Assembly: GCA_041640855.1 (NCBI GenBank)
Contig: JBEPZK010000002.1
Coordinates: 24,964-88,963 of the forward strand
Direction: 5' to 3'
Length of the DNA stretch: 64,000 nucleotides
Origin: Candidatus Kryptoniota bacterium
GTDB taxonomy: Bacteria > Bacteroidota > Ignavibacteria > Kryptoniales > Kryptoniaceae
The notes under the pieces are model-generated. The model was not told the origin of the DNA. It saw nothing but the letters and a program-made list of their open reading frames with translations, and ran no database searches. Below are positions 1-64,000 of this stretch, piece after piece (the stretch's first letter is position 1; the number at the start of each line of letters is the position of its first letter). Both the position numbers and the translations under genes were made by a program.

Positions 1-228
1 GACGAGATATTAAAAGCTGATAGTTTTGCAAAGTCACAAATTCCGCCGGAAAAACTTTATAGAGTTGAAAAGAGAAACGGTAGGACAAGGTATATTTATT
101 CTGAAGAGTACTACTTGATTATGTCGGATAAATTGAAAAATTTGGTTTATGATAGAATGTCAACTTCAGCGGTTAAACTTGCTCTTGTATGGTTAACTGC
201 TTTGCAAGATGCACAGAGTTTTAAATAA
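1..228 (+). CDS. 3' fragment of a probable S1/P1 nuclease / zinc-dependent phospholipase C-like protein (5' end outside the window)
   Basis: Frame 1 is open from base 1 to TAA at 226-228: DEILKADSF...YRVEKRNGRTRYIYSEEYY...LVYDRMSTSAVKLALVWLTALQDAQSFK. It resembles the C-terminus of this FCB-group family as I recall it. Confidence 0.5.
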   Translation, partial: DEILKADSFAKSQIPPEKLYRVEKRNGRTRYIYSEEYYLIMSDKLKNLVYDRMSTSAVKLALVWLTALQDAQSFK

Positions 229-243
229 AATAGATAAGTTGAA

Positions 244-1632
244 ATGAGAAAAATCAAAAAAACGGATTTTTACAATCGCGTTTATTTGAGTGAGCGGGAA
301 ATTCCAAAGCGTTGGTATAATATACTTCACGATATGCCTGAAAAGCCCAAACCCCCGCTTAACCCAAAGACAGGTGAGCCTGTTTCTGCTGATGAGCTTA
401 GCGTCATTTTTCCAAGCAGTTTAATTGAGCAAGAAATAAGCACAAAACAATGGATAGATATACCTGAGGAAATTTTGAAAGTTTATCTTCTGTGGAGACC
501 TACGCCTCTTATAAGAGCAAGAGCTCTTGAGAAAGCCCTTGACACGCCGGCTCGGATTTATTATAAATACGAAGGTGTTAGTCCATCTGGAAGTCATAAA
601 CCGAATACAGCTGTTGCTCAAGCATATTACAACAAACTTGAAGGAGTTGAACAATTAACAACGGAAACTGGTGCAGGGCAGTGGGGGAGTGCATTAGCTT
701 TTGCATGTAACTATTTTGGTTTAAAATGTAAAGTCTTTATGGTGAGGGCAAGTTATGAGCAAAAGCCATATCGAAGGGTCTTGATGCAAATGTGGGGCGC
801 GGATGTAATACCAAGCCCAAGCAAGGAAACGGAATCTGGCAGAAAAATACTTGAGTTAGACCCAAACTCTCCTGGAAGCCTTGGAATAGCGATAAGCGAA
901 GCTATCGAGGTGGCGATTTCAAGCGAAAATACCAAATACTCATTGGGAAGTGTTTTAAATCATGTTTTATTGCATCAAACGATAATTGGTCTTGAGGCGA
1001 AAAAGCAACTTGAAAAAGTCGGTGAATATCCGACGATAATTATTGGATGCGTTGGTGGTGGTTCAAATTTTGCCGGCATAAGTTTTCCGTTTTTGTTTGA
1101 CAAGTTTTATGGAAAAAGAAAAATGTTAAGAGTTCTTGCGGTTGAACCAGCTGCGTGTCCAACTTTGACAAAAGGAATTTACAGTTATGATTATGGCGAC
1201 ACAAGCAAGTTAACACCACTTCTTCCAATGTATACATTAGGTCACGATTTTATTCCTCCGCGAATTCATGCCGGTGGATTAAGATACCATGGGATGAGCC
1301 CGATTGTAAGTAAATTATATGTTGACGGTTTTATCGAGGCAAGAGCTTACACACAAAATGAGGTCTTTGACGCTGCGGTTAGGTTTGCCCGAACCGAGGG
1401 GATATTACCAGCCCCGGAGTCAGCTCACGCTGTAAGAGCAGTGATAGACGAAGCGATAAGAGCACGGAAGGAGAAGAAGGAGGAAGTGATACTTTTCAAT
1501 CTTTCAGGCCATGGTTATTTTGATATGAGTGCGTATGATAATTACTTGTCTGGTTCTCTTGAGGATGTGCTTTTGACGGATTTAGACGCTGATGAGCTGG
1601 CTCGTAAGCTTTCTGGCTATCCGAGGCCCTGA
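244..1632 (+). CDS. trpB2: Tryptophan synthase beta chain, type 2 (TrpB2)
   Basis: PLP-lysine motif [34 protein letters not shown] and NLSGHG. The 462-aa length and N-terminal IPKRWYNI are typical of TrpB2 rather than TrpB1. Confidence 0.92.
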
Positions 1633-1670
1633 CCCTCAGTTAATTTAAAAACTAAAATCGTTATTGCAAA

Positions 1671-3095
1671 TTGAAAAAAACAAAAACTAGATTTGCACCA
1701 AGCCCAACAGGACACCTACACATAGGAGGAGCAAGAACCGCAATTTTTAACTGGCTATTTGCGAAAAAAAACAACGGTGAATTTTATCTAAGAATTGAGG
1801 ATACGGATCGAGAACGCTCAAGTGAGGAAATGGTGCAGTCGATAGTTGATGGGTTAAAATGGCTTGGCCTAAATTGGGATGGTGATCTATATTTTCAATC
1901 AGAACATATAGATGAACATATTAAGGCATGCTATGAACTTGTTGAAAGAGGTTATGCATATTTCTGTTACTGCAGTGAAGAAGAACTTGAACAAAAGCGA
2001 AAGGAAGCGGAAGAAAAGAAAATTCCATATAAATACGATAGAAAATGCCTTTACCTAAGCGAAGAGCAAAAGTTGCAGTATGAACGAGAGGGAAGAGGTA
2101 AAGTTATTAGGTTTAAAGTTCCAGATGGAGAGACGACCTTTTTCGATGTCATCCATGGTGAAATAAAGTTTAATAATTCCGAGATTGACGACTTTGTAAT
2201 TCTTCGCTCTAACAATATTCCGGTTTACAATATGGCTGTTGTTGTAGATGACCATAACATGGGAATCACTCATGTTATCCGAGGTGATGACCATATTTCA
2301 AATACACCGAAGCAAATTCTTATCTATCAAGCTTTGGGTTGGGAAATTCCGGTCTTCGCTCATGTTCCACTTATCCTTGGACCCGACAAAAAAAGATTAA
2401 GTAAAAGGCACGGAGCGACCGCTGTGATTGAATATAGAGATAAAGGTTTTTTATCCGAAGCGATGTTTAATTATCTTTGCTTACTCGGTTGGTCACCCGG
2501 TGACAATAGAGAAATTATGAGCATTGAGGAAATTATAGAAGCGTTCGATATTACAAAGATTCAAAAGAAAAGCGCTATATTTGACCAAGCAAAGCTCGAA
2601 TGGATGAATAGTGAATATATCAAGCGAAAAGAAAATGTCGAACTTTTGAAACTTGTTAAACCATTCGTTGAAAAGTACGGATATAAGCTTGAAGATGAGT
2701 CTTACCTGCTTAAAGTTATAAACCTTATGAAAGATAGGGTGAAAGTTCTCGAGGACTTTGTGACATTTGGAAGATATTTTTTTGAGGACCCGATTGATTA
2801 TGATGTAGAAGGAATTGAAAAATATTGGAAGGATAACACAAGTGAACTTCTTTCAGAGTTTTTGGAGAAACTCCGCAGTTTGGAGGAATATACCGCTTTT
2901 AACATCGAGAATGAATTGCGAAGTTTTGCAACTCAGAAGAGTGTTAAGGCGGCTGATTTAATTCATCCGATTAGGCTCGCGATAACCGGAATGAGAGTTA
3001 GCCCAGGTTTATTTGAAGTTATGGAAGTTCTCGGCAAAGAAACAACCATAAGAAGGATAAAAAACGCATTGAATAAAATTCAAGTAAAAATTTAA
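1671..3095 (+). CDS. gltX: Glutamate--tRNA ligase
   Basis: RFAPSPTG, HIGG, LRIEDTD, HVIRGDDH and LSKRHG class I motifs; TTG start. Confidence 0.97.
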   Translation: MKKTKTRFAPSPTGHLHIGGARTAIFNWLFAKKNNGEFYLRIEDTDRERSSEEMVQSIVDGLKWLGLNWDGDLYFQSEHIDEHIKACYELVERGYAYFCYCSEEELEQKRKEAEEKKIPYKYDRKCLYLSEEQKLQYEREGRGKVIRFKVPDGETTFFDVIHGEIKFNNSEIDDFVILRSNNIPVYNMAVVVDDHNMGITHVIRGDDHISNTPKQILIYQALGWEIPVFAHVPLILGPDKKRLSKRHGATAVIEYRDKGFLSEAMFNYLCLLGWSPGDNREIMSIEEIIEAFDITKIQKKSAIFDQAKLEWMNSEYIKRKENVELLKLVKPFVEKYGYKLEDESYLLKVINLMKDRVKVLEDFVTFGRYFFEDPIDYDVEGIEKYWKDNTSELLSEFLEKLRSLEEYTAFNIENELRSFATQKSVKAADLIHPIRLAITGMRVSPGLFEVMEVLGKETTIRRIKNALNKIQVKI

Positions 3096-3106
3096 GTAGG
3101 GATGAA

Positions 3107-3700
3107 GTGATGATTCTACCGATATATCTTTATGGTGATCCGATATTTAAAAAGCCAGCAAAAAAACTCGAAAATGTAGATGATAACTTTATTGAAACTT
3201 TAAAAGATATGTTTGAGACGATGGAAGTTGCAGATGGAATAGGACTTGCTGCGACTCAGGTTGGTATTCCTTATTCTTTTGCAGTTATAGATGTCTCAGT
3301 TTACGAGGAGTATAAAGATTTCAAAAGAATGGTGATAATAAATCCAGAGATAATTTATTCAAGTGGTGAGGAAATTATGGAAGAAGGATGCCTTAGCATT
3401 CCCGGGATTAGGGCTGAGATAATAAGACCTGCTAAAGTTGTCTTGAGATATCAAGATGTCGATTTTAAAACGAATGAAATTGAGTGCGAGGGCTTGCTGG
3501 CGCGGGTCGTTCAACATGAAATTGATCATTTATACGGCAAGTTTTTCATCGATTATCTCTCGCCGGTGAACTTAAAAATGTTGAAGCCAAGATTGACAAA
3601 AATTAAAAAAGGCGAAGTAAAAGCTCATTATCCTATCGTTATCCCTGGGACGAAAAAGGTTATAAGCCCGGATGAGGTGCAAGTTAAAAAATCTACTTAA
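3107..3700 (+). CDS. def: Peptide deformylase
   Basis: GIGLAATQVG, EGCLSIPG and QHEIDHL motifs; directly upstream of fmt. The start could be ATG at 3110. Confidence 0.97.
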   Translation: MMILPIYLYGDPIFKKPAKKLENVDDNFIETLKDMFETMEVADGIGLAATQVGIPYSFAVIDVSVYEEYKDFKRMVIINPEIIYSSGEEIMEEGCLSIPGIRAEIIRPAKVVLRYQDVDFKTNEIECEGLLARVVQHEIDHLYGKFFIDYLSPVNLKMLKPRLTKIKKGEVKAHYPIVIPGTKKVISPDEVQVKKST

Positions 3701-3714
3701 TTTGGTTTATCTCG

Positions 3715-4713
3715 ATGAAAATTGTTTTTATGGGAACACCTGATTTTGCAGTTCCATCGCTTGAAATACTTCTGAAAAATGATTACGAAATCCTAGCTGT
3801 TGTAACAGCACCTGATGAGCCGAAAGGACGCGGGTATAAGATAACTCCGCCACCTGTTAAAGTTTTTGCTTTAAAGAATAATTTGAAAGTTTTACAGCCT
3901 GAAAATTTGAGGGATGAGAAATTTATAGCTGAGTTAAAAAATCTGTCACCTGAACTAATTGTCGTAGTCGCTTTTAGAATCCTTCCAAAGGAAGTCTTTA
4001 CAATTCCACCGTTTGGTACAATAAATCTCCATGCTTCGCTTCTTCCCAAATATCGTGGCGCTGCTCCGATAAATTGGGCGATAATCAATGGTGAAACTGA
4101 AACTGGTGTTACAACATTTTTCATAAATGAAAAAGTTGATACTGGAAATATAATCCTACAGAGAAAAGTTAAAATTGACCCCGACGAAACTGCTGGTGAA
4201 CTTCATGATAAACTTGCGATCATTGGAGCTGAAGTTTTACTCGAAACGGTAAGATTAATCGAATCTGGAAATGTCAATCCAATTCCGCAGGATAATTCTC
4301 TTGCAACCCCCGCACCAAAGATAAAAAAAGAAATGTGTCAGATAAACTGGTTTGAGAAAGATGCGCAACAAGTTCATAATTTTGTTCGAGGGCTTTCACC
4401 TCAACCTGGGGCATTCACTTTTTTAAATAAAAAAATCGTAAAAATATATCGCACAAAACTCGCGCCATCCGAAGTTCAATTTCAAGATGTAAAACCTGGG
4501 CAGATAATCATCGATGAAAGTAAGGGAGAAATGTATGCAATTTGCGCTGACCTTAAGCCGATTCAGATAATTGAATTGCAAATGGAAGGAAGAAAAAGGT
4601 TAAATGCGTTTGAGTTTTTAAAAGGCTTTAGATTAGAAACGAATACATTTTTTGATGTTCTGGGTGAGGAAGAGCTCAAGTCATATTTATCTAAAAATAA
4701 ATCCACAGTTTAA
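3715..4713 (+). CDS. fmt: Methionyl-tRNA formyltransferase
   Basis: FMGTPDFA, NLHASLLPKYRGAAPI and DTGNII motifs. Confidence 0.97.
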   Translation: MKIVFMGTPDFAVPSLEILLKNDYEILAVVTAPDEPKGRGYKITPPPVKVFALKNNLKVLQPENLRDEKFIAELKNLSPELIVVVAFRILPKEVFTIPPFGTINLHASLLPKYRGAAPINWAIINGETETGVTTFFINEKVDTGNIILQRKVKIDPDETAGELHDKLAIIGAEVLLETVRLIESGNVNPIPQDNSLATPAPKIKKEMCQINWFEKDAQQVHNFVRGLSPQPGAFTFLNKKIVKIYRTKLAPSEVQFQDVKPGQIIIDESKGEMYAICADLKPIQIIELQMEGRKRLNAFEFLKGFRLETNTFFDVLGEEELKSYLSKNKSTV

Positions 4714-4715
4714 AT

Positions 4716-6179
4716 ATGTTTGCAACTGCTGGAATAATCATCATCTTTATTCTTATGGTTATTTTGATGTTTTTCCGCATCCTGCCTGCTTTGTTGGCAA
4801 TCCCAATTATGGCGTTTTTGATATCTTTAATCGCTGGTGTGCCATTAAATGATATTTTTGTTTATGTCATAGGCGAAGGGGCGTTGAGATTACACCAAGC
4901 GTATACGATTGCTATTTTCGGTGGAATGCTAAGTATATTTTTGCAAAAGTCTGGAATTGCTGAAAATTTCGTAAGGAAAGGTGCAGAACTTGCTGGGGAT
5001 AATCCATTTAATGTAAGTTTAATTGTTTTAATTTTAACCGCGCTTTTATTTACAACACTTGGTGGATTAGGCGCAATAATTATGGTTGCCACAATAGTTT
5101 TGCCAATTATGGCTTCGGTTGGGATAAGCTCAGGCACAGTTGCTGGAGTTTTTCTAATAGGTTTGAGCATTGGTGGAATTTTAAATGTTCAAAATTGGGC
5201 GTTATATATAAATGTTTTAAAGGTCGATTTCAGTACAATTAGGGCTTTTGCCTTTATACTTTTCGTTGTATCATTTCTTGTAGCACTTGCTTTTATCATT
5301 ATCGAATTGAAGCGAGAAAAATTGTTGAGAGATTTGAGGTTCTTTTTTAACCCAAAGTTTATACTTGCGATAGTTGCAATTTCAGGTTTGATTCTGCTCC
5401 TTGTTTTCATCTCTGGAGCTAATCCGGGGATAGTTGAAGTTTTAAAGCGATATTTTAAATCTTTAATTTTGGCACTCCTCTTATTGTTCGCACTTTACAT
5501 TTTCATTGATTTCCTGCGCAATTTGCTTATCCCATCTCGGGCTGGTAAACTTAAATGGTATGTGTTTTTAACTCCCATTGTTCCTTTGGTTGTTGTCTTT
5601 GCTTTTGGTGAGCGATATTTTATCCCTGGGTTTATAGGTGGGCTTTTTTATGGGTTCATTACATCATATAGAAAGGGAAGCATTAATTTACTTGTACAAT
5701 CGGTCATTGAAGGTGGCAGCAGTGTAATTCCAGCTGTTGCATTGATGCTTGGCATTGGGATGCTTCTGAACGCTATTCTTGGACCGGTTGGATGGAGTGG
5801 AGAGGAGTGGAAAGTTTACTCTTGCCTCAAACCTTTGTTTAAAGTTATAGTACCAAGTTCTCCGGTTTTATATATTTTGGTGTTTTCGTTATTAAGCCCG
5901 CTTGCTCTTTATCGTGGACCTTTAAATGTATGGGGACTTGGATATGGAATTGCTACCCTTATATCTTATCCTGTTGGGACACTTCCACCTGCTTCGGTGA
6001 TGGGATTACTGCTTTCCGTTGGGCAAATTCAGGGAGTTTGTGACCCAACGAACACTCACAATGTTTGGATTGCGAATGAATTAAGAATCGATGTAAATCA
6101 AATTTTAAAGAAGACATTTCCATACATGTGGATTCTTGCAACTTTGGGATTGATAATTTCCGCGATTATGTTTTTGTAA
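4716..6179 (+). CDS. Ion-transporter-superfamily (GntP/CitMHS-like) permease, substrate unknown
   Basis: About 12 hydrophobic segments; GGMLS...SGIAENFVRKGAELAGD and GAIIMVATIVLPIM patterns resemble IT-superfamily organic acid permeases. Confidence 0.65.
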   Translation: MFATAGIIIIFILMVILMFFRILPALLAIPIMAFLISLIAGVPLNDIFVYVIGEGALRLHQAYTIAIFGGMLSIFLQKSGIAENFVRKGAELAGDNPFNVSLIVLILTALLFTTLGGLGAIIMVATIVLPIMASVGISSGTVAGVFLIGLSIGGILNVQNWALYINVLKVDFSTIRAFAFILFVVSFLVALAFIIIELKREKLLRDLRFFFNPKFILAIVAISGLILLLVFISGANPGIVEVLKRYFKSLILALLLLFALYIFIDFLRNLLIPSRAGKLKWYVFLTPIVPLVVVFAFGERYFIPGFIGGLFYGFITSYRKGSINLLVQSVIEGGSSVIPAVALMLGIGMLLNAILGPVGWSGEEWKVYSCLKPLFKVIVPSSPVLYILVFSLLSPLALYRGPLNVWGLGYGIATLISYPVGTLPPASVMGLLLSVGQIQGVCDPTNTHNVWIANELRIDVNQILKKTFPYMWILATLGLIISAIMFL

Positions 6180-6197
6180 AGTTTTTTAGAAAGAATT

Positions 6198-6899
6198 ATG
6201 CTCTGCGAAATTTGCAACACCCTTAATTCAAAGTTTTCTGTAAAGTGTAAAACATGCGGCGCTTTTTTGCAAAACCCTGTTCGCGTTCTAAATCTTTTTG
6301 AAACAGTTGGAATGCTCATCCTTAATCCAACTGAAGCGTTTCACAAAATTATATTGTCTGAGAGAAAAAATTTTTCAATTTTTCTCGCGCTTCTTTTCGG
6401 GATAGCGATAACATTTGACCTTTTTTATCTTGCAAAGGCCGGTGAAAAGGTTGATAATTTAGCGCTTCTTATTTTTTATATCACCGCGTTTGGCGCCTTG
6501 CTGGGAATTATACTTATCACGGTGATTTCTCTTGTGATAAAACTCCTTCTTCTTTTTTCGGAAGAGAAAATAGGTTTCAAATCAATTTTTTCGGTTTTTG
6601 CTTATTCTGTATTTCCAATCGCTTTTTCTGTTTTCTTTCTTCTACCTGCATTTTTGTCTGTTTTTGGAATTTATTACTTCACCGAATCGCCGAAACCCGA
6701 GGCTCTTAAACCGATTCCATTTTACATCTTATCTGTAGCTAACCTTGGCTTGAAAATATATTCCTTTGCATTGCTGAGCATTGCTTTGAAGCATATAACG
6801 GGCAATTTTTTAAAGGGGCTTGTTTTTGCGTTTTTACCTTCAATTTGTGTGCTTGTTTTATTAAATTTATTAACAGAAGCCATCAAAATTATCCTATAG
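6198..6899 (+). CDS. Yip1-family membrane protein with N-terminal zinc ribbon
   Basis: CEIC...CKTC ribbon, then LNPTEAF and about five TM helices including SVFAYSVFP. Confidence 0.65.
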   Translation: MLCEICNTLNSKFSVKCKTCGAFLQNPVRVLNLFETVGMLILNPTEAFHKIILSERKNFSIFLALLFGIAITFDLFYLAKAGEKVDNLALLIFYITAFGALLGIILITVISLVIKLLLLFSEEKIGFKSIFSVFAYSVFPIAFSVFFLLPAFLSVFGIYYFTESPKPEALKPIPFYILSVANLGLKIYSFALLSIALKHITGNFLKGLVFAFLPSICVLVLLNLLTEAIKIIL

Positions 6900-6903
6900 A
6901 GCG

Positions 6904-9105
6904 ATGATAAACAGAGTTAAAATAGGCATCGATGTCGGCGGGACCTTTACGCATGCGGTTGCAATTGATGTTGATACGCTTGAAATTGTGGCGAAAAGTT
7001 GCGTTCCCACAACCCACTTTGCAAGAGAGGGCGTGGCTCTGGGGGTAATCCAAGCGATGAACGAGGTTTTGAAAAATGGGAATATTAATCCTGAGCAAGT
7101 AGTTTTAATCGCGCATAGCACAACCCAAGCAACAAACGCTCTTCTTGAAGGTGATGTCGCAAAGGTTGGTATAATAGGTATGGGGACAGGAATTGACTCA
7201 ATTAGAGCGAGAGGTGAAACTGATATTGGGAAGATTCCACTTGGTAATGGCAAATTCATTGAGACTGCTCATATTTTCGTTGATTCAAAAATCTTTGAAA
7301 GCAAAAAATTTCAAGATGAGTTAAAAAAGGCAATTGATTATTTAATTTCTAAAGGTGCTGAAGTTTTTGTCGTGAGCGAGGCATTTGGGGTTGATGACCC
7401 AAGCAGGGAAGAAAGGGCTCTTGAAATAATAAGAGATTTCGGTTTCATCGGGACAAACGCATCTTCAATCTCACAACTTTATGGATTGAGAGTCAGGACA
7501 AGAACTGCTGTTGTGAACGCAAGTATGCTTCCTAAAATGGTTGAAACAGCGCGGATGACAAAGGAAAGCGTGAAAAGATCTGGGGTATTAGCTCCACTTA
7601 TGGTTATGCGAAGTGATGGTGGAATAATGAATATAGAAGAAATGTCCAAAAGACCCATTGCTACGATTTTGTCGGGACCTGCGGCTGGCGTTGCTTCTGC
7701 TCTGATGTATGTTAAAGTTGTTGATGGAATTTTCATAGAAGTTGGCGGAACGAGCACCGATATATCGGTTATAAAAAATGGGAGACCAATTGTTAAAACA
7801 GCTGAAATCGGCGGAAATCGTTTATATTTTAGAACACTTGACGTTAGAACCGTTGGGGTGGCTGGCGGTTCAATGGTTCGAATCTCGAGTAACTTCAAAA
7901 GCATAATTGATGTTGGGCCTAGAAGTGCGCATATAGCGGGTTTAAAGTATGTTGCTTTTTCAGATCCAAGCGAATTTGATGATATCGAATTTGTTTTAAT
8001 TCAGCCAAAACCAAACGATCCATCAGACTACCTTGCTATAAAAAGAAAGAATTCAGATAAACCAGAATTTGCGTTGACCACAACCGACGCTGCGAACTTT
8101 TTAGGCGTCCTAAGCGAAAAAGCATATAGCAAGGGAAATTTTGAATCGGTTGAGAAAGTCTTTTTGAAACTTTCTGAAATTATGAAAAAGCCACCAAAAG
8201 AAATCGCAAAAGCAATTCTTGATATCGCAGCTGATAAAGTAAAGGATATCGTTAACGCTCTTATAAAAGAGCATAAACTTGACATTAATCTTGTTACGCT
8301 TGTCGGCGGAGGTGGGGGAGCTGAGGTTATAGTTCCATACCTTGCGAAGAGGATGAACTTTGATTATAAAATTTCAGAAAATGCAGAGGTTGTTTCCGCA
8401 ATTGGTGCAGGTCTCGGGATGATAAGGGAAAGCATCGAACGTGTGATTTTAAATCCAAGCGAGGATGATATATTGAAATTGAGAAATGAGGTCATCGTTT
8501 CAGCAATAAAAATGGGAGCAAAACCTGATTCAATACAAGTGACGATAGAAATCGATAGGCAAACTAAAAGAGTTACAGCAATAGCAACCGGTATCCCAGA
8601 TTTGAAAAGTGGCGATGTGATGCCCAAAATTTTACCAGATGAAGAATTGTTCGAAATAGCTGTTAAATCGTTCAGAGGGTTGTTCAGTAGGCTAAAATAT
8701 GAGGCAAATGTGCCAGAGGTTAAAGTACTTGCTCAAAATAAATTTTACAAAGTTTTCGGGGCTGAGATCGAGAGAAGAAAATTGTTTTTCTTTAAGGAAA
8801 ACATTAAACCTGTGAAAGTATTTGACCTTGAGGGAAATATTAAAATCCAACTCTCAAACGCTGAAGTAGTTGAGACTAATATCGATAGATATGAAAAAGA
8901 TTTAATTAATGTTCTTGAAAGTTTAACTATTTATGGCGATGCCGGTGCAATTGCGCCGGATGTGTTTTTGATTTACGGTTCAAAAATTATCGATTTGACT
9001 GGAGTGATGTTCAAAGAGCAGATGCTTTCAATAGCAAAAGCTGAATTGAAAAATGCAAATTTTATCGATGATAAATTAATAATACTTGCTGAAGAGAGAA
9101 GATGA
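6904..9105 (+). CDS. Hydantoinase/oxoprolinase A-subunit-like ATPase (ASKHA fold)
   Basis: GIDVGGTFT, HSTTQATNALL, SGPAAG, EVGGTSTDI and GGGGG motifs. Confidence 0.85.
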   Translation: MINRVKIGIDVGGTFTHAVAIDVDTLEIVAKSCVPTTHFAREGVALGVIQAMNEVLKNGNINPEQVVLIAHSTTQATNALLEGDVAKVGIIGMGTGIDSIRARGETDIGKIPLGNGKFIETAHIFVDSKIFESKKFQDELKKAIDYLISKGAEVFVVSEAFGVDDPSREERALEIIRDFGFIGTNASSISQLYGLRVRTRTAVVNASMLPKMVETARMTKESVKRSGVLAPLMVMRSDGGIMNIEEMSKRPIATILSGPAAGVASALMYVKVVDGIFIEVGGTSTDISVIKNGRPIVKTAEIGGNRLYFRTLDVRTVGVAGGSMVRISSNFKSIIDVGPRSAHIAGLKYVAFSDPSEFDDIEFVLIQPKPNDPSDYLAIKRKNSDKPEFALTTTDAANFLGVLSEKAYSKGNFESVEKVFLKLSEIMKKPPKEIAKAILDIAADKVKDIVNALIKEHKLDINLVTLVGGGGGAEVIVPYLAKRMNFDYKISENAEVVSAIGAGLGMIRESIERVILNPSEDDILKLRNEVIVSAIKMGAKPDSIQVTIEIDRQTKRVTAIATGIPDLKSGDVMPKILPDEELFEIAVKSFRGLFSRLKYEANVPEVKVLAQNKFYKVFGAEIERRKLFFFKENIKPVKVFDLEGNIKIQLSNAEVVETNIDRYEKDLINVLESLTIYGDAGAIAPDVFLIYGSKIIDLTGVMFKEQMLSIAKAELKNANFIDDKLIILAEERR

Positions 9106-10400
9106 AAACATTGAAAAGCTATAAAAGAACGAAAATAATTGAAACAGATGTTGCAATTGTCGGCGGTGGGCTAAGTGGAATCGTAGTTGCTTTAAGTTGT
9201 GCAAGCAATGGATTAAGAACATTACTAATTGAGAAATATGGATTTCCGGGCGGGCTTATAACAAACGCATTTGGTTATCCGTTAAGAATCTTTAATGTGC
9301 AAAAAGATTTTTCAGAACTTTTTATGTCGGAAGATTTTGAGAGGATAGAATATCCAATTTTTTCGACCGTGATAAGATATCTTCTCAAAAATGAAGCGAT
9401 CTCACAGAAATTAATCCCTGACCCGCTTAGAATATCAGCTTCAATTATACCCCTTGACTTCGAAAAATTTAAATTCACGCTCCTTGAACTTTTACTTGAT
9501 TTTAAAGTTGAGATTCTCTTTCATTCTTCGTTTGTCAGAGCTAAGTTAAGGGGTAAAACTGTCAAGAGTATTTTTGTCCTTGGCAAAGAGGGATTAATAG
9601 AGATATTTGCGAGATACTTTGTCGATGCGACAGGAAATTGTGTTGTTTTCAAATCTATTGATGAAAGTCTAACAAAAAAGCTCGATGCAGATGTAAGGTA
9701 TAACTTTATTTTAACAGGATGTGATTTTAGCAAGATAGATGAACGAATTGTTTGTGAAAAAGTTGAAGTGGGAGATATTACATATCACGCTTATGTTGTA
9801 AGTAGAGATGGTGAAAGGTTCGCGATTTATGAATTGCCTTTGAAAAATCATTGTGTCGTTTTTGGTTTATCCAGAAACGGATTCAGCCCAGAAGATATTT
9901 TCTCTGTCAGCGAAGCTGAGGAGGAGTTGCAATTAAAAGTTTATTCTCTCATCGAATACCTTAAGCAGTTTAAACCTTTCGAAAACGCTAGAGTTTCAAC
10001 GTTCCCGGCGCAAATTTACTTTACAGAGGGACGCAAATTGAATGGTTTGTATTCTTTAACTGTCGATGATGTTCTTAACGGCAAAAATTTCGATGATGAA
10101 ATCGCGGTTACCAAAGTCTCAGTGATTGGCGATAAAATTTTCCCATGTCTTCTTTCACCGGATAAGAAATTTGATTCCGCTATCCTTCGGTTTCCATTGT
10201 CTTCTTTCTTGACCGATGTTAAAAATCTCGTCGCGGTTGGCAGAAACGCGGACGTAAGCGATGACTTGAAGTTTATACTCTATTCTTTCCCATTCGTTAT
10301 GAAAACATCGGAAAACATCGGCAGGGTTATATCATTCGCTTTCAAAAATAATTTAAATTTGACGGACTTTAAAACAAAGGCTAAGTTTGATCTAACTTGA
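9102..10400 (+). CDS. FAD-dependent oxidoreductase (PF12831-like), divergent copy
   Basis: VGGGLSG dinucleotide motif, EKYGFPGG and DATGN; ATGA overlap with the upstream gene. Confidence 0.75.
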   Translation: MKTLKSYKRTKIIETDVAIVGGGLSGIVVALSCASNGLRTLLIEKYGFPGGLITNAFGYPLRIFNVQKDFSELFMSEDFERIEYPIFSTVIRYLLKNEAISQKLIPDPLRISASIIPLDFEKFKFTLLELLLDFKVEILFHSSFVRAKLRGKTVKSIFVLGKEGLIEIFARYFVDATGNCVVFKSIDESLTKKLDADVRYNFILTGCDFSKIDERIVCEKVEVGDITYHAYVVSRDGERFAIYELPLKNHCVVFGLSRNGFSPEDIFSVSEAEEELQLKVYSLIEYLKQFKPFENARVSTFPAQIYFTEGRKLNGLYSLTVDDVLNGKNFDDEIAVTKVSVIGDKIFPCLLSPDKKFDSAILRFPLSSFLTDVKNLVAVGRNADVSDDLKFILYSFPFVMKTSENIGRVISFAFKNNLNLTDFKTKAKFDLT

Positions 10401-11080
10401 AAAGTGAAGTCTTAGAAAATATCAAAGGTGGTTTGATTGTTTCATGCCAACCTGACGAATATGGACTTTTTTCAAAGGTTGAATGCATAGTTGAATTTGC
10501 CCGTGCATCTGAACTTGGTGGGGCGGTTGGAATTCGAACTGAGGGGTTTGAAAGTATCAAAGCGGTGAAAAATGCGGTTAAAATCCCTGTCATCGGTTTA
10601 ATCAAAGGGAAACGAATAGATGGAACTGTAGTTATAACTCCGGATCTTGAATCTGTGGAAAAAATTGTGCAAGCAGGAGCAGATATAATTGCAATTGAAG
10701 TTACGAAGCAAGAGGGAAGATTTAAGCTTTTTAAAGATGTGCGAAATAACTTTAAAAACTCAATTTTAATGGCTGACATTTCAACTTACGAAGAGGGCAT
10801 TAAGGCTTGCGAACTCGGTGCTGATTTAATCGCTACGACTTTATCAGGTTATACTCCATATACCGCTAATTCACTTAACAAATATGAGCCTGATTTTAAA
10901 CTTGTTGAAATGCTTGCAAAAGAAGTAAATGTTCCAATTATTGCGGAAGGTCGGATATGGACGGTTGAACAAGTTAAAAAAATGTTCGACCTTGGTGCAT
11001 ATGCGGTTGTAGTCGGGTCGGCGATAACAAGACCAAGGTTAATCGTTCAAAGATTTGTGGAAGCGATATCAAAAAGATAA
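10397..11080 (+). CDS. nanE: N-acetylmannosamine-6-phosphate 2-epimerase
   Basis: GLIVSCQ, GIRTEG, PVIGLIK (Schiff-base Lys), TTLSGYT, AEGRI and VVVGSAITRP; TTG start overlapping the upstream stop. Confidence 0.9.
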   Translation: MKSEVLENIKGGLIVSCQPDEYGLFSKVECIVEFARASELGGAVGIRTEGFESIKAVKNAVKIPVIGLIKGKRIDGTVVITPDLESVEKIVQAGADIIAIEVTKQEGRFKLFKDVRNNFKNSILMADISTYEEGIKACELGADLIATTLSGYTPYTANSLNKYEPDFKLVEMLAKEVNVPIIAEGRIWTVEQVKKMFDLGAYAVVVGSAITRPRLIVQRFVEAISKR

Positions 11081-11088
11081 AAGAAAAA

Positions 11089-12447
11089 ATGTCCAAATTT
11101 TTGAGGAATATTAAGGACATTGGCGAATTCGATGTGGTAGTGGCGGGAGCTGGAATAGCCGGTGTTTGTGCTTCAATAGCATCATCAAGAGAAGGTGCGA
11201 AGACGGTTTTAATTGACAAATATGGTTTTTTCGGTGGGATGTCAACCGCTGGGCTTGTTTCTCCATTTATGAAATATTGGATAATTGATGAATTTGATGG
11301 AAGGGTTAAACCATTAGTGGGTGGCGTTTTCGAGGAGATAACAAGGCGGATGGAGCAAATTGGCGGAATGATAGATAACGGCTTCAGTGCGTGGGCTTTT
11401 AGAAAGGTTGTAAATGAATTGCTTTGTGAATCAGGAGTTAAAACTTTAAGACATACGATGGTTTTTGGAGTTGAATTTGATAGAGTTGATAAAAGAAAAA
11501 GAATCACATCGTTAATTTTAAATCGAGATTCCGATTTTTATCGCGTGCATGGTAAGGTGTTTATCGACACAACTGGGGATGCGGACATCGTTTATTTAGC
11601 AAATGCGGGTTGGATGAAGGGTGATGAAAAAACGGGATTAACTCAAGCGATGACTTTGTTTTTCAGAGTTGGCGGAATTGACGTTAAAAAGGCGGTTGAA
11701 TTTGTAAGACAAAACCCAGAACAATTTTATTCTTGGTCGACGAGTGAATATATCCCAGGGAGAATTGTCTCAATTGCTGGATATTTTGACCTTGTGAAGG
11801 AAGGGAAGGAGAAAGGAATACTTCCAGAAGAGATCCAGTACATATTTTTTACAACTTTACCTGAAGAAGGAGAGGCTTCGTTTAACACGACAAATATCCT
11901 TGGGCTTGATGCTACAAGTTCATTTGATTTAACAAAGGCGGAGATAACAGGAAGATTGCAGATGTGGATGGTTTATAACTTTTTAAAGCAAAGGATTCCG
12001 GGATTTGAAAATTCATATTTGATTGAATCCGGAATCCAAGTCGGGGTTAGGGAGACAAGAAGAGCGATTGGTGAATATATTGTAACAGGTGAAGATGTTT
12101 TGAGCGGACGTAAATTTGAAGATGCAATTGCCCGAGCTTGTTATGGAATCGATATTCATGGTCAAAGAGGCGAATCATCAAGATTAGAGCATCTCTCAGA
12201 AGGACAATACTATGAAATTCCGTTAAGGGCTTTGATAGTTAAAAAAGCACATAATTTGCTTGTTGCTGGAAGATGTATATCGTCAACTAGGGAAGGACAT
12301 TCTGCTCTAAGGATACAGGCAACATCAGCTGCAACAGGTGAGGCAGCAGGCGTCGTTGCTGGATTATCAATAGCATATGATGGAAACGTTAGAAGTGTAC
12401 CATACCAAGTTATAAAAGAGAAATTAAAAGCACGTGGAAACATTTAA
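11089..12447 (+). CDS. FAD-dependent oxidoreductase (PF12831-like)
   Basis: VAGAGIAG, GGMSTAGLV, DTTGDAD, GVRETRR, YGIDIH and LLVAGRCISS motifs. Confidence 0.88.
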   Translation: MSKFLRNIKDIGEFDVVVAGAGIAGVCASIASSREGAKTVLIDKYGFFGGMSTAGLVSPFMKYWIIDEFDGRVKPLVGGVFEEITRRMEQIGGMIDNGFSAWAFRKVVNELLCESGVKTLRHTMVFGVEFDRVDKRKRITSLILNRDSDFYRVHGKVFIDTTGDADIVYLANAGWMKGDEKTGLTQAMTLFFRVGGIDVKKAVEFVRQNPEQFYSWSTSEYIPGRIVSIAGYFDLVKEGKEKGILPEEIQYIFFTTLPEEGEASFNTTNILGLDATSSFDLTKAEITGRLQMWMVYNFLKQRIPGFENSYLIESGIQVGVRETRRAIGEYIVTGEDVLSGRKFEDAIARACYGIDIHGQRGESSRLEHLSEGQYYEIPLRALIVKKAHNLLVAGRCISSTREGHSALRIQATSAATGEAAGVVAGLSIAYDGNVRSVPYQVIKEKLKARGNI

Positions 12448-12468
12448 AAACAAAATGGGACACAAATT

Positions 12469-13476
12469 ATGAAGAAAAAAATCAACGCAGTTCAATTTGG
12501 ACTCGGTCCGATAGGACAATTATGTGCTAAAACGATTTTGCAAAAACATTCAGACAGAATTAATCTTGTAGGAGCCATCGATATAGCTCCATCGAAGGTT
12601 GGAAAAGACCTTGGGGATTTGCTTGGGATTGAGAAAACGGGGATAATAGTTGAGGATAATATTAAAAAGGTTTTAAAAAAGCATAAGGTTGACGTCGTGT
12701 TTCATACCACGACTTCATTTATGAGCGATGTCAAGGAACAGTTAGCTGAGCTCATTAAGATGAAATTAAATATAGTGTCATCAACAGAGGAACTTTTCTT
12801 CCCCTGGTTCAGGAATGGTCAAATAGCCCAGGAAATTGATAATCTTGCAAAGAAATTTAAAGTTAGGGTTCTCGGAACTGGTGTTAACCCGGGATTTGTT
12901 ATGGATGTTCTCCCAGCGGTGTTAACTCAAGTTTGCACAAGTGTAAAGAAGATAAGGGTTGAAAGAGTCGTGAACGCTTCGAAAAGGAGATTGCCACTAC
13001 AACTTAAAATAGGAGCTGGGTTGAAAGTAGGGGATTTCAAAGCAAAGAAAGAAACGGGCAGATTTGGTCATATCGGACTTGTTGAATCATTGCAATTTCT
13101 GGCGTATATTCTAGGTATAGAACTTGATGAGGTGAAGGAAGACTTGAAGCCTATAGTCACGAAGAAAACTGTTAAGACAGAGCATTTGATTGTTCAAAAA
13201 GGAAAGGTTGCTGGAATTCATCATACCGCGGTCGGAATTAAAGATGGCAACGAAGTTATAACCCTTGATTTAAAGATGTATGTTGGCGATCATAAAGATT
13301 ATGACGCAGTTTATATCGATGGAGAACCTCCGATAAAGATGAAAATTTTAAATGGAGTCTTTGGTGATATTGCAACTGTTGGAAGTTTGATAAATTGTGC
13401 TTATTTGATATTCAATTCTAAACCTGGTCTTTTGACCATGGCGGATATTGGTTTACCTCATGGATTTTTAAAATAA
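12469..13476 (+). CDS. NAD(P)H-dependent amine dehydrogenase / 2,4-diaminopentanoate dehydrogenase-like protein
   Basis: FGLGPIG Rossmann motif, SSTEELFFP, GTGVNPGFVMD, GHIGLVES and GDIAT. Confidence 0.72.
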   Translation: MKKKINAVQFGLGPIGQLCAKTILQKHSDRINLVGAIDIAPSKVGKDLGDLLGIEKTGIIVEDNIKKVLKKHKVDVVFHTTTSFMSDVKEQLAELIKMKLNIVSSTEELFFPWFRNGQIAQEIDNLAKKFKVRVLGTGVNPGFVMDVLPAVLTQVCTSVKKIRVERVVNASKRRLPLQLKIGAGLKVGDFKAKKETGRFGHIGLVESLQFLAYILGIELDEVKEDLKPIVTKKTVKTEHLIVQKGKVAGIHHTAVGIKDGNEVITLDLKMYVGDHKDYDAVYIDGEPPIKMKILNGVFGDIATVGSLINCAYLIFNSKPGLLTMADIGLPHGFLK

Positions 13477-13485
13477 AGTTGGTTT

Positions 13486-14445
13486 GTGAAGTTGAGTTAT
13501 AAGTTTATACTTTCAAAATGGCTTGCGCTTGGGAATGATTTAAAGGCACATATAGTTTTGAATCCCTATGCGGGGCGATGGAAAGGCGCGAAGTTGTATC
13601 ACAAAATCATGAAATATGCAAAACTTTTAAGGCAACTTGAAAAGTTTCAATTAACAACTGCTCCGGGTGAAGCTATCAAAATAGCTCGGGAAACAACCGC
13701 AGAACTTGTCGTAGCAGCTGGTGGAGATGGAACTATAAACGAGGTTGTGAATGGAATTTTGCAAAGTGGTTCTGAAAAATTGCTTGGCGTAATACCAATT
13801 GGCTCTGGAAATGATTTCGCTAAGATGTTAAATTTGAAGCCGTTCAAAATCAAGCTCGCACTTGAATCGATCAAGAAAAGAAAAGTTGTGACATCAGATG
13901 CAGGTTTAATTCAATTTTTGACTTCGGATGGGAAGTTAGGGGAGAGATTTTTTATAAATGGAGTTGGAATTGGTTTTGATGCAATGACCGCGGATGAGAG
14001 CAGAAAGATAAAGCATTTACGCGGTATCCCGCTTTATTTGTTTGCGCTTTTAAAAACGCTTTCGAAATATGAAAGCCCGGAGATGGAAGTTTATATCGAT
14101 GGTAAATTGATAAAAGATAAAATTTTTCTCATCGCAATTGGCAATGGTGCATCAGCAGGTGGAGGTTTTCTTTTAACCCCACATGCTAAAATTGACGATG
14201 CTCTGCTTGATGTCTGCGTAGTTAATGACCTATCGATTTTCAGAGTTTTCCAGGTTATTCCAACTGTTTTAAAGGGAAAGCATACCCATTATCCGGAAGT
14301 TCGAATGTTCAAAGCAAAAGAGATAGAAGTTCGTTCAAATTCAAACTTGACAATGCATGCAGATGGTGAAATACTTGGAACATCATTGCGATGGATTAAA
14401 GTTTCAATAATTCCTTCAGCAGTTGAAGTTATCTCAAACATATAG
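13486..14445 (+). CDS. Diacylglycerol kinase-family lipid kinase (YegS/BmrU-like)
   Basis: NPYAG, GGDGTINEV, PIGSGNDFA, GIGFDA and ADGE motifs. Confidence 0.9.
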   Translation: MKLSYKFILSKWLALGNDLKAHIVLNPYAGRWKGAKLYHKIMKYAKLLRQLEKFQLTTAPGEAIKIARETTAELVVAAGGDGTINEVVNGILQSGSEKLLGVIPIGSGNDFAKMLNLKPFKIKLALESIKKRKVVTSDAGLIQFLTSDGKLGERFFINGVGIGFDAMTADESRKIKHLRGIPLYLFALLKTLSKYESPEMEVYIDGKLIKDKIFLIAIGNGASAGGGFLLTPHAKIDDALLDVCVVNDLSIFRVFQVIPTVLKGKHTHYPEVRMFKAKEIEVRSNSNLTMHADGEILGTSLRWIKVSIIPSAVEVISNI

Positions 14446-14455
14446 GGGAATAAAC

Positions 14456-16912
14456 GTGAAAATTTTAAAAGTAAATAAATACGGCTATTTCACTGAAGAT
14501 GGAAAAGAATTTGTGATAACAGAACCTAAAACTCCAGCACCATGGATGAACTACATTTGGAATGGTAAATGGGCTGGCCTTGTGAGCCACACCGGTGGCG
14601 GATATAGTTTCTACATTACACCAAGAGATAATCGCTTGACAAGATATAGATATAACTGCTTGCCCTGGGACCAACCTGGCAGATATGTCTATGTCAGAGA
14701 TAGAAAAATTGGAAAATACTTTTCCCTGAGTTGGTCTCCAACCGTTGATTTAACTTATGATTTCTATGAATGCAGGCATGGACTTGGGTACACTAAGATA
14801 ACGACGGAGAACTTTGGAATAAGAGGAGAAATCACATATTTTGTCCCGATTGATTTAGACGCCGAGATTTGGCTGATCAAGTTAAAAAACTTAACAAAAG
14901 AAAGAGTAGAGTTAGATGTTTTCGCCTACATCGAACTTGTGATGGGGAACGCGCTAAATGACCTTATAAACCAACCGAATGACAAACATTTTCCCGATGT
15001 CTATTTTGACAAGAAATTGAACTCAATTGTTGCCACGAGAAGATATTGGGTTACAAACAAAGGTGTAAGTGTCGCTCAACCAAATCATGCTTGGCCATAT
15101 TATTTGCTTTTTTCAACATCGCTTGATGTGAAGGGTTTTGATGGAGATAAAGAAACTTTCATTGGAAGATGGAGAGGCAATGCAAATCCAGAAGCAGTGG
15201 AGCGAGGACAATGTTTCAACACTGAAATAACCGCTGGCGATCCATGCGCTGTACTTCAAACCGAGGTAGAACTTGAACCTGGGGATGAAAAAGAGTTTGC
15301 CTTCTTTATGTTTCTTGTCGATAAACCATCTTTGCACACGAATGAAAGACTGAAAGACCGCTCAAGGTCTTTTAACAAAGCTGTGGAACTCTTAAGGAAT
15401 CTTCGCAATGTCGAATTTATTAAGGAAAAATTTTCGACATTGAAAGAATATTGGGAAAATTATTTGCAAACTCTACAGGTTGATACGCCAGATGATAAAT
15501 TAAATCTTTTTATCAATGTATGGAACCGATATCAGATTGCGGTTACATTTGATATGTCGCGCAATGCCGGATATTATCACGGAGGTTTATTGTTTGGAAC
15601 AGGAATTCGAGACCAAATGCAGGATATTTTTGGAGAGTTAATTGCAAATCCGAAAAGGGTAAGAGATAGATTGCTTGAAGTTTGTTCTTACCAATTTAAA
15701 GACGGTAGCATGCTACATAACTTTTTCAGGATTTCAAAAACGGGAGAGAAAACTGGACATTGTGATACGCCTTTGTGGTTACCATTTGGAATTTTTGTCT
15801 ATCTTAAGGAAACTGGCGACTTTAAAATTTTAAATGAAAAAGTTGAATATTATGATGGTGGCAAAGGAACGGTTTTACAGCATTTGTTGAAAGCGATCGA
15901 TTATTCGCTTGGAAATCTCGGGAAGCACGGTTTGCTTAAGTTTGGGCGTGGTGATTGGAATGATACTCTCGATTATGTCGGACTTAAAGGGAAAGGTGAA
16001 ACAGTTTGGGGTTCGGAATTTCTTGCATATATTTTAAGAGAAGCTGTTGAACTGTTCAATTACCTCGGGCTTAAAAGATATGTTAAACGATATTCTGAAG
16101 AATATCTAAAAATTGCAGAAAATTTAAACAAATTTTGTTGGGACGGCAAGTGGTATATAAGAGGTTTTAAAGATGATGGATCCCCTTTTGGTTCTTCAAA
16201 AAATAAAGAAGGTAAAATTTTTGCAAACCCTCAATCATGGGCTGTGATAAGTGGGATAGCAGATGAAGAAAGAACGCGTATTTGTCTTGATTCAATAAAA
16301 AAATATCTCGATACGCCAAAAGGACCTAAAATTTTGCATCCTCCATTTACAAAAGTTGACCCAACAATCGGACTTGCCACGAGATGTGTTCCTGGGAAAA
16401 AAGAAAATGGAGCAATTTTTAATCATGTAGCAAGTTGGGTTTTCCTTGCTGAGTTAATTGCTGGTAATGCAGAAAGAGCATACAAAATTTATCATGCTAC
16501 GCTTCCGATAAATAATGCGGTTGACGCGGATATTTACAAAATGGAACCGTATGTTTATTCAGAATATATAACAAGTCCGGACCACCCAACCTTTGGAGAA
16601 GCAAGTCATTCTTGGTTAACTGGCTCATCTGATTGGTTTTTCAAAAGCGTCGTTGAATATATGTTAGGAGTTAGACCAACATATGGAGGATTGATGCTCG
16701 ATCCGTGTGTTCCATCCGAGTGGAAAAGTTTTAAAATTACAAGATTATATAGAGGGGTCAGATATGAAATTGAGTTTTTAAACCCTGATGGAGTTAATAA
16801 AGGTGTAAAGGAGATATGGGTCGATGGACAGAAATATGATAAGCATATTCTCCCAATTCCAAGGAAGGGAAGCATTTGTAAGGTTAAAGTTATAATGGGA
16901 AATAAAAACTGA
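14456..16912 (+). CDS. GH94 glycoside phosphorylase (cellobiose/chitobiose phosphorylase-like)
   Basis: TPAPWMNY, GRYVYVRD, CRHGLGYT, RDQMQD, catalytic GDWND, WDGKWYIRGF, ENGAIF and SWLTGS. Start moved to GTG 14456, which follows AGGGGAA. Confidence 0.88.
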   Translation: MKILKVNKYGYFTEDGKEFVITEPKTPAPWMNYIWNGKWAGLVSHTGGGYSFYITPRDNRLTRYRYNCLPWDQPGRYVYVRDRKIGKYFSLSWSPTVDLTYDFYECRHGLGYTKITTENFGIRGEITYFVPIDLDAEIWLIKLKNLTKERVELDVFAYIELVMGNALNDLINQPNDKHFPDVYFDKKLNSIVATRRYWVTNKGVSVAQPNHAWPYYLLFSTSLDVKGFDGDKETFIGRWRGNANPEAVERGQCFNTEITAGDPCAVLQTEVELEPGDEKEFAFFMFLVDKPSLHTNERLKDRSRSFNKAVELLRNLRNVEFIKEKFSTLKEYWENYLQTLQVDTPDDKLNLFINVWNRYQIAVTFDMSRNAGYYHGGLLFGTGIRDQMQDIFGELIANPKRVRDRLLEVCSYQFKDGSMLHNFFRISKTGEKTGHCDTPLWLPFGIFVYLKETGDFKILNEKVEYYDGGKGTVLQHLLKAIDYSLGNLGKHGLLKFGRGDWNDTLDYVGLKGKGETVWGSEFLAYILREAVELFNYLGLKRYVKRYSEEYLKIAENLNKFCWDGKWYIRGFKDDGSPFGSSKNKEGKIFANPQSWAVISGIADEERTRICLDSIKKYLDTPKGPKILHPPFTKVDPTIGLATRCVPGKKENGAIFNHVASWVFLAELIAGNAERAYKIYHATLPINNAVDADIYKMEPYVYSEYITSPDHPTFGEASHSWLTGSSDWFFKSVVEYMLGVRPTYGGLMLDPCVPSEWKSFKITRLYRGVRYEIEFLNPDGVNKGVKEIWVDGQKYDKHILPIPRKGSICKVKVIMGNKN

Positions 16913-16927
16913 AAAAAGAGAAACGCT

Positions 16928-17908
16928 ATGATTGCTGAAGATACAACAAAAGTTAAGCAAAACACCGAATCTGAGGCTGAGATGAAATCGCAAAATCTCA
17001 ATTTTAAAGCTGGATATGTTGCTATCGTTGGAGAGCCAAATGTTGGGAAGTCTACTTTGCTTAACACACTTCTTCAACATAAACTTTCAATCGTCACCCC
17101 AAAACCTCAAACAACAAGACACAAGATAATTGGAATAATGACAGGTGAAAATTATCAAATCGTCTTTCTCGATACGCCGGGTCTTATCAAGCCGAGGTAT
17201 CTATTGCAAGAAGTGATGATGGAATACGCTGAATCAGCCTTAAATGATGCGGATATAATTTTGTTTATGGTCGATGTTAAAAAGGTTAAAACAAATGAAG
17301 CTGTCTTGAAAACTCTTCCATTTGAAATTTTGAGAAAGTATGTCAATGATAAGCCGATAATCCTTGTTATAAACAAAGTTGACTTGATCAACAAACTTGA
17401 AGTTTTGCCGATGATCGATTTTTTCAGCAAAGCTTTTCCATTTAAGGAAATTGTTCCAATTTCCGCTTTAAAGGGACAAAATATCGATGAGTTGAAGAAA
17501 GTTATAATCCAGTATTTACCTGTTCATCCGCCATTTTATCCACCTGATATGATAACCGAACATCCGGAGAGATTTTTCGTCGCTGAGATAATTCGTGAAA
17601 AGATTTTTCAATTTTATAGACAGGAAATACCGTATTCGACAACGGTTTCAATAGTTGAATTCAGAGAGGCTCAAAGTGAGGGCGAAAAAGATTATATCCG
17701 AGCTGAAATTTATGTTGAGAAGGAATCGCAAAAGGGAATTATAATCGGGAAAAATGGAGAAATGCTGAAAAAAATTGGCAAACTTGCGCGAGAGGAAATA
17801 GAATGGTTTCTTGGGAGAGAGGTTTATCTTGAACTTTATGTTAAAGCAAGAAAAAAATGGCGTGATAGCAAAGCGTGGCTGAAGAGGTTGGGCTATATAA
17901 CAGAATAA
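16928..17908 (+). CDS. era: GTPase Era
   Basis: GEPNVGKS, QTTR, DTPG, NKVD, EIPYS and the KH motif GIIIGKNG. Confidence 0.97.
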   Translation: MIAEDTTKVKQNTESEAEMKSQNLNFKAGYVAIVGEPNVGKSTLLNTLLQHKLSIVTPKPQTTRHKIIGIMTGENYQIVFLDTPGLIKPRYLLQEVMMEYAESALNDADIILFMVDVKKVKTNEAVLKTLPFEILRKYVNDKPIILVINKVDLINKLEVLPMIDFFSKAFPFKEIVPISALKGQNIDELKKVIIQYLPVHPPFYPPDMITEHPERFFVAEIIREKIFQFYRQEIPYSTTVSIVEFREAQSEGEKDYIRAEIYVEKESQKGIIIGKNGEMLKKIGKLAREEIEWFLGREVYLELYVKARKKWRDSKAWLKRLGYITE

Positions 17909-17923
17909 ATTTTGCAAGGTCAA

Positions 17924-19177
17924 ATGGCACAGATAAAACCTTTTAAAGGTTTGATTTACAACCCTGAACTCCCAATTGAAAAACTTGTTGCGCCACCGTA
18001 TGATGTAATTTCCGAAAGTGAAAGGGATGAATTATACGAACTTCATCCTTACAATATTATAAGGCTGATTTTAAACAGGGATGAAGACAGATACAAGAGC
18101 GCAAAACGTCATTTTGACGAATGGTTGAAAAATGGAATTTTAATCGAAAAAGAAAAAGAAGCTTTATATATTTATGAGCAAAATTTTGAAATAGATGGGG
18201 TTAAATACAATCGCATTGGGATTATATGCCTTATGAAACTTGAAGAGTTCGGAAAGGGGAAAATTTTTCCGCACGAGAAAACCTTCCCAAAGCCGAAAGA
18301 GGATAGGTTTAATCTTTTGAAAGAAACAAACGCACAATTTGACCATATCTTCGGGATTTATCCAGACCCAGAATTCAAAATTGAAAATCTAATCCTTAAT
18401 CTCAAACTTGAAAAACCTTTGTTCAATTTTGAGTTTCCATCGGGAAGCAACATCTGGCACAGGCTTTATGAGGTAACCGATAAAGATTTCATAGACCAAA
18501 CCATTTCAATTTTCAACGATTTTCCAGTTTTCATCGCGGACGGACATCATAGATACGAGGTTGGGTTGATGTTTAGAGATTATCTCGCATCGCTTTCGAA
18601 GGCGAAAGATGAACACAACTATATTCTAACTTATCTTACAAATATGGAATCTCAAGGTCTTGTCATCCTGCCAACTCATAGGGTTTTGCTTGGGATTGAA
18701 AAGAATGATTTGCGAGAAAGATTATCATCAGGGCGGTTAAAAGATTATTTTGAAATTTACGCAGCAGGTTCAATTGATGAACTTAAAAATCTTTTAAGAA
18801 AAATTGGCAAAGGTAGTTTCGGGATTTTTTTAGGGCATAGCAAATCATTTTTATTGAAAATAAAAGAGCAAGGTATTATAAATTCGCACTTGCCTTCAGA
18901 TATACCTGAGCCAGTTAAAAATCTTGATGTAACGATTTTGCATGAATTTATCTTTAGAATTTTTGAAATCGATTTGAGCAAAATTAAAATCACTTATACC
19001 CACGACTTTGAGAAGGCAATTGAACTTGCCGCCGAAGAAGATAAAGTCGCATTTTTACTTAACCCACCTTTGGTTTCGGATGTAAAAAATGTTTCTTTGT
19101 CCGGGGCAACAATGCCTCAAAAATCGACCTATTTTTATCCAAAGGTCTTATCCGGAATTGTTATGAGGAAATTTTGA
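17924..19177 (+). CDS. DUF1015 family protein
   Basis: APPYDVI, PHEKT, IADGHHRY, LPTHR and MPQKSTYFYPK. ATG 17924 preferred over TTG 17912. Confidence 0.9.
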   Translation: MAQIKPFKGLIYNPELPIEKLVAPPYDVISESERDELYELHPYNIIRLILNRDEDRYKSAKRHFDEWLKNGILIEKEKEALYIYEQNFEIDGVKYNRIGIICLMKLEEFGKGKIFPHEKTFPKPKEDRFNLLKETNAQFDHIFGIYPDPEFKIENLILNLKLEKPLFNFEFPSGSNIWHRLYEVTDKDFIDQTISIFNDFPVFIADGHHRYEVGLMFRDYLASLSKAKDEHNYILTYLTNMESQGLVILPTHRVLLGIEKNDLRERLSSGRLKDYFEIYAAGSIDELKNLLRKIGKGSFGIFLGHSKSFLLKIKEQGIINSHLPSDIPEPVKNLDVTILHEFIFRIFEIDLSKIKITYTHDFEKAIELAAEEDKVAFLLNPPLVSDVKNVSLSGATMPQKSTYFYPKVLSGIVMRKF

Positions 19178-19995
19178 TGAGAAGTCTGACTTTGAAAATA
19201 ATAGAAACGAAAACCGCGCTTTCAAAGTCAAGAATTCCAGGAATAGACTATACGATTAATCCGTATTTTGGATGTGAATTTGGTTGTTCATATTGTTATG
19301 CGGATTTTATGTCAAAGTTTTCGCGTGCTCGAAAGGAATTTCCAGAAAATTGCAGATGGGGCGAGTTCGTTGGAGTTAAAATTAACATCGCAGAAAGATT
19401 AAAAGCGGAAATTCTGAAACTTGAAAATAAGGTGTCCCTTCTTCAAGAAAATAGAAAAACAAAACCAAATGTCCACATCAGCATAGTCACAGACCCATAT
19501 CAACCGGTTGAGAAAAAATTTGAATTAACACGCAAATGTCTTGAGGTGCTTTTAAAGTTTCAATATCCGACTGTCATACTGACAAGGTCACCACTTGTTT
19601 TGAGAGATATCGATTTATTTGTAGGTTTTGAATCTCTTGAAGTTGGATTATCTATCACGACAGATAATGATAAAATCAGAAAAATTTTTGAGCCAAAAGC
19701 ACCATCGATAATAAGCAGGATAAAAACGCTTGAAAAGTTAAAGAAAAGCGGTATCAAGACGTTCGCGTTCATCGGGCCAATCTTACCAATGGATGCAGTA
19801 AACCTTGCAAGGCAAATAGATGGGCTTGTCGATTATGTTTTGATCGATAAAATGAATTACATCTGGAAAACGGAAAGAATCTATAAATTAAATTCTTTGG
19901 ATTTCGCCATTCGAGATGAATACTTTAACGCTGTGGCAGAAGAAATTTTAAATAAATTTTCGTCAAAAGGAATTGAAGTTGAAGTTTTGTTTTAA
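19174..19995 (+). CDS. Radical SAM protein, spore-photoproduct-lyase-like family
   Basis: INPYFGCEFGCSYCYA (CX3CX2C), TDPYQPVE, LTRSPLVLRDID and FEPKAP. Confidence 0.85.
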   Translation: MMRSLTLKIIETKTALSKSRIPGIDYTINPYFGCEFGCSYCYADFMSKFSRARKEFPENCRWGEFVGVKINIAERLKAEILKLENKVSLLQENRKTKPNVHISIVTDPYQPVEKKFELTRKCLEVLLKFQYPTVILTRSPLVLRDIDLFVGFESLEVGLSITTDNDKIRKIFEPKAPSIISRIKTLEKLKKSGIKTFAFIGPILPMDAVNLARQIDGLVDYVLIDKMNYIWKTERIYKLNSLDFAIRDEYFNAVAEEILNKFSSKGIEVEVLF

Positions 19996-20012
19996 AAACA
20001 AACATACAGACG

Positions 20013-22604
20013 GTGATGGAAATGATGAGAAAAATTTTTAAGGTTTTGAGTTTAGCCCTGTTTCTTGTCGTGAATTTTTCCATTTCTCAAATTTTACCAC
20101 CAGAGAAGTATTTTGGATTTAGAATGGGGGAAGATAAGAAGTTGATCGGGTGGGACGAGATAGTTTCATATTTCAATTACGTTGATAAAAATTCAGATAG
20201 GGTAATAGTCGAAGAACTTGGCAAAACTACTTTGGGGAAACCATTTATAGTTGCGATCGCATCGTCAGAAAAAAATATAAAAAGCATTCAAAATTTGAAA
20301 TCAATTCAAAGAAAACTTGCAAAACCATATGATTTAAATGAAAAAGAAGCGAAAAGTCTAATTCGAGATGGGAAAGTTTTTGTCTTGATAACGATGAATA
20401 TACATTCCACCGAGATAGCTGGAAGCCAGGAATCGGTTGAATTAATTTACGAGTTTGCTACACGAAGCGATGATGAGATGAAGAATATACTTAACAACTG
20501 TGTTATTCTTTTGATCCCATCGCTTAATCCCGATGGTCAGCAAATGGTTGTCGATTGGTATAAAAAATATGTCGGGACAAAATATGAAGCATCGCCTATG
20601 CCTTGGTTGTATCATTATTACGCTGGGCATGACAACAACAGGGATTTTCATTTCTTTAGCTTGGTTGAATCAAGGTTGACCGCAAAAGTTTTATATCACG
20701 ATTGGTTTCCGCAGGTTGTTTATGACCAGCATCAAATGGGCTCAAATGGTCCCCGCTTTTTCGTCCCTCCTTATTCAGACCCTGTAAATCCAAATGTTTT
20801 GCCTGAGATAATGGCTCTTACAAATTTGTTTGGGAAATATGTCGTCTTCGATATGATTCAAAAAGGCTTCAAAGGCGTTGTAACTGGTGGAAGGTTTAAT
20901 GCATACTTTCAAGGGACGATGTCCAAAACTCCGCTCTGGCATAACAGAGTCGGGATTCTCTCAGAGGCAGCAAGCGTAAGAATTGCGACTCCGATTTATC
21001 TTCCATATGGAAGCATTGGAGGTCTTGGAGATGAGATCCCGGATAACAGTTTGTCAAACAATAATCTATATCCATTCGAAGAAGGATGGTGGAGTTTAAG
21101 GGATATAATCGATTATGAAAAAGCAGCAACATATGCTATTCTTAATTTTTCAGCCAACAATAAAGAAAAAATCTTGTGGACCTTTTACAACGCAAATAAA
21201 AAATCAATTGAAAAAGGTTTAAACGAACCACCATATGCTTATTTAATCGATCTTGACGCACAATATGACCCAAATTCCGCAGTTGAACTTGTGAAAAGAT
21301 TACAAATTGCCGGCGTCGATGTTTATAAAGCAAAGAAAAGTTTTACAGTTAAAAATGTAAGCTTTTCCTCAAACACTATAATTATTCCGCTTGCTCAGCC
21401 GTGTAGAGGCTATATCAAAGACCTTATGGAAGTTCAAAATTATCCCGACATTCGCCTCTATCCGGGTGGGCCACCGAAACAGCCTTATGACGTCACCGCT
21501 TGGACTTTACCATTGCAAATGGGCGTCGATGTCTTCGAATTGAATGAAAAGAAAGAAATACCGATGGAAAAAATCGATGGGGAATTAAAACATGCCTTTG
21601 CGGTTGAACTCTCTGGCTCAAAAATTCCAAAAACTGGAAATTATCTCACATTCGAGAGAAGATTCATTAATTCATATCGTCTTGTTAATTTGCTTTTGAA
21701 GGAGGGGATAGAGGTTTTCTATGTCGATAAAGATATTTCTGATTTAAAAGGAAATTTTGTTGTGAAAAATAGCAAAGAAACGTTCGATAAAATTGTTTCA
21801 CTTTCAAAAAATCTTGGTGTGGAGATAAAAGCAATTGATGACCTTGGAAAGGCGACAATTGTCAAGGTGAAGAAGAAAAAAATTGGAATATATCAACCTT
21901 GGATTACGAGCATGGACGAGGGCTGGACTCGCCTTGTGCTTGATAGTTTTTACTTCGATTACAAAATTCTTCACAATCAAGATATAAAAGATAAGAAGAA
22001 GCTCGAAGAGCTCGATGTTTTAATTTTGCCAAGCATGAGGACTGAGGCCATTGTCGAAGGAAGAGGATTTGGTGAGCAACGCGGAATCGACGCGCCTCAA
22101 ATTCCAGAAGAATATAAAGGCGGAATTGGAAAAGAGGGAGTTGAAAATATAAAAGAATTTTTGAAAAACGGAGGATATTTGATCGCATTGGGTGAGGCAA
22201 GCGATTTTGTAATTGAGCAAATCGGCGTTCCAGTTAGAAATGTTTTGAAAAATGTAAACACAAGGGAATTCTTTGCCCCTGGAACAATTGTGAACTTAAA
22301 AATAAACGATAAAAATAATACAATCGCATATGGTTTCCGCGATTATGTTCCAGCATATATAATAAATCCAATCGCATTTTCGACCACCGCATATGCGGAT
22401 GAAGTATCAGTGATCGCGACTTTCGATGAAAACAGAGTTCTTTTGAGCGGATATCTTAATGGTTCGGATAAAATAAAGGGTAAAATTGCATTGTGTGAGG
22501 TTCCGTATGAAAAGGGAAAAATTTTAATGTTCGCATTTAGACCACAGCATAGATCGCAGACATGGGCAACTTTTAAATTCATCTTCAACGCACTTTTAAA
22601 TTAA
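20013..22604 (+). CDS. Secreted M14-family zinc carboxypeptidase
   Basis: Signal peptide; zinc ligands NIHSTE and DQHQM; LNPDG, HDNNRD and PYDVTAWTLP; C-terminal amidotransferase-like domain. Confidence 0.85.
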   Translation: MMEMMRKIFKVLSLALFLVVNFSISQILPPEKYFGFRMGEDKKLIGWDEIVSYFNYVDKNSDRVIVEELGKTTLGKPFIVAIASSEKNIKSIQNLKSIQRKLAKPYDLNEKEAKSLIRDGKVFVLITMNIHSTEIAGSQESVELIYEFATRSDDEMKNILNNCVILLIPSLNPDGQQMVVDWYKKYVGTKYEASPMPWLYHYYAGHDNNRDFHFFSLVESRLTAKVLYHDWFPQVVYDQHQMGSNGPRFFVPPYSDPVNPNVLPEIMALTNLFGKYVVFDMIQKGFKGVVTGGRFNAYFQGTMSKTPLWHNRVGILSEAASVRIATPIYLPYGSIGGLGDEIPDNSLSNNNLYPFEEGWWSLRDIIDYEKAATYAILNFSANNKEKILWTFYNANKKSIEKGLNEPPYAYLIDLDAQYDPNSAVELVKRLQIAGVDVYKAKKSFTVKNVSFSSNTIIIPLAQPCRGYIKDLMEVQNYPDIRLYPGGPPKQPYDVTAWTLPLQMGVDVFELNEKKEIPMEKIDGELKHAFAVELSGSKIPKTGNYLTFERRFINSYRLVNLLLKEGIEVFYVDKDISDLKGNFVVKNSKETFDKIVSLSKNLGVEIKAIDDLGKATIVKVKKKKIGIYQPWITSMDEGWTRLVLDSFYFDYKILHNQDIKDKKKLEELDVLILPSMRTEAIVEGRGFGEQRGIDAPQIPEEYKGGIGKEGVENIKEFLKNGGYLIALGEASDFVIEQIGVPVRNVLKNVNTREFFAPGTIVNLKINDKNNTIAYGFRDYVPAYIINPIAFSTTAYADEVSVIATFDENRVLLSGYLNGSDKIKGKIALCEVPYEKGKILMFAFRPQHRSQTWATFKFIFNALLN

Positions 22605-22616
22605 AAAAATTTCAAA

Positions 22617-23561
22617 ATGAAACTATCAAACTTTTTCGAGAGACCACTTGTAAAGGTTCTACTTTTTGTGTTTATATGCGCAATTTGGGGTTCGACATGG
22701 TTTATGATAAAAGTTGGCCTTCAAGAATTGCCTGTTCTTCTTTCTCTTTCGCTTCGCTTTTTGACAGCAGGCATTGTACTTTTTATAATTTTGAGGCTAT
22801 TCAATATTCAAGTTCCGATGAATGAAAAACAGATTTACCTTTACCTCTACCTCACATTTTTCTCTTTTCTGTTTCCGTTCTCGCTTGTCTATTGGGCAGA
22901 GGTTACAATCCCGAGCAATTTAGCGAGCATTTTGTTTTCAACGATGCCGTTCTTCGTGGCAATTTTCGCAAGGTTTTTTCTTAATGAGGAGTTAAATCTT
23001 TTCCAAAAAATTGGGCTTTTTCTTGGATTTATCGGTGTCGTTTTGATTTTTAAAATTGATACCGCTCGAATAGATTTTGTACAGAATAAACGATTCTTCG
23101 TCAGTATGTTCGCGGTCATCTTGAGCGCGATGTTAAATGCATCGGTTTTAATCATGGTTAAAAAATATGGCTCAGCGATTCACCCACTTGCGATAAACTT
23201 TATCCCTCTAACTTTGAGCGGTTTACTTCTTTTGCTTGCTTCAGGCATAATTGAAAATTGGAGCGATGCTAAATTTGGAATCAAAGGAGTTGGAAGTGTA
23301 ATTTATCTTGGAATATTTGGTTCGATCGTTACTTTTGGAATTTATTATTGGCTTTTAAAGAAAGTCCCGGCTGTGATGATGTCGCTTACTGCTTTTTTGA
23401 CGCCTGTTTTCGCTGTTTTGATTGGTGTATTCATCGGGAAGGAATTAATCACATTAAACATTTTGCTTGGCACGGTTCTCGTCCTGACTGGGATGCTTCT
23501 CGTCAATTTATCTTTTTGGATAAAAAAACTTGCGAGGACTTCAAAGAAAACTTATGACTAA
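22617..23561 (+). CDS. EamA/DMT family transporter
   Basis: IWGSTW, LRFLTAG and YLGIFGSIVTF motifs; about 10 TM helices. Confidence 0.88.
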   Translation: MKLSNFFERPLVKVLLFVFICAIWGSTWFMIKVGLQELPVLLSLSLRFLTAGIVLFIILRLFNIQVPMNEKQIYLYLYLTFFSFLFPFSLVYWAEVTIPSNLASILFSTMPFFVAIFARFFLNEELNLFQKIGLFLGFIGVVLIFKIDTARIDFVQNKRFFVSMFAVILSAMLNASVLIMVKKYGSAIHPLAINFIPLTLSGLLLLLASGIIENWSDAKFGIKGVGSVIYLGIFGSIVTFGIYYWLLKKVPAVMMSLTAFLTPVFAVLIGVFIGKELITLNILLGTVLVLTGMLLVNLSFWIKKLARTSKKTYD

Positions 23562-25521
23562 ATTCAAAATTTTACTCGAAAATATTGTTTTATCGCTTAT
23601 AATTTCGCTTACGTTGTTTTCGCAAGCAAGCCATGATTTCGACGTTTTGCATTATGAAATTTACATTGACCTCTACAATGGGCTTGTGCAGAAAAATGGC
23701 TTTTACAACGGATATACAAAAATTAAATTCGTTGCGAATAAAAATTTGGATGAAGTGAGCATCCACGCCTCAAGCGCAGTTCTTAAAATCGACTCTGTTG
23801 CTTGGTTAAATTACAGGTTGAACTTTCAAAGAGATTCGGATATCTTGAAAATAATTTTCCCAAGGTCGATTTCGCAAAATGAGACAACGACAGTTGCAAT
23901 TTATTTTAAAAGGGAATCAAGCGTTAACAAAGGATTTTATTTTTACAGAAGCGATGCGTTTACCCCGAACTTACCATCAGATATCGCATATACGATGACC
24001 GAGCCATCAGATTCAAGATATTGGTTTCCATGTTATGATGAACCATGGGACAAAGCAACTGTTGATGTCATAGTTAAAGTTAAAGACAATTTTCTTGTTG
24101 CGTCAAACGGTCTCTTAATTCGGGATGAAAAAATAAATCAAAATGAAAGAATTTTTCACTGGTCTTCGCAATATCCAATGTCGACTTATTTAATTTGCTT
24201 TGCGACTTCAGAATACATCACATTTTCAGACTGGTATCGCAAGGTTTCAAATCCAAATGATTCAATCGAGATAAAGTATTATGTCTGGCGTGAGGACTCA
24301 ACTAAAGCAGTTAACGCTTTCAAAAATGTCGTCGATATGATGAGATTTTTTTCTTTGAAATTTGGTGAATATCCATTTGAAAAATATGGTATGGTCGCAG
24401 TTTATCCGTTTAATTACGGCGGGATGGAACATCAAACGATGACGACGATTCATAGGAATTGGCTCAGCGGAAATTACGAAGGTGGGATTGCTCATGAACT
24501 TGCTCATCAATGGTGGGGAGACCTTGTTACTTGTGAAAATTGGAGCGAAATTTGGCTTAACGAAGGTTTTGCAACCTACAGCGACGCTTTATATACGGAG
24601 TATAAATATGGTTTTGAAAGCTTTAAATCCAAACTGCAAACTTGGGCGAGGAGTTATTTTTCAGAAGATTCGTTGATAAGGTATTCAATTTATAATCCGC
24701 CGGCAAATAAACTTTTTGGAATCGCAGTTTACTTTAAGGGTGCATGGGTTTTGCATATGTTGAGAAATTTGATCGGTGATTCAGCTTTCTTCGAAGTTCT
24801 TCGTGAATGGGGGAGAAGATATGCATACAGCACAGGCACAACGGAAAAATTTATTCGGGTCGTAAATGATATAACTGGCAATGATTACCATTGGTTTTTC
24901 GATCAATGGGTTTACGATTCGGGTTATCCAGTGTTGACATTTGAAGTCACCTCAATTGATTATGATGCGACAAATTCAGTGAATTTATCATTGCGAGTAA
25001 AACAGGTGCAGAAAAATGCGAGGGTTTTCAAATTACCAATTGAGTTTAGGTTTCAAAGCCAAAATCTTGATACGACTTTAACTTTTTGGAATTACACCGC
25101 TGATACAACATATAAAATTTCGTTGAATTATGCAGAGCCTACCGGCTCTATAAAAGTTCAACTAGACCCAAATGAAAAAATCTTGAAAAAGATGCTTGCT
25201 CCCTCCATGAGCGAAGTCATAATCCAGCACGAGTTTGAGTTTAATCTTCATCAAAATTATCCGAATCCGTTTAACACATTGACGAAAATTTCTTTTGATA
25301 TTGCTGGAAAATGGGAAGTTTATGATTGTGAGTTAAAAGTTTTCGATATACTCGGAAGAGAGATTGCAGTGATTTACAGAGGTAAAATTGTCCCAGGAAG
25401 ACATAGCGTTTATTTTAATGCGGAGGGGCTTTCTTCCGGTATTTACTTTTATGAGTTGAGGGTTTTTAATAACCGCAAATTGCTTTACCGAAGGAGTCGG
25501 AAAATGGTTTTGATAAAATAA
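23554..25521 (+). CDS. M1 aminopeptidase with T9SS type-A C-terminal sorting domain
   Basis: GGMEH, HELAHQWWG and WLNEGFA; tail QNYPNPFN...FDILGREI...LSSGIYFY...KMVLIK. ATG 23554 overlaps the upstream stop. Confidence 0.9.
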   Translation: MTKFKILLENIVLSLIISLTLFSQASHDFDVLHYEIYIDLYNGLVQKNGFYNGYTKIKFVANKNLDEVSIHASSAVLKIDSVAWLNYRLNFQRDSDILKIIFPRSISQNETTTVAIYFKRESSVNKGFYFYRSDAFTPNLPSDIAYTMTEPSDSRYWFPCYDEPWDKATVDVIVKVKDNFLVASNGLLIRDEKINQNERIFHWSSQYPMSTYLICFATSEYITFSDWYRKVSNPNDSIEIKYYVWREDSTKAVNAFKNVVDMMRFFSLKFGEYPFEKYGMVAVYPFNYGGMEHQTMTTIHRNWLSGNYEGGIAHELAHQWWGDLVTCENWSEIWLNEGFATYSDALYTEYKYGFESFKSKLQTWARSYFSEDSLIRYSIYNPPANKLFGIAVYFKGAWVLHMLRNLIGDSAFFEVLREWGRRYAYSTGTTEKFIRVVNDITGNDYHWFFDQWVYDSGYPVLTFEVTSIDYDATNSVNLSLRVKQVQKNARVFKLPIEFRFQSQNLDTTLTFWNYTADTTYKISLNYAEPTGSIKVQLDPNEKILKKMLAPSMSEVIIQHEFEFNLHQNYPNPFNTLTKISFDIAGKWEVYDCELKVFDILGREIAVIYRGKIVPGRHSVYFNAEGLSSGIYFYELRVFNNRKLLYRRSRKMVLIK

Positions 25522-25537
25522 ATTTATGGAGGAGGCT

Positions 25538-26917
25538 ATGAAGTTTAGGACTATAATTGAGCCGTTCAAAATCAAAGTTGTAGAACCTATCAAATTTACG
25601 ACCGAGGAAGAACGAGAGAAAATTTTGGAAAAAGCTGGTTATAATGTTTTCAACATTCCTGCGGAGGATGTAATAATTGACCTTTTAACGGACAGTGGGA
25701 CGAATGCGATGAGTTCAAAACAGTGGGCTGGGATTATGGACGGCGATGAATCATATGCTGGCTCGAAAAGTTTTTACAGATTTGAAAGCGTAGTAAGAAA
25801 GATAACTGGATTTAAACATATCATCCCAGTTCATCAGGGAAGAGCTGCGGAAAAAATCTTATTTTCAATTGTTGCTGGACCAGGGAAATACATCCCAAAC
25901 AACACTCACTTTGACACGACGAGAGCAAACATTGAGTTTGTCGGAGGGACTGCGGTTGATTTGCCAATTCAGGAAGGAACTCAGTCAGATGTATGGCATC
26001 CGTTTAAAGGAAATATGGATGTGGAGAAACTTGAAAAATTTATAAAGGAAAAGGGCCCTGAAAACATTCCTCTTGTTATGTTGACGGTGACAAATAATTC
26101 AAACGGAGGACAACCCGTTTCGATGCAAAACATAAGGGAAGTCAGGGAGGTTTGCGATAAATATGGAATTCCCCTTTTTTTAGATGCATGTCGATTTGCT
26201 GAGAATGCATATTTTATAAAAAAGAGGGAGAAAGGTTATGAGAATAAATCGATTTTCGAAATAGCCCGCGAAATGTTTTCTTATGCTGATGGTTGCACTA
26301 TGAGCGCGAAAAAAGACGCATTCGCAAATATAGGTGGGTTTCTCGCATTAAATGACGATGACCTCGCGTTAAAAGCAAGAAATGTTTTAATAGTAACGGA
26401 AGGTTTCCCGACCTACGGTGGACTTGCTGGTAGAGACCTTGAGGCCATCGCTCAAGGACTTGAGGAAGTTCTCGATGAAAATTATTTGCTTTATCGAATA
26501 AGGTCTGTTGAATATCTTGCGGAAAAATTAATTGATCGCGGTGTTCCTGTTTTAATCCCGCCGGGAGGACACGCGGTTTATCTCGATGCGAAAAAATTTG
26601 CACCGCATATTCCGCCGGAACAATTTCCGGGGCAATCAATAGTTGTTGAGTTATACAGAGTTGGGGGAATAAGAAGCGTTGAAATTGGCAGTGTTATGTT
26701 TGGTCGAAGGGATAAGGAAACGGGGAAATTTATCCCGCATATAATGGAGCTTGTCCGACTTGCGATACCAAGAAGAGTTTATACCCAAAGCCACATCGAT
26801 TATGTCGTCGAGGTTATAACCGAGGTTCACAAAAATAGAGATAAATTGAGAGGGTATAGAATCGTTTACGAAGCGCCTATATTAAGGCATTTCACCGCAA
26901 GATTTGAACCGATTTAA
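25538..26917 (+). CDS. tnaA: Tryptophanase
   Basis: EPFKIKVVEPI, DLLTDSGT, HQGRAAE, MSAKKDA PLP-lysine motif, RLAIPRRVYT and LRHFTARF. ATG 25538 follows GGAGG. Confidence 0.88.
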   Translation: MKFRTIIEPFKIKVVEPIKFTTEEEREKILEKAGYNVFNIPAEDVIIDLLTDSGTNAMSSKQWAGIMDGDESYAGSKSFYRFESVVRKITGFKHIIPVHQGRAAEKILFSIVAGPGKYIPNNTHFDTTRANIEFVGGTAVDLPIQEGTQSDVWHPFKGNMDVEKLEKFIKEKGPENIPLVMLTVTNNSNGGQPVSMQNIREVREVCDKYGIPLFLDACRFAENAYFIKKREKGYENKSIFEIAREMFSYADGCTMSAKKDAFANIGGFLALNDDDLALKARNVLIVTEGFPTYGGLAGRDLEAIAQGLEEVLDENYLLYRIRSVEYLAEKLIDRGVPVLIPPGGHAVYLDAKKFAPHIPPEQFPGQSIVVELYRVGGIRSVEIGSVMFGRRDKETGKFIPHIMELVRLAIPRRVYTQSHIDYVVEVITEVHKNRDKLRGYRIVYEAPILRHFTARFEPI

Positions 26918-26945
26918 TTAAAAACAAAATTTCAAGGAGGTAAAG

Positions 26946-28424
26946 GTGGGTTTATTTAGAAAAAAATCGGTTAATCAAATTTTAGCTGAAGCGGAAAGTG
27001 GAGAAAATCGGCTTAAAAGGGCTTTAAACGCTCTTGATCTGACAGCTCTTGGAATTGGTGCAATTGTTGGAGCAGGGATTTTCGCCCTGACAGGAACTGC
27101 AGCAGCTGGTGGAGCTCACCACATTGGCGCTGGTCCTGCTATTGTGATTTCTTTTATCATCACTGCACTTGCCTGTGGCTTTGCAGCTTTATGCTATGCT
27201 GAACTTGCATCAATGCTTCCAATTTCTGGGAGTGCTTACACATATTCTTATGCAGCTTTTGGTGAGTTTATCGCGTGGATTATCGGTTGGGATTTGATAC
27301 TTGAATACGCAGTTGGGAATATAGCAGTTGCTATAAGTTGGTCTGCATATTTTGTGGAACTGCTTCGAGGATTTGGGATCACGCTTCCCGCATGGTTGAC
27401 AACCGATTATGTAAGGGCAGTGAACACACCGGAGATTTTAAATTCTGCTCCGCAGCTTACAATTCCGTTTATAAACAAAACAATTCCGATCTTTTTCAAT
27501 TTGCCTGCTTTTGGAATAGTTGCTTTGATTACAATAGTTCTTGTGATTGGAATTCGGGAAAGTTCTACCTTCAATGCAATTATGGTAGCGATTAAACTTG
27601 TGATTTTGTTGTTTTTTATCATCGCGGGCGCTTTTTATGTCAAACCGGAGAATTGGCAACCCTTCGCGCCTAATGGTTGGAAAGGAATTATGACTGGCGC
27701 TGCGCTTGTTTTCTTCGCTTATATTGGTTTTGACGCGATATCAACCGCAGCAGAGGAAACCAAAAACCCTCAAAAAGATTTGCCGATAGGAATTATAGGT
27801 TCACTCGTGGTTACGACAATTCTTTATATTGCGGTTGCAATTGTCTTAACAGGAATGATTCCATATACTGAGTTGAATGTTCCTGAACCTTTGGCAAAAG
27901 CTTTTAGTTCAATAGGATTAAATTGGGCTGCTGGAATAGTTGCTTTTGGTGCAGTAGTTTCAACGACCGCGGTTCTTCTTGTTTTCCAGCTTGGACAACC
28001 TAGGATATTCTTCTCAATGGCAAGGGATGGGCTTCTTCCCCAATGGTTTGCAAAGATTCACCCTAAATTTAAAACACCACATGTGACGACTATATTAACT
28101 GGGATTTTCGTAGCAATTCCAGCTGCATTTGCTGACATTGGCGAAGCGGCGGAGTTGACAAACATTGGAACGCTTTTTGCGTTTGTTTTAACCTCTGCTG
28201 GCGTCCTTGTACTGAGATATACAAACCCGGACGCGCCCAGACAGTTCAAAACACCGCTTGTTCCGGTAGTTCCGATTCTGGCGATTTTAACCTCCTTTTA
28301 TCTTATGTTAAGTTTGCCAACTATAACGTGGATTCGCTTTTTCGTTTGGCTTTTGATAGGGTTAGCGATTTACTTTTTATATGGATATAGACATAGCAAA
28401 CTTCGAAATCAAAGTCAAGTCTGA
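26946..28424 (+). CDS. APC-superfamily amino acid permease
   Basis: GIGAIVGAGIF, SGSAYTY, IGWDLILEY, FFAYIGFD and RIFFSMARDGLLP; SD AGGAGG before the GTG start. Confidence 0.92.
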   Translation: MGLFRKKSVNQILAEAESGENRLKRALNALDLTALGIGAIVGAGIFALTGTAAAGGAHHIGAGPAIVISFIITALACGFAALCYAELASMLPISGSAYTYSYAAFGEFIAWIIGWDLILEYAVGNIAVAISWSAYFVELLRGFGITLPAWLTTDYVRAVNTPEILNSAPQLTIPFINKTIPIFFNLPAFGIVALITIVLVIGIRESSTFNAIMVAIKLVILLFFIIAGAFYVKPENWQPFAPNGWKGIMTGAALVFFAYIGFDAISTAAEETKNPQKDLPIGIIGSLVVTTILYIAVAIVLTGMIPYTELNVPEPLAKAFSSIGLNWAAGIVAFGAVVSTTAVLLVFQLGQPRIFFSMARDGLLPQWFAKIHPKFKTPHVTTILTGIFVAIPAAFADIGEAAELTNIGTLFAFVLTSAGVLVLRYTNPDAPRQFKTPLVPVVPILAILTSFYLMLSLPTITWIRFFVWLLIGLAIYFLYGYRHSKLRNQSQV

Positions 28425-28453
28425 TTGTTAATTAACTTTCTTTGTGTTATATT
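28425..28453 (+). promoter_or_regulatory. Probable sigma70-type promoter
   Basis: TTGTTA (28425-28430), 17-bp spacer, TATATT (28448-28453), upstream of the ATG at 28487. Confidence 0.5.
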
Positions 28454-28486
28454 TAGCATAAATAAAACCACATTGAAGTAGCTGAC

Positions 28487-31003
28487 ATGAAAGCAGTTAT
28501 AATGGCAGGTGGATTTGGAACACGCCTTAGACCGCTTACGATGAATATTCCAAAACCGATGGTTCCAGTTGTAAATATACCGATTATGCACAGGATAATT
28601 TCGCTTTTAAAAAAACACGGGATATGGGATATCATAGCTCTTGTCTATTACTATCCCGAGGTGATAATGAATTATTTCAAAGATGGGAAAGATTTTGGAG
28701 TTAAAATTTCGTATGTGAAAGCGGAAGCTGACTTTGGCACTGCTGGAAGCGTGAGAAATGCCGCGGAGTTGATAGGGAATGATGAATTCGTCGTGATAAG
28801 CGGGGATATTTTAACTGATATCGATATTTCAAAGGCTATCGATTATCATTTTAGCAAAAAGTCGAAGGCAACGATTGTAATAACAAGGGTTAAGAATCCG
28901 CTTTCATATGGAATTGTAATAGTTAAGGACACAGGCGAGATATCGAGGTTTCTTGAAAAACCAAGTTGGGGCGAGGTTTTCAGCGATACGATTAACACGG
29001 GAATTTATGTTTTAAATCCATCTGTTTTTGAATTTATCCCATATAAGCAGGAGTTTGACTTTAGCAAAAATCTGTTTCCGATTTTGCTCGAAAAAAAGAT
29101 ACCTTTTTATGGCTTTGTAACCCAAAATTATTGGCGCGACATTGGAACTTTAGCTGATTACCTTGAAGCACATCTTGATTGTCTCTCCGGCGCAGTCGAT
29201 ATCGAAATAGAAGGAGAAAAAATTGAAACAAAGAAAGCAGTAATTTATGTTGGAAAAAATTCGGTCGTCGAGGATATCGATAAATTTGAAGGTGTGGTTG
29301 TGGTAGGTGATGGGACGAGAGTTGGGAAAGGTGTAAAAATTTCCAACTCTGTGATCGGTTCAAACTGTTATATCGGGAATGAATGTAAAATTGAAAATTC
29401 AGTGATATGGGATAAAACTAAAGTTGGAGATAAAGCAAAATTAACGCTTGATGTTATCGGATATGAATGTGTAATTGGTGAAGGTGCGGAGATAAACGAG
29501 AATGTTTTTATAAGCGACCATTGCACAATTGGAAGCGGAGCAAAGTTAATGTCGAATATAAAACTTTGGCCATGGAAAGTTGTAGAAGATGGGTCGGTTT
29601 TATCGAAAAGTTTAGTGTGGGAAGATAAGTGGCTAAAAGAACTTTTTACCGAATCAAGGGTAAGTGGAATTTCAAATGTTGAAATGACCCCCGAATTTGG
29701 GGCAAAGCTTGGCGCAGCTTTTGGAGCGTTCCTTGGACAAGGTAAAACTGTGCTTGCAAGCAGAGATGCTGACAATGTCTCGAGGATGATAAATCGAGCA
29801 TTAATTTGCGGACTTATCTCCGCCGGGCTTAATGTCGACGACCTTCGCGTCGCCTCAATTCCAATGGTTAGACATGAACTTCGAAGTGGTAAATACGCCG
29901 GGGGATTACATGTGAGAAAGTCACCGATAGATAAACATCAAACGGATATTATATTTTTGGATGCAAATGGAACGGATTTGCCAACAAGCAAAGCAAAAAC
30001 TATAGAGAGATTGTTTTTCGGCGAAGACTTCCCAAGAGTTCCTTACGATAAGGTTGGGACAATTAATTTTCCCGTTAGAGTTTCGGAAGGATACATAGAG
30101 AAGTTTTTATCTTGTATAAATGTCGATTTAATACGTAAGCAAAGTTTCAAAATTGTTATCGATTATTCAAATGGTGTCGCTGTGATGATTTTTCCGAATA
30201 TCCTTGGACAATTGGGATGTCAAGTTGTTTCGTTAAATGCTTATCTTGACCCGTCGAAGTTGACAAGGGATGAAATAGAGTTTAAAAAAGCGATAAATGA
30301 ATTATCTCGAATTGTCACATCGATTCGCTATGATGTTGGATTTATGTTGAACCCTGGGGCTGAGAGAATTTGGGTTGTAGATGAAAGAGGCAGGTTGATA
30401 TCAGACAATAGACTTCTTTCCATAGTTTTAAAGCTCTTCCTTGAAGCAAATCATGATAGGGTGAGAAAAATTGCAGTTCCTGTAACTGCTTCGCTTGAGG
30501 TTGAAATGATAGCAAGCGAGTACAATGTTGAAGTTGTAAGGACACGGAATTCTCACTATGCGATGATGGAAGCGGTTTTGAAAGATCCAGAAATTAAATT
30601 TGTCGGCGGAACAAGAGGTGGTTTTATTTTTCCTGAGTTTCTCTTCGCATCTGACGGGATGTTTGCGATTTCAAAAATACTTGAGTTGATGTCGATTACT
30701 GGTATGAAAATAGGGGAAATTGAACAATCCTTACCGAAGCTATTTTTAAAACAAATGACGATGCCTTGCCCGCGCGATTTGAAAGGTAAAGTTATGCGAA
30801 TTGCAACGCTTGAGACAGAACAATACAAAAGACAACTTATAGATGGTGTTAAAATTTTTCTTGATGATATAACCTGGGTTTTAATTTTGCCCGATAATCG
30901 AAGAAGCGAATTGCATATTTTTGTGGAGTCGGACGAGGAGAAAAAAGTTGATGAATTAATACAAACTTACTCAGCAAAAATTGAAAATTGGTTGAAATCC
31001 TGA
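28487..31003 (+). CDS. Mannose-1-phosphate guanylyltransferase fused to a phosphomannomutase-like domain
   Basis: AGGFGTRLRPLT, GTAGSV, SGDILTD, INTGIY, YWRDIG and hexapeptide repeats, followed by a PGM/PMM-fold C-terminal half. Confidence 0.85.
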   Translation: MKAVIMAGGFGTRLRPLTMNIPKPMVPVVNIPIMHRIISLLKKHGIWDIIALVYYYPEVIMNYFKDGKDFGVKISYVKAEADFGTAGSVRNAAELIGNDEFVVISGDILTDIDISKAIDYHFSKKSKATIVITRVKNPLSYGIVIVKDTGEISRFLEKPSWGEVFSDTINTGIYVLNPSVFEFIPYKQEFDFSKNLFPILLEKKIPFYGFVTQNYWRDIGTLADYLEAHLDCLSGAVDIEIEGEKIETKKAVIYVGKNSVVEDIDKFEGVVVVGDGTRVGKGVKISNSVIGSNCYIGNECKIENSVIWDKTKVGDKAKLTLDVIGYECVIGEGAEINENVFISDHCTIGSGAKLMSNIKLWPWKVVEDGSVLSKSLVWEDKWLKELFTESRVSGISNVEMTPEFGAKLGAAFGAFLGQGKTVLASRDADNVSRMINRALICGLISAGLNVDDLRVASIPMVRHELRSGKYAGGLHVRKSPIDKHQTDIIFLDANGTDLPTSKAKTIERLFFGEDFPRVPYDKVGTINFPVRVSEGYIEKFLSCINVDLIRKQSFKIVIDYSNGVAVMIFPNILGQLGCQVVSLNAYLDPSKLTRDEIEFKKAINELSRIVTSIRYDVGFMLNPGAERIWVVDERGRLISDNRLLSIVLKLFLEANHDRVRKIAVPVTASLEVEMIASEYNVEVVRTRNSHYAMMEAVLKDPEIKFVGGTRGGFIFPEFLFASDGMFAISKILELMSITGMKIGEIEQSLPKLFLKQMTMPCPRDLKGKVMRIATLETEQYKRQLIDGVKIFLDDITWVLILPDNRRSELHIFVESDEEKKVDELIQTYSAKIENWLKS

Positions 31004-31023
31004 AAAACAAAATAGGATAGACT

Positions 31024-31491
31024 GTGAAAATAAGTGATATTTTAACCGAAGAGTTCGTTATAGTTGGACTTGATGTCTCTTCAAAGGAGGACGCTATAAA
31101 CGCACTTGTCGATCTGCTAGCAAAGTCAGATAAAGTTAAAAACATAAATAAAGTAAGGGAAGCGGTATTTGAAAGAGAAAAAATAATGACAACTGGGGTT
31201 GGTAAAGGTTTTGCTGTTCCTCATGGAAAAACCGATGCTGTCACAGGCATAGTCGGTGCATTTGCCATTACAAAAAAGCCTATCGATTATGATTCGCTTG
31301 ATGGAGAACCAGTGCGACTTATATTTTTATTGGTCGGCAGAGATAATATGGTTGGACCTCATATTAAGCTTTTGAGCAGAATTTCAAAATTGATGAACGA
31401 TAATAACTTTCGTGAAAAATTGTTAAACGCGAAGGAACCTAAAGAAGTTGTCGATTTATTCAAAACAGAGGAAGAAAAATATCTTGGCTGA
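31024..31491 (+). CDS. PTS EIIA domain protein (PtsN/fructose type)
   Basis: FEREKIMTTGVGKGFAVPHGK with the phospho-acceptor His; HIKLLSRISKL. Confidence 0.88.
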   Translation: MKISDILTEEFVIVGLDVSSKEDAINALVDLLAKSDKVKNINKVREAVFEREKIMTTGVGKGFAVPHGKTDAVTGIVGAFAITKKPIDYDSLDGEPVRLIFLLVGRDNMVGPHIKLLSRISKLMNDNNFREKLLNAKEPKEVVDLFKTEEEKYLG

Positions 31492-32779
31492 GAGAAGAAC
31501 ATTAATAAAAAATATCCGCGGCACGAGGGATATACTACCTGATGAATCGTACAAATGGCAACATATTGAGAAGAAAGTCAGAAAAATCTTTGAGGTATAT
31601 AACTACAAAGAAATAAGAACGCCTATATTTGAAGAAACAGAATTATTCGCACGTGGAATCGGAGAATTAACAGATATCGTTAGTAAGGAAATGTATACAT
31701 TTCTTGATAAAGGTGGGACAAGTTTAACTTTAAAGCCCGAGATGACCGCATCAGTTATGCGAGCGTATATACAGCATGAGATCAATAAACAAACGCCAAT
31801 TTTTAAGGTTTACTATATTTCTCCAATGTTTAGACAAGAACGACCTCAAGCTGGAAGATTACGGCAATTTCATCAAATTGGAGCGGAAGCGATAGGAAGC
31901 AAAACCCCGCAAACTGATGCGGAAATAATTGCTCTCGCTTTGGATATAATTGAAAGTTTTGGAATAAGAAATTATACGCTTAAAATTAACTCCGTTGGAT
32001 GTCAATCCTGCCGCCCTGAGTACAAGACAATTTTAGTCGATTACTTTAGAAAATTTTACAACGAACTTTCTGAAGATAGCAAAAAACGTCTAGAGAATAA
32101 TCCTCTCAGAATTCTTGATTCAAAAGACGAAAGGGACAAGAAAATCAGCGAAAAAGCCCCAATAATTTTAGATTATCTCTGCGACGAATGTAAAAAACAT
32201 TTTGAGGATTTGAAATCTTTCTTGGATGACCTTGGTATCAAATATGAAATAGCCCCGCATCTTGTTCGCGGACTTGATTACTATACAAAGACTGCTTTTG
32301 AGATTATAAGTCCTGAACTTGGTTCACAGGATGCGATAGCAGGCGGTGGAAGGTATGACCTTTTGTCGAAGGAAATCGGTGGTCTTGATATACCAGGTGT
32401 TGGTTTTGCTTTGGGGATTGAGAGAATGATGTTGATTTTAGAAAAAAATAATTACAATTTTGGGGAGCCATCGAAACCTTTTGTTTTCATCGCTTGTCTT
32501 GATGCAGAATCGCAAAAATTGGGGATGAATTTAGCTCAAAAACTTAGAAGGAAAATGATACCTTGTGAGATTGATCTTCTTCAAAGAAGTTTAAAATCAC
32601 AGATGAAAGAAGCAGATAGGCAGGGGGCTAAGTATGTTATAATCATAGGTGAGCAAGAAATTAAAGACAAACAATTTCTTGTCCGCGATATGAAAAACGG
32701 AGCACAAGTAAATGTAAATTTTGATCAAATTTTAGAATTTATCTCATCGAAATATGCCGAGGAAACTACCGAGAATTGA
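31484..32779 (+). CDS. hisS: Histidine--tRNA ligase
   Basis: RGTRD, RTPIFE, KEMY, LKPEMTA, RQERPQAGRLRQFHQ, RGLDYY and GGGRYD. TTG 31484 overlaps the upstream stop. Confidence 0.97.
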   Translation: MAERRTLIKNIRGTRDILPDESYKWQHIEKKVRKIFEVYNYKEIRTPIFEETELFARGIGELTDIVSKEMYTFLDKGGTSLTLKPEMTASVMRAYIQHEINKQTPIFKVYYISPMFRQERPQAGRLRQFHQIGAEAIGSKTPQTDAEIIALALDIIESFGIRNYTLKINSVGCQSCRPEYKTILVDYFRKFYNELSEDSKKRLENNPLRILDSKDERDKKISEKAPIILDYLCDECKKHFEDLKSFLDDLGIKYEIAPHLVRGLDYYTKTAFEIISPELGSQDAIAGGGRYDLLSKEIGGLDIPGVGFALGIERMMLILEKNNYNFGEPSKPFVFIACLDAESQKLGMNLAQKLRRKMIPCEIDLLQRSLKSQMKEADRQGAKYVIIIGEQEIKDKQFLVRDMKNGAQVNVNFDQILEFISSKYAEETTEN

Positions 32780-33164
32780 ACCAAAACTCAAATACGATTT
32801 TATGCTTTATGTGTCAACCGGATTTGACGAGATAAGAAAGGAGAAATTTTTAAAATTCTTACTTGAGACGACTCAACATTTTCTGGTTTTTACCTATGAA
32901 TTGGATGTCAATGTTATAGTCGAAGATAAAAAAATCACATTTGAAATCCTCGGCTTCAAATCCCCAAACTCGCCGATATCAAAGCCCGGACCAGCAAGGT
33001 TTGAATACAATTTATACAACTACTCTAGCGGGGTTTACACCTTGACGATTATCAAAAGACAAAATATAAAAAATGTCTTCAAAATCTCCATCGCTGGAGA
33101 TAGCATCACTTTAAAGGGCGAGCCAAGAAAAAATAAGTTTGTAAAATTAAACATAGTTCAATAA
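32754..33164 (+). CDS. Hypothetical protein
   Basis: 136-aa ORF fitting tightly between hisS and lgt; no motif recognised. Confidence 0.6.
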   Translation: MPRKLPRIEPKLKYDFMLYVSTGFDEIRKEKFLKFLLETTQHFLVFTYELDVNVIVEDKKITFEILGFKSPNSPISKPGPARFEYNLYNYSSGVYTLTIIKRQNIKNVFKISIAGDSITLKGEPRKNKFVKLNIVQ

Positions 33165-33168
33165 AACA

Positions 33169-34074
33169 ATGCGTCCAATTTTAATACAATTGGGACCAAT
33201 TCCGATTTACAGCTACGGTTTAATGATGGCAATAGCTTTTCTTATCGCTGATTATTTGCTTGGCAAGGAGTTTAAAAGGTCAAAGATAAATGTGAACTAT
33301 GCTAATGAAATGGTGGTTTTAGCACTTGTTTTTGGAATCATTGGAGCAAAGGTTTTATATATCATTGAAAATTTTTCCGATTTTTTAAAAGCACCGTTGG
33401 AGATGATTTTTTCAGCGGGAGGATTAACTTGGTATGGCGGATTTATTTTAGCTTTTATCGTCTTGTTTCTATACGTCAAAAGGAAAAAATTGCCAACTTT
33501 AAAGATTTTAGATTTAGCCTCGCCGGCATTAGCACTTGGATATGGAATTGGGCGAATCGGATGCCACTTAGCTGGTGATGGTGACTATGGCATTCCCACA
33601 TCTCTGCCATGGGGCACAATTTATGCCAACGGAACATTAAAACCATCTTACGCATTACGTTCTTACTTTGAAAGATTTCCGGAACTTGCAGATAAGTATA
33701 ATTATTGGGAGTTAGCTTCTAAGGTTGTTGGACAAGACAAATTCGGTTTAATCACTGAGTTCGATTTACAAATAAAATTACATCCAACACCGATTTATGA
33801 GTTCGTGATGATGTTTTTGATATTTTTGTTTTTATGGAATTATAGAAAAAAGGTTAAGTATTCAGGGCAACTTTTTGGTTTATATTTAGTTTTATCATCA
33901 ATTGAAAGAATTTTAATTGAATTTATTAGACTTAATCCCCCATTGATTTTGGGGCTTACGGAGGCTCAATTGATTTCTATTTTGCTTCTTGTGTTTGGGG
34001 TGTTTTTGCTGATAAGAAAGACTAAATCAAGGAACAAAGGGAGGGAGGAAGATAAAAATGATAACAATAGGTAA
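33169..34074 (+). CDS. lgt: Prolipoprotein diacylglyceryl transferase
   Basis: IYSYGLMMA, GGLTWYGG, GRIGCHLAGDGDYG, HPTPIYE and ERILIEFIR. Confidence 0.9.
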   Translation: MRPILIQLGPIPIYSYGLMMAIAFLIADYLLGKEFKRSKINVNYANEMVVLALVFGIIGAKVLYIIENFSDFLKAPLEMIFSAGGLTWYGGFILAFIVLFLYVKRKKLPTLKILDLASPALALGYGIGRIGCHLAGDGDYGIPTSLPWGTIYANGTLKPSYALRSYFERFPELADKYNYWELASKVVGQDKFGLITEFDLQIKLHPTPIYEFVMMFLIFLFLWNYRKKVKYSGQLFGLYLVLSSIERILIEFIRLNPPLILGLTEAQLISILLLVFGVFLLIRKTKSRNKGREEDKNDNNR

Positions 34075-34264
34075 AATTTTACAAGCGATTGGCATTGCCG
34101 AGACAATGATAGGTTTAATTGCTGGTTTACAAGGGAGCATGGGTAAGGAGATGCTTTACACAGGAATTGGCATTGGAGTTTTTATTATTGGCAGATTCAC
34201 TGAGAGAATCGGATGGAGGAGAAAATTTAAAGATGGCTCTCAAATCGATTGCAACGCTTCGTAG
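34058..34264 (+). CDS. Small hypothetical membrane protein (68 aa, two TM segments)
   Basis: GGAGG at 34044-34048 upstream of ATG; two hydrophobic segments. Confidence 0.55.
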   Translation: MITIGKILQAIGIAETMIGLIAGLQGSMGKEMLYTGIGIGVFIIGRFTERIGWRRKFKDGSQIDCNAS

Positions 34265-35358
34265 AATTTTTTCATTTCATTTTCCCAGCTTAATTTTTCC
34301 ATTGCTTTCTCACAGTTTTTCACCATAGAAGCATATATCGAATCATCCTCGATAAGTATTTTAATTGCTTTGTAAATTTCATCAAAATTTTGCGGATCAA
34401 CCAAAATGCCAACTTTATATTTATCAACTATTGATTTAATTTCGGGGAAATCGCTTGCTACAAAGGGAATCTTGTGGGTAATATATTCAAAAATTTTGTT
34501 TGGAAGCGAATAAACGTAGCTCAACGAAACCGGTTCGATAATGCATAATCCTATAATTCGGGAAACTTTCGGAAAAAGAAGGGTTTCGGTGGGGGAGTAG
34601 GGACCCAAGATAAAAACCTTATTTCCCATTTCTCGTTTTCTTATTTCTGCTTCAATTTCATTTTTCAGCTCTCCTTTGCCGATAAGTAAAAGTTTAGCAT
34701 CAATTGATTCGCTCTTTAGCTTGGCAATTAAATCGAGATATATGCTAAATCCTCTGCCTGGGTGAAAGTTTCCAAGATAAACTAAAAAAACATCGCTTGG
34801 CTCGATATTTATTTTATAAAAATGCCCGCTATTTTTTTGCTCAGGATAATTTCGAATAACAATGATTTTTTTATATTGGAATTTACTTGATAATAATTCA
34901 GAAATTTTTTGATTTACAGTTAGTATAAGACTTGCTCTTGATACAAAAAATATCTCAAATTTTGAAAGTAATAATTGTACAAATTTTCTCTTGGTTGTTG
35001 AGGCAAGACTTGAGTAAAGCTCTCTTGAATCATAAACCAATTTAGCCTTTGCCTTTATAGAAATAAACCATGCAAGTGGCAGTGAAAATAAGTCAGATGC
35101 TACTACAATATCGGGTTTCACTTTAAAAATTCGGGGAAATGATTTAAGGTAAAATTGAATAATCTTAAAGATCGCCCTTTTCCACCTTTTTAGATCAACA
35201 TAGCAAATGCTTGGGTCTTTAAGTTTTTCTTCGCCAGGTTCGCTCGCGCAAATAACGCAAGTTTCATGGGTAGATTCAACAAGAAATTTAAACATCTTGA
35301 AACTTCTTGAATCATGCGCAATATTTCCGAGAAAAATAATGCAAATTTTAGATTTCAT
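34240..35358 (-). CDS. Glycosyltransferase family 4
   Basis: LVYDSRE, YLGNFHPGRG and LPNKIFEYITHKIPFVASDFP (GT-B signature). Confidence 0.88.
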   Translation of the reverse strand: MKSKICIIFLGNIAHDSRSFKMFKFLVESTHETCVICASEPGEEKLKDPSICYVDLKRWKRAIFKIIQFYLKSFPRIFKVKPDIVVASDLFSLPLAWFISIKAKAKLVYDSRELYSSLASTTKRKFVQLLLSKFEIFFVSRASLILTVNQKISELLSSKFQYKKIIVIRNYPEQKNSGHFYKINIEPSDVFLVYLGNFHPGRGFSIYLDLIAKLKSESIDAKLLLIGKGELKNEIEAEIRKREMGNKVFILGPYSPTETLLFPKVSRIIGLCIIEPVSLSYVYSLPNKIFEYITHKIPFVASDFPEIKSIVDKYKVGILVDPQNFDEIYKAIKILIEDDSIYASMVKNCEKAMEKLSWENEMKKFYEALQSI

Positions 35359-35361
35359 CGG

Positions 35362-36264
35362 TTAAATTTTTATCTCTAATGTTAGCGAGTGAGAATCGGG
35401 AAAACCAAATTCAAATAATGAAAATGCATAGTTAATTGAAAAGTTTTTCAAGTTAACCCCTAAGCCAAATCCTAGTGATTTTGCTTGAGCACCAAATTCA
35501 TATCCTGATCTTAGCGAAATAATGGATAAGAGGTCCATACCTATACCAAGGGAAGTGAGATTTAAGTTTTCATAAAATCTAAATTTGGTTTTTGCATGAA
35601 GAAAAAACTTAAAATCCTCGAGCGGAGCATAAACAGTTGATGCTCCAAATGCTAACGTTGTAGGTAAATTTATCCCTTCATTTCTATACCTTCCTTTGAA
35701 CCCAAAATCTTTTAAGGAAGCACCAATGTTTAGGTTAAATCGTGAGAAATCAAAACTATGCATAAGCCCAATGTCGAACGCGATCGTTTGAGTTTCATCC
35801 ACAAAAATTTTTTCAAAAACATATTTTGCGGTTACCCCAATTTTTGTATTTGAGTTTGTATTTGGTGCAACGGATAAAGCAAATGAAAAATCCCTTGATG
35901 AGAATGTAGCTTCGGGCTTTCCAGGTCTATCCCTAATTTCAATGTCAGATATAGTGAAAGAAGTTAGACTTAAAGCAAAGTTTAAAAACTTACTTGGTAT
36001 CCCAACTGAACCATAGAAAAACTTACCGTCAACCATCCAATTGCGATATGTAAATAGAACAGAGGTATTTGAACCTAGTTTAGCCAAACCAGCTGGGTTA
36101 TAGTATACCGTTCCTACTCCCATCGGACTTGATATCCCCGCATCGCTAAGGGAGATATTTTTAGCGTCCACGCCTATGGTTAAAAAGTTAAAGCCAGTTT
36201 TACCGCCGCAAAACAAAGTCTGTGTCAAAATTATCAGCGCGATAATTACCCTGAAATTTACCAT
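35362..36264 (-). CDS. PorV/PorQ-family outer-membrane beta-barrel
   Basis: Signal peptide, FLTIGVDAKNISL, YYNPAGL, alternating beta strands, LRSGY and terminal HSLTLEIKI. Confidence 0.8.
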   Translation of the reverse strand: MVNFRVIIALIILTQTLFCGGKTGFNFLTIGVDAKNISLSDAGISSPMGVGTVYYNPAGLAKLGSNTSVLFTYRNWMVDGKFFYGSVGIPSKFLNFALSLTSFTISDIEIRDRPGKPEATFSSRDFSFALSVAPNTNSNTKIGVTAKYVFEKIFVDETQTIAFDIGLMHSFDFSRFNLNIGASLKDFGFKGRYRNEGINLPTTLAFGASTVYAPLEDFKFFLHAKTKFRFYENLNLTSLGIGMDLLSIISLRSGYEFGAQAKSLGFGLGVNLKNFSINYAFSLFEFGFPDSHSLTLEIKI

Positions 36265-36278
36265 AACTGCATCTTAAT

Positions 36279-37241
36279 TTATATTTCTAAACCTAATGTT
36301 AACAGTTGTATGTTGCTAGGAGAATATCGTTCGAACTTATAAGCGTAATCAAAAGATAGTATTATATGCCCAAATTTTCTTCTGATACCGAAACCAACTG
36401 AAAGATACGGATAATAAAAAATTTCAACTCCACTTCTTATACAAAAAACTTGGTTTATTTTCTTAAACTGTTCTGATAAAAAATACAACGGGAAAATTTC
36501 ACCGCCAAGACTAATTTTTCGCTCATTTCCAACGAAATTGAAATCAACCGAGGTTAAGAACACATCTTTAATCATATAAGAAAATCCAAACCTTTTTGTA
36601 ACAGGGAAAGTCTCCGTTATAGTCCGACCTTGCTCACGATAAATCACAGATGAATCCCATTTATATTTAGCGTTTAAATCATGAATGGATGCGGAAAAAG
36701 ATATATTTTCGTTCAACTTGAACAAAAGCCCAAAGTCAATGCCAAGCGTTCGCGAATTTATATTCTGATAAAGACTACTATAATAAAGTTTCAAAGATAT
36801 ACCAAGTGACAATTTTTCAACCACTCTATTTGAAAACGAAAAGCCGAACAGATACTCTGCTGTATTACGATTTCCAAGATGATACCCATCCACATCTCTT
36901 AAATCAACATTCTTTACTCCAGCGCGAATCAAAAAAATTGAAAAACCTGCGGTTGGATAAAGCGATTGCGTATAATGAAGAAAATCAAGATTTCTATCAA
37001 GTGATAAAATTCCGATCGTGATCGAAGCTTTCTTCAAATCAACGAAAGGAAGAACAGCTGGATTGTAATACCCCGTAACTTCCCCGTAAACGACAGAACT
37101 CATTGCATTTCCCATGGAAATACCTCTCGAGCCAAAACCAAGCCGAGAAAAAGAAGCAACTGAAAAATTTTGAGAATAAATCGTTGTGACAACAATTGAT
37201 GTTAACAAAATTATTTTACTGGATGACCAGAATCTTGCCAT
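36279..37241 (-). CDS. PorV/PorQ-family outer-membrane beta-barrel
   Basis: Signal peptide, RLGFGSRGISMGNA, YYNPAVL, GIDFGLLF and FDYAY. Confidence 0.78.
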   Translation of the reverse strand: MARFWSSSKIILLTSIVVTTIYSQNFSVASFSRLGFGSRGISMGNAMSSVVYGEVTGYYNPAVLPFVDLKKASITIGILSLDRNLDFLHYTQSLYPTAGFSIFLIRAGVKNVDLRDVDGYHLGNRNTAEYLFGFSFSNRVVEKLSLGISLKLYYSSLYQNINSRTLGIDFGLLFKLNENISFSASIHDLNAKYKWDSSVIYREQGRTITETFPVTKRFGFSYMIKDVFLTSVDFNFVGNERKISLGGEIFPLYFLSEQFKKINQVFCIRSGVEIFYYPYLSVGFGIRRKFGHIILSFDYAYKFERYSPSNIQLLTLGLEI

Positions 37242-38727
37242 ATAATTCCTTGTCGTCTATTTTAATTCTATAAAAATATACACCATTGGGGACGATATTT
37301 CCAGAGTTATCTTTCCCATCCCAAACCTCGTCATATTCTCTTTTTCCAGTTCTTTGGGCATTTGAAATTATAGTTCTAATTTTTCTCATAGCAAAGTCGA
37401 AAATTTCAATGGTCACATTACTTTTTGATGATTCCACGCTGTAGTGAATTCTTGTAACCTCATTCCAAGGTGAGAATGGATTTGGATAGGCGTATGTTTT
37501 ATCAGTTCCGGCGGTTTTCTCATACGCTCTAAAAATATGGAATGTTTCTTCAAATGTTTCTGAATCTTTAAACTTAACAAGTCCATCTGCACTTCCCGCC
37601 CAAATTGTGTCGCCTTGAACACCGATCGAATAAAAAGTATTCGTATAAATTGCTTGATGAGACAAAAGGTCGATTATGTTACCGACTTTTCTCCACGTTT
37701 TCCCAAAGTCCGAAGTCCGCCAAAGACCTCTGTCGCTCACAGCATAGACAATTGAATCTTTAAAATCGATATTATGTACGAATTCCCCAATCAATGTCGT
37801 TTTCCATGTATTTCCGCCATCTTCTGAGAAACTTAACGCTTTGTATTCATTCGGGTCGTTTGCGTTTATAGTTGCGCCCCAAATTATGCTTTTCTCAACA
37901 TCTCCGCTTTTAAATTTCTGATTTCCAAGTGCGACGACAAAATTTCCTGAGATTGGCATAGTTTGATTTTGATGATTAAACTTCACCCACGATTTTCCGC
38001 CATCTATCGATTTGTTTATCCCATCAGCTGTGCCAACCCAAATTATTGAATCATCCACAACGATAACCGAAAAAACCCTATGATTCAGGTTTTTTACTGG
38101 GTTAAGCTCAAAGTTTAAATTTTCGTCCGGTTTAATTTGATTTAAAAAATCTGGGGGAAGAACAACCCTTTGCCATGTTTTCCCCATATCGGTTGATTTT
38201 CTAAGCCCCCCTGCAAATGATGCGATAAAGACAGCATCTTTTGAGATAGCAATATCATAAACTATGTTGTTTACTGTTGTTGTTACCGGGAGCGTCTTAA
38301 TTTGATTGACGCCGTAAAACTCAATTGTGTCCGTTTGAGAATCGATAGGTTGATTTACCTTTGTCCAGGTTTCTCCGCCATCAGTCGAATACAGCAATCC
38401 AAGTCCTTCCGGAAATTCGTTATTATCAATTTTAACAGTTCTTGCCAATGCAACCCAAACGACACCATCCCTGCAAGCGATTGCAGAAATTTTGCTTGTT
38501 CCAAATTCCGGAGTTTGGTAATAATTTTTCCACGTCCTTCCACCGTCGGTTGTTCTACTAAGTCCCTTGCTTGAGCCAACCCAAACTGTATCCCCATTAA
38601 TGCATATATTCGTCACTATATTTCCAGCGGGTATATCTGAGAAAGAGTTTAATTCGTAGTTAAGTTTTAATTGTGAAAAAAGAAAATTCGTGGCGAAAAT
38701 TATAAGCAAAGATATCCGGTTTTTCAT
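37216..38727 (-). CDS. Secreted BNR/Asp-box beta-propeller protein with FlgD-Ig/T9SS-type C-terminal domain
   Basis: Six Asp boxes (RTTDGGRTW, YSTDGGETW, KSTDMGKTW, KSIDGGKSW, FSEDGGNTW, RTSDFGKTW); tail AYPNPFSP...WDGKDNSGNIVPNGVYFY. Confidence 0.82.
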   Translation of the reverse strand: MKNRISLLIIFATNFLFSQLKLNYELNSFSDIPAGNIVTNICINGDTVWVGSSKGLSRTTDGGRTWKNYYQTPEFGTSKISAIACRDGVVWVALARTVKIDNNEFPEGLGLLYSTDGGETWTKVNQPIDSQTDTIEFYGVNQIKTLPVTTTVNNIVYDIAISKDAVFIASFAGGLRKSTDMGKTWQRVVLPPDFLNQIKPDENLNFELNPVKNLNHRVFSVIVVDDSIIWVGTADGINKSIDGGKSWVKFNHQNQTMPISGNFVVALGNQKFKSGDVEKSIIWGATINANDPNEYKALSFSEDGGNTWKTTLIGEFVHNIDFKDSIVYAVSDRGLWRTSDFGKTWRKVGNIIDLLSHQAIYTNTFYSIGVQGDTIWAGSADGLVKFKDSETFEETFHIFRAYEKTAGTDKTYAYPNPFSPWNEVTRIHYSVESSKSNVTIEIFDFAMRKIRTIISNAQRTGKREYDEVWDGKDNSGNIVPNGVYFYRIKIDDKELYGKILVIQ

Positions 38728-39545
38728 GAAACAGTCATAAAGTGTGTTATGATATTACTTTGTGCGTTTGATTTATCGATGGCTTGGAATTCAAATTTAT
38801 ATTTGCCTTTTTGCGTATTTGGTGGAAGTTGAATTATTAGCGAATATATACCATCACCAGCTTTTTCGTCGCCACTTATCCCGCTTGCGTTGCCATCATC
38901 GTACATCTTGAATGGATTTCCAGAGGAAGGGGAACCGTCGGGTTTAAATACATTAAATTGAACAACTTTTATGTCATCGTTGCCATCGGGGTCAAATGCC
39001 TTAACCGTAATTTTGATTAGAACAGTTTGGGGTTGGACGTAAACTGTGTCTGGCGCGTTTAGGTCAGAAAGCACAGGCGGACGATTCCCACGATAGAGAT
39101 TTAAACTTACATAAACTTCGTTTCCCGAAAAACCTTTTTTATCCACAGAGAAAACTTTGACATAATAATTTCCACTCTCCTTTCGCTTAATTTTAAAGTT
39201 TGGCTCGGCGTAAAATGTGATCGAATCCAATTTCGCAAGTTTACCTTTGCTTAACGCTATACTTTTAAGCGGATTTATGATTTCATATAACGTTTCATCG
39301 ATGTCGTCTTGTCCATCTTTGTCTGAAACCGTTGCAGTAATTTTTAAATTTATATTCAAAGTGTCGTCAGGGCTTTTATCCGAGCCAATCTTTATTGTAT
39401 CGAGATTTATCTCCACAGGTTCGACTTTGACAGATTTTACGGTCGGTGGATTTGAAAAATTTACATCGACTACATTTAAATTTTCTTCTGAACATGAGGC
39501 AATTATTCCTGCAAGTAGTAATAGGTAAATCAGTTTTCGCATCAA
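38724..39545 (-). CDS. Lipoprotein with Ig-like and choice-of-anchor X-like domains
   Basis: Lipobox IIASC after a hydrophobic stretch; DKDGQDDI and DPDGNDDI repeats; MYDDGNASGISGDEKAGDGIYS motif. Confidence 0.7.
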   Translation of the reverse strand: MMRKLIYLLLLAGIIASCSEENLNVVDVNFSNPPTVKSVKVEPVEINLDTIKIGSDKSPDDTLNINLKITATVSDKDGQDDIDETLYEIINPLKSIALSKGKLAKLDSITFYAEPNFKIKRKESGNYYVKVFSVDKKGFSGNEVYVSLNLYRGNRPPVLSDLNAPDTVYVQPQTVLIKITVKAFDPDGNDDIKVVQFNVFKPDGSPSSGNPFKMYDDGNASGISGDEKAGDGIYSLIIQLPPNTQKGKYKFEFQAIDKSNAQSNIITHFMTVS

Positions 39546-39551
39546 AAATTT

Positions 39552-40508
39552 TTATTTTATTGTTATCGGCACTGGTGAAATTGAAAGAATAAAAATCGCT
39601 ATCGATATCCAACCGATTATTCTGCGTTTTTTGTCAAGAGTTCCAAACGTTCCAATCGGTGGATGTTCAATTCTAATGACGAAATACAAAACGAAAGCCC
39701 AAACGAGCCAACCTGGCCATCCCAAATTTTGTTCGAAAATCCCAAACAAGCCGAAAATAATCAAACTAAAGAAAAATCCTCTCGCGATATATCGATGTTT
39801 TTCCCCAAACATCGCATAGATTATATGACCTCCATCAAGTTGACCTACTGGAATTAAATTCATTGCAGTCACAAGTAAACCAAACCATCCAGCGCATAGA
39901 TAAGGATAATGGTAAATTTCGTTCATCGGTGGGATGAAGGCATCTGGATTTAAAAAGGAAAAAATTTTTTTGAGCAAAAAGAAAAAGAGTGTATCCCCGA
40001 ATGTTAAATCGCCAGTTGGAAGTGAAGGCAAAAAACGATATTCAGGATGAATTTGGTAAAGATATTCGATATCAGGAAGGTTTAAAAATCCATACAGCAA
40101 TACGAGCAAGGTTGCGATAAATCCCGCTATTGGACCTGCAACGCCTATATCAAATAGAGCCCTTTTATTTGGAACCAATGATTTTATCCTTATAACTGCG
40201 CCAAGCGTGCCAAAATTTAAAACGAATGGAATTGGAGGAAATGGTATGAAATAGGGAAGAGTTGTGACAACGCCATGTTTTCTTGCAGCGAAATAATGCC
40301 CAAATTCATGTGATGTGATTATGAAAAGAATCGAAATTGAATATGGCAAGCCAAAATGAAGATTGTTTAATTCAAATGGGTCTTTCATAACCCATTGAAC
40401 CCCGGCTATGGTCACGGTTAAAAATGTTATAATGAAAAGGAATATGTGAAGTATATAATTAGGTTTGTATTCTTGCGTTTCCAAAACGTAATATTCCGGT
40501 GCGCTCAT
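39552..40508 (-). CDS. Site-2 protease (M50 family)
   Basis: HEFGH, AGPIAG and NLIPVGQLDGGH motifs in TM segments. Confidence 0.92.
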   Translation of the reverse strand: MSAPEYYVLETQEYKPNYILHIFLFIITFLTVTIAGVQWVMKDPFELNNLHFGLPYSISILFIITSHEFGHYFAARKHGVVTTLPYFIPFPPIPFVLNFGTLGAVIRIKSLVPNKRALFDIGVAGPIAGFIATLLVLLYGFLNLPDIEYLYQIHPEYRFLPSLPTGDLTFGDTLFFFLLKKIFSFLNPDAFIPPMNEIYHYPYLCAGWFGLLVTAMNLIPVGQLDGGHIIYAMFGEKHRYIARGFFFSLIIFGLFGIFEQNLGWPGWLVWAFVLYFVIRIEHPPIGTFGTLDKKRRIIGWISIAIFILSISPVPITIK

Positions 40509-40530
40509 CTATGTCTAAAATTTTTTATTC

Positions 40531-40559
40531 AATTTGAGCAAAAAAACGGAAAAAGTCAA
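40531..40559 (-). promoter_or_regulatory. Probable promoter for the minus-strand M50/T9SS operon
   Basis: On the minus strand: TTGACT (40559-40554), 17 bp, CAAATT (40536-40531), just upstream of the ATG at 40508. Confidence 0.5.
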
Positions 40560-40660
40560 ATTCACAAAATGTAGCGGAATTGAACAAGCGGTCACAGTCA
40601 AGATTGAAACAGCGGGCAAAATTGTTTTGAATTTTACTGAGAAATTGATTAAATTTTTTG

Positions 40661-40669
40661 TGGTATAAT
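40661..40669 (+). promoter_or_regulatory. Extended -10 promoter element
   Basis: TGGTATAAT (TGnTATAAT) about 110 nt upstream of the 40782 gene. Confidence 0.5.
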
Positions 40670-40781
40670 ATTTGCACGAATTGTTTAATGGCTGTTTCTA
40701 CTTTCCTGCCCAAAAGTTCTTTTGAGAATGATCGCGCTCGCTAAAAGCGAGCGTTAGAAAAAATAAAAAGGAGGTACTGCC

Positions 40782-41105
40782 ATGTGGCAGTTTTGGGCAA
40801 CCTTAATCGTGGGTCTCTGGCTTCTTCTGGGTTCAGGTATAGCAGGGGTTAATATCTCAAAAGACAGTTATGAAGTTGGTTATCTCTTGGTTGGGATTAT
40901 TTCATTTGTCCTTGGATTGTGGGTCTTTATAGGACCAGTTAAAGGATTGCTGAAGGTTTTTTCCGCAATTATTGGCATCGCTGGGATTTGGCTTGGGATT
41001 TCTGCTTTTGTTTCAGGTCTTCAGGGAATTCTCAATTCAATTATTGTCGGAATTGTTTTGATTGTGCTTGGTTTCTGGGGTGGTATAACTAAGCCATCTT
41101 CCTAA
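40782..41105 (+). CDS. SPW-repeat-like small membrane protein
   Basis: Four TM segments with W...GLWL / GIWL repeats; SD AAGGAGGT. Confidence 0.65.
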   Translation: MWQFWATLIVGLWLLLGSGIAGVNISKDSYEVGYLLVGIISFVLGLWVFIGPVKGLLKVFSAIIGIAGIWLGISAFVSGLQGILNSIIVGIVLIVLGFWGGITKPSS

Positions 41106-41113
41106 GGTAGTTT

Positions 41114-41138
41114 CCTGGGGCGTTTGTTCCGCCCCAGG
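41114..41138 (+). terminator. Probable intrinsic terminator hairpin
   Basis: Perfect 9-bp GC-rich stem CCTGGGGCG / CGCCCCAGG with a 7-nt loop, 9 nt after the stop; the U-tract is weak. Confidence 0.6.
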
Positions 41139-41165
41139 ACTGTAAAAATTTTTTATCTACCGTAA

Positions 41166-42101
41166 GTGATCACAAAAACTGTAAATAAATACGAACCACG
41201 ATACATCGAACTTCATAGAAAAGGTTTATTAAAGGAAAGGGTTGAGGTTTTAAAACAGATTTTAAACGATTGTACGCTTTGTCCGAGAAATTGTCATGTC
41301 AATAGAAACGCGGGGAAAAAAGGAAAATGTAGGGTTGGAAGCGAGATTATAATTTCGGGGGTTCATCCACATTTTGGAGAAGAACCATGTCTTGTCGGAA
41401 AACATGGTTCTGGTACGATTTTCTTCGCAAGTTGTAACATGAATTGTATCTATTGTCAAAATTTTGAGATAAGCAGATTCAAACAAGGCGAGATTGTGGA
41501 TGTTTCTACGCTTGCTGATTCGATGTTATATCTTCAGAAAATTGGATGTCACAACATAAATCTTGTTACACCAACTCATTACGTTCCGCAAATTGTTGAA
41601 GCGATCGAGATTGCGGTAAAAAAAGGATTGAGGGTTCCAATAGTTTATAACTGCGGCGGCTATGAATCAGTTGAAACATTGAAACTTCTTGATGGAATTG
41701 TAGATATTTATATGCCAGACATTAAATATTCTGATAATTCCATGGGTTTGAAATACTCCGGGGTTCCAGATTATTGGGATGTCGTTCGTCCTGCGGTCAA
41801 AGAGATGTGGAGACAAGTTGGTGACCTTGAAATAGTTGACGGGCTTGCGGTTAGAGGTTTATTAATTCGTCATCTTGTTCTGCCGAATAACATTGCCGGC
41901 TCTGCTAAAGTTTTCGAATTTATAGCAAATGAAATTTCGAAGAACACATATGTTAACATAATGGCTCAATATAGACCTTACTTCAATGCTTTTTTGAAAC
42001 CTGAACTTTCGCGAAGGATAACGATGCAAGAGTATAAAGAAGCAGTGAAAACAGCATATCAATTTGGGCTTACAAGAATTGAGCTAAGCCCGTGGTTTTA
42101 A
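41166..42101 (+). CDS. Radical SAM protein, PflX-like (putative activating enzyme)
   Basis: CTLCPRNC, HFGEEP, CNMNCIYCQN, HNINLVTP, YMPDIKY and RHLVLP. Confidence 0.85.
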   Translation: MITKTVNKYEPRYIELHRKGLLKERVEVLKQILNDCTLCPRNCHVNRNAGKKGKCRVGSEIIISGVHPHFGEEPCLVGKHGSGTIFFASCNMNCIYCQNFEISRFKQGEIVDVSTLADSMLYLQKIGCHNINLVTPTHYVPQIVEAIEIAVKKGLRVPIVYNCGGYESVETLKLLDGIVDIYMPDIKYSDNSMGLKYSGVPDYWDVVRPAVKEMWRQVGDLEIVDGLAVRGLLIRHLVLPNNIAGSAKVFEFIANEISKNTYVNIMAQYRPYFNAFLKPELSRRITMQEYKEAVKTAYQFGLTRIELSPWF

Positions 42102-42200
42102 CTTTCATTTTTAATCTTGCACCTTCGCCCATTTAACGACGTTGCTCCAACGAAGGCTCCATTTATAATGGTAAATGGATTTCTGTCAAAGTGGGAAAAT

Positions 42201-42229
42201 TTGACTTTATTTGCGCGTTTATTTAAATT
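42201..42229 (+). promoter_or_regulatory. Probable sigma70-type promoter
   Basis: TTGACT (42201-42206), 17 bp, TAAATT (42224-42229), 20 nt before the ATG at 42249. Confidence 0.6.
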
Positions 42230-42248
42230 TTTTCAAAAAGTTTGAAAG

Positions 42249-44339
42249 ATGAAAAAATTAACTATTGTGTTCTTACTTTTTCTTGCTACGATAATACATG
42301 CCCAAAGTTTAATTGGTTTCGTCGGGGACAACATAGTAAAGCAATTACAATGGGAAAAGAAATTTTTATCAATTCCAAAAGCATCAAATTGCGAAAGACA
42401 TTTATTCATCTTAACAGAAGAACCGCATCCCGCAGGAAGCCAAGCCGGGTACAAAGTTGCATTTTATATAGATAGTGTTTTTAAATCATATGGCTTGAAT
42501 TCGAAGATAGCTGAATACTGGGCTTATCTTCCTTATCCTGAAGAGGTCTCTCTTGAGATGACGCAGCCGTACAAAATAAAATTTGAATTAAAAGAAACAC
42601 AGTGGATATGGGACAAGGATACATACGAAGATGGAGTTTTCACCTTCTTTAACGCTTACTCGCCGGACGGTGAAGTTGAAGCCCAAGTTGTGTATGTCAA
42701 TTATGGTCTTCCGGAAGATTATGCAAAACTTAGAGAGATGGGAATTGATGTAAAAGGTAAAATAGCTATCGCAAGGTATGGGAAATCTTTTAGAGGTGTG
42801 AAATCAAAAGTTGCTGAGGAAAATGGCGCTATAGGTTTGTTGATTTATTCCGATCCGATGGACGATGGATATATGAAAGGAGATGTTTATCCCCGAGGGC
42901 CTTGGAGACCTGAAGATGCAGTTCAAAGAGGTAGTATTTATTATATGTTCGAATATCCTGGAGACCCACTTACGCCCGGTTATCCCGCTTTGAAAGATGC
43001 GAAGAGAATCCCAATTGAGCAAGCGAAAAGTTTGCCAAAAATTCCAACGATGCCGATCTCATATAAAATTGCAAAAGAAATTCTTCAAAATTTATCCGGA
43101 CCGAATGTTCCCGAAGGATGGCAAGGCGGACTTCCGTTTGCCTATCATATCGGACCTGGACCAACAAAAGTTAGAATTAAGATAAAATCGGATTGGAAAA
43201 TTAGGTCGATAAAAAATGTAATTGCTGAGTTGCGCGGTTTTGAGGAGCCAGAAAAGAAGGTAATTTTAGGGAATCATCACGATGCATGGATTTATGGAGC
43301 GGTTGATCCAAACAGTGGAACCGCGGTTATGCTTGAGACAGCAAGAGCTCTATCTGAACTCGTCAAACAAGGATGGAGACCGAAAAGAAGCATTTTGTTT
43401 TGTGCATGGGATGCGGAGGAATATGGTTTAATCGGTTCTACAGAATGGGTTGAAGATAATTACAATGAGCTTGTTAAAAACGCCATCGCCTATGTAAATA
43501 TCGACGCTGCGGTATCTGGAAAAAATTTCAGCGCAAGCGCTGTCCCATCCCTTGACCGCTTCATTGAAGAACTGATAAAGTCGGTCGATGACCCAGAAAC
43601 CGGAAACAGTATCTTTTTCGAAACCTGGAAGAGACAAAATAACTTGAAGAAAATTACAAACCTACCTGATACAGCAAGAATCAAAATTGAAAGGTTGGGA
43701 AGTGGCTCGGATTATACCGCATTTCTTGAATTCGCCGGAATTCCCTCAATTGATTTGAGAAGCACTGGACCTTACGGAGTTTATCATTCTCAACTTGACA
43801 ATTTTTATTGGATGAAAAATTTTGGCGACCCAAGTTTCAAATATCACGAAACGATGGTCAAAATCGTTGGGCTTGCTCTGATGAGATTAAGTTCATCCGA
43901 TTATCTTCCGTTCAATTACGCTGATTATGCAAGTGAAATTGAAAAATATATCGCCGACATCGAAAAGAAATATTCCGACGAGCTCAAGAAGAATAACGTT
44001 ACTCTTGACAAAATTAGAGAAAAACTCAAAACTTTCAGAGTTTACGCAGATTCGCTCTCGCGAAAACCTGATTTGCTTTTGAACGTTGAGCTACAAAAGT
44101 TGGAGCAAAAATTTACGAGAAAACCTGGTTTGCCAAAGAGGGATTGGTTTAAGCATAGAATTTATGCGCCGGGATATTATCTTGGATATGGGACTCAACC
44201 CCTTCCTGGGATTAGCGAATCAATACTTTTTGGCGATTTTGAACTTGCAAAAAAAGAGACTAAATTACTTGAGGATATAATCGACGAACTTACAAAAGAA
44301 GTTCAAAACATTTTAAGAACCAAAGTGGGTGCAAAATGA
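42249..44339 (+). CDS. M28 glutamate carboxypeptidase II-like peptidase (PA and TfR-dimerisation domains)
   Basis: Signal peptide, HPAGS, YVNYG, QRGS, NHHDAW, DPNSG, WDAEEYG, GSGSDY, YHS and HRIYAPG. Confidence 0.9.
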   Translation: MKKLTIVFLLFLATIIHAQSLIGFVGDNIVKQLQWEKKFLSIPKASNCERHLFILTEEPHPAGSQAGYKVAFYIDSVFKSYGLNSKIAEYWAYLPYPEEVSLEMTQPYKIKFELKETQWIWDKDTYEDGVFTFFNAYSPDGEVEAQVVYVNYGLPEDYAKLREMGIDVKGKIAIARYGKSFRGVKSKVAEENGAIGLLIYSDPMDDGYMKGDVYPRGPWRPEDAVQRGSIYYMFEYPGDPLTPGYPALKDAKRIPIEQAKSLPKIPTMPISYKIAKEILQNLSGPNVPEGWQGGLPFAYHIGPGPTKVRIKIKSDWKIRSIKNVIAELRGFEEPEKKVILGNHHDAWIYGAVDPNSGTAVMLETARALSELVKQGWRPKRSILFCAWDAEEYGLIGSTEWVEDNYNELVKNAIAYVNIDAAVSGKNFSASAVPSLDRFIEELIKSVDDPETGNSIFFETWKRQNNLKKITNLPDTARIKIERLGSGSDYTAFLEFAGIPSIDLRSTGPYGVYHSQLDNFYWMKNFGDPSFKYHETMVKIVGLALMRLSSSDYLPFNYADYASEIEKYIADIEKKYSDELKKNNVTLDKIREKLKTFRVYADSLSRKPDLLLNVELQKLEQKFTRKPGLPKRDWFKHRIYAPGYYLGYGTQPLPGISESILFGDFELAKKETKLLEDIIDELTKEVQNILRTKVGAK

Positions 44340-45262
44340 ACATACTTGTAACAGGTGGTGCTGGTTTCATAGGTTCTCATGTTGTCGACGCTTATATTGA
44401 ACTTGGTCACAATGTAATTGTCGTTGACAATTTATCGACAGGTTCAATTGAAAATTTAAATCCGAAGGCAAAATTTTATAAGCTTGACATAAGGGATGAT
44501 GAAGTTGAGCAAGTTTTTAAAGCGGAGGAAATCGATGTTGTAAATCATCATGCTGCGCAAATGGATGTTAGAAAGTCTGTGGAAGACCCAATTTATGACG
44601 CGGATGTAAATATCATCGGGAGTTTGAAACTTTTGCAGTTTAGCATTAAATATGGAGTTAAAAAATTTATATTTGCCTCAACCGGTGGAGCCATTTACGG
44701 TGAGCAAATTTATTTCCCTGCTGATGAGGAGCATCCAACTCAACCTCTTTCTCCGTATGGGGTTGCGAAGTTGACCGTTGAAAAATATCTTTACTTTTAC
44801 AAAGAAGTGTACGGTTTGAATTATGTTGTTTTAAGATATGCAAACATTTATGGGCCACGTCAAAATCCTCATGGCGAGGCTGGCGTCGTTGCAATTTTCA
44901 CAAGCAAAATGCTCAAAGGAGAACAACCTGTAATAAATGGCGATGGATTTCAAACGAGGGATTACACTTATGTTGGCGATGTCGTCAGAGCTAATGTGCT
45001 CGCTTTAAATTATGATAAGTCGGATGTTTTTAACATAGGAACTGGTTTGGAGACCGATGTAAACACACTTTTCCGTAAGTTAAAAATTTTGACCGGAGCA
45101 AATTGCGAGGAATATCATGGACCTGCCAAACCGGGGGAACAGAGGAGAAGCGTCATAAGTTATGACAAAATTTATAAAACCCTCGGCTGGAAACCGGAGG
45201 TTTCACTTGACGAAGGATTAAAGCTAACCGTTGAATTTTTCAAAAACAAATGGAGTTTTTGA
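44336..45262 (+). CDS. NAD-dependent epimerase/dehydratase (UDP-glucose 4-epimerase-like)
   Basis: TGGAGFIGSH, ASTGGAIYG, YGVAK (YxxxK), YGPRQ and RDYTYV. Confidence 0.9.
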   Translation: MNILVTGGAGFIGSHVVDAYIELGHNVIVVDNLSTGSIENLNPKAKFYKLDIRDDEVEQVFKAEEIDVVNHHAAQMDVRKSVEDPIYDADVNIIGSLKLLQFSIKYGVKKFIFASTGGAIYGEQIYFPADEEHPTQPLSPYGVAKLTVEKYLYFYKEVYGLNYVVLRYANIYGPRQNPHGEAGVVAIFTSKMLKGEQPVINGDGFQTRDYTYVGDVVRANVLALNYDKSDVFNIGTGLETDVNTLFRKLKILTGANCEEYHGPAKPGEQRRSVISYDKIYKTLGWKPEVSLDEGLKLTVEFFKNKWSF

Positions 45263-45266
45263 ATTT

Positions 45267-46217
45267 GTGCTTGAGCTTGTAAGTAAGGTCATAAATGGAG
45301 ATTTCAGAGCTATTTCAAGGGCGATCTCGCTCGTCGAAAATGAACATCCGAACGCCGAAGAATTGTTGAAAGAAATTTATAAACATATCGGTAAGGCTTA
45401 TAAAATTGGCATAACAGGGCCACCTGGGGCAGGGAAAAGCACGCTTGTTTTTCAATTGACGAAACTTTTAAGAAATGAAGGAAATAAAGTTGGGATAATT
45501 GCGGTTGACCCGACAAGCCCGTTTACAGGGGGTTCACTCCTTGGGGATAGAGTGAGAATGAACGAACTCACACTTGACCAAGGTGTCTTCATAAGAAGTA
45601 TGGCGACTAGAGGGAGTTTAGGCGGATTAAGCAAAAAAGCGATCGAAGCAGGTGATATACTCGATTCAGCTGGATTTGATTATATCATCTTTGAAACAGT
45701 TGGGGTTGGTCAATCTGAACTTGATATCGTTAAAGTGGCTGATACGATTGTCGTAGTTTTAGTTCCCGAATCTGGCGATTCGATTCAGGCTATGAAAGCG
45801 GGACTTATGGAGATAGCGGATATATTTGTCCTTAACAAAAGTGATAGGGAAGGGGCAGATATTGCGGTGAACGCAATTAAAAGCGTGTTAAGTTTCAGAC
45901 AGAGGAAAGATGAATGGGATATTAAAGTTATAAAAACAATCGCAAGCGCGAACACCGGAATAAACGAACTTTTAGAAGCGATAAAAGAGCATAAAAACTT
46001 CCTTGAAAAAACAGGCGAATTTGAAAAAAGAAGGAAAGAAAAACTAAAACAGAAAATAAGAGAAATAATCGAGGAAAAACTCAGAGAAAACTTTTGGACC
46101 CCGGACAGGGAAAAGTTGTTGGAGGAAAGGGTAAACTCAATTGTAAATTCTCGTTTAAATCCGCTTGAAATCGCGGAGGAATTAATCGAACATTTCTATC
46201 ATCAAAATTCTTTATGA
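45267..46217 (+). CDS. meaB: Methylmalonyl-CoA mutase-associated GTPase
   Basis: GITGPPGAGKST, VDPTSP, LGDRVRM, ETVGVGQSE, QAMKAG and NKSD; GTG 45267 inferred as start. Confidence 0.9.
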   Translation: MLELVSKVINGDFRAISRAISLVENEHPNAEELLKEIYKHIGKAYKIGITGPPGAGKSTLVFQLTKLLRNEGNKVGIIAVDPTSPFTGGSLLGDRVRMNELTLDQGVFIRSMATRGSLGGLSKKAIEAGDILDSAGFDYIIFETVGVGQSELDIVKVADTIVVVLVPESGDSIQAMKAGLMEIADIFVLNKSDREGADIAVNAIKSVLSFRQRKDEWDIKVIKTIASANTGINELLEAIKEHKNFLEKTGEFEKRRKEKLKQKIREIIEEKLRENFWTPDREKLLEERVNSIVNSRLNPLEIAEELIEHFYHQNSL

Positions 46218-46260
46218 CCGAGCCAAAAGCTCGACTTAAAAAACAAAATGGTTAAAAACC

Positions 46261-47418
46261 ATGGATTTTTACCTTACCGAAACTCAAAAGCAAGTGAAAC
46301 AACTTGCCCGAGATTTTGCAGAAAATGAAATTGCTCCAAATGTGAGAAAGTTCGACGCAACTGGTGAATTTCCAACCGAGATAATGAGAAAACTCGGTGA
46401 AATTGGATTTTTGGGGATAACTTTCCCTGAGGAATATGGCGGGGCTGGATTAAGTTATCTTGATTATGTTGTGATAATTGAAGAGATAAGCAAAGTTGAC
46501 CCATCGATCGGTTTGAGCGTTGCTGCGCATAACGGTCTTTGTACAAATCATATTTACTTGTTCGGAAATGAGGAACAGAAGAGAAAATATCTTCCTGACC
46601 TTTGCACTGGCAGAAAAATTGGCGCTTGGGCGTTGACAGAACCACAGGCAGGAAGTGATGCTGCAAATCTTTTGACTACCGCGGTTAAAGAAGGGGACCA
46701 TTACATCTTGAACGGGAACAAAGTTTTTACAACACATGGAAGCGTTGGAGACATCATCGTCGTAATGGCTGTCACGGACAAAAGCAAAGGTAAAAATGGG
46801 ATTTCCGCATTCGTAGTTGAAAAAGGGTATGAAGGTTTAATTGTTGGAAGGAAGGAGGATAAACTTGGGATGAGGGCAAGTGATACTTGTTCTTTAACGT
46901 TTGATAATTGCGTTGTTCCAGGTGAAAATTTGCTCGGTGAAGAAGGTCAAGGTTATAAGCAGGCGATGGAAATTCTCGCTGGGGGTAGAATTGGGATAGC
47001 AGCGCTTTCTGTTGGGCTTGCGCAAGGGGCTTTAGATTTAAGTTTAAAATATGCAAAAGAGAGAAAAGCTTTCGGAAAATATATAGCGGAATTTCAGGCT
47101 ATTCAATGGAAACTTGCTGATATGGCAACTCAAATAGAAGGGGCGAGATTATTGACATATAAAGCAGCTTACCTTAAAGACCAAGGCAAAGATTATTCCC
47201 TTTACGCATCTATGGCGAAGTATTTCGCAAGCGAAGTTGCGGTAAGATGCGCAAATGAAGCTGTTCAAATTTTCGGCGGATATGGCTACATCAAAGAATA
47301 TCCAGTTGAGAAACTTTACAGAGATGCGAAACTTCTAACGATAGGCGAAGGGACAAGCGAGATTCAAAAAATTATAATTGCGAATAAAATTTTAAGGGAG
47401 CTCTCACATCTTGATTAA
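46261..47418 (+). CDS. Acyl-CoA dehydrogenase
   Basis: WALTEPQAGSD, NGNKVF, KLGMRAS, RKAFG, QIFGGYG and IGEGTSEI. Confidence 0.93.
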   Translation: MDFYLTETQKQVKQLARDFAENEIAPNVRKFDATGEFPTEIMRKLGEIGFLGITFPEEYGGAGLSYLDYVVIIEEISKVDPSIGLSVAAHNGLCTNHIYLFGNEEQKRKYLPDLCTGRKIGAWALTEPQAGSDAANLLTTAVKEGDHYILNGNKVFTTHGSVGDIIVVMAVTDKSKGKNGISAFVVEKGYEGLIVGRKEDKLGMRASDTCSLTFDNCVVPGENLLGEEGQGYKQAMEILAGGRIGIAALSVGLAQGALDLSLKYAKERKAFGKYIAEFQAIQWKLADMATQIEGARLLTYKAAYLKDQGKDYSLYASMAKYFASEVAVRCANEAVQIFGGYGYIKEYPVEKLYRDAKLLTIGEGTSEIQKIIIANKILRELSHLD

Positions 47419-48128
47419 CTTGCGATGGCTATCGACAGAGCGAAAACTTTCGAAGCCCCAGCCATAGCCAAAGCCTTTGCACACTCATTTATCGTTGAAC
47501 CGGTAGTTATCACATCATCCACGATTATAACTTTTTTACCGATTACAAAATTTTTATACTTTCCACTGACGAAGAAGGCATCTTTAACGTTTTCTTTCCT
47601 TTTTTCAAAATCCAATTTCGTTTGAGTTTCTGTATTTCTCGCCCTGACGAGAAGGTTTCCGACAACCTTAATTCCCGTTGCATTACTTACACCTTTCGCT
47701 ATCAATTCACTTTGATTATATCCTCTTTCCCTTAATCTTATCTTATGAAGTGGAACCGGGACTAAAACATCCGCTGTTAAAAAGTCGGAGTCATTTTTTA
47801 TTAATTGACCTATGACCTCGCCAAGAAAAACTCCAATTGAGCGTTTGTTTTGATACTTGAGTTCGTGGATCAAGGTTTGAATTATGCTTTCTTCTTTGAA
47901 ATGGAAACCTGAAAAAGCCTTGTTTATAAAGCTTGCGTTTTCAAATTTTGCGGAAAAACTTCGCTCAAGGTCGATTGGGTCTGTCCTCTCGATCTTTTGA
48001 AAGCAGTTTGCACAAATTATCATTCTTCTATCCTCCAGATGTTGATGGCAAATTTCACATTCATAGATGAAAACGAAATCGAGAAATGAGTCAAATATAA
48101 ATTTTGCTACCTGTTGGAGCAAACCCAA
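47415..48128 (-). CDS. comF: ComF family phosphoribosyltransferase-like protein
   Basis: CEIC...CANC, LKY, PVPLH...RERGYNQS and IIVDDVITTGST. Confidence 0.88.
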   Translation of the reverse strand: MGLLQQVAKFIFDSFLDFVFIYECEICHQHLEDRRMIICANCFQKIERTDPIDLERSFSAKFENASFINKAFSGFHFKEESIIQTLIHELKYQNKRSIGVFLGEVIGQLIKNDSDFLTADVLVPVPLHKIRLRERGYNQSELIAKGVSNATGIKVVGNLLVRARNTETQTKLDFEKRKENVKDAFFVSGKYKNFVIGKKVIIVDDVITTGSTINECAKALAMAGASKVFALSIAIAS

Positions 48129-48330
48129 GGCTTTTTCTAAAATTTATGAAATTGGCATTGAATTGCAAAAATTTTCGGGTTTTGACCCTTTCAAATTGGT
48201 GGTTTTCACATTTTTATAATATTTTTTCTCGTCCTTGATGAGTTTGATGCAGAAAGTCATAAGGCATATCGTGGTATCTTGAATAAGTGATGATTTTTGA
48301 TTAATTTTTTCAAAAACTTCTAAGCCAAAG

Positions 48331-49377
48331 GTGATAATTCTCGGAATAGAGACATCATGCGATGAGACATCTGCAGCTGTGCTTAAAGATGGAGAACTTC
48401 TATCAAGCATAGTTTCAACCCAATACTTTCACTCAAAATACGGCGGGGTTGTTCCTGAACTTGCATCAAGAGCTCATCAGAAGATGATAGTTAAAATAGT
48501 TGACGAAGCATTAAACTCCGCTGGCGTAAAAAAAGAAGAACTTTCTGGAATCGCGGTGACATACGGTCCAGGATTAATTGGCTCGCTTCTTGTCGGGGTT
48601 AGCTTTGCAAAAGCGATGGCTTTCGCTTTGAGGATACCTTTAATCGGCGTAAACCATATCGAGGGGCACATATTTTCAACTTTTCTTTCGGATGAAAAAC
48701 CTGATTTCCCATTTATTTCACTTGTTGTTTCGGGCGGACATACGATGCTTGTACTCGTTGAAGATTTTTTCAAACTTAAACTGCTCGGTCAAACGAGAGA
48801 TGACGCTGTTGGTGAGGCTTTTGATAAAGTCGCAAAACTTTTGGGTTTGGGCTATCCTGGCGGACCGATAATTGATAAACTTGCTCAGGAGGGAAATCCA
48901 GACTTTGTAAAATTTCCTAAGCCAATCCCATCCTCAAAAAATAAGATTTCAAACGATGACGCCCCGAGCGGAAATAAATACGAATTCAGCTTCAGTGGGA
49001 TAAAAACAGCAGTTTTATATTATTTGAAAAAGATCAATTTCCAAAATCTTGAGGAAAGCGAAAAAGTAGAGATAACCAAAAATGTATGTGCAAGTTTTCA
49101 ACGCGTTGTTGTAGATGCACTTGTTGAGCAGACTATACAAGCTGCGAAAGATTATAATATCAAAAATATCTCAATCGCCGGTGGGGTTGCTGCAAATTCA
49201 GAACTTAGAAAAAGCATGATGGAAAAAGCTAAAAGCGAGGGGTTGAAAGTTTATATCCCAAATTTCGCCTATTGCACCGACAACGCGGGTATGATTGCTT
49301 TCGTCGGTTATATCAAATTAAAAAATAACATAAAAAGTGACTTCGGTTTAGCACCAATTCCAAACCTTAAAATTTAG
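48331..49377 (+). CDS. tsaD: tRNA N6-adenosine threonylcarbamoyltransferase
   Basis: GIETSCDET, VPELASRAH, HIEGH, VSGGHT, DDAVGEAFDK, GGVAAN and DNAGMIA. Confidence 0.97.
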   Translation: MIILGIETSCDETSAAVLKDGELLSSIVSTQYFHSKYGGVVPELASRAHQKMIVKIVDEALNSAGVKKEELSGIAVTYGPGLIGSLLVGVSFAKAMAFALRIPLIGVNHIEGHIFSTFLSDEKPDFPFISLVVSGGHTMLVLVEDFFKLKLLGQTRDDAVGEAFDKVAKLLGLGYPGGPIIDKLAQEGNPDFVKFPKPIPSSKNKISNDDAPSGNKYEFSFSGIKTAVLYYLKKINFQNLEESEKVEITKNVCASFQRVVVDALVEQTIQAAKDYNIKNISIAGGVAANSELRKSMMEKAKSEGLKVYIPNFAYCTDNAGMIAFVGYIKLKNNIKSDFGLAPIPNLKI

Positions 49378-49387
49378 ACGAAGTGCT

Positions 49388-50191
49388 ATGGACAGAATCG
49401 AAAAAGTCTTGAATAAAAAACAAAAACTTCTAATCCCTTACATTACGCCGGAATTTCCTGTTCCAGGAGCAACAATCCCAATTCTCGAATCCCTCGTCGA
49501 CGCTGGAAGCGACATAATTGAAATCGGTATTCCATTTAGCGACCCAATCGCAGATGGTCCAACGATTCAACATTCTTCCTACATCGCTTTGAAAAATGGA
49601 GTAAACGTCCAGAAAATTTTTTCGCTCGTCTCAGAATTTAGAAAAAAATTTACAACGCCGATCGTTTTAATGGGCTATTTCAATTCTATATTTAATCATC
49701 GCATTGAAAAATTTGTCCCCGAGGCAATTGAAAGTGGCGTTGATGGCTTAATCGTCCCCGATTTACCAATTGAAGAAGCTGACGAATTAATCGAAATTTC
49801 ACGAAAATATGGGCTGAGCAATATATTTCTCGTTGCTCCAACTTCCGACGACGAAAGAATAAAATTGATATCAAGCAAGTCGACGCATTTTATCTATTGC
49901 GTTTCGGTTACGGGAGTAACAGGTGAAAGGGAAAATTTTGGCGGCGCAGAATTTGAAAATTTTATGAGAAGAGTCAGAGAAAATTCATCAAAACCTTTTG
50001 TGGTTGGGTTTGGAATATCGAAAAGGGAGCATATACTCAAAGCGTGGGAGTGGGCTGATGGAGCTGTGGTTGGTTCAGCTTTGATAAAAAAGTTTTTCAA
50101 CGTTGCAGATATCTCAAAATGTGCTAAAATTGCATACGAATTCATCAAAGAACTTAAAAATGGGCTGGTTCAAGGGCAAAAGCAAATATGA
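49388..50191 (+). CDS. trpA: Tryptophan synthase alpha chain
   Basis: IEIGIPFSDPIADGPTIQ (catalytic Glu and Asp), MGYFN, PDLP, GVTG, VGFGIS and DGAVVGSA. Confidence 0.95.
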   Translation: MDRIEKVLNKKQKLLIPYITPEFPVPGATIPILESLVDAGSDIIEIGIPFSDPIADGPTIQHSSYIALKNGVNVQKIFSLVSEFRKKFTTPIVLMGYFNSIFNHRIEKFVPEAIESGVDGLIVPDLPIEEADELIEISRKYGLSNIFLVAPTSDDERIKLISSKSTHFIYCVSVTGVTGERENFGGAEFENFMRRVRENSSKPFVVGFGISKREHILKAWEWADGAVVGSALIKKFFNVADISKCAKIAYEFIKELKNGLVQGQKQI

Positions 50192-51512
50192 CGAGATCGA
50201 AAAATGGAGGAAAAAAATTGATAAAATTGATATCAAAATCGTTCGACTTTTGAACCGTAGAGCAAGATATGCGGACGAGATTGGAAAAATAAAACAAGAA
50301 CTTAACCTGCCGATTTATTCGCCTGAGAGAGAAAATCAAGTCATCGAAAATGTCACAAAACATAACTTTGGTCCTCTATCGGATATGGCTATAAAAAGAT
50401 TATACGAGCGAATAATCGACGAATCAAGACGACTCGAAAGGGAATCCGCGGAACGTAGGAAGTTATACCAAAACGCAAATTTGAACTCCGCACAATTTTT
50501 AAATTTGCAATCCTTTCTCAAATACTTTGCTTTGCTTTTTCTTCTCGTCTTAATTCAAATCATCAACAAGCAATTTTTTGCTTTTAATTTACCGCCGACG
50601 AAATTTTCTATTGTCGAAATCCCGAAAAATTCAACTTTTGATAAGGCAACGGAAATCTTAAATTCAAATGGATTATTAAAAAATAAGATGCTTTTTTTCT
50701 ATGTTGGGAAATTTCTTGGGCTTGATAAGAAAATAAAAGCAGGGAAATATATCCTCGTCGACAATTTGCCCATGGCAATTGTTATGGATGAAATTGTAAA
50801 CCCGAAATATATTTTGACCGCGACTGTTACAATTCCCGAGGGTTTAACAGCGCGAAGAATTGCTGGTACATTGAAAGCAAGGATTGGAATTGATTCGGCG
50901 AAGTTCATGCAACTTGTAAATGACCCAAAATTCACTCGAAGCCTTGGTATAGATGCTGATGGACTTGAGGGTTATCTTATGCCCGATACTTATGTTTTTA
51001 TCTGGGGAGATGATGAAGAAAGCGTGATAAAAAAGATGGTTCAGGAATTTAAAAAATTTTATTCAGACACATTGAAGGAAAGGGAAAAGTTTATAGGATT
51101 AAACACACATCAAGTTGTGACGCTTGCCTCAATAGTCGAAGGCGAAGCCAAATTCGACGATGAAAAGCCGCGAATCGCAGGTGTATATTTCAATCGCTTG
51201 AAACTTAAAATGCCTCTCGAAGCTGACCCAACGATTCAGTACATAATCCCGGATGGACCGAGAAGACTGCTTTATCAAGATTTGAAAATTCAATCGCCAT
51301 ACAATACATATTTAAACAGGGGACTACCCCCTGGACCTGTGAACAATCCAGGAAGAAGTTCGATACTTGCGGTTTTATACCCAGAAAAACACAAGTTTTT
51401 ATATTTTGTCTCGGACGGCGCTGGAAGACATATCTTTTCGAAGACATATGATGAACACTTAAAGGCTGTGAGAAGATATAGGAAATTAATTTTATCAAAG
51501 AAGCAAGATTAA
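50160..51512 (+). CDS. mltG: Fusion ORF: AroQ-type chorismate mutase, TM helix, endolytic transglycosylase MltG
   Basis: N-terminal WRKKIDKID...LLNRRA...IGKIK...IYSPERE...IIDESRRLE; hydrophobic helix; then AGKY, TIPEG, LEGYLMPDTY, LASIVEGE, LEADPT, SPYNTY and GLPPGP. No in-frame stop between the domains. Confidence 0.85.
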   Translation: MGWFKGKSKYDEIEKWRKKIDKIDIKIVRLLNRRARYADEIGKIKQELNLPIYSPERENQVIENVTKHNFGPLSDMAIKRLYERIIDESRRLERESAERRKLYQNANLNSAQFLNLQSFLKYFALLFLLVLIQIINKQFFAFNLPPTKFSIVEIPKNSTFDKATEILNSNGLLKNKMLFFYVGKFLGLDKKIKAGKYILVDNLPMAIVMDEIVNPKYILTATVTIPEGLTARRIAGTLKARIGIDSAKFMQLVNDPKFTRSLGIDADGLEGYLMPDTYVFIWGDDEESVIKKMVQEFKKFYSDTLKEREKFIGLNTHQVVTLASIVEGEAKFDDEKPRIAGVYFNRLKLKMPLEADPTIQYIIPDGPRRLLYQDLKIQSPYNTYLNRGLPPGPVNNPGRSSILAVLYPEKHKFLYFVSDGAGRHIFSKTYDEHLKAVRRYRKLILSKKQD

Positions 51513-51514
51513 AA

Positions 51515-53179
51515 ATGCATTTAATTCTTGAAACTTTAAAATTTATGCTGAAACTCGAACTTCGATCGAAAAAAGAGGGTAAAATTTCATACGAGAGAAT
51601 TTTGCTAATTTTTGCGATAAACTTTCTCTGGTTCTTGATGTTAAGTTCGGGAATTGCGCTGTCAAAGTCGCAAAGTCAAAGCTTCAGCTCTTTTCTTCTT
51701 GATTTTTCGCTCGTCCTTCTTTCTGTCGAATTTCTACTTCTTATCTTCACGATTTTGGTCGAATTCGATTCCGCAGTTTTAAACGTCGATGAAATAGAAT
51801 TTTTTCTGTCGATTCCGCTTGATTCAACAATATATAGAGTGGGGAAGTACTTGAGTTTTTTGTTATTTGTTTTGTTCTTGAACTTGTCCTACAATCTTTC
51901 GCCAACTTTGGTTTTGGCATTTGCGAATTCATTTGGGTTTTCAACTTCAACTGTTATCATCGCGAGAGTTTGTTTTGCTTATTTTCTCACCTCGACTTTT
52001 TTCGTCGTTTTGATCTCAAACTTTATGCTTTTGATTATGCTTTTGTTGGGACGAAAGTTAAAAATTCAAAAATTAAAAAAATTCATCCTCCCGATCCAGA
52101 TATCCGCAGTTTTTCTGACTTTTTTAATTTATCAGGTCGTTAGCAAGTATTTTTCAGCGCAGGATGAGCATATAAATATTTTCAAACTGGCCGATGAAAA
52201 ACTCTCATCGTTTTCGTTTCTGATGCCACAAATTATTTTCTCCAAAATATTCGTTTGGATTTCTGGAATGGGGTCGGTCAATTTGAATTTCATTGAAATT
52301 TTACCGCTGTTAATGCTCTCATCATTTCTTTTGGTAGCGCCGTTTTATGCTTTAAGGATTGAAAATTTGCAAAATATCTCGACCGTATTTGAACCATCAA
52401 ACGATGTGAAAAATTACCGCTTTATAAAACTTTTGAAAAAAGCAAACCGAGTTTTCTTCAAAGATGATGTCGAACTTGCTTTTTACGAGCTTGTTTACAT
52501 TCACTTGAGAAGGGATAAATCCGTGATGGTTAAAATTTTTTCGACGCTTGCGATATCTGTTGCCATCGCGATTTATGTTCTATTTTTTGAAAAACTTTCA
52601 AATCCTTTAGCCACACCGCTTTCAAAAGGTAATATTTTGATGTTGACCTCGCTTTTCTTCACCGTTACAACTGGGATTACAACAATATCAAGCCATCGAA
52701 ATTACGAGGCGTCGTGGGTTTATCATTTCATCGCAAGAGAAAAAATTTTTGATGCGATAAATGGCGGGTTCAAGGTTCTATGGCATCATATTTTGATACC
52801 GCAAATTGCAATTTTTTCCTTTGTGTATTTGATATCGCTTGATAAGTTTTCTCAAGTTTTCCTTCACATTTTGACGACCGTTGTCTTGTTGAAGATATTT
52901 TTTAATTTAACTGCGTTAATTTCCGCTCGCCTGCCATTTAGTCAGCGAGTTGAAAAGTTGAGTTCTGCCGATAAACTTTTAATTCAAACTTTCCCATTTT
53001 TCGGAGTGATTGCGTCTGTATTTTTTGAAAACGTGTTTTATCAATTGACCACAAACCTTGGAAATTTTCTCTTGCTCGGATTGGTGTTAATTATGGCTTT
53101 TGCTTTTGAAAAATACACTGGCTTACTTTTAAAACGAAAACTTAGAAATGTTTTAACATGGCAAATAAGCGAAGGGTAA
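51515..53179 (+). CDS. Multi-pass membrane protein (ABC-exporter-permease-like, uncertain)
   Basis: About 12 TM segments and a FLSIPL...Y..GKY pattern; no ATPase partner nearby. Confidence 0.5.
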   Translation: MHLILETLKFMLKLELRSKKEGKISYERILLIFAINFLWFLMLSSGIALSKSQSQSFSSFLLDFSLVLLSVEFLLLIFTILVEFDSAVLNVDEIEFFLSIPLDSTIYRVGKYLSFLLFVLFLNLSYNLSPTLVLAFANSFGFSTSTVIIARVCFAYFLTSTFFVVLISNFMLLIMLLLGRKLKIQKLKKFILPIQISAVFLTFLIYQVVSKYFSAQDEHINIFKLADEKLSSFSFLMPQIIFSKIFVWISGMGSVNLNFIEILPLLMLSSFLLVAPFYALRIENLQNISTVFEPSNDVKNYRFIKLLKKANRVFFKDDVELAFYELVYIHLRRDKSVMVKIFSTLAISVAIAIYVLFFEKLSNPLATPLSKGNILMLTSLFFTVTTGITTISSHRNYEASWVYHFIAREKIFDAINGGFKVLWHHILIPQIAIFSFVYLISLDKFSQVFLHILTTVVLLKIFFNLTALISARLPFSQRVEKLSSADKLLIQTFPFFGVIASVFFENVFYQLTTNLGNFLLLGLVLIMAFAFEKYTGLLLKRKLRNVLTWQISEG

Positions 53180-53778
53180 TAATTGGAGTCACGGGCGCAA
53201 GCGGTGGGATTTACGCAATAAGAACGATAAGGGCATTTTTAACTTATGGGTTTGAAATACACCTTATTGTCTCTGATTATGGAAATTTTGTCCTTAAAGA
53301 TGAGTGTGGGATAGACTTAAAAAACAATGAACCAATGAAAGTTTTTAAATCGATGTTTGGAAACGAGGTTGAAAATGGTGAGATAATAAAATATAACTTC
53401 AGAGATTTAACAGCGCGAATATCAAGCGGCTCATTTGAAACAGATGGCATGGTCATAGTCCCATGCTCTGTCAAAACCTTGTCCGGGGTTGCAAATGGGA
53501 TTTCATCTAATTTAATAGAGCGTTCCGCAGATGTTTGTCTTAAAGAAAATCGTTTGCTTGTGGTAGTTTTCAGAGAGACGCCTTTGAATTTAATTCACAT
53601 CCAAAATATGCTAACTTTAGCTCAAGCAGGTGCGAAAATTTTGCCTGCTTCCCCAGCTTTTTATCAAAAACCGAAAACATTTGATGACCTTGCTGATTTC
53701 ATCGCGGGAAAAATTTTATCTCTTTTCAAAGTTGAACATGATCTTTACAAAAAATGGGGAGAAGAAAATGAGAGTTGA
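53158..53778 (+). CDS. ubiX: Flavin prenyltransferase
   Basis: GVTGASG, ISSGSF, PCSVKTL, RETP and PAFY. Confidence 0.92.
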   Translation: MANKRRVIIGVTGASGGIYAIRTIRAFLTYGFEIHLIVSDYGNFVLKDECGIDLKNNEPMKVFKSMFGNEVENGEIIKYNFRDLTARISSGSFETDGMVIVPCSVKTLSGVANGISSNLIERSADVCLKENRLLVVVFRETPLNLIHIQNMLTLAQAGAKILPASPAFYQKPKTFDDLADFIAGKILSLFKVEHDLYKKWGEENES

Positions 53779-54940
53779 GTTATTGCTTGTTTTGATTTTA
53801 GCACAACAAATTTTTTCAACATCCATGAACGCACAAGAAAGTGAAAAAAGATTCAGAGCGAGGGAATTGGGAATTGTGGTTGGGGTTCTTCCAACCGGGA
53901 AATACAACGCTATAACCGATGTAAAGGGGGTTAAAGTCGGGCATAAGACGATAATCAAAGGCGATAGCATTAGAACGGGAGTTACAGTAATTATTCCCCA
54001 CGATGGGGATATTTTCAAAGAGAAGGTTCCGTGTGCATTTTACGCTGGAAACGCATTTGGAAAATTTGCCGGTTCAACCCAAATTGAAGAGTTGGGCGAA
54101 CTTGAAACGCCAATAGCACTGACGAACACGCTTGCGGTTCCAAAAGTTGCTGATGCATTGATTCAATATACGCTTGAAAAATCTGGCATGGATATTCGCT
54201 CAATCAATCCCGTCGTTGGTGAGACGAACGATGGATTTTTGAACAAAATTCAAGAGAGAGTTATCGCTTATCAAGATGTTCTTGATGCGATAAATTCAGC
54301 AAGTTCAGGTGAAGTTGAAGAAGGTTCTGTTGGCGCTGGAACTGGGACAATCGCGTTTGGATGGAAAGGTGGAATTGGGACATCGTCAAGGGTTCTTCCG
54401 AAAAATCTTGGCGGATGGACGGTTGGGGTTTTGGTGCAGACAAACTTTGGCGGAATTTTAACTATAAACGGCGCACCAGTTGGACTTGAACTTGGGAGAT
54501 ATTATCTTAGAGACGAACTTCAAAAAGCGGATGGCTCTATAATAATTGTGATTGCCACAGATGCTCCACTTATGCCAAATCAATTAAAACGTCTTGCTAA
54601 AAGAGCTATGCTTGGACTTGCGAGAACTGGCTCTCCTTCAACCAATGGAAGCGGTGATTATGTCATCGCTTTTTCGACGAATCCAGAATGTAGAATCAAA
54701 TCGATGGATGAAATTTACAAACCTCAAACTATAAAAGTTTTACCAAATTCCGCTCTTTCGCCTTTGTTTCAAGCTGTTGTTGAGGCGACGGAAGAAGCTA
54801 TTTACAATTCTTTGCTCATGGCAAGAACTATGACCGGATATATGGGCAGAAGAGTTGAAGCAATTCCAATTGACAAACTTGTCGAAATTTTGAAAAAATA
54901 CAATGTCCTTGATTATGATAAAAAATTTAAATTGAGGTAA
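53768..54940 (+). CDS. DmpA/P1-family (S58) aminopeptidase with signal peptide
   Basis: NAITDVKGVKVGH, RTGVT, GNAFGK, PVVGETNDG, VGAGTG, autoprocessing site DG/SII and SGDY; ATG 53768 inferred as start. Confidence 0.88.
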   Translation: MRVELLLVLILAQQIFSTSMNAQESEKRFRARELGIVVGVLPTGKYNAITDVKGVKVGHKTIIKGDSIRTGVTVIIPHDGDIFKEKVPCAFYAGNAFGKFAGSTQIEELGELETPIALTNTLAVPKVADALIQYTLEKSGMDIRSINPVVGETNDGFLNKIQERVIAYQDVLDAINSASSGEVEEGSVGAGTGTIAFGWKGGIGTSSRVLPKNLGGWTVGVLVQTNFGGILTINGAPVGLELGRYYLRDELQKADGSIIIVIATDAPLMPNQLKRLAKRAMLGLARTGSPSTNGSGDYVIAFSTNPECRIKSMDEIYKPQTIKVLPNSALSPLFQAVVEATEEAIYNSLLMARTMTGYMGRRVEAIPIDKLVEILKKYNVLDYDKKFKLR

Positions 54941-54943
54941 AAA

Positions 54944-55633
54944 ATGCGAACAAAAACAATCGCAATAATTGAAGACGATAATGATATACTTGAACTAATA
55001 GCCTTACATATTCAAAAAGCTGGGTTTAAACCGAAAAAATTCACCAACGCTGAGGCATTTTTCCGGTATTTGAATACGGACAAGCCTGATCTCTTAATCC
55101 TTGATTTGATGTTACCTGATATCGATGGGTTTGAAATTTGTAAAACTTTAAGAAATGATCCCAAGACTTCAAAAATTCCGATAATAATTTTGACCGCAAA
55201 GATTGAGGAAACAGACAAAATCATCGGACTTGAACTTGGAGCAGATGATTATGTCACTAAACCGTTTTCCCCGCGCGAACTCATAGCAAGAATAAAGGCA
55301 GTTTTGAGAAGAATTTATGGAGAAGAAGGGAAACCGACGGTTATTGAGGTCGCAAATATGCTCACAATCGATTTAAATCGAATGGAGGTCTACGTTGAAG
55401 GGAAAAAGGTTGATTTGACGCTCACGGAGTTTAAAATACTTGAAACTTTATCTGAAAAGCCGGGTTGGGTTTTTTCAAGGGAGCAGTTGCTAAATTCGAT
55501 ATGGGGGCTTGAAAAATCCGTTTCTGACAGAACAATTGATGTCCACATAAGAAATTTGAGGAGTAAACTTGGCAAGGCGGGAAAACTTATAAAAAGCGTA
55601 AGAGGTGTGGGATACAAAATCGTAAGCGAATGA
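54944..55633 (+). CDS. phoB: OmpR/PhoB-family response regulator of the pho locus
   Basis: IEDD, LDLMLP, GADDYVTKPF, RTIDVHI and VRGVGY; position upstream of phoR and pstSCAB-phoU. Confidence 0.85.
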   Translation: MRTKTIAIIEDDNDILELIALHIQKAGFKPKKFTNAEAFFRYLNTDKPDLLILDLMLPDIDGFEICKTLRNDPKTSKIPIIILTAKIEETDKIIGLELGADDYVTKPFSPRELIARIKAVLRRIYGEEGKPTVIEVANMLTIDLNRMEVYVEGKKVDLTLTEFKILETLSEKPGWVFSREQLLNSIWGLEKSVSDRTIDVHIRNLRSKLGKAGKLIKSVRGVGYKIVSE

Positions 55634-55637
55634 AAAA

Positions 55638-56960
55638 GTGAGAGAATCAAATTTTTACATATTTTTCATCTTTTTTGCAATCGTCATCGTTGCTTTGCTT
55701 TTAAAATGGAGCGTTGGGCTCATCATAGCCTTTGCTTTTCTTATTTGGTGCTTTAAAAATTTTATCAAGCCTATGTATGAAATAAATCGTCATCTCAAAA
55801 AATTTTCAAACAAGTTATCACAAGATTTGATAAATGATTTTAAAACGATATTGAACGATGCTAAAAAAAATGAACAAAAATTAAGTGAAGCAGAGCAAAA
55901 ATTTAAAGTTTTAGCTGAACTTTTGACCAGCGCAGTTGCGATTTTAGGTGAAGACGGCAAACTAAAATTTTCGAATAAAAATTTTAAACAACTTTTCTCA
56001 AGTGTTGAGACAGATGAAGGAAGTTTTTATTGGGAAATCATTCGCGACTTTGACTTGATTCAATTTGTAAAGCAACTGCTTGAAATCGATTTCAAAAATT
56101 TGAAAATCTCAAGAGAAGTTGAAATCGCCGGAAAAAATTACTTGGCTAGCGCTTTCAAAATCCAGAGAGAAATTTTCCTTTTGCTTGACGATATAACTTT
56201 TCAAAAGGAACTTGCAGAAATTAAAAGGGAACTTGTTGAGAACATTTCACATGAGTTGAAAACACCGCTTTCAAACATAAAAGGATACATCGAAACAATT
56301 GAAGAAGAACTTCAAAATCTCGGTCGAAAGACGAGGGCAGTTCGCGAGATAATGAACTATCTCGAGCCTGTTAAAAGAAATACAGATAGATTGACGAGAA
56401 TAATAAATGACCTTTTGATTTTGTCCGAGGTCGAAGCTGGGGTTACATTTAAAGAAGAAAGGGTTGATTTCAAAGCGATTATAAATGGGATTTTAAAAAT
56501 GTATGAAAAGAGTATAAGAGACAAAGGTTTGTATTGTAAAGTTGAGATATCAAAGGAATTGCCCGAGTTTTGGGGGGATTCTTACAGAATTGAGCAAATG
56601 CTTTCGAATTTAATCGATAATGCGATAAAATATACTGACAAAGGTGGGATAAAAATCAAGGTTGAACCTATTTTTGAGTTTTCCAAGAACAAGCCTGACA
56701 AAATAAAGATAACAGTTGAGGACACGGGAATTGGCATTGCGAAGGAGCATTTGCCAAGGATTTTTGAACGTTTTTATGTCGTCGACAAATCGAGGTCAAG
56801 GCAAAGCGGTGGAACAGGGCTTGGTTTATCCATAGTCAAGCACATCGTTTTATCATACAACGGGAGCATAAATGTTGAAAGTAAAGTTGGCGTTGGAAGC
56901 AAATTTGAAATTCTTCTCCCTATCCCGAAAAAAGCTAATCCAGATGAAAAATTGCTTTAA
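55638..56960 (+). CDS. phoR: Phosphate regulon sensor histidine kinase
   Basis: SHELKTP H-box, NLIDNAIKY, DTGIG, FERFY and GGTGLGL; PAS-like region; locus context. Confidence 0.87.
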   Translation: MRESNFYIFFIFFAIVIVALLLKWSVGLIIAFAFLIWCFKNFIKPMYEINRHLKKFSNKLSQDLINDFKTILNDAKKNEQKLSEAEQKFKVLAELLTSAVAILGEDGKLKFSNKNFKQLFSSVETDEGSFYWEIIRDFDLIQFVKQLLEIDFKNLKISREVEIAGKNYLASAFKIQREIFLLLDDITFQKELAEIKRELVENISHELKTPLSNIKGYIETIEEELQNLGRKTRAVREIMNYLEPVKRNTDRLTRIINDLLILSEVEAGVTFKEERVDFKAIINGILKMYEKSIRDKGLYCKVEISKELPEFWGDSYRIEQMLSNLIDNAIKYTDKGGIKIKVEPIFEFSKNKPDKIKITVEDTGIGIAKEHLPRIFERFYVVDKSRSRQSGGTGLGLSIVKHIVLSYNGSINVESKVGVGSKFEILLPIPKKANPDEKLL

Positions 56961-57017
56961 CGGTTTTTTAACAGTTTTTTAACGATTTTTTAACATTTCT
57001 TTAACCTTATATTAAAC
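56957..57017 (+). promoter_or_regulatory. Pho-box array: six TTAAC-type direct repeats with exact 11-bp period
   Basis: ttaacggtttt, ttaacagtttt, ttaacgatttt, ttaacatttct, ttaaccttata and ttaaac starting at 56957, 56968, 56979, 56990, 57001 and 57012, between phoR and pstS. Confidence 0.85.
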
Positions 57018-57069
57018 TTTGGAAGTTAAGTTTATATCTGCTTTAAAAATAAATTCTTCGTTCTCAACT

Positions 57070-58128
57070 ATGAAAAATTTCAAATCCGCGATTTTAACCC
57101 TCGTTTCAACCATCCTTTTATCAAACCTTTTAATTTCACAAGACAAAGAGCTTCTCGGAGCTGGGGCGACATTTCCATACGTTTTGTATTCGAAGATGTT
57201 CGACGCCTATTATAAGCAGACCGGGGTAAAAGTAAATTATCAGTCGATTGGTTCAGGTGGTGGAATAAGACAATTGAAGGAAAAAACAGTGGATTTTGGC
57301 GCATCCGATGCATTTTTATCTGATGACCAACTCAAGGAATACGATTCTCCAGTCCTTCACATTCCAACTTGCCTTGGCGCTGTCGTGATAACTTATAATC
57401 TTCCTGGAAATCCCGAGTTGAAGCTTACCCCTGATGTAATTACCGATATTTTTCTTGGTAAAATTAAAAAATGGAATGACCCGAGAATTACCTCTTTAAA
57501 TCCAGATGTAAAATTGCCAAATATGAACATCACAGTCGTCCATAGGTCTGATGGAAGCGGGACGACTTTCGTTTTTGTGGATTATCTCTCAAAAGTGAGC
57601 AAAGAGTGGGAAACCAAAGTCGGACGTGGGACTTCGGTGTCATGGCCAGTTGGACTTGGTGGAAAAGGTAATGAAGGTGTGGCAGGGCTTGTAAAGCAAA
57701 TCCCAGGAAGCATCGGTTATGTTGAATTGACCTATGCAAAACAGAATAAATTACCAACTGCGCTTGTAAAAAATAAGAAAGGAAATTTCATAAAGCCAGA
57801 GCTTTCCTCAATCACGTCAGCTGGAAAGACGAAAATCCCAGATGATACGAGAGTTTCCATAACTGACACAGACGCTGAAGATGGCTATCCAATTAGCAGT
57901 TTCACTTGGATACTCGTCTATAAAGAGCAAAACTACAAAAACAGGTCGTTTGAAAGAGCGAAGCAACTTGTGAAATTGCTTTGGTGGATAATTCACGATG
58001 GGCAAAATTACGCGGAACCGCTTGACTATGCAAAGTTACCTCCTGAAGTCGTAAAAAAAGCTGAATCTATAATCAAATCAATCACATACAATGGCAAACC
58101 TGTCTACAAAGAGGTTGGAATTAAGTAA
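57070..58128 (+). CDS. pstS: Phosphate ABC transporter substrate-binding protein
   Basis: GAGATFP, GSGGG, FGASD, RSDGSGTT, GKGNEGV and YPISSFTW; ATG 57070 gives a normal signal peptide. Confidence 0.96.
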   Translation: MKNFKSAILTLVSTILLSNLLISQDKELLGAGATFPYVLYSKMFDAYYKQTGVKVNYQSIGSGGGIRQLKEKTVDFGASDAFLSDDQLKEYDSPVLHIPTCLGAVVITYNLPGNPELKLTPDVITDIFLGKIKKWNDPRITSLNPDVKLPNMNITVVHRSDGSGTTFVFVDYLSKVSKEWETKVGRGTSVSWPVGLGGKGNEGVAGLVKQIPGSIGYVELTYAKQNKLPTALVKNKKGNFIKPELSSITSAGKTKIPDDTRVSITDTDAEDGYPISSFTWILVYKEQNYKNRSFERAKQLVKLLWWIIHDGQNYAEPLDYAKLPPEVVKKAESIIKSITYNGKPVYKEVGIK

Positions 58129-58984
58129 AGATAAGATATTCAACATAGTTCTTGGATTTTCTGCGATTGTTTTAGTTTTAATTGGGGTTGGATTTTTTCT
58201 AAGTTTGTTTAATGCGTCGATCGAATCCATTAAAAAGTTTGGGTTTTCATTTTTTGTCAGAGATATTTGGGACCCTGTTCAAGAAGAGTTTGGAGCTTTG
58301 CCATTTATATATGGGACATTGCTAACTTCTTTCATAGCACTTGCGATATCCTTACCTTTTTCACTTGCGATAAGCATAGTTTTGGGAGAATACTTTCGAA
58401 AAGGTTTATTCGCTGAGATTTTGAGATATTTGACTGAACTAATCGCGGGCGTCCCATCAGTTGTACTTGGATTTTGGGGTTTGTTCTTCGTCGTCCCGTT
58501 AGTTCGAGAACTCGAAATAAAAATCGGCGTTCCTCCTTACGGAGTTGGAATATTCACCGCTTCATTAATCCTTGCGTTTATGATAATGCCTTACTCGGCC
58601 TCGATCGGAAAAGATGCGATGAGACTTGTCCCTGATGAAGTTAAAGAAGCAGCTTATGCTCTCGGAGCAACTCGCTGGGAGATGATAAAAAAGGTTATGA
58701 TACCTTATGCTAGGTCTGGAATAATTGCGGGAGTGATTTTATCTCTTGGTCGAGCGCTTGGTGAAACTATGGCTGTTACAATGGTTATCGGAAATTATCA
58801 TGGAATTCCAGAAAATATATTTAGCCCTGGGAATACGATAGCAAGTGTCATAGCGAACGAGTTTACCGAAGCAACCGGGGAAGTTTACCTTTCAAGTTTA
58901 ATGTATCTTGGAATGACCTTGTTTATAATTACGACTGTCGTAAATCTAATTGGAAGATTTATCTTAAAGAAACTTCAGCATTAA
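58091..58984 (+). CDS. pstC: Phosphate ABC transporter permease
   Basis: WDPV...FGALPFIYGT, GVPSVV, EAAYALGATRWE, RALGETMAV and TIASVIANEF. Confidence 0.95.
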   Translation: MANLSTKRLELSKDKIFNIVLGFSAIVLVLIGVGFFLSLFNASIESIKKFGFSFFVRDIWDPVQEEFGALPFIYGTLLTSFIALAISLPFSLAISIVLGEYFRKGLFAEILRYLTELIAGVPSVVLGFWGLFFVVPLVRELEIKIGVPPYGVGIFTASLILAFMIMPYSASIGKDAMRLVPDEVKEAAYALGATRWEMIKKVMIPYARSGIIAGVILSLGRALGETMAVTMVIGNYHGIPENIFSPGNTIASVIANEFTEATGEVYLSSLMYLGMTLFIITTVVNLIGRFILKKLQH

Positions 58985-58988
58985 AAAG

Positions 58989-59816
58989 ATGGGAAGTTAT
59001 AAACTTCGAATTTTGAAAAGCAAGATCATCTCAGTATTTTTGACTTTTATCTCTATTGTTTCAACTATCCCATTTTTGCTCGTTCTTTATTTTATAATCA
59101 AAAATGGGATAAGCGTAATCAATTGGGAATTTTTAACGACTCTGCCAAAGCCTGTAGGCGAACCAGGAGGTGGAATTTTAAATGCAATTGTTGGAACCGC
59201 GATTTTAATTTTAATTGCATTGGTTCTATCGGTTCCGCTTGGCATTTCAGTTGGGGTTTATCTTGCTGAACGTTCGAATAGTAAACTTGCATTTGTCTCA
59301 AGGCTCGTCTCTGAAATTTTACAAGGTGTTCCATCTATTGTAATCGGTATAATCGCATATTTGTGGGTTGTAAAACCGATGGGACATTTCTCTGCTCTAT
59401 CAGGTGGAATTGCGCTTGGAATAATGATGTTGCCCTTGGTTATAAAGTCGACAGAGGAAATTTTAAAATTAATACCGCGTGAGATAAAAGAAGCTTCACT
59501 TGCGCTCGGCGTTCCATATTATAGAACAATTTTAAAAGTCATAATTCCAGCTGGACTTAGCGGGATATTAACAGGAATACTTGCCGGGACCGCAAGGATT
59601 GCCGGTGAAACAGCGCCTTTGCTTTTCACAGCTTTTGGAAATCCATTTTTAAACTTTAACATTTTAAAACCTATAAGTGCGATGCCGCTTTTAATTTTCA
59701 ATTACGCGGTAAGTCCATACGAAGATTGGTGGGCGAAGGCTTGGGGAACTTCTTGTATTTTGGTTATATTTGTTTTATTTTTAAATGTGACGACAAGATT
59801 GATAAGTAAAAGATAA
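58989..59816 (+). CDS. pstA: Phosphate ABC transporter permease
   Basis: GGILNAIVGT, GVPSIVIG, EASLALG, ARIAGETAPL and AWGTS. Confidence 0.95.
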   Translation: MGSYKLRILKSKIISVFLTFISIVSTIPFLLVLYFIIKNGISVINWEFLTTLPKPVGEPGGGILNAIVGTAILILIALVLSVPLGISVGVYLAERSNSKLAFVSRLVSEILQGVPSIVIGIIAYLWVVKPMGHFSALSGGIALGIMMLPLVIKSTEEILKLIPREIKEASLALGVPYYRTILKVIIPAGLSGILTGILAGTARIAGETAPLLFTAFGNPFLNFNILKPISAMPLLIFNYAVSPYEDWWAKAWGTSCILVIFVLFLNVTTRLISKR

Positions 59817-59829
59817 ATTCAAATCGAGA

Positions 59830-60609
59830 ATGATGGACATCGTCTTAAGAACTGAAAATCTCACAGCCTCATACGACCAACATATCGTTGTTAAAAATGT
59901 GAACCTTTCAATCGTCAGAAATAGCATAACCGCAATTATGGGTCCATCCGGATGTGGAAAGACAACGCTTATACGATGTTTCAATCGAATGCATGAACTA
60001 TCTCCAAATGCGAAAGTAGAAGGAAAAGTCTACCTGATCGAAAACACTTACCAAAGAGAAGAGATAGATATATATTCCCTTGACCCTATGGTCGTCAGAA
60101 GGAAAATTGGGATGGTTTTTCAAAGGCCAAATCCATTCCCAACGATGAGTATATATGAAAATGTAATCGCTGGCTATATTCTGAATGGGATAAAACTCAA
60201 AAAAAGTGAAGCGGATGAAATTGTTGAAGAGACATTAAAGAAAGTTTCGCTTTGGGATGAGGTGAAAAATCATCTTCATAAAAAAGGCACATTTCTATCA
60301 GGAGGACAACAGCAAAGATTATGCATTGCAAGGGCTCTCGCGATGAAACCCGATATAATCTTGCTTGATGAACCAACCTCTGCGCTCGACCCTGTGGCAA
60401 CGATGAGAATTGAAGAATTGATCGAACAATTAAAGGACACAGTTACAATTGTACTTGTAACTCATAACATCGGTCAAGCTGGTAGAGTGTCTGATTATGT
60501 CGCATTTATGTATCTTGGTGAATTGATAGAATATGGTCCGACAGATATAGTCTTTACAAGGCCTTCACACGAGAAAACCGAGGAATTTCTAGCCGGTAAA
60601 ATCGGATAA
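59830..60609 (+). CDS. pstB: Phosphate ABC transporter ATP-binding protein
   Basis: GPSGCGKT, MVFQRPNPFP, LSGGQQQR, LLDEPTSALDP and VTHN. Confidence 0.96.
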   Translation: MMDIVLRTENLTASYDQHIVVKNVNLSIVRNSITAIMGPSGCGKTTLIRCFNRMHELSPNAKVEGKVYLIENTYQREEIDIYSLDPMVVRRKIGMVFQRPNPFPTMSIYENVIAGYILNGIKLKKSEADEIVEETLKKVSLWDEVKNHLHKKGTFLSGGQQQRLCIARALAMKPDIILLDEPTSALDPVATMRIEELIEQLKDTVTIVLVTHNIGQAGRVSDYVAFMYLGELIEYGPTDIVFTRPSHEKTEEFLAGKIG

Positions 60610-60620
60610 AAAATACCGAG

Positions 60621-61298
60621 GTGATTTTTATGTTTTACGACAGATTAAACAAACTTAAAGAGAAAATAGTTGAACAGGGAAATCTCGTCGAGAAGATGAT
60701 CGAAAAAAGCATCCGCGGTTTGTTAAACAAAGATAAAAAGATTCTTCTTGAAGTCATCGAGGTTGATGAACCCAAGACGAACGATGCGGAAATTGAAATA
60801 GATGAGATGTGTATTAATTTAATCGCAAGATTTCAACCGGAAGCGAAGGATTTAAGGACAATTATGATGATTTTGAAAATGAACAACGACCTTGAAAGGA
60901 TAGGAGATATGGCGGTGAATATATCAGAAAGTGCTTTGTTTTTAATCGAAAGACCTCAGGTGAAACCGTTAATTGACCTACCTAAAATGGCTGAGGAAAC
61001 AATTCAAATGCTTAAAGATAGTATCGATTCATTTATCAGAGGAGATTCAAAACTTGCTCAAAGTGTTTGCGAAAGGGATGATATAGTAGATTCTTATCGT
61101 GATCAAATTTTGAGAGAGCTAATAACTTACATGATTTCTGACCCGACCACTATAGAAAGGGCGATTCATATTGAAAGAATCTCAAGAAATCTCGAAAGGA
61201 TTGCTGATTTAGCGACAAACATTGGCGAGGATGTAGTTTATATTGTGGAGGGCAAGATAATAAAACACGGAAGGTACAAAGAGCAGGGGGGCGCATAA
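60621..61298 (+). CDS. phoU: Phosphate signalling protein PhoU
   Basis: QPEAKDLR, DLERIGD, DDIVD and LERIADLATNIGE repeats. Confidence 0.95.
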   Translation: MIFMFYDRLNKLKEKIVEQGNLVEKMIEKSIRGLLNKDKKILLEVIEVDEPKTNDAEIEIDEMCINLIARFQPEAKDLRTIMMILKMNNDLERIGDMAVNISESALFLIERPQVKPLIDLPKMAEETIQMLKDSIDSFIRGDSKLAQSVCERDDIVDSYRDQILRELITYMISDPTTIERAIHIERISRNLERIADLATNIGEDVVYIVEGKIIKHGRYKEQGGA

Positions 61299-61305
61299 CC
61301 CCCCT
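61285..61305. terminator. Probable bidirectional terminator hairpin at the phoU stop
   Basis: AGGGGGG / CCCCCCT 7-bp stem, 7-nt loop containing the phoU stop codon, followed by TGATTTT. Confidence 0.6.
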
Positions 61306-61312
61306 TGATTTT

Positions 61313-61402
61313 CTACGGCGATTTCAACTGTTCAATCGTTTTCCCATCGTAAAGAGCAATCCCTATGAAAATTGCAACAGCAACCGCTTGTATCGGCGCC
61401 AT
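61313..61402 (-). CDS. Unannotated 29-aa hydrophobic peptide MAPIQAVAVAIFIGIALYDGKTIEQLKSP
   Basis: ATG at 61402 preceded by GGAGGT with 5-nt spacing, in-frame TAA just upstream, TAG at 61315-61313; promoter upstream and hairpin downstream. Confidence 0.65.
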   Translation of the reverse strand: MAPIQAVAVAIFIGIALYDGKTIEQLKSP

Positions 61403-61530
61403 ATCGCACCTCCGTTTTTAGTTTTTTCATGTTTTCAATGGGCAAGGCTATTTTCGAAGGTGCTGCGTTGAAGGAAGGGAATTTAAATTTCGAAAAAGGT
61501 CACTATTTAAATTAGGATAAAATCTATCTT

Positions 61531-61559
61531 AATTTAAAAGATTCTAACGTAAAAGTCAA
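61531..61559 (-). promoter_or_regulatory. Promoter for the minus-strand small-peptide transcript
   Basis: Minus strand: TTGACT (61559-61554), 17 bp, TAAATT (61536-61531), the same hexamers and spacing as the promoter at 42201. Confidence 0.6.
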
Positions 61560-61655
61560 GTTTTTACAAATCTAAAAACGTATAGGTCGAATCGGAAATA
61601 AATCCCAAAATTTTTAAATTTAGAGCCGAAAAATAAAAATTTCATCGCAAATTCA

Positions 61656-62045
61656 GTGGATAAGATTGGTATCGTCTCACATATTGAAATTACACTTGAA
61701 AATGGGCAATCAACCGTAAGGAATAGAGTCTTGATTCGAACTGTAAAAGATAAAATTTTTGTTGACTCGATTCACGCGGATGAAGTCAAAGTTTGTTTTT
61801 ATAAAAGCGAAGAAGACGCTGGTTTTAAAGAACCTTCTTTAGGAAACGAAAAAAGATTTTCCATCTTCGTTCAGGCTGAAAAATTTCTAAACTTGCCAGA
61901 TGATTTTGTTGTTAAAATTGGGGATGTAGTTGTCAAACTTCAAAAGGGTAAAGGCAATGCGTTTAAGATATTAAAAATTTTGAAAGGCGGTTTTGTTAAG
62001 TCGGGGAATGAAGTTCTTATGTTAAGTTTTGAAAAATCAAGGTGA
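61656..62045 (+). CDS. Hypothetical protein, possibly a degenerate MOSC-like beta-barrel
   Basis: LNLPDDFVVKIGDVVV and ILKGGFVKSGNEV resemble MOSC C-terminal patterns; no Cys in that segment. Confidence 0.4.
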   Translation: MDKIGIVSHIEITLENGQSTVRNRVLIRTVKDKIFVDSIHADEVKVCFYKSEEDAGFKEPSLGNEKRFSIFVQAEKFLNLPDDFVVKIGDVVVKLQKGKGNAFKILKILKGGFVKSGNEVLMLSFEKSR

Positions 62046-62092
62046 TTTTATATATTTAATCGAAATTTTCAAAAACAAAATGAGATGGATAT

Positions 62093-62548
62093 ATGATTAA
62101 AGTCGGTGAAAAAGCGCCGGATTTTGTCCTCAAGGGACACGATGATAAAGAATATAAATTAAGCGATTTCAAAGGGAAAAATGTTGTCCTTGTTTTTTAT
62201 CCTCTCGATTTTAGCCCTGTATGTACAAATGAACACGCATGCTTTGTCGATGCTTTGAAGATTTTTGAAGGATTAAATGCTCAGATTTTCGGGATAAGTG
62301 TGGATAGCACTTGGACACATAAAGCGTTTGCGGAGAAGATGAATATAAGTTATCCTTTGCTTGCAGATTTTCATCCAAAAGGAGAGGTTGGAAAGAAATA
62401 CGGCGTGTATCTTGAGGATAAAGGAATTCACAATCGAGTAACGGTTGTGATTGATAAAGATGGAATTGTCAGATATGTTGAAGAGCATGGGATTCCAAAC
62501 GTTCCCGATGTGAATAAAATTGCCAAAGTTCTTGAGGAGTTAAAGTAG
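62093..62548 (+). CDS. Peroxiredoxin (AhpE/Bcp-like)
   Basis: [18 protein letters not shown] (PxxxTxxC-like active site with S), GISVD, LLADF and [10 protein letters not shown]. Confidence 0.88.
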
Positions 62549-62556
62549 AAAACGAA

Positions 62557-62573
62557 GGGGGCATTAAGCCCCC
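62557..62573. terminator. Probable bidirectional terminator between convergent genes
   Basis: GGGGGC / GCCCCC stem with ATTAA loop, flanked by A-rich and T-rich runs. Confidence 0.65.
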
Positions 62574-62580
62574 CTTTTAA

Positions 62581-63005
62581 TTACTTTACAAATATAAAAT
62601 TTTCAGTCGAAATTAAACTACTAAACGTGTTGCGTTCAATTTTATAGGGGATCAAATCGCCATTATTATTTATCCGATAACTTTGGTAGCTGAGCTCGTA
62701 TAGCTTGTTAACTGCCCGTGAGGAAAAAGTTTCTCCGTCTTCACCAGGCCAAACCAAATAATCAAGCGATTCTATAGCTGTTGGAAGCAAAATATTTCTC
62801 CAAATTAAATATTTTAATTTTCACCTCTTTTTTGACTTTAAAAAGCATCCGCCTATATACAAGCGGAATATAAAATCGAGGGGCATAAAATAAGTCTTTG
62901 AATTCCTCTAACTAATCCAGGACCCTTATATTTCGTAAAACGCCAATAAGACGGCTCTAATTTTTCAATTTGTTTTAAAAGTCTTTTTCTTTTTTCAGTG
63001 ATCAT
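62581..63005 (-). pseudogene. Probable frameshifted, internally deleted remnant of an FkbM-like methyltransferase
   Basis: ATG at 63005 directly follows the upstream TAA. Three protein-like segments lie in three successive frames (MITEKRKRLLKQIEKLE..., LFYAPRFYIPLVYRRMLFKVKKEVKIKIF, ILLPTAIES...LYELSYQSYRINNNGDLIP...ENFIFVK). The family call rests on recalled similarity only. Confidence 0.45.
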
Positions 63006-64000
63006 TTACATCGAATATTTTAATGCCTGTTCGAAATCCCAGAGCAAATCTTCTATATTTTCAATTCCGACGGAAACCCTGACCGTAGATTCTGATATTC
63101 CCGCCTTTTTAAGTTCATCTGAACTCATTTTTATATGTGAAGTTAAAACAGGGATGCTGACGAGGGTTTCGACGCTTCCTAAACTTGTGGCGTTGAGCGC
63201 AATTTTCAACGAATCGCAAAACCTTTTCGCATCCTCGAGTTTTCCATTTATCTCAAAAGCAAGCATTCCACCAAAACCTCTCATTTGACTCTTTGCGATA
63301 TGATGGTCGGGATGAGAAGTAAGCCCGGGGTAAAAGATTTTTTTAACATTATCATGTGTTGATAAAAACTGCGCAAGTTTAAAAGCATTTTCATTTTGCT
63401 TATTGACCCGCAATTCAAGCGTTTTTAAACTTCTCCCAAGAAGAAATGCTTGATGTGGGTCCGGGTTACCGCCCAAAACATTTTTCATCTTCCTAATTTT
63501 TTCAATTTTATCTTTGCTCGACATAACACAGCCAAGTATCAAGTCGCTATGTCCGGATAGATACTTTGTTGCGCTGTGCAGGACTATGTCAACCCCAAAT
63601 AGAATTGGATTTTGATTTACTGGAGTTGCAAATGTGTTGTCTATTACGGTGATTATGTTATTTTCTTTTGCTGTGCCCACAATTTTTTTGATGTCGATTA
63701 CTCGTGTTGTAGGATTTATCGGTGTTTCAAAGTAGATTAATTTTGTCTTTTTCGTTATAAACTTTTTTAAATCATCAACTTCATCCACATCGACGAACTT
63801 GACATTTACACCAAACTTTGGAAGATGGTCTCTGAAGAATCTATATGTGACGCCGTAGATTGAACTTAACGATATGATCTCGTCCCCGGATTCAACGAAG
63901 CTCAAAATGGTCGTCGTTATCGCTGACATCCCGGATGAAAATAAAATCGCATCATCTGCATTTTCGACAAGCGCCAATCTCTTTTCAACTTCTCTAATCG
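63006..64000 (-). CDS. Cys/Met metabolism PLP enzyme (cystathionine gamma-synthase / methionine gamma-lyase family), 5' end outside the window
   Basis: FSSGMSAI, YFETPINP, IDNTFATP, HSATKYLSGHSD, SLGSVETL and VRVSVGIE; the frame is open to the window edge. Confidence 0.92.
   Translation of the reverse strand, partial: IREVEKRLALVENADDAILFSSGMSAITTTILSFVESGDEIISLSSIYGVTYRFFRDHLPKFGVNVKFVDVDEVDDLKKFITKKTKLIYFETPINPTTRVIDIKKIVGTAKENNIITVIDNTFATPVNQNPILFGVDIVLHSATKYLSGHSDLILGCVMSSKDKIEKIRKMKNVLGGNPDPHQAFLLGRSLKTLELRVNKQNENAFKLAQFLSTHDNVKKIFYPGLTSHPDHHIAKSQMRGFGGMLAFEINGKLEDAKRFCDSLKIALNATSLGSVETLVSIPVLTSHIKMSSDELKKAGISESTVRVSVGIENIEDLLWDFEQALKYSM

Follow-up and report, generated by a model that had tools for sequence, protein, structure and literature searches.

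The region at nt 4716–16912 of the window (the whole 64,000-nt stretch of DNA analysed) appears, with a probability of about 0.55, to be a member of a widespread cytoplasmic amino-sugar salvage module whose substrate would be a beta-linked, probably acidic disaccharide that derives from the cell envelopes of microbes and yields ManNAc. Its core genes, encoding a permease, a HyuA-type ATPase, PF12831 flavoproteins, and NanE, recur together in many bacterial phyla, which supports the view that they constitute a functionally linked catabolic unit.

Gene organization of the block

The host is a hot-spring bacterium, a thermophile, with a genome 98.9% complete. The genes of the block are listed in Table 1. 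The preliminary description had placed six co-oriented genes between nt 4716 and 13476, with ATGA (nt 9102–9105) and TTGA (nt 10397–10400) overlaps, and all of these were indeed present; a Yip1-like gene was overlooked in that list, and with it the seven genes are separated by 18, 4, -4, -4, 8, and 21 nt, in this order. The end then set at nt 13476 has to be moved, as the block runs on through a kinase gene and a GH94 phosphorylase gene. Since GH94 is kept in 20 of the 36 full loci described below, the functional block is taken to reach it, and an earlier caveat that the run mixes unrelated genes was mistaken for this conserved partner. The GH94 start is ambiguous, TTG at nt 14423 giving a 23-nt overlap with the kinase gene. 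The block edges are equally tight, with 2 nt between fmt and the permease gene and 15 nt between the GH94 gene and era; because the housekeeping genes def, fmt, and era are packed as tightly, close spacing is in itself little proof of linkage. Promoter and terminator scans gave results no better than chance.

Table 1. Predicted genes of the block and the family matches of their products
Product	Position (nt)	Strand	Matches
Permease, 487-aa polytopic membrane protein	4716–6179	+	No Pfam/NCBIfam match
Yip1-domain membrane protein	6198–6899	+	PF04893, 36 bits
HyuA-type ATPase, 733 aa	6904–9105	+	Hydant_A_N + Hydantoinase_A
PF12831 flavoprotein paralogue 1	9102–10400	+	PF12831, 133 bits
NanE, N-acetylmannosamine-6-phosphate 2-epimerase	10397–11080	+	NF002231, 247 bits (cut-off 189); PF04131, 189 bits
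PF12831 flavoprotein 2	11089–12447	+	PF12831, 348 bits
NAD(P)-dependent amine dehydrogenase	12469–13476	+	DapB_N + DAP_DH_C (DAP_DH_C, 126 bits)
YegS/DAGK-family kinase	13486–14445	+	DAGK_cat + YegS_C; TIGR00147, 174 bits
GH94 phosphorylase	14423–16912	+	PF17167, 415 bits; PF06165, 258 bits

Conservation of the module

The HyuA alignment led to 80 genome loci from Ignavibacteria, Calditrichia, KSB1, Bacteroidota, Sumerlaeota, Neomarinimicrobiota, and Sericytochromatia. Partners were counted in the 36 fully flanked loci, with at least 9 kb on either side, from at least seven phylum-level lineages. The HyuA-type ATPase, which lacks a HyuB partner, was accompanied by the permease in 33 of these, NanE in 28, any PF12831 flavoprotein in 24, GH94 in 20, and PGM/PMM and GH38 in 17 each. 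The permease gene lay directly upstream of HyuA on the same strand in 53 of 71 loci, and permease-HyuA-NanE runs were many. Compact variants include permease-HyuA-PGM-GH94-NanE (locus L174) and flavoprotein-permease-HyuA alone (L176), the latter trio, without NanE, being found also in genome G033. Among 101 genomes of the phylum, a HyuA-like protein was found in 5, NanE in 6, and both in 4 (NanE in 4/5 versus 2/96 genomes, Fisher p = 1.8e-5). The gene-neighbourhood check proposed in the preliminary description, in which loss of the linkage to nanE was to count against the pathway, thus showed the permease, ATPase, flavoprotein, and NanE genes to be linked across phyla.

In other genomes the surroundings are those of glycan utilization, with SusC-like receptors, GH94, GH38, GHL10, DUF5009, and NAGPA; loci of relatives also encode secreted GHL10, GH26-like, and NAGPA proteins, an aminoglycoside-type N-acetyltransferase, VanY, and GH3. 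By profile match (453 bits) Escherichia coli DigH is a GHL10 member, and DigH cuts denuded peptidoglycan strands (PMC12288456). No SusC-like TonB-dependent receptor adjoins the block within the window; homologues of the receptor and its partner, adjacent to the module in 13 of 36 related loci, were located on contig C64 (42–46% identity). Likewise, the window contains neither the mutase gene clustered with the module in other lineages nor the GH38 and HAD genes seen there, and the genome has only a 28%-identical GH38 homologue on contig C1 and a distant, 25%-identical PGM/PMM homologue on contig C17. The module is not confined to hot habitats: it is present as well in genomes of non-thermal origin, among them that of Hymenobacter psychrotolerans, a psychrotolerant isolate.

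By this comparison the Yip1, amine dehydrogenase, and YegS-like kinase genes are predicted to be a lineage-specific add-on outside the conserved core. The Yip1-domain protein, which carries an N-terminal CxxC...CxxC motif, and the amine dehydrogenase were found at the module only in Kryptonia loci and in locus L087, the dehydrogenase being absent from most versions of the module; its earlier inclusion in the pathway is not supported. The YegS-like kinase always follows the amine dehydrogenase, a pairing repeated in L087, where the order HyuA-NanE-amine dehydrogenase-kinase recurs with a HyuA only 54% identical. Family models assigned the dehydrogenase to the 2,4-diaminopentanoate dehydrogenase/AmDH4 family, with 183 bits against 6G1H/6G1M, Petrotoga AmDH4. 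An identity as Ord was rejected, the score against the Ord equivalog NF040740 being 275 bits, below the cut-off of 400, and the neighbours being PF12831 flavoproteins and a YegS-like kinase. Its close homologues adjoin genes for a dipeptide epimerase, a racemase, and an M20 peptidase. The add-on genes may deal with amine or peptide portions of the wall debris on which the module would act.

NanE and the fate of ManNAc-6-P

NanE gave 170 bits against Clostridium perfringens NanE (4UTT). K70, the catalytic Lys already recognized in the preliminary description, aligned with the Lys of the 4UTT IIGIIK motif and E184 with the Glu of EGR; the catalytic residues of the C. perfringens enzyme are Lys66 and Glu180 (EGR motif). 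K70, E184, and R212 were at least 95% conserved in 48 module NanEs, and orthology with enzymes converting ManNAc-6-P to GlcNAc-6-P is well supported by sequence comparison.

The absence of nanA, nanK, nagA, and nagB from the window, noted earlier, was borne out. In the search for NanA, no match to TIGR00683 or the DHDPS family was found in the 98.9%-complete genome, and none above the cut-off in seven module- or NanE-bearing related genomes. No ROK or BadF kinase is encoded in the block, the HyuA-like ATPase and the YegS-like kinase being candidates for phosphorylating the monosaccharide freed by GH94, while nagA and a BadF kinase gene (in another locus) lie on contig C11, nagB on contig C9, and MurQ is also encoded outside the block. 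As the genome lacks NanA and has NagA, NagB, and MurQ elsewhere, NanE does not appear to be part of sialic-acid catabolism, and ordinary sialic acid catabolism was ruled out as the reason for its presence.

The ATPase, permease, and flavoproteins

Both HyuA family domains (PF05378 and PF01968) were matched in the ATPase, and its ASKHA motifs, DVGGTFTH, EVGGTSTD, and GGGGGA, were invariant in 60 sequences. An AF2 model (pLDDT 80) matched, over its full length, acetone carboxylase beta, NMHase, caprolactamase alpha, and Apc subunits, the Foldseek alignments with HyuA-type subunits spanning some 700–800 columns at E-values between 1e-21 and 1e-27. Characterized enzymes of the HyuA type act together with HyuB and transfer phosphate to carbonyl or enol oxygens. 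No HyuB (Hydantoinase_B, PF02538) match was found in the genome, the control being detected in 6 of 14 reference genomes, and none was seen beside the HyuA-like homologues among the called genes of the related loci inspected. We infer that this HyuB-less protein would use ATP to phosphorylate, or otherwise activate, the substrate once it has been imported; no HyuA enzyme is known to be a sugar kinase. Since a BadF kinase sits beside HyuA and NanE in locus L173, HyuA is probably not simply the missing kinase there. Across the 83 HyuA-centred loci, BadF kinases were found in none and ROK proteins in 5, only as HTH regulators.

For the permease family, 32 members gave no Pfam match even at E<=1, no NCBIfam match was found, and profile searches found no match in the PDB. 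The sequence has many hydrophobic stretches, and its homologues are named 'citrate transporter' or 'H+/gluconate symporter-like' by NCBI and JGI; it is from these names alone that an inner-membrane, anion-type carrier (like those of the IT superfamily, CitMHS or GntP) is suggested. An apparent permease-HyuA fusion (P0254) is probably an assembly artefact, because other genes on its contig are split too.

Flavoprotein 1 is full length here, with an intact GGGLSG motif, and in most other lineages has 250–300 aa, often with a degenerate dinucleotide-binding motif. Flavoprotein 2 is the conserved partner directly after NanE; among the 16 longer loci of the identity range from 44% upwards, 13 have its orthologue within the module, and its AF2 model (pLDDT 85) gave only generic matches to flavoproteins with two dinucleotide-binding domains (TM <= 0.5). 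The conserved RE(S/T)RR motif of the PF12831 proteins could bind an anion. Both proteins scored below the DAO-family cut-off (24.8 and 21.2 bits versus 27.9), the match covering the N-terminal FAD motif only.

The GH94 phosphorylase

The catalytic and the supersandwich domain of GH94 enzymes were both matched (Table 1). GH94 scored 584 bits against cellobiose phosphorylase 3QDE and 491 bits against chitobiose phosphorylase 1V7V, and orthologues 49–60% identical account for the GH94 genes of the full loci. From its family, it would be an inverting beta-disaccharide phosphorylase. As the scores favour cellobiose over chitobiose phosphorylases, it could simply act on cellobiose; phosphorolysis of ManNAc-beta-1,4-GlcNAc is without precedent among published GH94 activities (PMC9052796).

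Proposed pathway and alternative readings

In the salvage pathway proposed, the permease would bring in a small, probably acidic, beta-linked sugar fragment of a microbial cell-envelope glycan, and the HyuA-type ATPase would spend ATP on this fragment, or on its free N-acetylhexosamine, thereby trapping it in the cell. The PF12831 pair may carry out a redox step, for example removing or converting a substituent, and GH94 would cleave the disaccharide by phosphorolysis, so that one sugar leaves free and the other as its 1-phosphate, the latter being a likely substrate of the PGM/PMM mutase clustered in relatives. NanE would then convert ManNAc-6-P to GlcNAc-6-P, and NagA and NagB, whose genes are present, could complete the route to fructose-6-P. 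The substrate class is tentatively a ManNAc-containing beta-1,4 disaccharide, such as the ManNAc-beta-1,4-GlcNAc of Gram-positive wall-polymer linkage units or secondary cell-wall polymers. More speculatively, the flavoprotein-permease-HyuA trio may be a new uptake-and-activation system for an acidic ManNAc derivative, while GH94 would phosphorolyse disaccharides of the ManNAc type; the substrate of the trio might, equally speculatively, be for example ManNAc-beta-1,4-GlcNAc that is pyruvylated or linked by a phosphodiester, as derived from the secondary wall polymers of Gram-positive bacteria. Of the earlier inference, the catabolic unit feeding ManNAc-6P/GlcNAc-6P metabolism is upheld by synteny, co-occurrence, and the presence of NagA and NagB, and the Amadori/high-temperature rationale is not.

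Other uses of the same genes were considered. With some plausibility, though still doubtfully, the trio could use ATP and FAD to convert an acidic sugar to free ManNAc or GlcNAc, the candidates being an N-acetyl-aminouronic or aldonic acid and ManNAc with a pyruvyl or lactyl group, a separate kinase acting afterwards, so that HyuA would not itself be a kinase. The trio travelling as a unit in L176, the single coupled chain HyuA-PF12831-BadF-NanE in L173, the possible anion-binding motif of PF12831, and the ability of acetone carboxylase beta to phosphorylate both an enolate and bicarbonate agree with this; however, the HyuA-centred loci are devoid of BadF kinases, and such sugar conversions have no chemical precedent. 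A peptidoglycan route is rather unlikely. In it, the acidic disaccharide GlcNAc-MurNAc, brought in by the permease, would be split by GH94, MurNAc or GlcNAc would be phosphorylated by the HyuA-like ATPase, and MurQ, NagA, and NagB would follow, with NanE peripheral. In its favour are the GHL10 (DigH family), VanY, GH3, and DUF5009 genes of related loci, the MurQ of the genome, another locus in which nagA and a BadF kinase gene accompany a GH3/beta-lactamase fusion, and the peptide-related neighbours of the amine dehydrogenase homologues. Against it, neither the flavoproteins nor NanE, which ranks second in conservation among the partners, would have a task, and muropeptides are already served in this genome by a conventional locus that includes a kinase and a transporter.

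It is improbable that the ATPase acts on no small molecule itself and instead energizes the permease, in the manner of ArsA bound to the IT-superfamily carrier ArsB. Permease and HyuA do form the most invariant pair, but the full HyuA architecture is kept, including the C-terminal domain, HyuA occurs without an adjacent permease in loci L087 and L003, and the fused protein is of doubtful reality. Catabolism of Amadori or glycation products arising at high temperature was suggested by ATP- and FAD-dependent enzymes and an amine dehydrogenase beside an amino-sugar epimerase in a thermophile. Such catabolism is defined by an amadoriase of the DAO family, or by fructosamine kinase with a SIS-domain deglycase; neither of the latter families was matched in the block (Pfam/NCBIfam), the flavoproteins fall below the DAO cut-off, the dehydrogenase is missing from most versions of the module, the module is common in non-thermal genomes, a psychrotolerant isolate among them, and the contexts of related loci are those of glycan loci, making this reading very improbable. 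Hardly any weight is left for chance adjacency of unrelated neighbours on a gene-dense strand. All junctions on the strand are tight, housekeeping ones included, and the amine dehydrogenase and kinase are tied to the module in only two lineages; for the core it is refuted by cross-phylum synteny and the co-occurrence statistics, and for the amine dehydrogenase and kinase the order repeated in L087 argues against it.

No publication on this module was found in the literature, nor any role in sugar metabolism for HyuB-less HyuA ATPases, PF12831 flavoproteins, or this permease without a Pfam model. If the trio handles acidic ManNAc derivatives and GH94 a ManNAc-type disaccharide, they would together make up a new pathway that lets FCB-group and other bacteria live on wall polymers of neighbouring cells. 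The lineages carrying the module, at least seven at phylum level, are abundant in sediments, mats, and springs, and it could shed light on the recycling of microbial necromass, here the amino sugars of cell envelopes. Once the substrate is identified, thousands of genes annotated as 'hydantoinase' or 'FAD-dependent oxidoreductase' would gain a function. The module may also extend GH94 to a new specificity and the HyuA fold to a new use; culturable carriers, e.g., H. psychrotolerans DSM 18569 and Ignavibacterium, make the module testable.

Comparison with known systems

The ATPase shares its full-length fold and ASKHA motifs with the HyuA/HyuB lactamases and carboxylases (N-methylhydantoinase, 5-oxoprolinase, caprolactamase, and acetone/acetophenone carboxylase), but here HyuB is absent and the genes constantly found beside that of the ATPase encode a permease and sugar enzymes. 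The amine dehydrogenase belongs to the same two-domain fold family as native amine dehydrogenases and Ord, and its Glu-Glu pair aligned with residues 102–103 of 6G1M, of which a Glu is catalytic; in contrast to Ord systems, no ornithine-fermentation genes (OraSE, OrtAB) lie beside it.

In a Ruminococcaceae UCG13 locus for xanthan oligosaccharides, a GH38 alpha-mannosidase is found with a GH94 cellobiose phosphorylase (PMC10881899). Relatives of the module similarly pair cytoplasmic GH38 with GH94 (17 and 20 of 36 loci), which would fit an acidic exopolysaccharide as the source of a beta-1,4 disaccharide decorated with mannose. Unlike that locus, the module has NanE, HyuA, and PF12831 and lacks PL8, GH88, and GH5, and GH38 is missing from this window.

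The order permease/ASKHA-fold ATPase/NanE mirrors NanT-NanK-NanE of the canonical nan operon (NanT, NanA, NanK, NanE), and NanE of the block is a good orthologue; the differences are that the genome has no NanA, the block has no ROK/BadF-type NanK, and the ATPase is a 733-aa HyuA-type protein. The (GlcNAc)2 catabolic operon of Vibrio encodes a GH94 chitobiose phosphorylase, a GlcNAc-1-P mutase, and a GlcNAc kinase. Uptake of a disaccharide, GH94 phosphorolysis, a sugar-1-P mutase (clustered in 17/36 relatives), an ATP-dependent enzyme predicted to act on the free sugar, and GlcNAc-6-P as end point are features that the module would share with it. The module differs in that NanE and one or two PF12831 flavoproteins are added, a HyuB-less HyuA ATPase replaces or supplements a conventional kinase, the permease is of an unmodelled family rather than ABC or PTS, and its GH94 forms a separate orthologous group that is not closer to ChbP than it is to CBP.

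Gene organization of the block

Nine co-oriented genes, flanked by the housekeeping genes def-fmt and era, made up the block, as listed in the table. Recomputation of the junctions reproduced those quoted in the preliminary description, among them the overlaps ATGA (9102) and TTGA (10397), and the genes named there were confirmed, except that the Yip1-domain gene, whose product carries a zinc-ribbon-like CxxC-x12-CxxC motif at its N-terminus, had been left out. The housekeeping junctions were equally tight (2 nt between fmt and the permease gene, 15 nt between GH94 and era); thus, spacing is uninformative on function in this genome. Promoter and terminator scans of the block gave no signal above chance level, and an Rfam scan of the window returned zero matches. 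The start of the GH94 gene was ambiguous (window 14403-14456), the longest ORF beginning at a TTG at 14423 with a 23-nt overlap with the kinase gene. A second GH94 paralogue, 39% identical, was located on a small contig (C82:2564-3982).

Genes of the block, with positions in the window
Product	Position	Strand	Remarks
Polytopic membrane protein (permease)	4716-6179	+	487 aa; no Pfam or NCBIfam match
Yip1-domain membrane protein	6198-6899	+	between permease and ATPase
HyuA-like protein	6904-9105	+	733 aa; Hydant_A_N + Hydantoinase_A
PF12831 flavoprotein 1	9102-10400	+	
NanE	10397-11080	+	
PF12831 flavoprotein 2	11089-12447	+	
Amine dehydrogenase	12469-13476	+	DapB_N/DAP_DH_C
YegS/DAGK-type kinase	13486-14445	+	
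GH94 phosphorylase	14423-16912	+	

Conservation of the module across phyla

Alignment of full-length HyuA-like homologues gave 80 genomic loci, which spanned Ignavibacteria, Calditrichia, KSB1, Bacteroidota (including the isolate Hymenobacter psychrotolerans), Sumerlaeota, Neomarinimicrobiota and Sericytochromatia, the nearest being Candidatus Kryptonium/Kryptonia records (71-73% HyuA identity). The window proteins were mapped onto these loci and all locus ORFs were clustered. When only the 36 loci with 9 kb or more on each side were counted, the partners of HyuA were the permease (33/36), NanE (28/36), any PF12831 protein (24/36), GH94 (20/36), a PGM/PMM mutase and GH38 (17/36 each), a HAD-like 455-aa protein and a SusC-like receptor set (13/36 each), GHL10 (8/36) and DUF5009 (7/36). 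In 53 of the 71 loci with sufficient upstream sequence, the permease gene lay immediately 5′ of HyuA and in the same orientation. A sample of 101 genomes from the phylum contained the HyuA-like protein in 5 cases, NanE in 6 and both in 4 (Fisher p = 1.8e-5). The scatter of orthologues away from nanE that would have spoken against the grouping in the preliminary description was thus not observed; in addition, the functional block must run on to GH94. The block is a genuine and conserved gene cluster, uncharacterised so far, and probably an operon for the salvage of amino sugars. No paper characterising the module was found in the literature, and an apparent pairing of NanE with GH94 in xanthan papers was traced to the word "nanensis".

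In a second scan, of metagenome contigs and centred on flavoprotein 2, there were 16 longer loci with an orthologue of at least 44% identity, and 13 of these had it inside the module. Of the other three orthologues, one was flanked on both sides by secreted glycoside-hydrolase-like genes, and remoter PF12831 paralogues were located in different carbohydrate contexts. Compact forms were permease-HyuA-PGM-GH94-NanE (locus L174), flavoprotein-permease-HyuA and nothing more (L176), and DUF4127-GH3-HyuA-PF12831-BadF-NanE (L173). The last belongs to a higher-GC lineage, in which overlapping genes (L173:810-11565) encode GHL10/DUF4985, DUF4127, GH3, HyuA-like, PF12831, a 152-aa protein, BadF kinase and NanE. 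DUF4127 and DUF4855, the latter in L028 and L074, are additional families of unknown function linked to the module. In Candidatus Kryptonium thompsonii (L008:12218-13946), two inserted genes, one for a secreted esterase-like protein (285 aa, GLSMGG motif) and one for a protein resembling a ZIP-type metal transporter (243 aa), took the place of the HyuA/flavoprotein-1 overlap. A "Rosetta-stone" fusion of the permease to the HyuA N-terminus (P0254, L174:152-2359, 735 aa) was dismissed as probably an assembly frameshift because the contig that carries it has each of HyuA, PGM and GH94 in split form.

Core proteins and alternative roles

By its sequence, the window NanE is a good orthologue: it scored above the family cut-off, gave 170 bits against Clostridium perfringens NanE, and K70 and E184 were kept across 48 module NanEs. 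The NanA/DHDPS family had zero matches in the source genome (2.27 Mb in 107 contigs, 98.9% complete), and NanA was above the cut-off in 0 of 7 module- or NanE-bearing genomes. Judged from this gene content, NanE in the module does not serve sialic-acid catabolism. Since nagA (contig C11) and nagB (C9) are present, GlcNAc-6-P made by NanE would be usable. The NanA model cross-matched DapA in 13 of 14 control genomes yet detected nothing in the source genome, so dihydrodipicolinate synthase may be missing from the organism, and with it lysine synthesis by that route.

The structure model of the HyuA-like protein (pLDDT 80) matched over its whole length the HyuA-type subunits of acetone carboxylase, N-methylhydantoinase, caprolactamase and acetophenone carboxylase. 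The ASKHA nucleotide motifs were invariant across 60 homologues, and Hydantoinase_B was not found in the source genome. Flavoprotein 1 is full length in the window with an intact GxGxxG motif, whereas its counterparts in most other lineages are short and frequently have a degenerate motif. The model of flavoprotein 2 was confident (pLDDT 85), and its fold search was uninformative, giving just generic flavoprotein matches with TM of at most 0.5. For the permease, profile searches gave no Pfam match (32 members) and no PDB match; its homologues are named "citrate transporter" or "H+/gluconate symporter-like" by NCBI and JGI, names that hint at an anionic substrate.

The HyuA-like protein is a candidate ATP-dependent activating or trapping enzyme. 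It could more specifically act as the kinase of the module, which would agree with the occurrence of a BadF kinase in 0 of 83 loci; however, L173 has a BadF kinase together with HyuA, and the flavoprotein-permease-HyuA trio occurs free-standing. A scheme on the gluconate model, in which the substrate would be oxidised in the periplasm and the resulting acid imported, was weakened because the four PF12831 N-termini inspected open at the FAD motif and have no signal peptide. Replacement of MurNAc-6-P etherase by NanE or a flavoprotein was dismissed because MurQ is already present, scoring above its cut-off in the source genome and in 5 of 6 other genomes checked.

Accessory genes

The amine dehydrogenase and YegS-like kinase genes were joined to the module only in Kryptonia loci and in L087, a distant metagenomic lineage with the order Yip1-HyuA-NanE-amine dehydrogenase-kinase, in which HyuA is only 54% identical and the Yip1 family again precedes it. 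With 275 bits, the amine dehydrogenase fell short of the 400-bit cut-off of the Ord equivalog; it gave 183 bits against 6G1H/6G1M (Petrotoga AmDH4). Its top homologues carry the source names Kryptobacter and Chrysopegis; further close homologues (55-57% identity) adjoin an Asp/Glu racemase, an MR_MLE dipeptide epimerase, an M20 peptidase and an amino-acid permease. The accessory genes are regarded as a lineage-specific extension, which may act on an amine or amino-acid portion of the same material; there is moderate evidence that they are functionally tied to the module.

Proposed substrate and pathway

Related loci carry SusC-like receptors, secreted GHL10, GH26-like and NAGPA-like proteins with T9SS tails, DUF5009 acetyltransferase-like proteins, an aminoglycoside-type N-acetyltransferase, VanY and GH3. 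Escherichia coli DigH degrades peptide-free peptidoglycan strands (PMC12288456); it is a GHL10 member (453 bits) and shares only 22% identity with one module-associated GHL10. A separate locus of the source genome (L090, C11:16000-35900) looks like a conventional muropeptide or chito-oligosaccharide scavenging system: it has genes for a SusC-like receptor, a PorV-like barrel, a BadF-type kinase, a fusion of GH3 and a beta-lactamase-fold domain, an SSF symporter and a 1206-aa protein, and nagA is encoded there on the other strand. Given this locus and MurQ, the module should process another material. The preliminary description had suggested Amadori products formed at high temperature. This suggestion does not hold, since many genomes with the module come from non-thermal settings, its surroundings are glycan loci, and both flavoproteins scored below the DAO cut-off. 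Its general idea, that a substituted amino sugar is imported and dismantled to feed ManNAc-6P/GlcNAc-6P metabolism, stands.

The clues fit a ManNAc-containing beta-linked disaccharide of bacterial wall polymers, the exact molecule being a guess. The anion-type-looking carrier would import this substrate and the flavoproteins could have a redox editing role. From their family assignments, GH94 would act by phosphorolysis, giving a sugar-1-P and a free sugar, with a mutase alongside in relatives, and NanE by epimerisation, which points toward ManNAc as the pathway sugar. The GH94 protein scored higher with cellobiose than with chitobiose phosphorylases, and a ManNAc-type activity is not among the seven published for GH94 (PMC9052796). 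As a pathway, the module would belong to the GH94/mutase/kinase type in a novel form, to which it adds three protein families without a known role in sugar metabolism.

Follow-up and report, generated by a model that had tools for sequence, protein, structure and literature searches.

Fusion of an AroQ chorismate mutase domain to MltG through a single predicted transmembrane helix in Kryptonia and related bacteria

The canonical MltG proteins, such as those of E. coli (2R1F), Listeria (Lmo1499; 4IIW) and A. baumannii (8YQ7), consist of an N-terminal transmembrane anchor, a LysM-like part and a full YceG domain, with only a few residues on the cytoplasmic side. Their catalytic Glu lies in an (A)SIVExE motif that is followed by NRL...L(E/Q)(A/T)DPT. 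YceG has long been annotated as "aminodeoxychorismate lyase", as in the title of the 2r1f entry. In E. faecalis and S. pneumoniae, MltG carries an extended cytoplasmic N-terminal segment before the transmembrane helix, and its function is influenced through phosphorylation by IreK/StkP (PMC12369325). These segments are disordered and have no enzymatic identity.

AroQ chorismate mutases are obligate intertwined dimers, as established for 1ecm and 2d8d, and in DAH7PS-CM enzymes the AroQ domain senses prephenate as a regulatory domain. The stand-alone enzymes of T. thermophilus (2D8D/2D8E) and E. coli (EcCM; 1ECM) show a three-helix fold with all of the catalytic Arg, Lys and Glu residues. The P-protein (CM-PDT), the T-protein (CM-PDH) and DAH7PS-CM (5J6F, 3NVT, 5GMU) are AroQ domains fused to an adjacently encoded enzyme, and the exported CM-cyclohexadienyl dehydratase (8CQ3, 8CQ6) is likewise an AroQ fusion enzyme. 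In these known fusions, the partner belongs to the same pathway and works in the same compartment; in DAH7PS-CM, the mutase touches the domain that it regulates. Here we describe a protein in which the partner of AroQ is instead a cell-wall enzyme across the membrane. A literature search for chorismate mutase together with MltG, YceG or lytic transglycosylase found no paper describing this arrangement, and the architecture appears to be undescribed. The first-pass annotation of this DNA had stated that no protein of such a kind was described, which is right for the literature searched but not for public metagenome-assembled genomes (MAGs), where such proteins are common under the mere labels MltG or UPF0755. 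In S. mutans, chorismate mutase and Phe have been linked to autolysis control through ClpXP (2025 PNAS, PMC12700350); this mechanism is unrelated to the fusion.

We analyzed a window of 64,000 nucleotides from a Candidatus Kryptoniota bacterium, a hot-spring organism of the Kryptonia group whose genome is 98.9% complete. The features around the fusion gene are listed in Table 1.

Table 1. Features of the cm-mltG locus (positions in the window)
Feature	Position	Strand	Remarks
tsaD (tRNA t6A carbamoyltransferase)	48331..49377	+	Pfam TsaD E 5.9e-96
trpA (tryptophan synthase alpha chain)	49388..50191	+	Pfam Trp_syntA E 4e-82
Fused cm-mltG gene	50160..51512	+	450 aa; frame unbroken in 10/12 genomes of the genus
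AroQ chorismate mutase domain, predicted cytoplasmic	50205..50438	+	Residues 16-93; PF01817 E 4.1e-25
End of CM helix 3 and short variable tether	50439..50507	+	Residues 94-116; low identity, pLDDT <50 at 107-114
Single transmembrane helix	50508..50585	+	Residues ~117-142; hydropathy and model
YceG/MltG ectodomain	50613..51476	+	Residues 152-439; PF02618 E 6.2e-84
554-aa multi-TM ORF	51515..53179	+	No Pfam match; begins 2 nt past the mltG stop

As shown, a single open frame (P0001) runs from the ATG at 50160 to a TAA at 51510-51512, and Pfam matches and hydropathy place a CM_2 domain, one transmembrane helix and a YceG/MltG domain in this order from the N-terminus. These analyses and the AlphaFold2 model agree with the first-pass reading of one unbroken ORF that comprises AroQ, a transmembrane helix and a whole MltG, and the 32-nt overlap of the ATG with the end of trpA was likewise verified. 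The N-terminal sequence MGWF(K/R) is kept among close homologues, which supports this ATG as the start. Upstream, trpA precedes cm at 37 of 79 loci and a tsaD homologue does so at 25 of 79; tsaD adjoins trpA here, and in Ignavibacteriaceae it stands directly upstream of cm-mltG. The downstream multi-TM ORF, whose family recurs at this place in seven Kryptonium-group loci, is probably co-transcribed with the fusion gene. A search of the window for further aromatic-pathway context found none besides trpA; the other neighbours are unrelated and include a peptidase S58, a two-component system, a phosphate-binding protein, an acyl-CoA dehydrogenase and MeaB. An apparent TrpA-CM fusion at three Acidobacteriota loci (L057, L060 and L062) was rejected as artefactual, since it arose from calling ORFs from stop to stop in high-GC DNA; there, trpA and cm adjoin in different frames.

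The CM_2 match scored 88.2 bits (cut-off 27) and covered positions 1-79 of the 80-position model. AlphaFold2 modelled the mutase part as helices at residues 9-48, 55-67 and 75-106 with pLDDT of 80-88, and Foldseek matched this model to the three-helix AroQ fold of T. thermophilus chorismate mutase 2d8d (TM 0.95, rmsd 0.6 Å). Residues R17, R34, K45, R57, E58, S89 and E93 align with R11, R28, K39, R51, E52, S84 and Q88 of the E. coli enzyme. We take the EcCM active site to be numbered R11', R28, K39, R51, E52, S84 and Q88, which fits the 1ecm match. The alignment thus bears out the active-site pattern (R, R, K, RE and S...E) read from the sequence at first. The first six of these residues are invariant across 43 fused, 36 split and 8 unlinked chorismate mutases, and position 93 holds E, or Q in some homologues; 2d8d also has E here and so shares the Ser...Glu pair of helix 3. 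The mutase domain is the best-conserved part of the protein, with a mean identity of 0.91 in the close group and 0.61 to distant fused homologues. By analogy with the family, it would form an intertwined homodimer within the fusion protein, the model itself being that of a monomer. The fusion shares its fold and catalytic Arg, Lys and Glu residues with the stand-alone AroQ enzymes, but differs from them in being anchored through a C-terminal transmembrane helix and in bearing a periplasmic enzyme.

In contrast to the mutase domain, the tether is the worst-conserved part, its mean identity falling from 0.39 within the close group to 0.12 against distant fused homologues. An RLERESAE motif in this region is followed by non-conserved sequence, and the tether length varies from 20 to 51 residues among fused homologues. 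A linker of about 25 aa had been described originally; it becomes shorter once the third mutase helix is counted to residue 106, and only residues ~107-115 were modelled as disordered (pLDDT <50 at 107-114). The sole Kyte-Doolittle window above 1.6 coincides with a helix modelled at residues 116-140 with pLDDT of 87-89. The membership in the MltG family and the basic residues upstream of this helix (RESAERRK) point to an N-in orientation. A coherent topology with a membrane-tethered mutase, as proposed in the first-pass annotation, is supported by the position of the genome's sole, catalytically intact AroQ domain on the predicted cytoplasmic side of a single transmembrane helix.

The MltG half is complete. 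YceG was matched over its entire model (1-275 of 275) with 282 bits against a cut-off of 32.4, and the NCBIfam model TIGR00247 scored 236 bits against 103.4. The ectodomain consists of a membrane-proximal alpha/beta LysM-like part and a catalytic domain. Its catalytic Glu, E329 (codon GAA at 51144-51146), ends the ASIVEGE motif, just where it had been placed from the sequence; 58 of 58 fused homologues carry this Glu, which lines up with the IIEKE motif in E. coli YceG 2r1f and whose counterpart in E. coli MltG is presumably E218. Sequence searches of the PDB matched the domain to 4iiw (E 2e-43) and also to 8yq7 and 2r1f. Foldseek gave the same structures, with 4iiw at E 1.7e-20 over 304 columns, 8yq7 at TMt 0.77 and 2r1f at TMt 0.70; the pLDDT of the model was mostly 76-94, with a loop at 355-386 below 50. 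Endolytic cleavage of nascent glycan strands is the most likely activity predicted for the domain. The fusion shares the anchor, the LysM-like part, the YceG domain and the catalytic motifs with canonical MltGs, and differs from them in ~115 additional cytoplasmic residues that make up a folded enzyme domain. Like the proteins of E. faecalis and S. pneumoniae, it has an additional part before the transmembrane helix (PMC12369325), but in place of a disordered segment this is a well-folded AroQ domain with an intact set of catalytic residues.

Within its genome, the fusion is the sole match to CM_2 and also the sole match to YceG, and a search of this genome for CM_1 gave zero matches. The same genome encodes chorismate synthase, a prephenate dehydratase with an ACT domain (PDT) and a prephenate dehydrogenase with an ACT domain (PDH). 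The fused mutase, as the only chorismate mutase beside these enzymes, is most likely the Phe/Tyr branch-point enzyme, a prediction that rests on gene content. In a closed Ignavibacteriaceae genome (G097), searches for PDT and PDH gave no match, and the fused mutase is intact there; a housekeeping mutase for Phe and Tyr is therefore not the whole story everywhere.

The same architecture was found in related genomes, where the first-pass annotation had suggested looking for it. The unbroken fusion occurs in 10 of the 12 species genomes of the genus, in 16 of the 27 from the sister family and in a separate Ignavibacteriaceae clade. Altogether, 42 of 80 named genome loci are in the fused state, among them Ca. 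Kryptonium thompsonii, Ca. Chrysopegis kryptomonas, Ca. Thermokryptus, "Kryptoniota" and Ignavibacteriaceae, and so are 69 of the best 120 protein clusters, with identity down to 40%. A stop after the mutase domain, which had been named as evidence against a true fusion, does occur in some relatives, but not in the closest ones. In these split relatives, cm lies directly upstream of mltG, either with an ATGA overlap or with the ATG 1-20 nt past the stop. Many Chlorobia-type and Ignavibacteria genomes have only one stop separating the two genes, which there share a frame; in other species the frames differ. Programmed read-through of the stop codon in relatives was considered and is unneeded, as all 18 junctions examined have a canonical ATG that overlaps the stop or follows it by 1-20 nt. 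The cm-mltG pair is kept across Chlorobia-type genomes, Ignavibacteria, Kryptonia and Calditrichota (the last being split in 16 of 16), and it stays constant as the flanking genes vary by lineage. In the MltG tree, the fused or split state changed at least four to five times, and the fusion became fixed in two or three lineages separately. The fusion is thus derived from an old pair of adjacent, overlapping and translationally coupled cm and mltG genes. A lost stop codon, one of the initial explanations, holds in this evolutionary sense and in no other.

We favor, with a probability of roughly 0.7, the reading that the ORF encodes a genuine bifunctional protein with a membrane-tethered housekeeping mutase inside and an ordinary MltG outside. 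The N-terminal ~106 residues would form the cell's only chorismate mutase, a cytoplasmic AroQ enzyme, and a short variable tether and one transmembrane helix would lead to the likewise sole and complete MltG endolytic transglycosylase outside the membrane. The cm-mltG pair would have been joined when the stop was lost or the frame moved by one base, starting from ancestral genes whose stop and start typically overlapped as ATGA or lay no more than about 20 nt apart. Each domain most likely retains its ordinary job, presumably without cross-talk: the mutase would deliver prephenate to a prephenate dehydratase and a prephenate dehydrogenase that have genes of their own, and MltG would cut nascent glycan strands. 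The fusion would fix the output of the two at 1:1 and keep the mutase on the membrane's cytoplasmic face. It would probably also pair two MltG molecules through its mutase dimer, because AroQ mutases act as intertwined dimers.

An unlikely role for the fusion would be functional coupling, in which the mutase domain, or its chorismate or prephenate ligand state, modulates the activity, localisation or partner binding of MltG. Glycan-strand termination would then be linked with the state of aromatic or central metabolism, and this would be why the pair and its fusions have been kept. The conservation of the pair over very deep lineages in spite of changing flanking genes is in line with such a role, as is the tight coupling of pheA, a second gene of the Phe branch, to ftsX at 12 of 29 loci of the class; together they suggest more than a neutral neighbourhood. 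In E. coli, the chorismate-branch gene pabC likewise ends 2 nt before mltG, although PabC is unrelated to AroQ, the pair is unfused and the likeness may be coincidence. The Ignavibacteriaceae genome with an intact fused mutase but no PDT or PDH match also fits, and there are precedents for both halves: the function of E. faecalis MltG can be modulated via its cytoplasmic segment through IreK phosphorylation (PMC12369325), and AroQ is regulatory in DAH7PS-CM enzymes (PDB 5j6f). A doubtful proposal, and if anything slightly more so, is that the AroQ domain gives MltG a cytoplasmic module that senses metabolites or docks partners, linking the chorismate/prephenate branch point with peptidoglycan remodelling. 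If this were true, the link would span Bacteroidota-Chlorobi-Ignavibacteria-Calditrichota, with pheA-ftsX and E. coli pabC-mltG as its other faces, and would explain the mutase of that closed genome. However, the membrane lies between the domains, and their sole joint, one transmembrane helix plus a tether that is conserved neither in sequence nor in length, would be a poor conduit for allostery. The contact within one compartment that is seen in DAH7PS-CM is absent, so any coupling must work differently. Furthermore, the repeated interconversion of fused and split genes indicates that the covalent link is not required, which argues against obligate coupling in cis, and the mutase residues are equally conserved in fused, split and unlinked genes.

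It is somewhat less probable again that the main role of the mutase is to dimerise MltG or to act as a scaffold for it, its catalysis being kept solely because the cell has no other mutase. The obligate dimerisation of AroQ mutases, the end of mutase helix 3 merely ~10 residues before the transmembrane helix in the model and the fixation of the fusion in separate lineages would suit a scaffold; nevertheless, there is no sign that MltG requires dimerisation, and many relatives, such as Calditrichota with 16 split out of 16, do without the covalent link. Very improbable is a fusion at the gene level only, with two proteins produced by internal initiation in the tether or by proteolytic cleavage. 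The first-pass annotation had offered TTG 50481 or 50505 as MltG starts, and these two TTGs are indeed present in the stretch 50439-50507, which has zero ATG and zero GTG; an in-frame ATG is found in the tether of 22 of 43 fused genes. However, no Shine-Dalgarno-like motif stands at a useful distance before the TTGs, and a search for a conserved internal MltG start within fused genes found none. In 8 of the 43 fused genes, including three of the closest relatives of the window (L020, L021 and L024), ATG, GTG and TTG are all absent between the mutase and the transmembrane helix; MltG would there be made only as the fusion, and an internal start is unlikely as a rule. Beyond the stop that certain relatives carry at the junction, nothing speaks for a stop lost or a frame shifted by error in this MAG. 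Such an assembly or sequencing artefact, raised at the outset, has next to no probability, since the same open frame occurs in independent NCBI, JGI, ENA and Logan assemblies at 64-91% identity and is unbroken in nine other species genomes of the genus, with the conserved RLERESAE running across the junction; dozens of independent genomes conserve the fusion and refute the error.

Databases need correction, as MltG-only labels cause genomes with the fusion to be scored as being without a chorismate mutase. The protein would represent a natural membrane-anchored AroQ mutase, and the cm-mltG pair is a clean case of recurrent fusion and fission in overlapping genes whose coupling has been kept over phylum-level distances. 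MltG is a glycan-strand terminase, and its only known cytoplasmic control handle is the disordered phosphorylated tail of some Firmicutes; whole lineages carry at this same end a folded metabolic enzyme that, judged by its residues, is predicted to be catalytically intact. At most, the fusion may point to a connection of aromatic metabolism with cell-wall remodelling that experiments could probe.

The first-pass annotation had described a chorismate mutase of the AroQ type (gene cm) fused in frame to the lytic transglycosylase MltG and overlapping trpA, and all features of that protein were recovered by Pfam, NCBIfam, AlphaFold2, and Foldseek. The fusion protein scored 236 bits against the NCBIfam MltG equivalog model (cut-off 103) and contained only one hydrophobic stretch, at residues ~117-142. 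An AlphaFold2 model, for which 58 fused homologues were the input (mean pLDDT 79), showed three AroQ helices at 9-48, 55-67, and 75-106, followed by a brief unstructured stretch (107-114), the TM segment as a helix (116-140), and an ectodomain of alpha/beta plus helical structure. In Foldseek, the N-terminal domain matched Thermus thermophilus chorismate mutase 2d8d (TM 0.95, rmsd 0.6 A), and the ectodomain resembled the solved MltG/YceG structures 4iiw, 8yq7, and 2r1f. Every testable diagnostic feature of an AroQ mutase was found in the N-terminal domain, and every one of MltG in the ectodomain.

Features of the fusion locus and of the pheA-ftsX pair in the same genome
Feature	Position	Strand	Remarks
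tsaD			Upstream of trpA in the window
trpA	49388-50191		32 nt shared with the fusion gene from its start codon
cm-mltG fusion gene	ATG 50160 to TAA 51510-51512	+	One open frame, 450 aa
Type II chorismate mutase domain, complete	Residues 16-93		Pfam, E 4e-25
YceG domain, complete	Residues 152-439		Pfam, all 275 model positions, E 6e-84
554-aa multi-TM ORF	51515-53179	+	Begins 2 nt past the mltG stop
Flavoprotein gene	53158-53778		Start overlapped by the 554-aa ORF
pheA-ftsX	Contig C8, locus L003 347-2097	minus	Outside the window

When 5.8 billion proteins were searched, 69 of the 120 best-matching clusters had the two-domain architecture, at 91% to ~40% identity, and the source assemblies came from NCBI, JGI, ENA, and Logan. 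Within the window's genus, the frame was uninterrupted in 10 of 12 species genomes (72-78% identity); of the remaining two, one had a fragment at a contig end and the other was a heavily fragmented MAG. Among sister-family genomes, 16 carried the fused gene, four had a single in-frame stop, six encoded the two parts in separate frames, and one was truncated. A stop after the mutase domain, named beforehand as an observation against the fusion, does occur in some relatives but is absent from the closest ones. The proposed alternative of a sequencing error is contradicted by the same uninterrupted frame across clusters from many assemblies and across the genus, and an assembly or sequencing artefact is excluded. 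Carriers include Ca. Kryptonium thompsonii, Ca. Chrysopegis kryptomonas, Ca. Thermokryptus, many 'Kryptoniota' or 'Bacteroidetes bacterium' MAGs, and an Ignavibacteriaceae group that stands apart. These matches place the window in the Kryptonia lineage of geothermal springs. Fused clusters were labelled only 'endolytic transglycosylase MltG', 'UPF0755', or, once, 'chorismate mutase'; the fusion is widespread in public genomes and unrecognised in their annotation.

The fusion originated from an old gene pair. HMMs were built for both domains, and the 80 genome loci with a mutase most like that of the window were classified: 42 were fused, 30 had a separate mltG directly after cm (26 in another frame, 4 in the same frame), and 8 had cm without an adjoining mltG, two of them at contig ends. 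All 16 Calditrichota loci were split, and cm lay directly upstream of mltG in 18 of 20 further loci sampled across the phylum. Where the pair is split, the stop codon of cm overlaps the start codon of mltG as ATGA, or ATG follows within ~20 nt; a one-base change suffices to join or part the genes. In a maximum-likelihood tree built from MltG domains, fused genes fell into three clades, namely the Kryptonium group with the window (8/8 fused), a 'Kryptoniota' clade (17 fused, 4 split nested within), and an Ignavibacteriaceae clade (15 fused, 3 split nested within), and the state must have switched at least five times, with four of the switches forced by well-supported branches. The nested split genes of the 'Kryptoniota' MAGs (loci L036, L039, L044, and L040) look like secondary fissions. 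Three related split genomes share a frame change leading to an ATGA-type overlap or short gap, and one closed split genome has TAA then ATG with no gap.

The flanks of the pair vary by lineage while the pair itself stays constant: the upstream neighbour is trpA, tsaD, a TrpD-type gene (some Calditrichota), or an unknown gene (others), and the downstream neighbours belong to at least five gene families. The window's trpA is isolated between tsaD and the fusion gene (48331-50191), with other trp genes absent nearby. The TrpD-type gene (Glycos_transf_3) lies just 5' of cm in some Calditrichota loci (such as L047, 2781-3842), a Caldithrix abyssi MAG among them, and loci of Acidobacteriota and Zixibacteria have cm after trpA but lack an adjoining mltG. 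In many lineages, cm seems to be carried along behind trp genes. The 554-aa ORF had no Pfam match; its family directly follows the fusion in seven Kryptonium-group loci.

In the window's genome (98.9% complete), the fusion gene was the sole CM_2 match and the sole YceG match, and no AroH-type mutase was found. Chorismate synthase, a DAHP synthase with a ferredoxin-like regulatory domain, and prephenate dehydrogenase (PDH) and prephenate dehydratase (PDT), each with an ACT domain, are encoded; neither prephenate enzyme carries a mutase domain. Because it is the only mutase beside chorismate synthase, PDT, and PDH, the fused domain is predicted to catalyse the step at the Phe/Tyr branch point. 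Its catalytic residues R17, R34, K45, R57, E58, and S89 showed no variation among 43 fused, 36 split, and 8 unlinked genes; at the position of E. coli Gln88 these mutases had Glu or Gln, and the solved T. thermophilus enzyme has Glu. The domain is also the best-conserved region (identity 0.91 in the close group, 0.61 to distant fused homologues), and the tether, 20-51 residues long among fused homologues, has the lowest conservation (0.39 and 0.12, respectively). In the MltG part, neither E329 of ASIVEGE nor the NRL...LEADPT block varied.

We propose, with a probability of roughly 0.7, that the gene encodes a single N-in membrane protein with two activities, in which a housekeeping AroQ mutase would be tethered on the cytoplasmic side and MltG would do its ordinary work outside, without cross-talk. 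The fusion would fix the output of mutase and MltG at 1:1, and since AroQ enzymes are intertwined dimers, the mutase dimer would probably bring two MltG molecules together. Use of the mutase domain as a scaffold or dimerisation module appears improbable. Separate products through internal initiation or cleavage are highly improbable. In 8 of 43 fused genes, three of them from the window's closest relatives, the stretch from the mutase to the TM helix lacks ATG, GTG, and TTG; therefore, the membrane anchor of the sole MltG is translatable there only within the fusion.

A real functional link between mutase and MltG is unlikely, although the cm-mltG pair is conserved to great depth and similar pairs exist. 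The pheA gene of the window's genome (PDT plus ACT, 292 aa) overlaps the ftsX homologue that follows it by 4 nt, and the two adjoin in 12 of 29 PDT loci of the class (the window's genus, its sister family, f5, and f61, the latter two being families); pheA is thereby the second gene of the Phe branch to be coupled with one for cell-wall remodelling. A distant phylum shows tight linkage of mltG to another chorismate-branch gene, pabC (aminodeoxychorismate lyase), which ends 2 nt before mltG in E. coli K-12 (NC_000913.3, 1153300-1155134; L118). The title of E. coli YceG structure 2r1f still reads 'predicted aminodeoxychorismate lyase'. Also in favour of a link, the closed 4.6 Mb genome G097 (Ignavibacteriaceae, same class) has an uninterrupted fusion (L013, G097:C1:1875523-1879848) with every mutase catalytic residue kept and chorismate synthase present, and no match to PF00800 (PDT) or PF02153 (PDH); the fused MAGs G476 (L093) and G477 (L079) likewise had neither match, and G473 (L090) was missing PDT alone. 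Of 61 genomes sampled from the class, just 29 had a PDT homologue (E<=1e-10), which suggests that Phe auxotrophy or alternative enzymes are widespread. Against a link, the domains would lie on opposite membrane sides, with a single helix and a variable tether connecting them, and splitting and re-fusion occur freely among lineages.

In known AroQ fusions (P-protein, T-protein, DAH7PS-CM, and CM-cyclohexadienyl dehydratase), in contrast, the partners share pathway and compartment. MltG homologues of E. faecalis and S. pneumoniae have long, disordered cytoplasmic segments that act via phosphorylation (PMC12369325). Full-text literature searches yielded no account of either a mutase-MltG protein or a cm-mltG gene pair. 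The combination is a variant without a description in the literature searched, and both of its halves are of known kinds.
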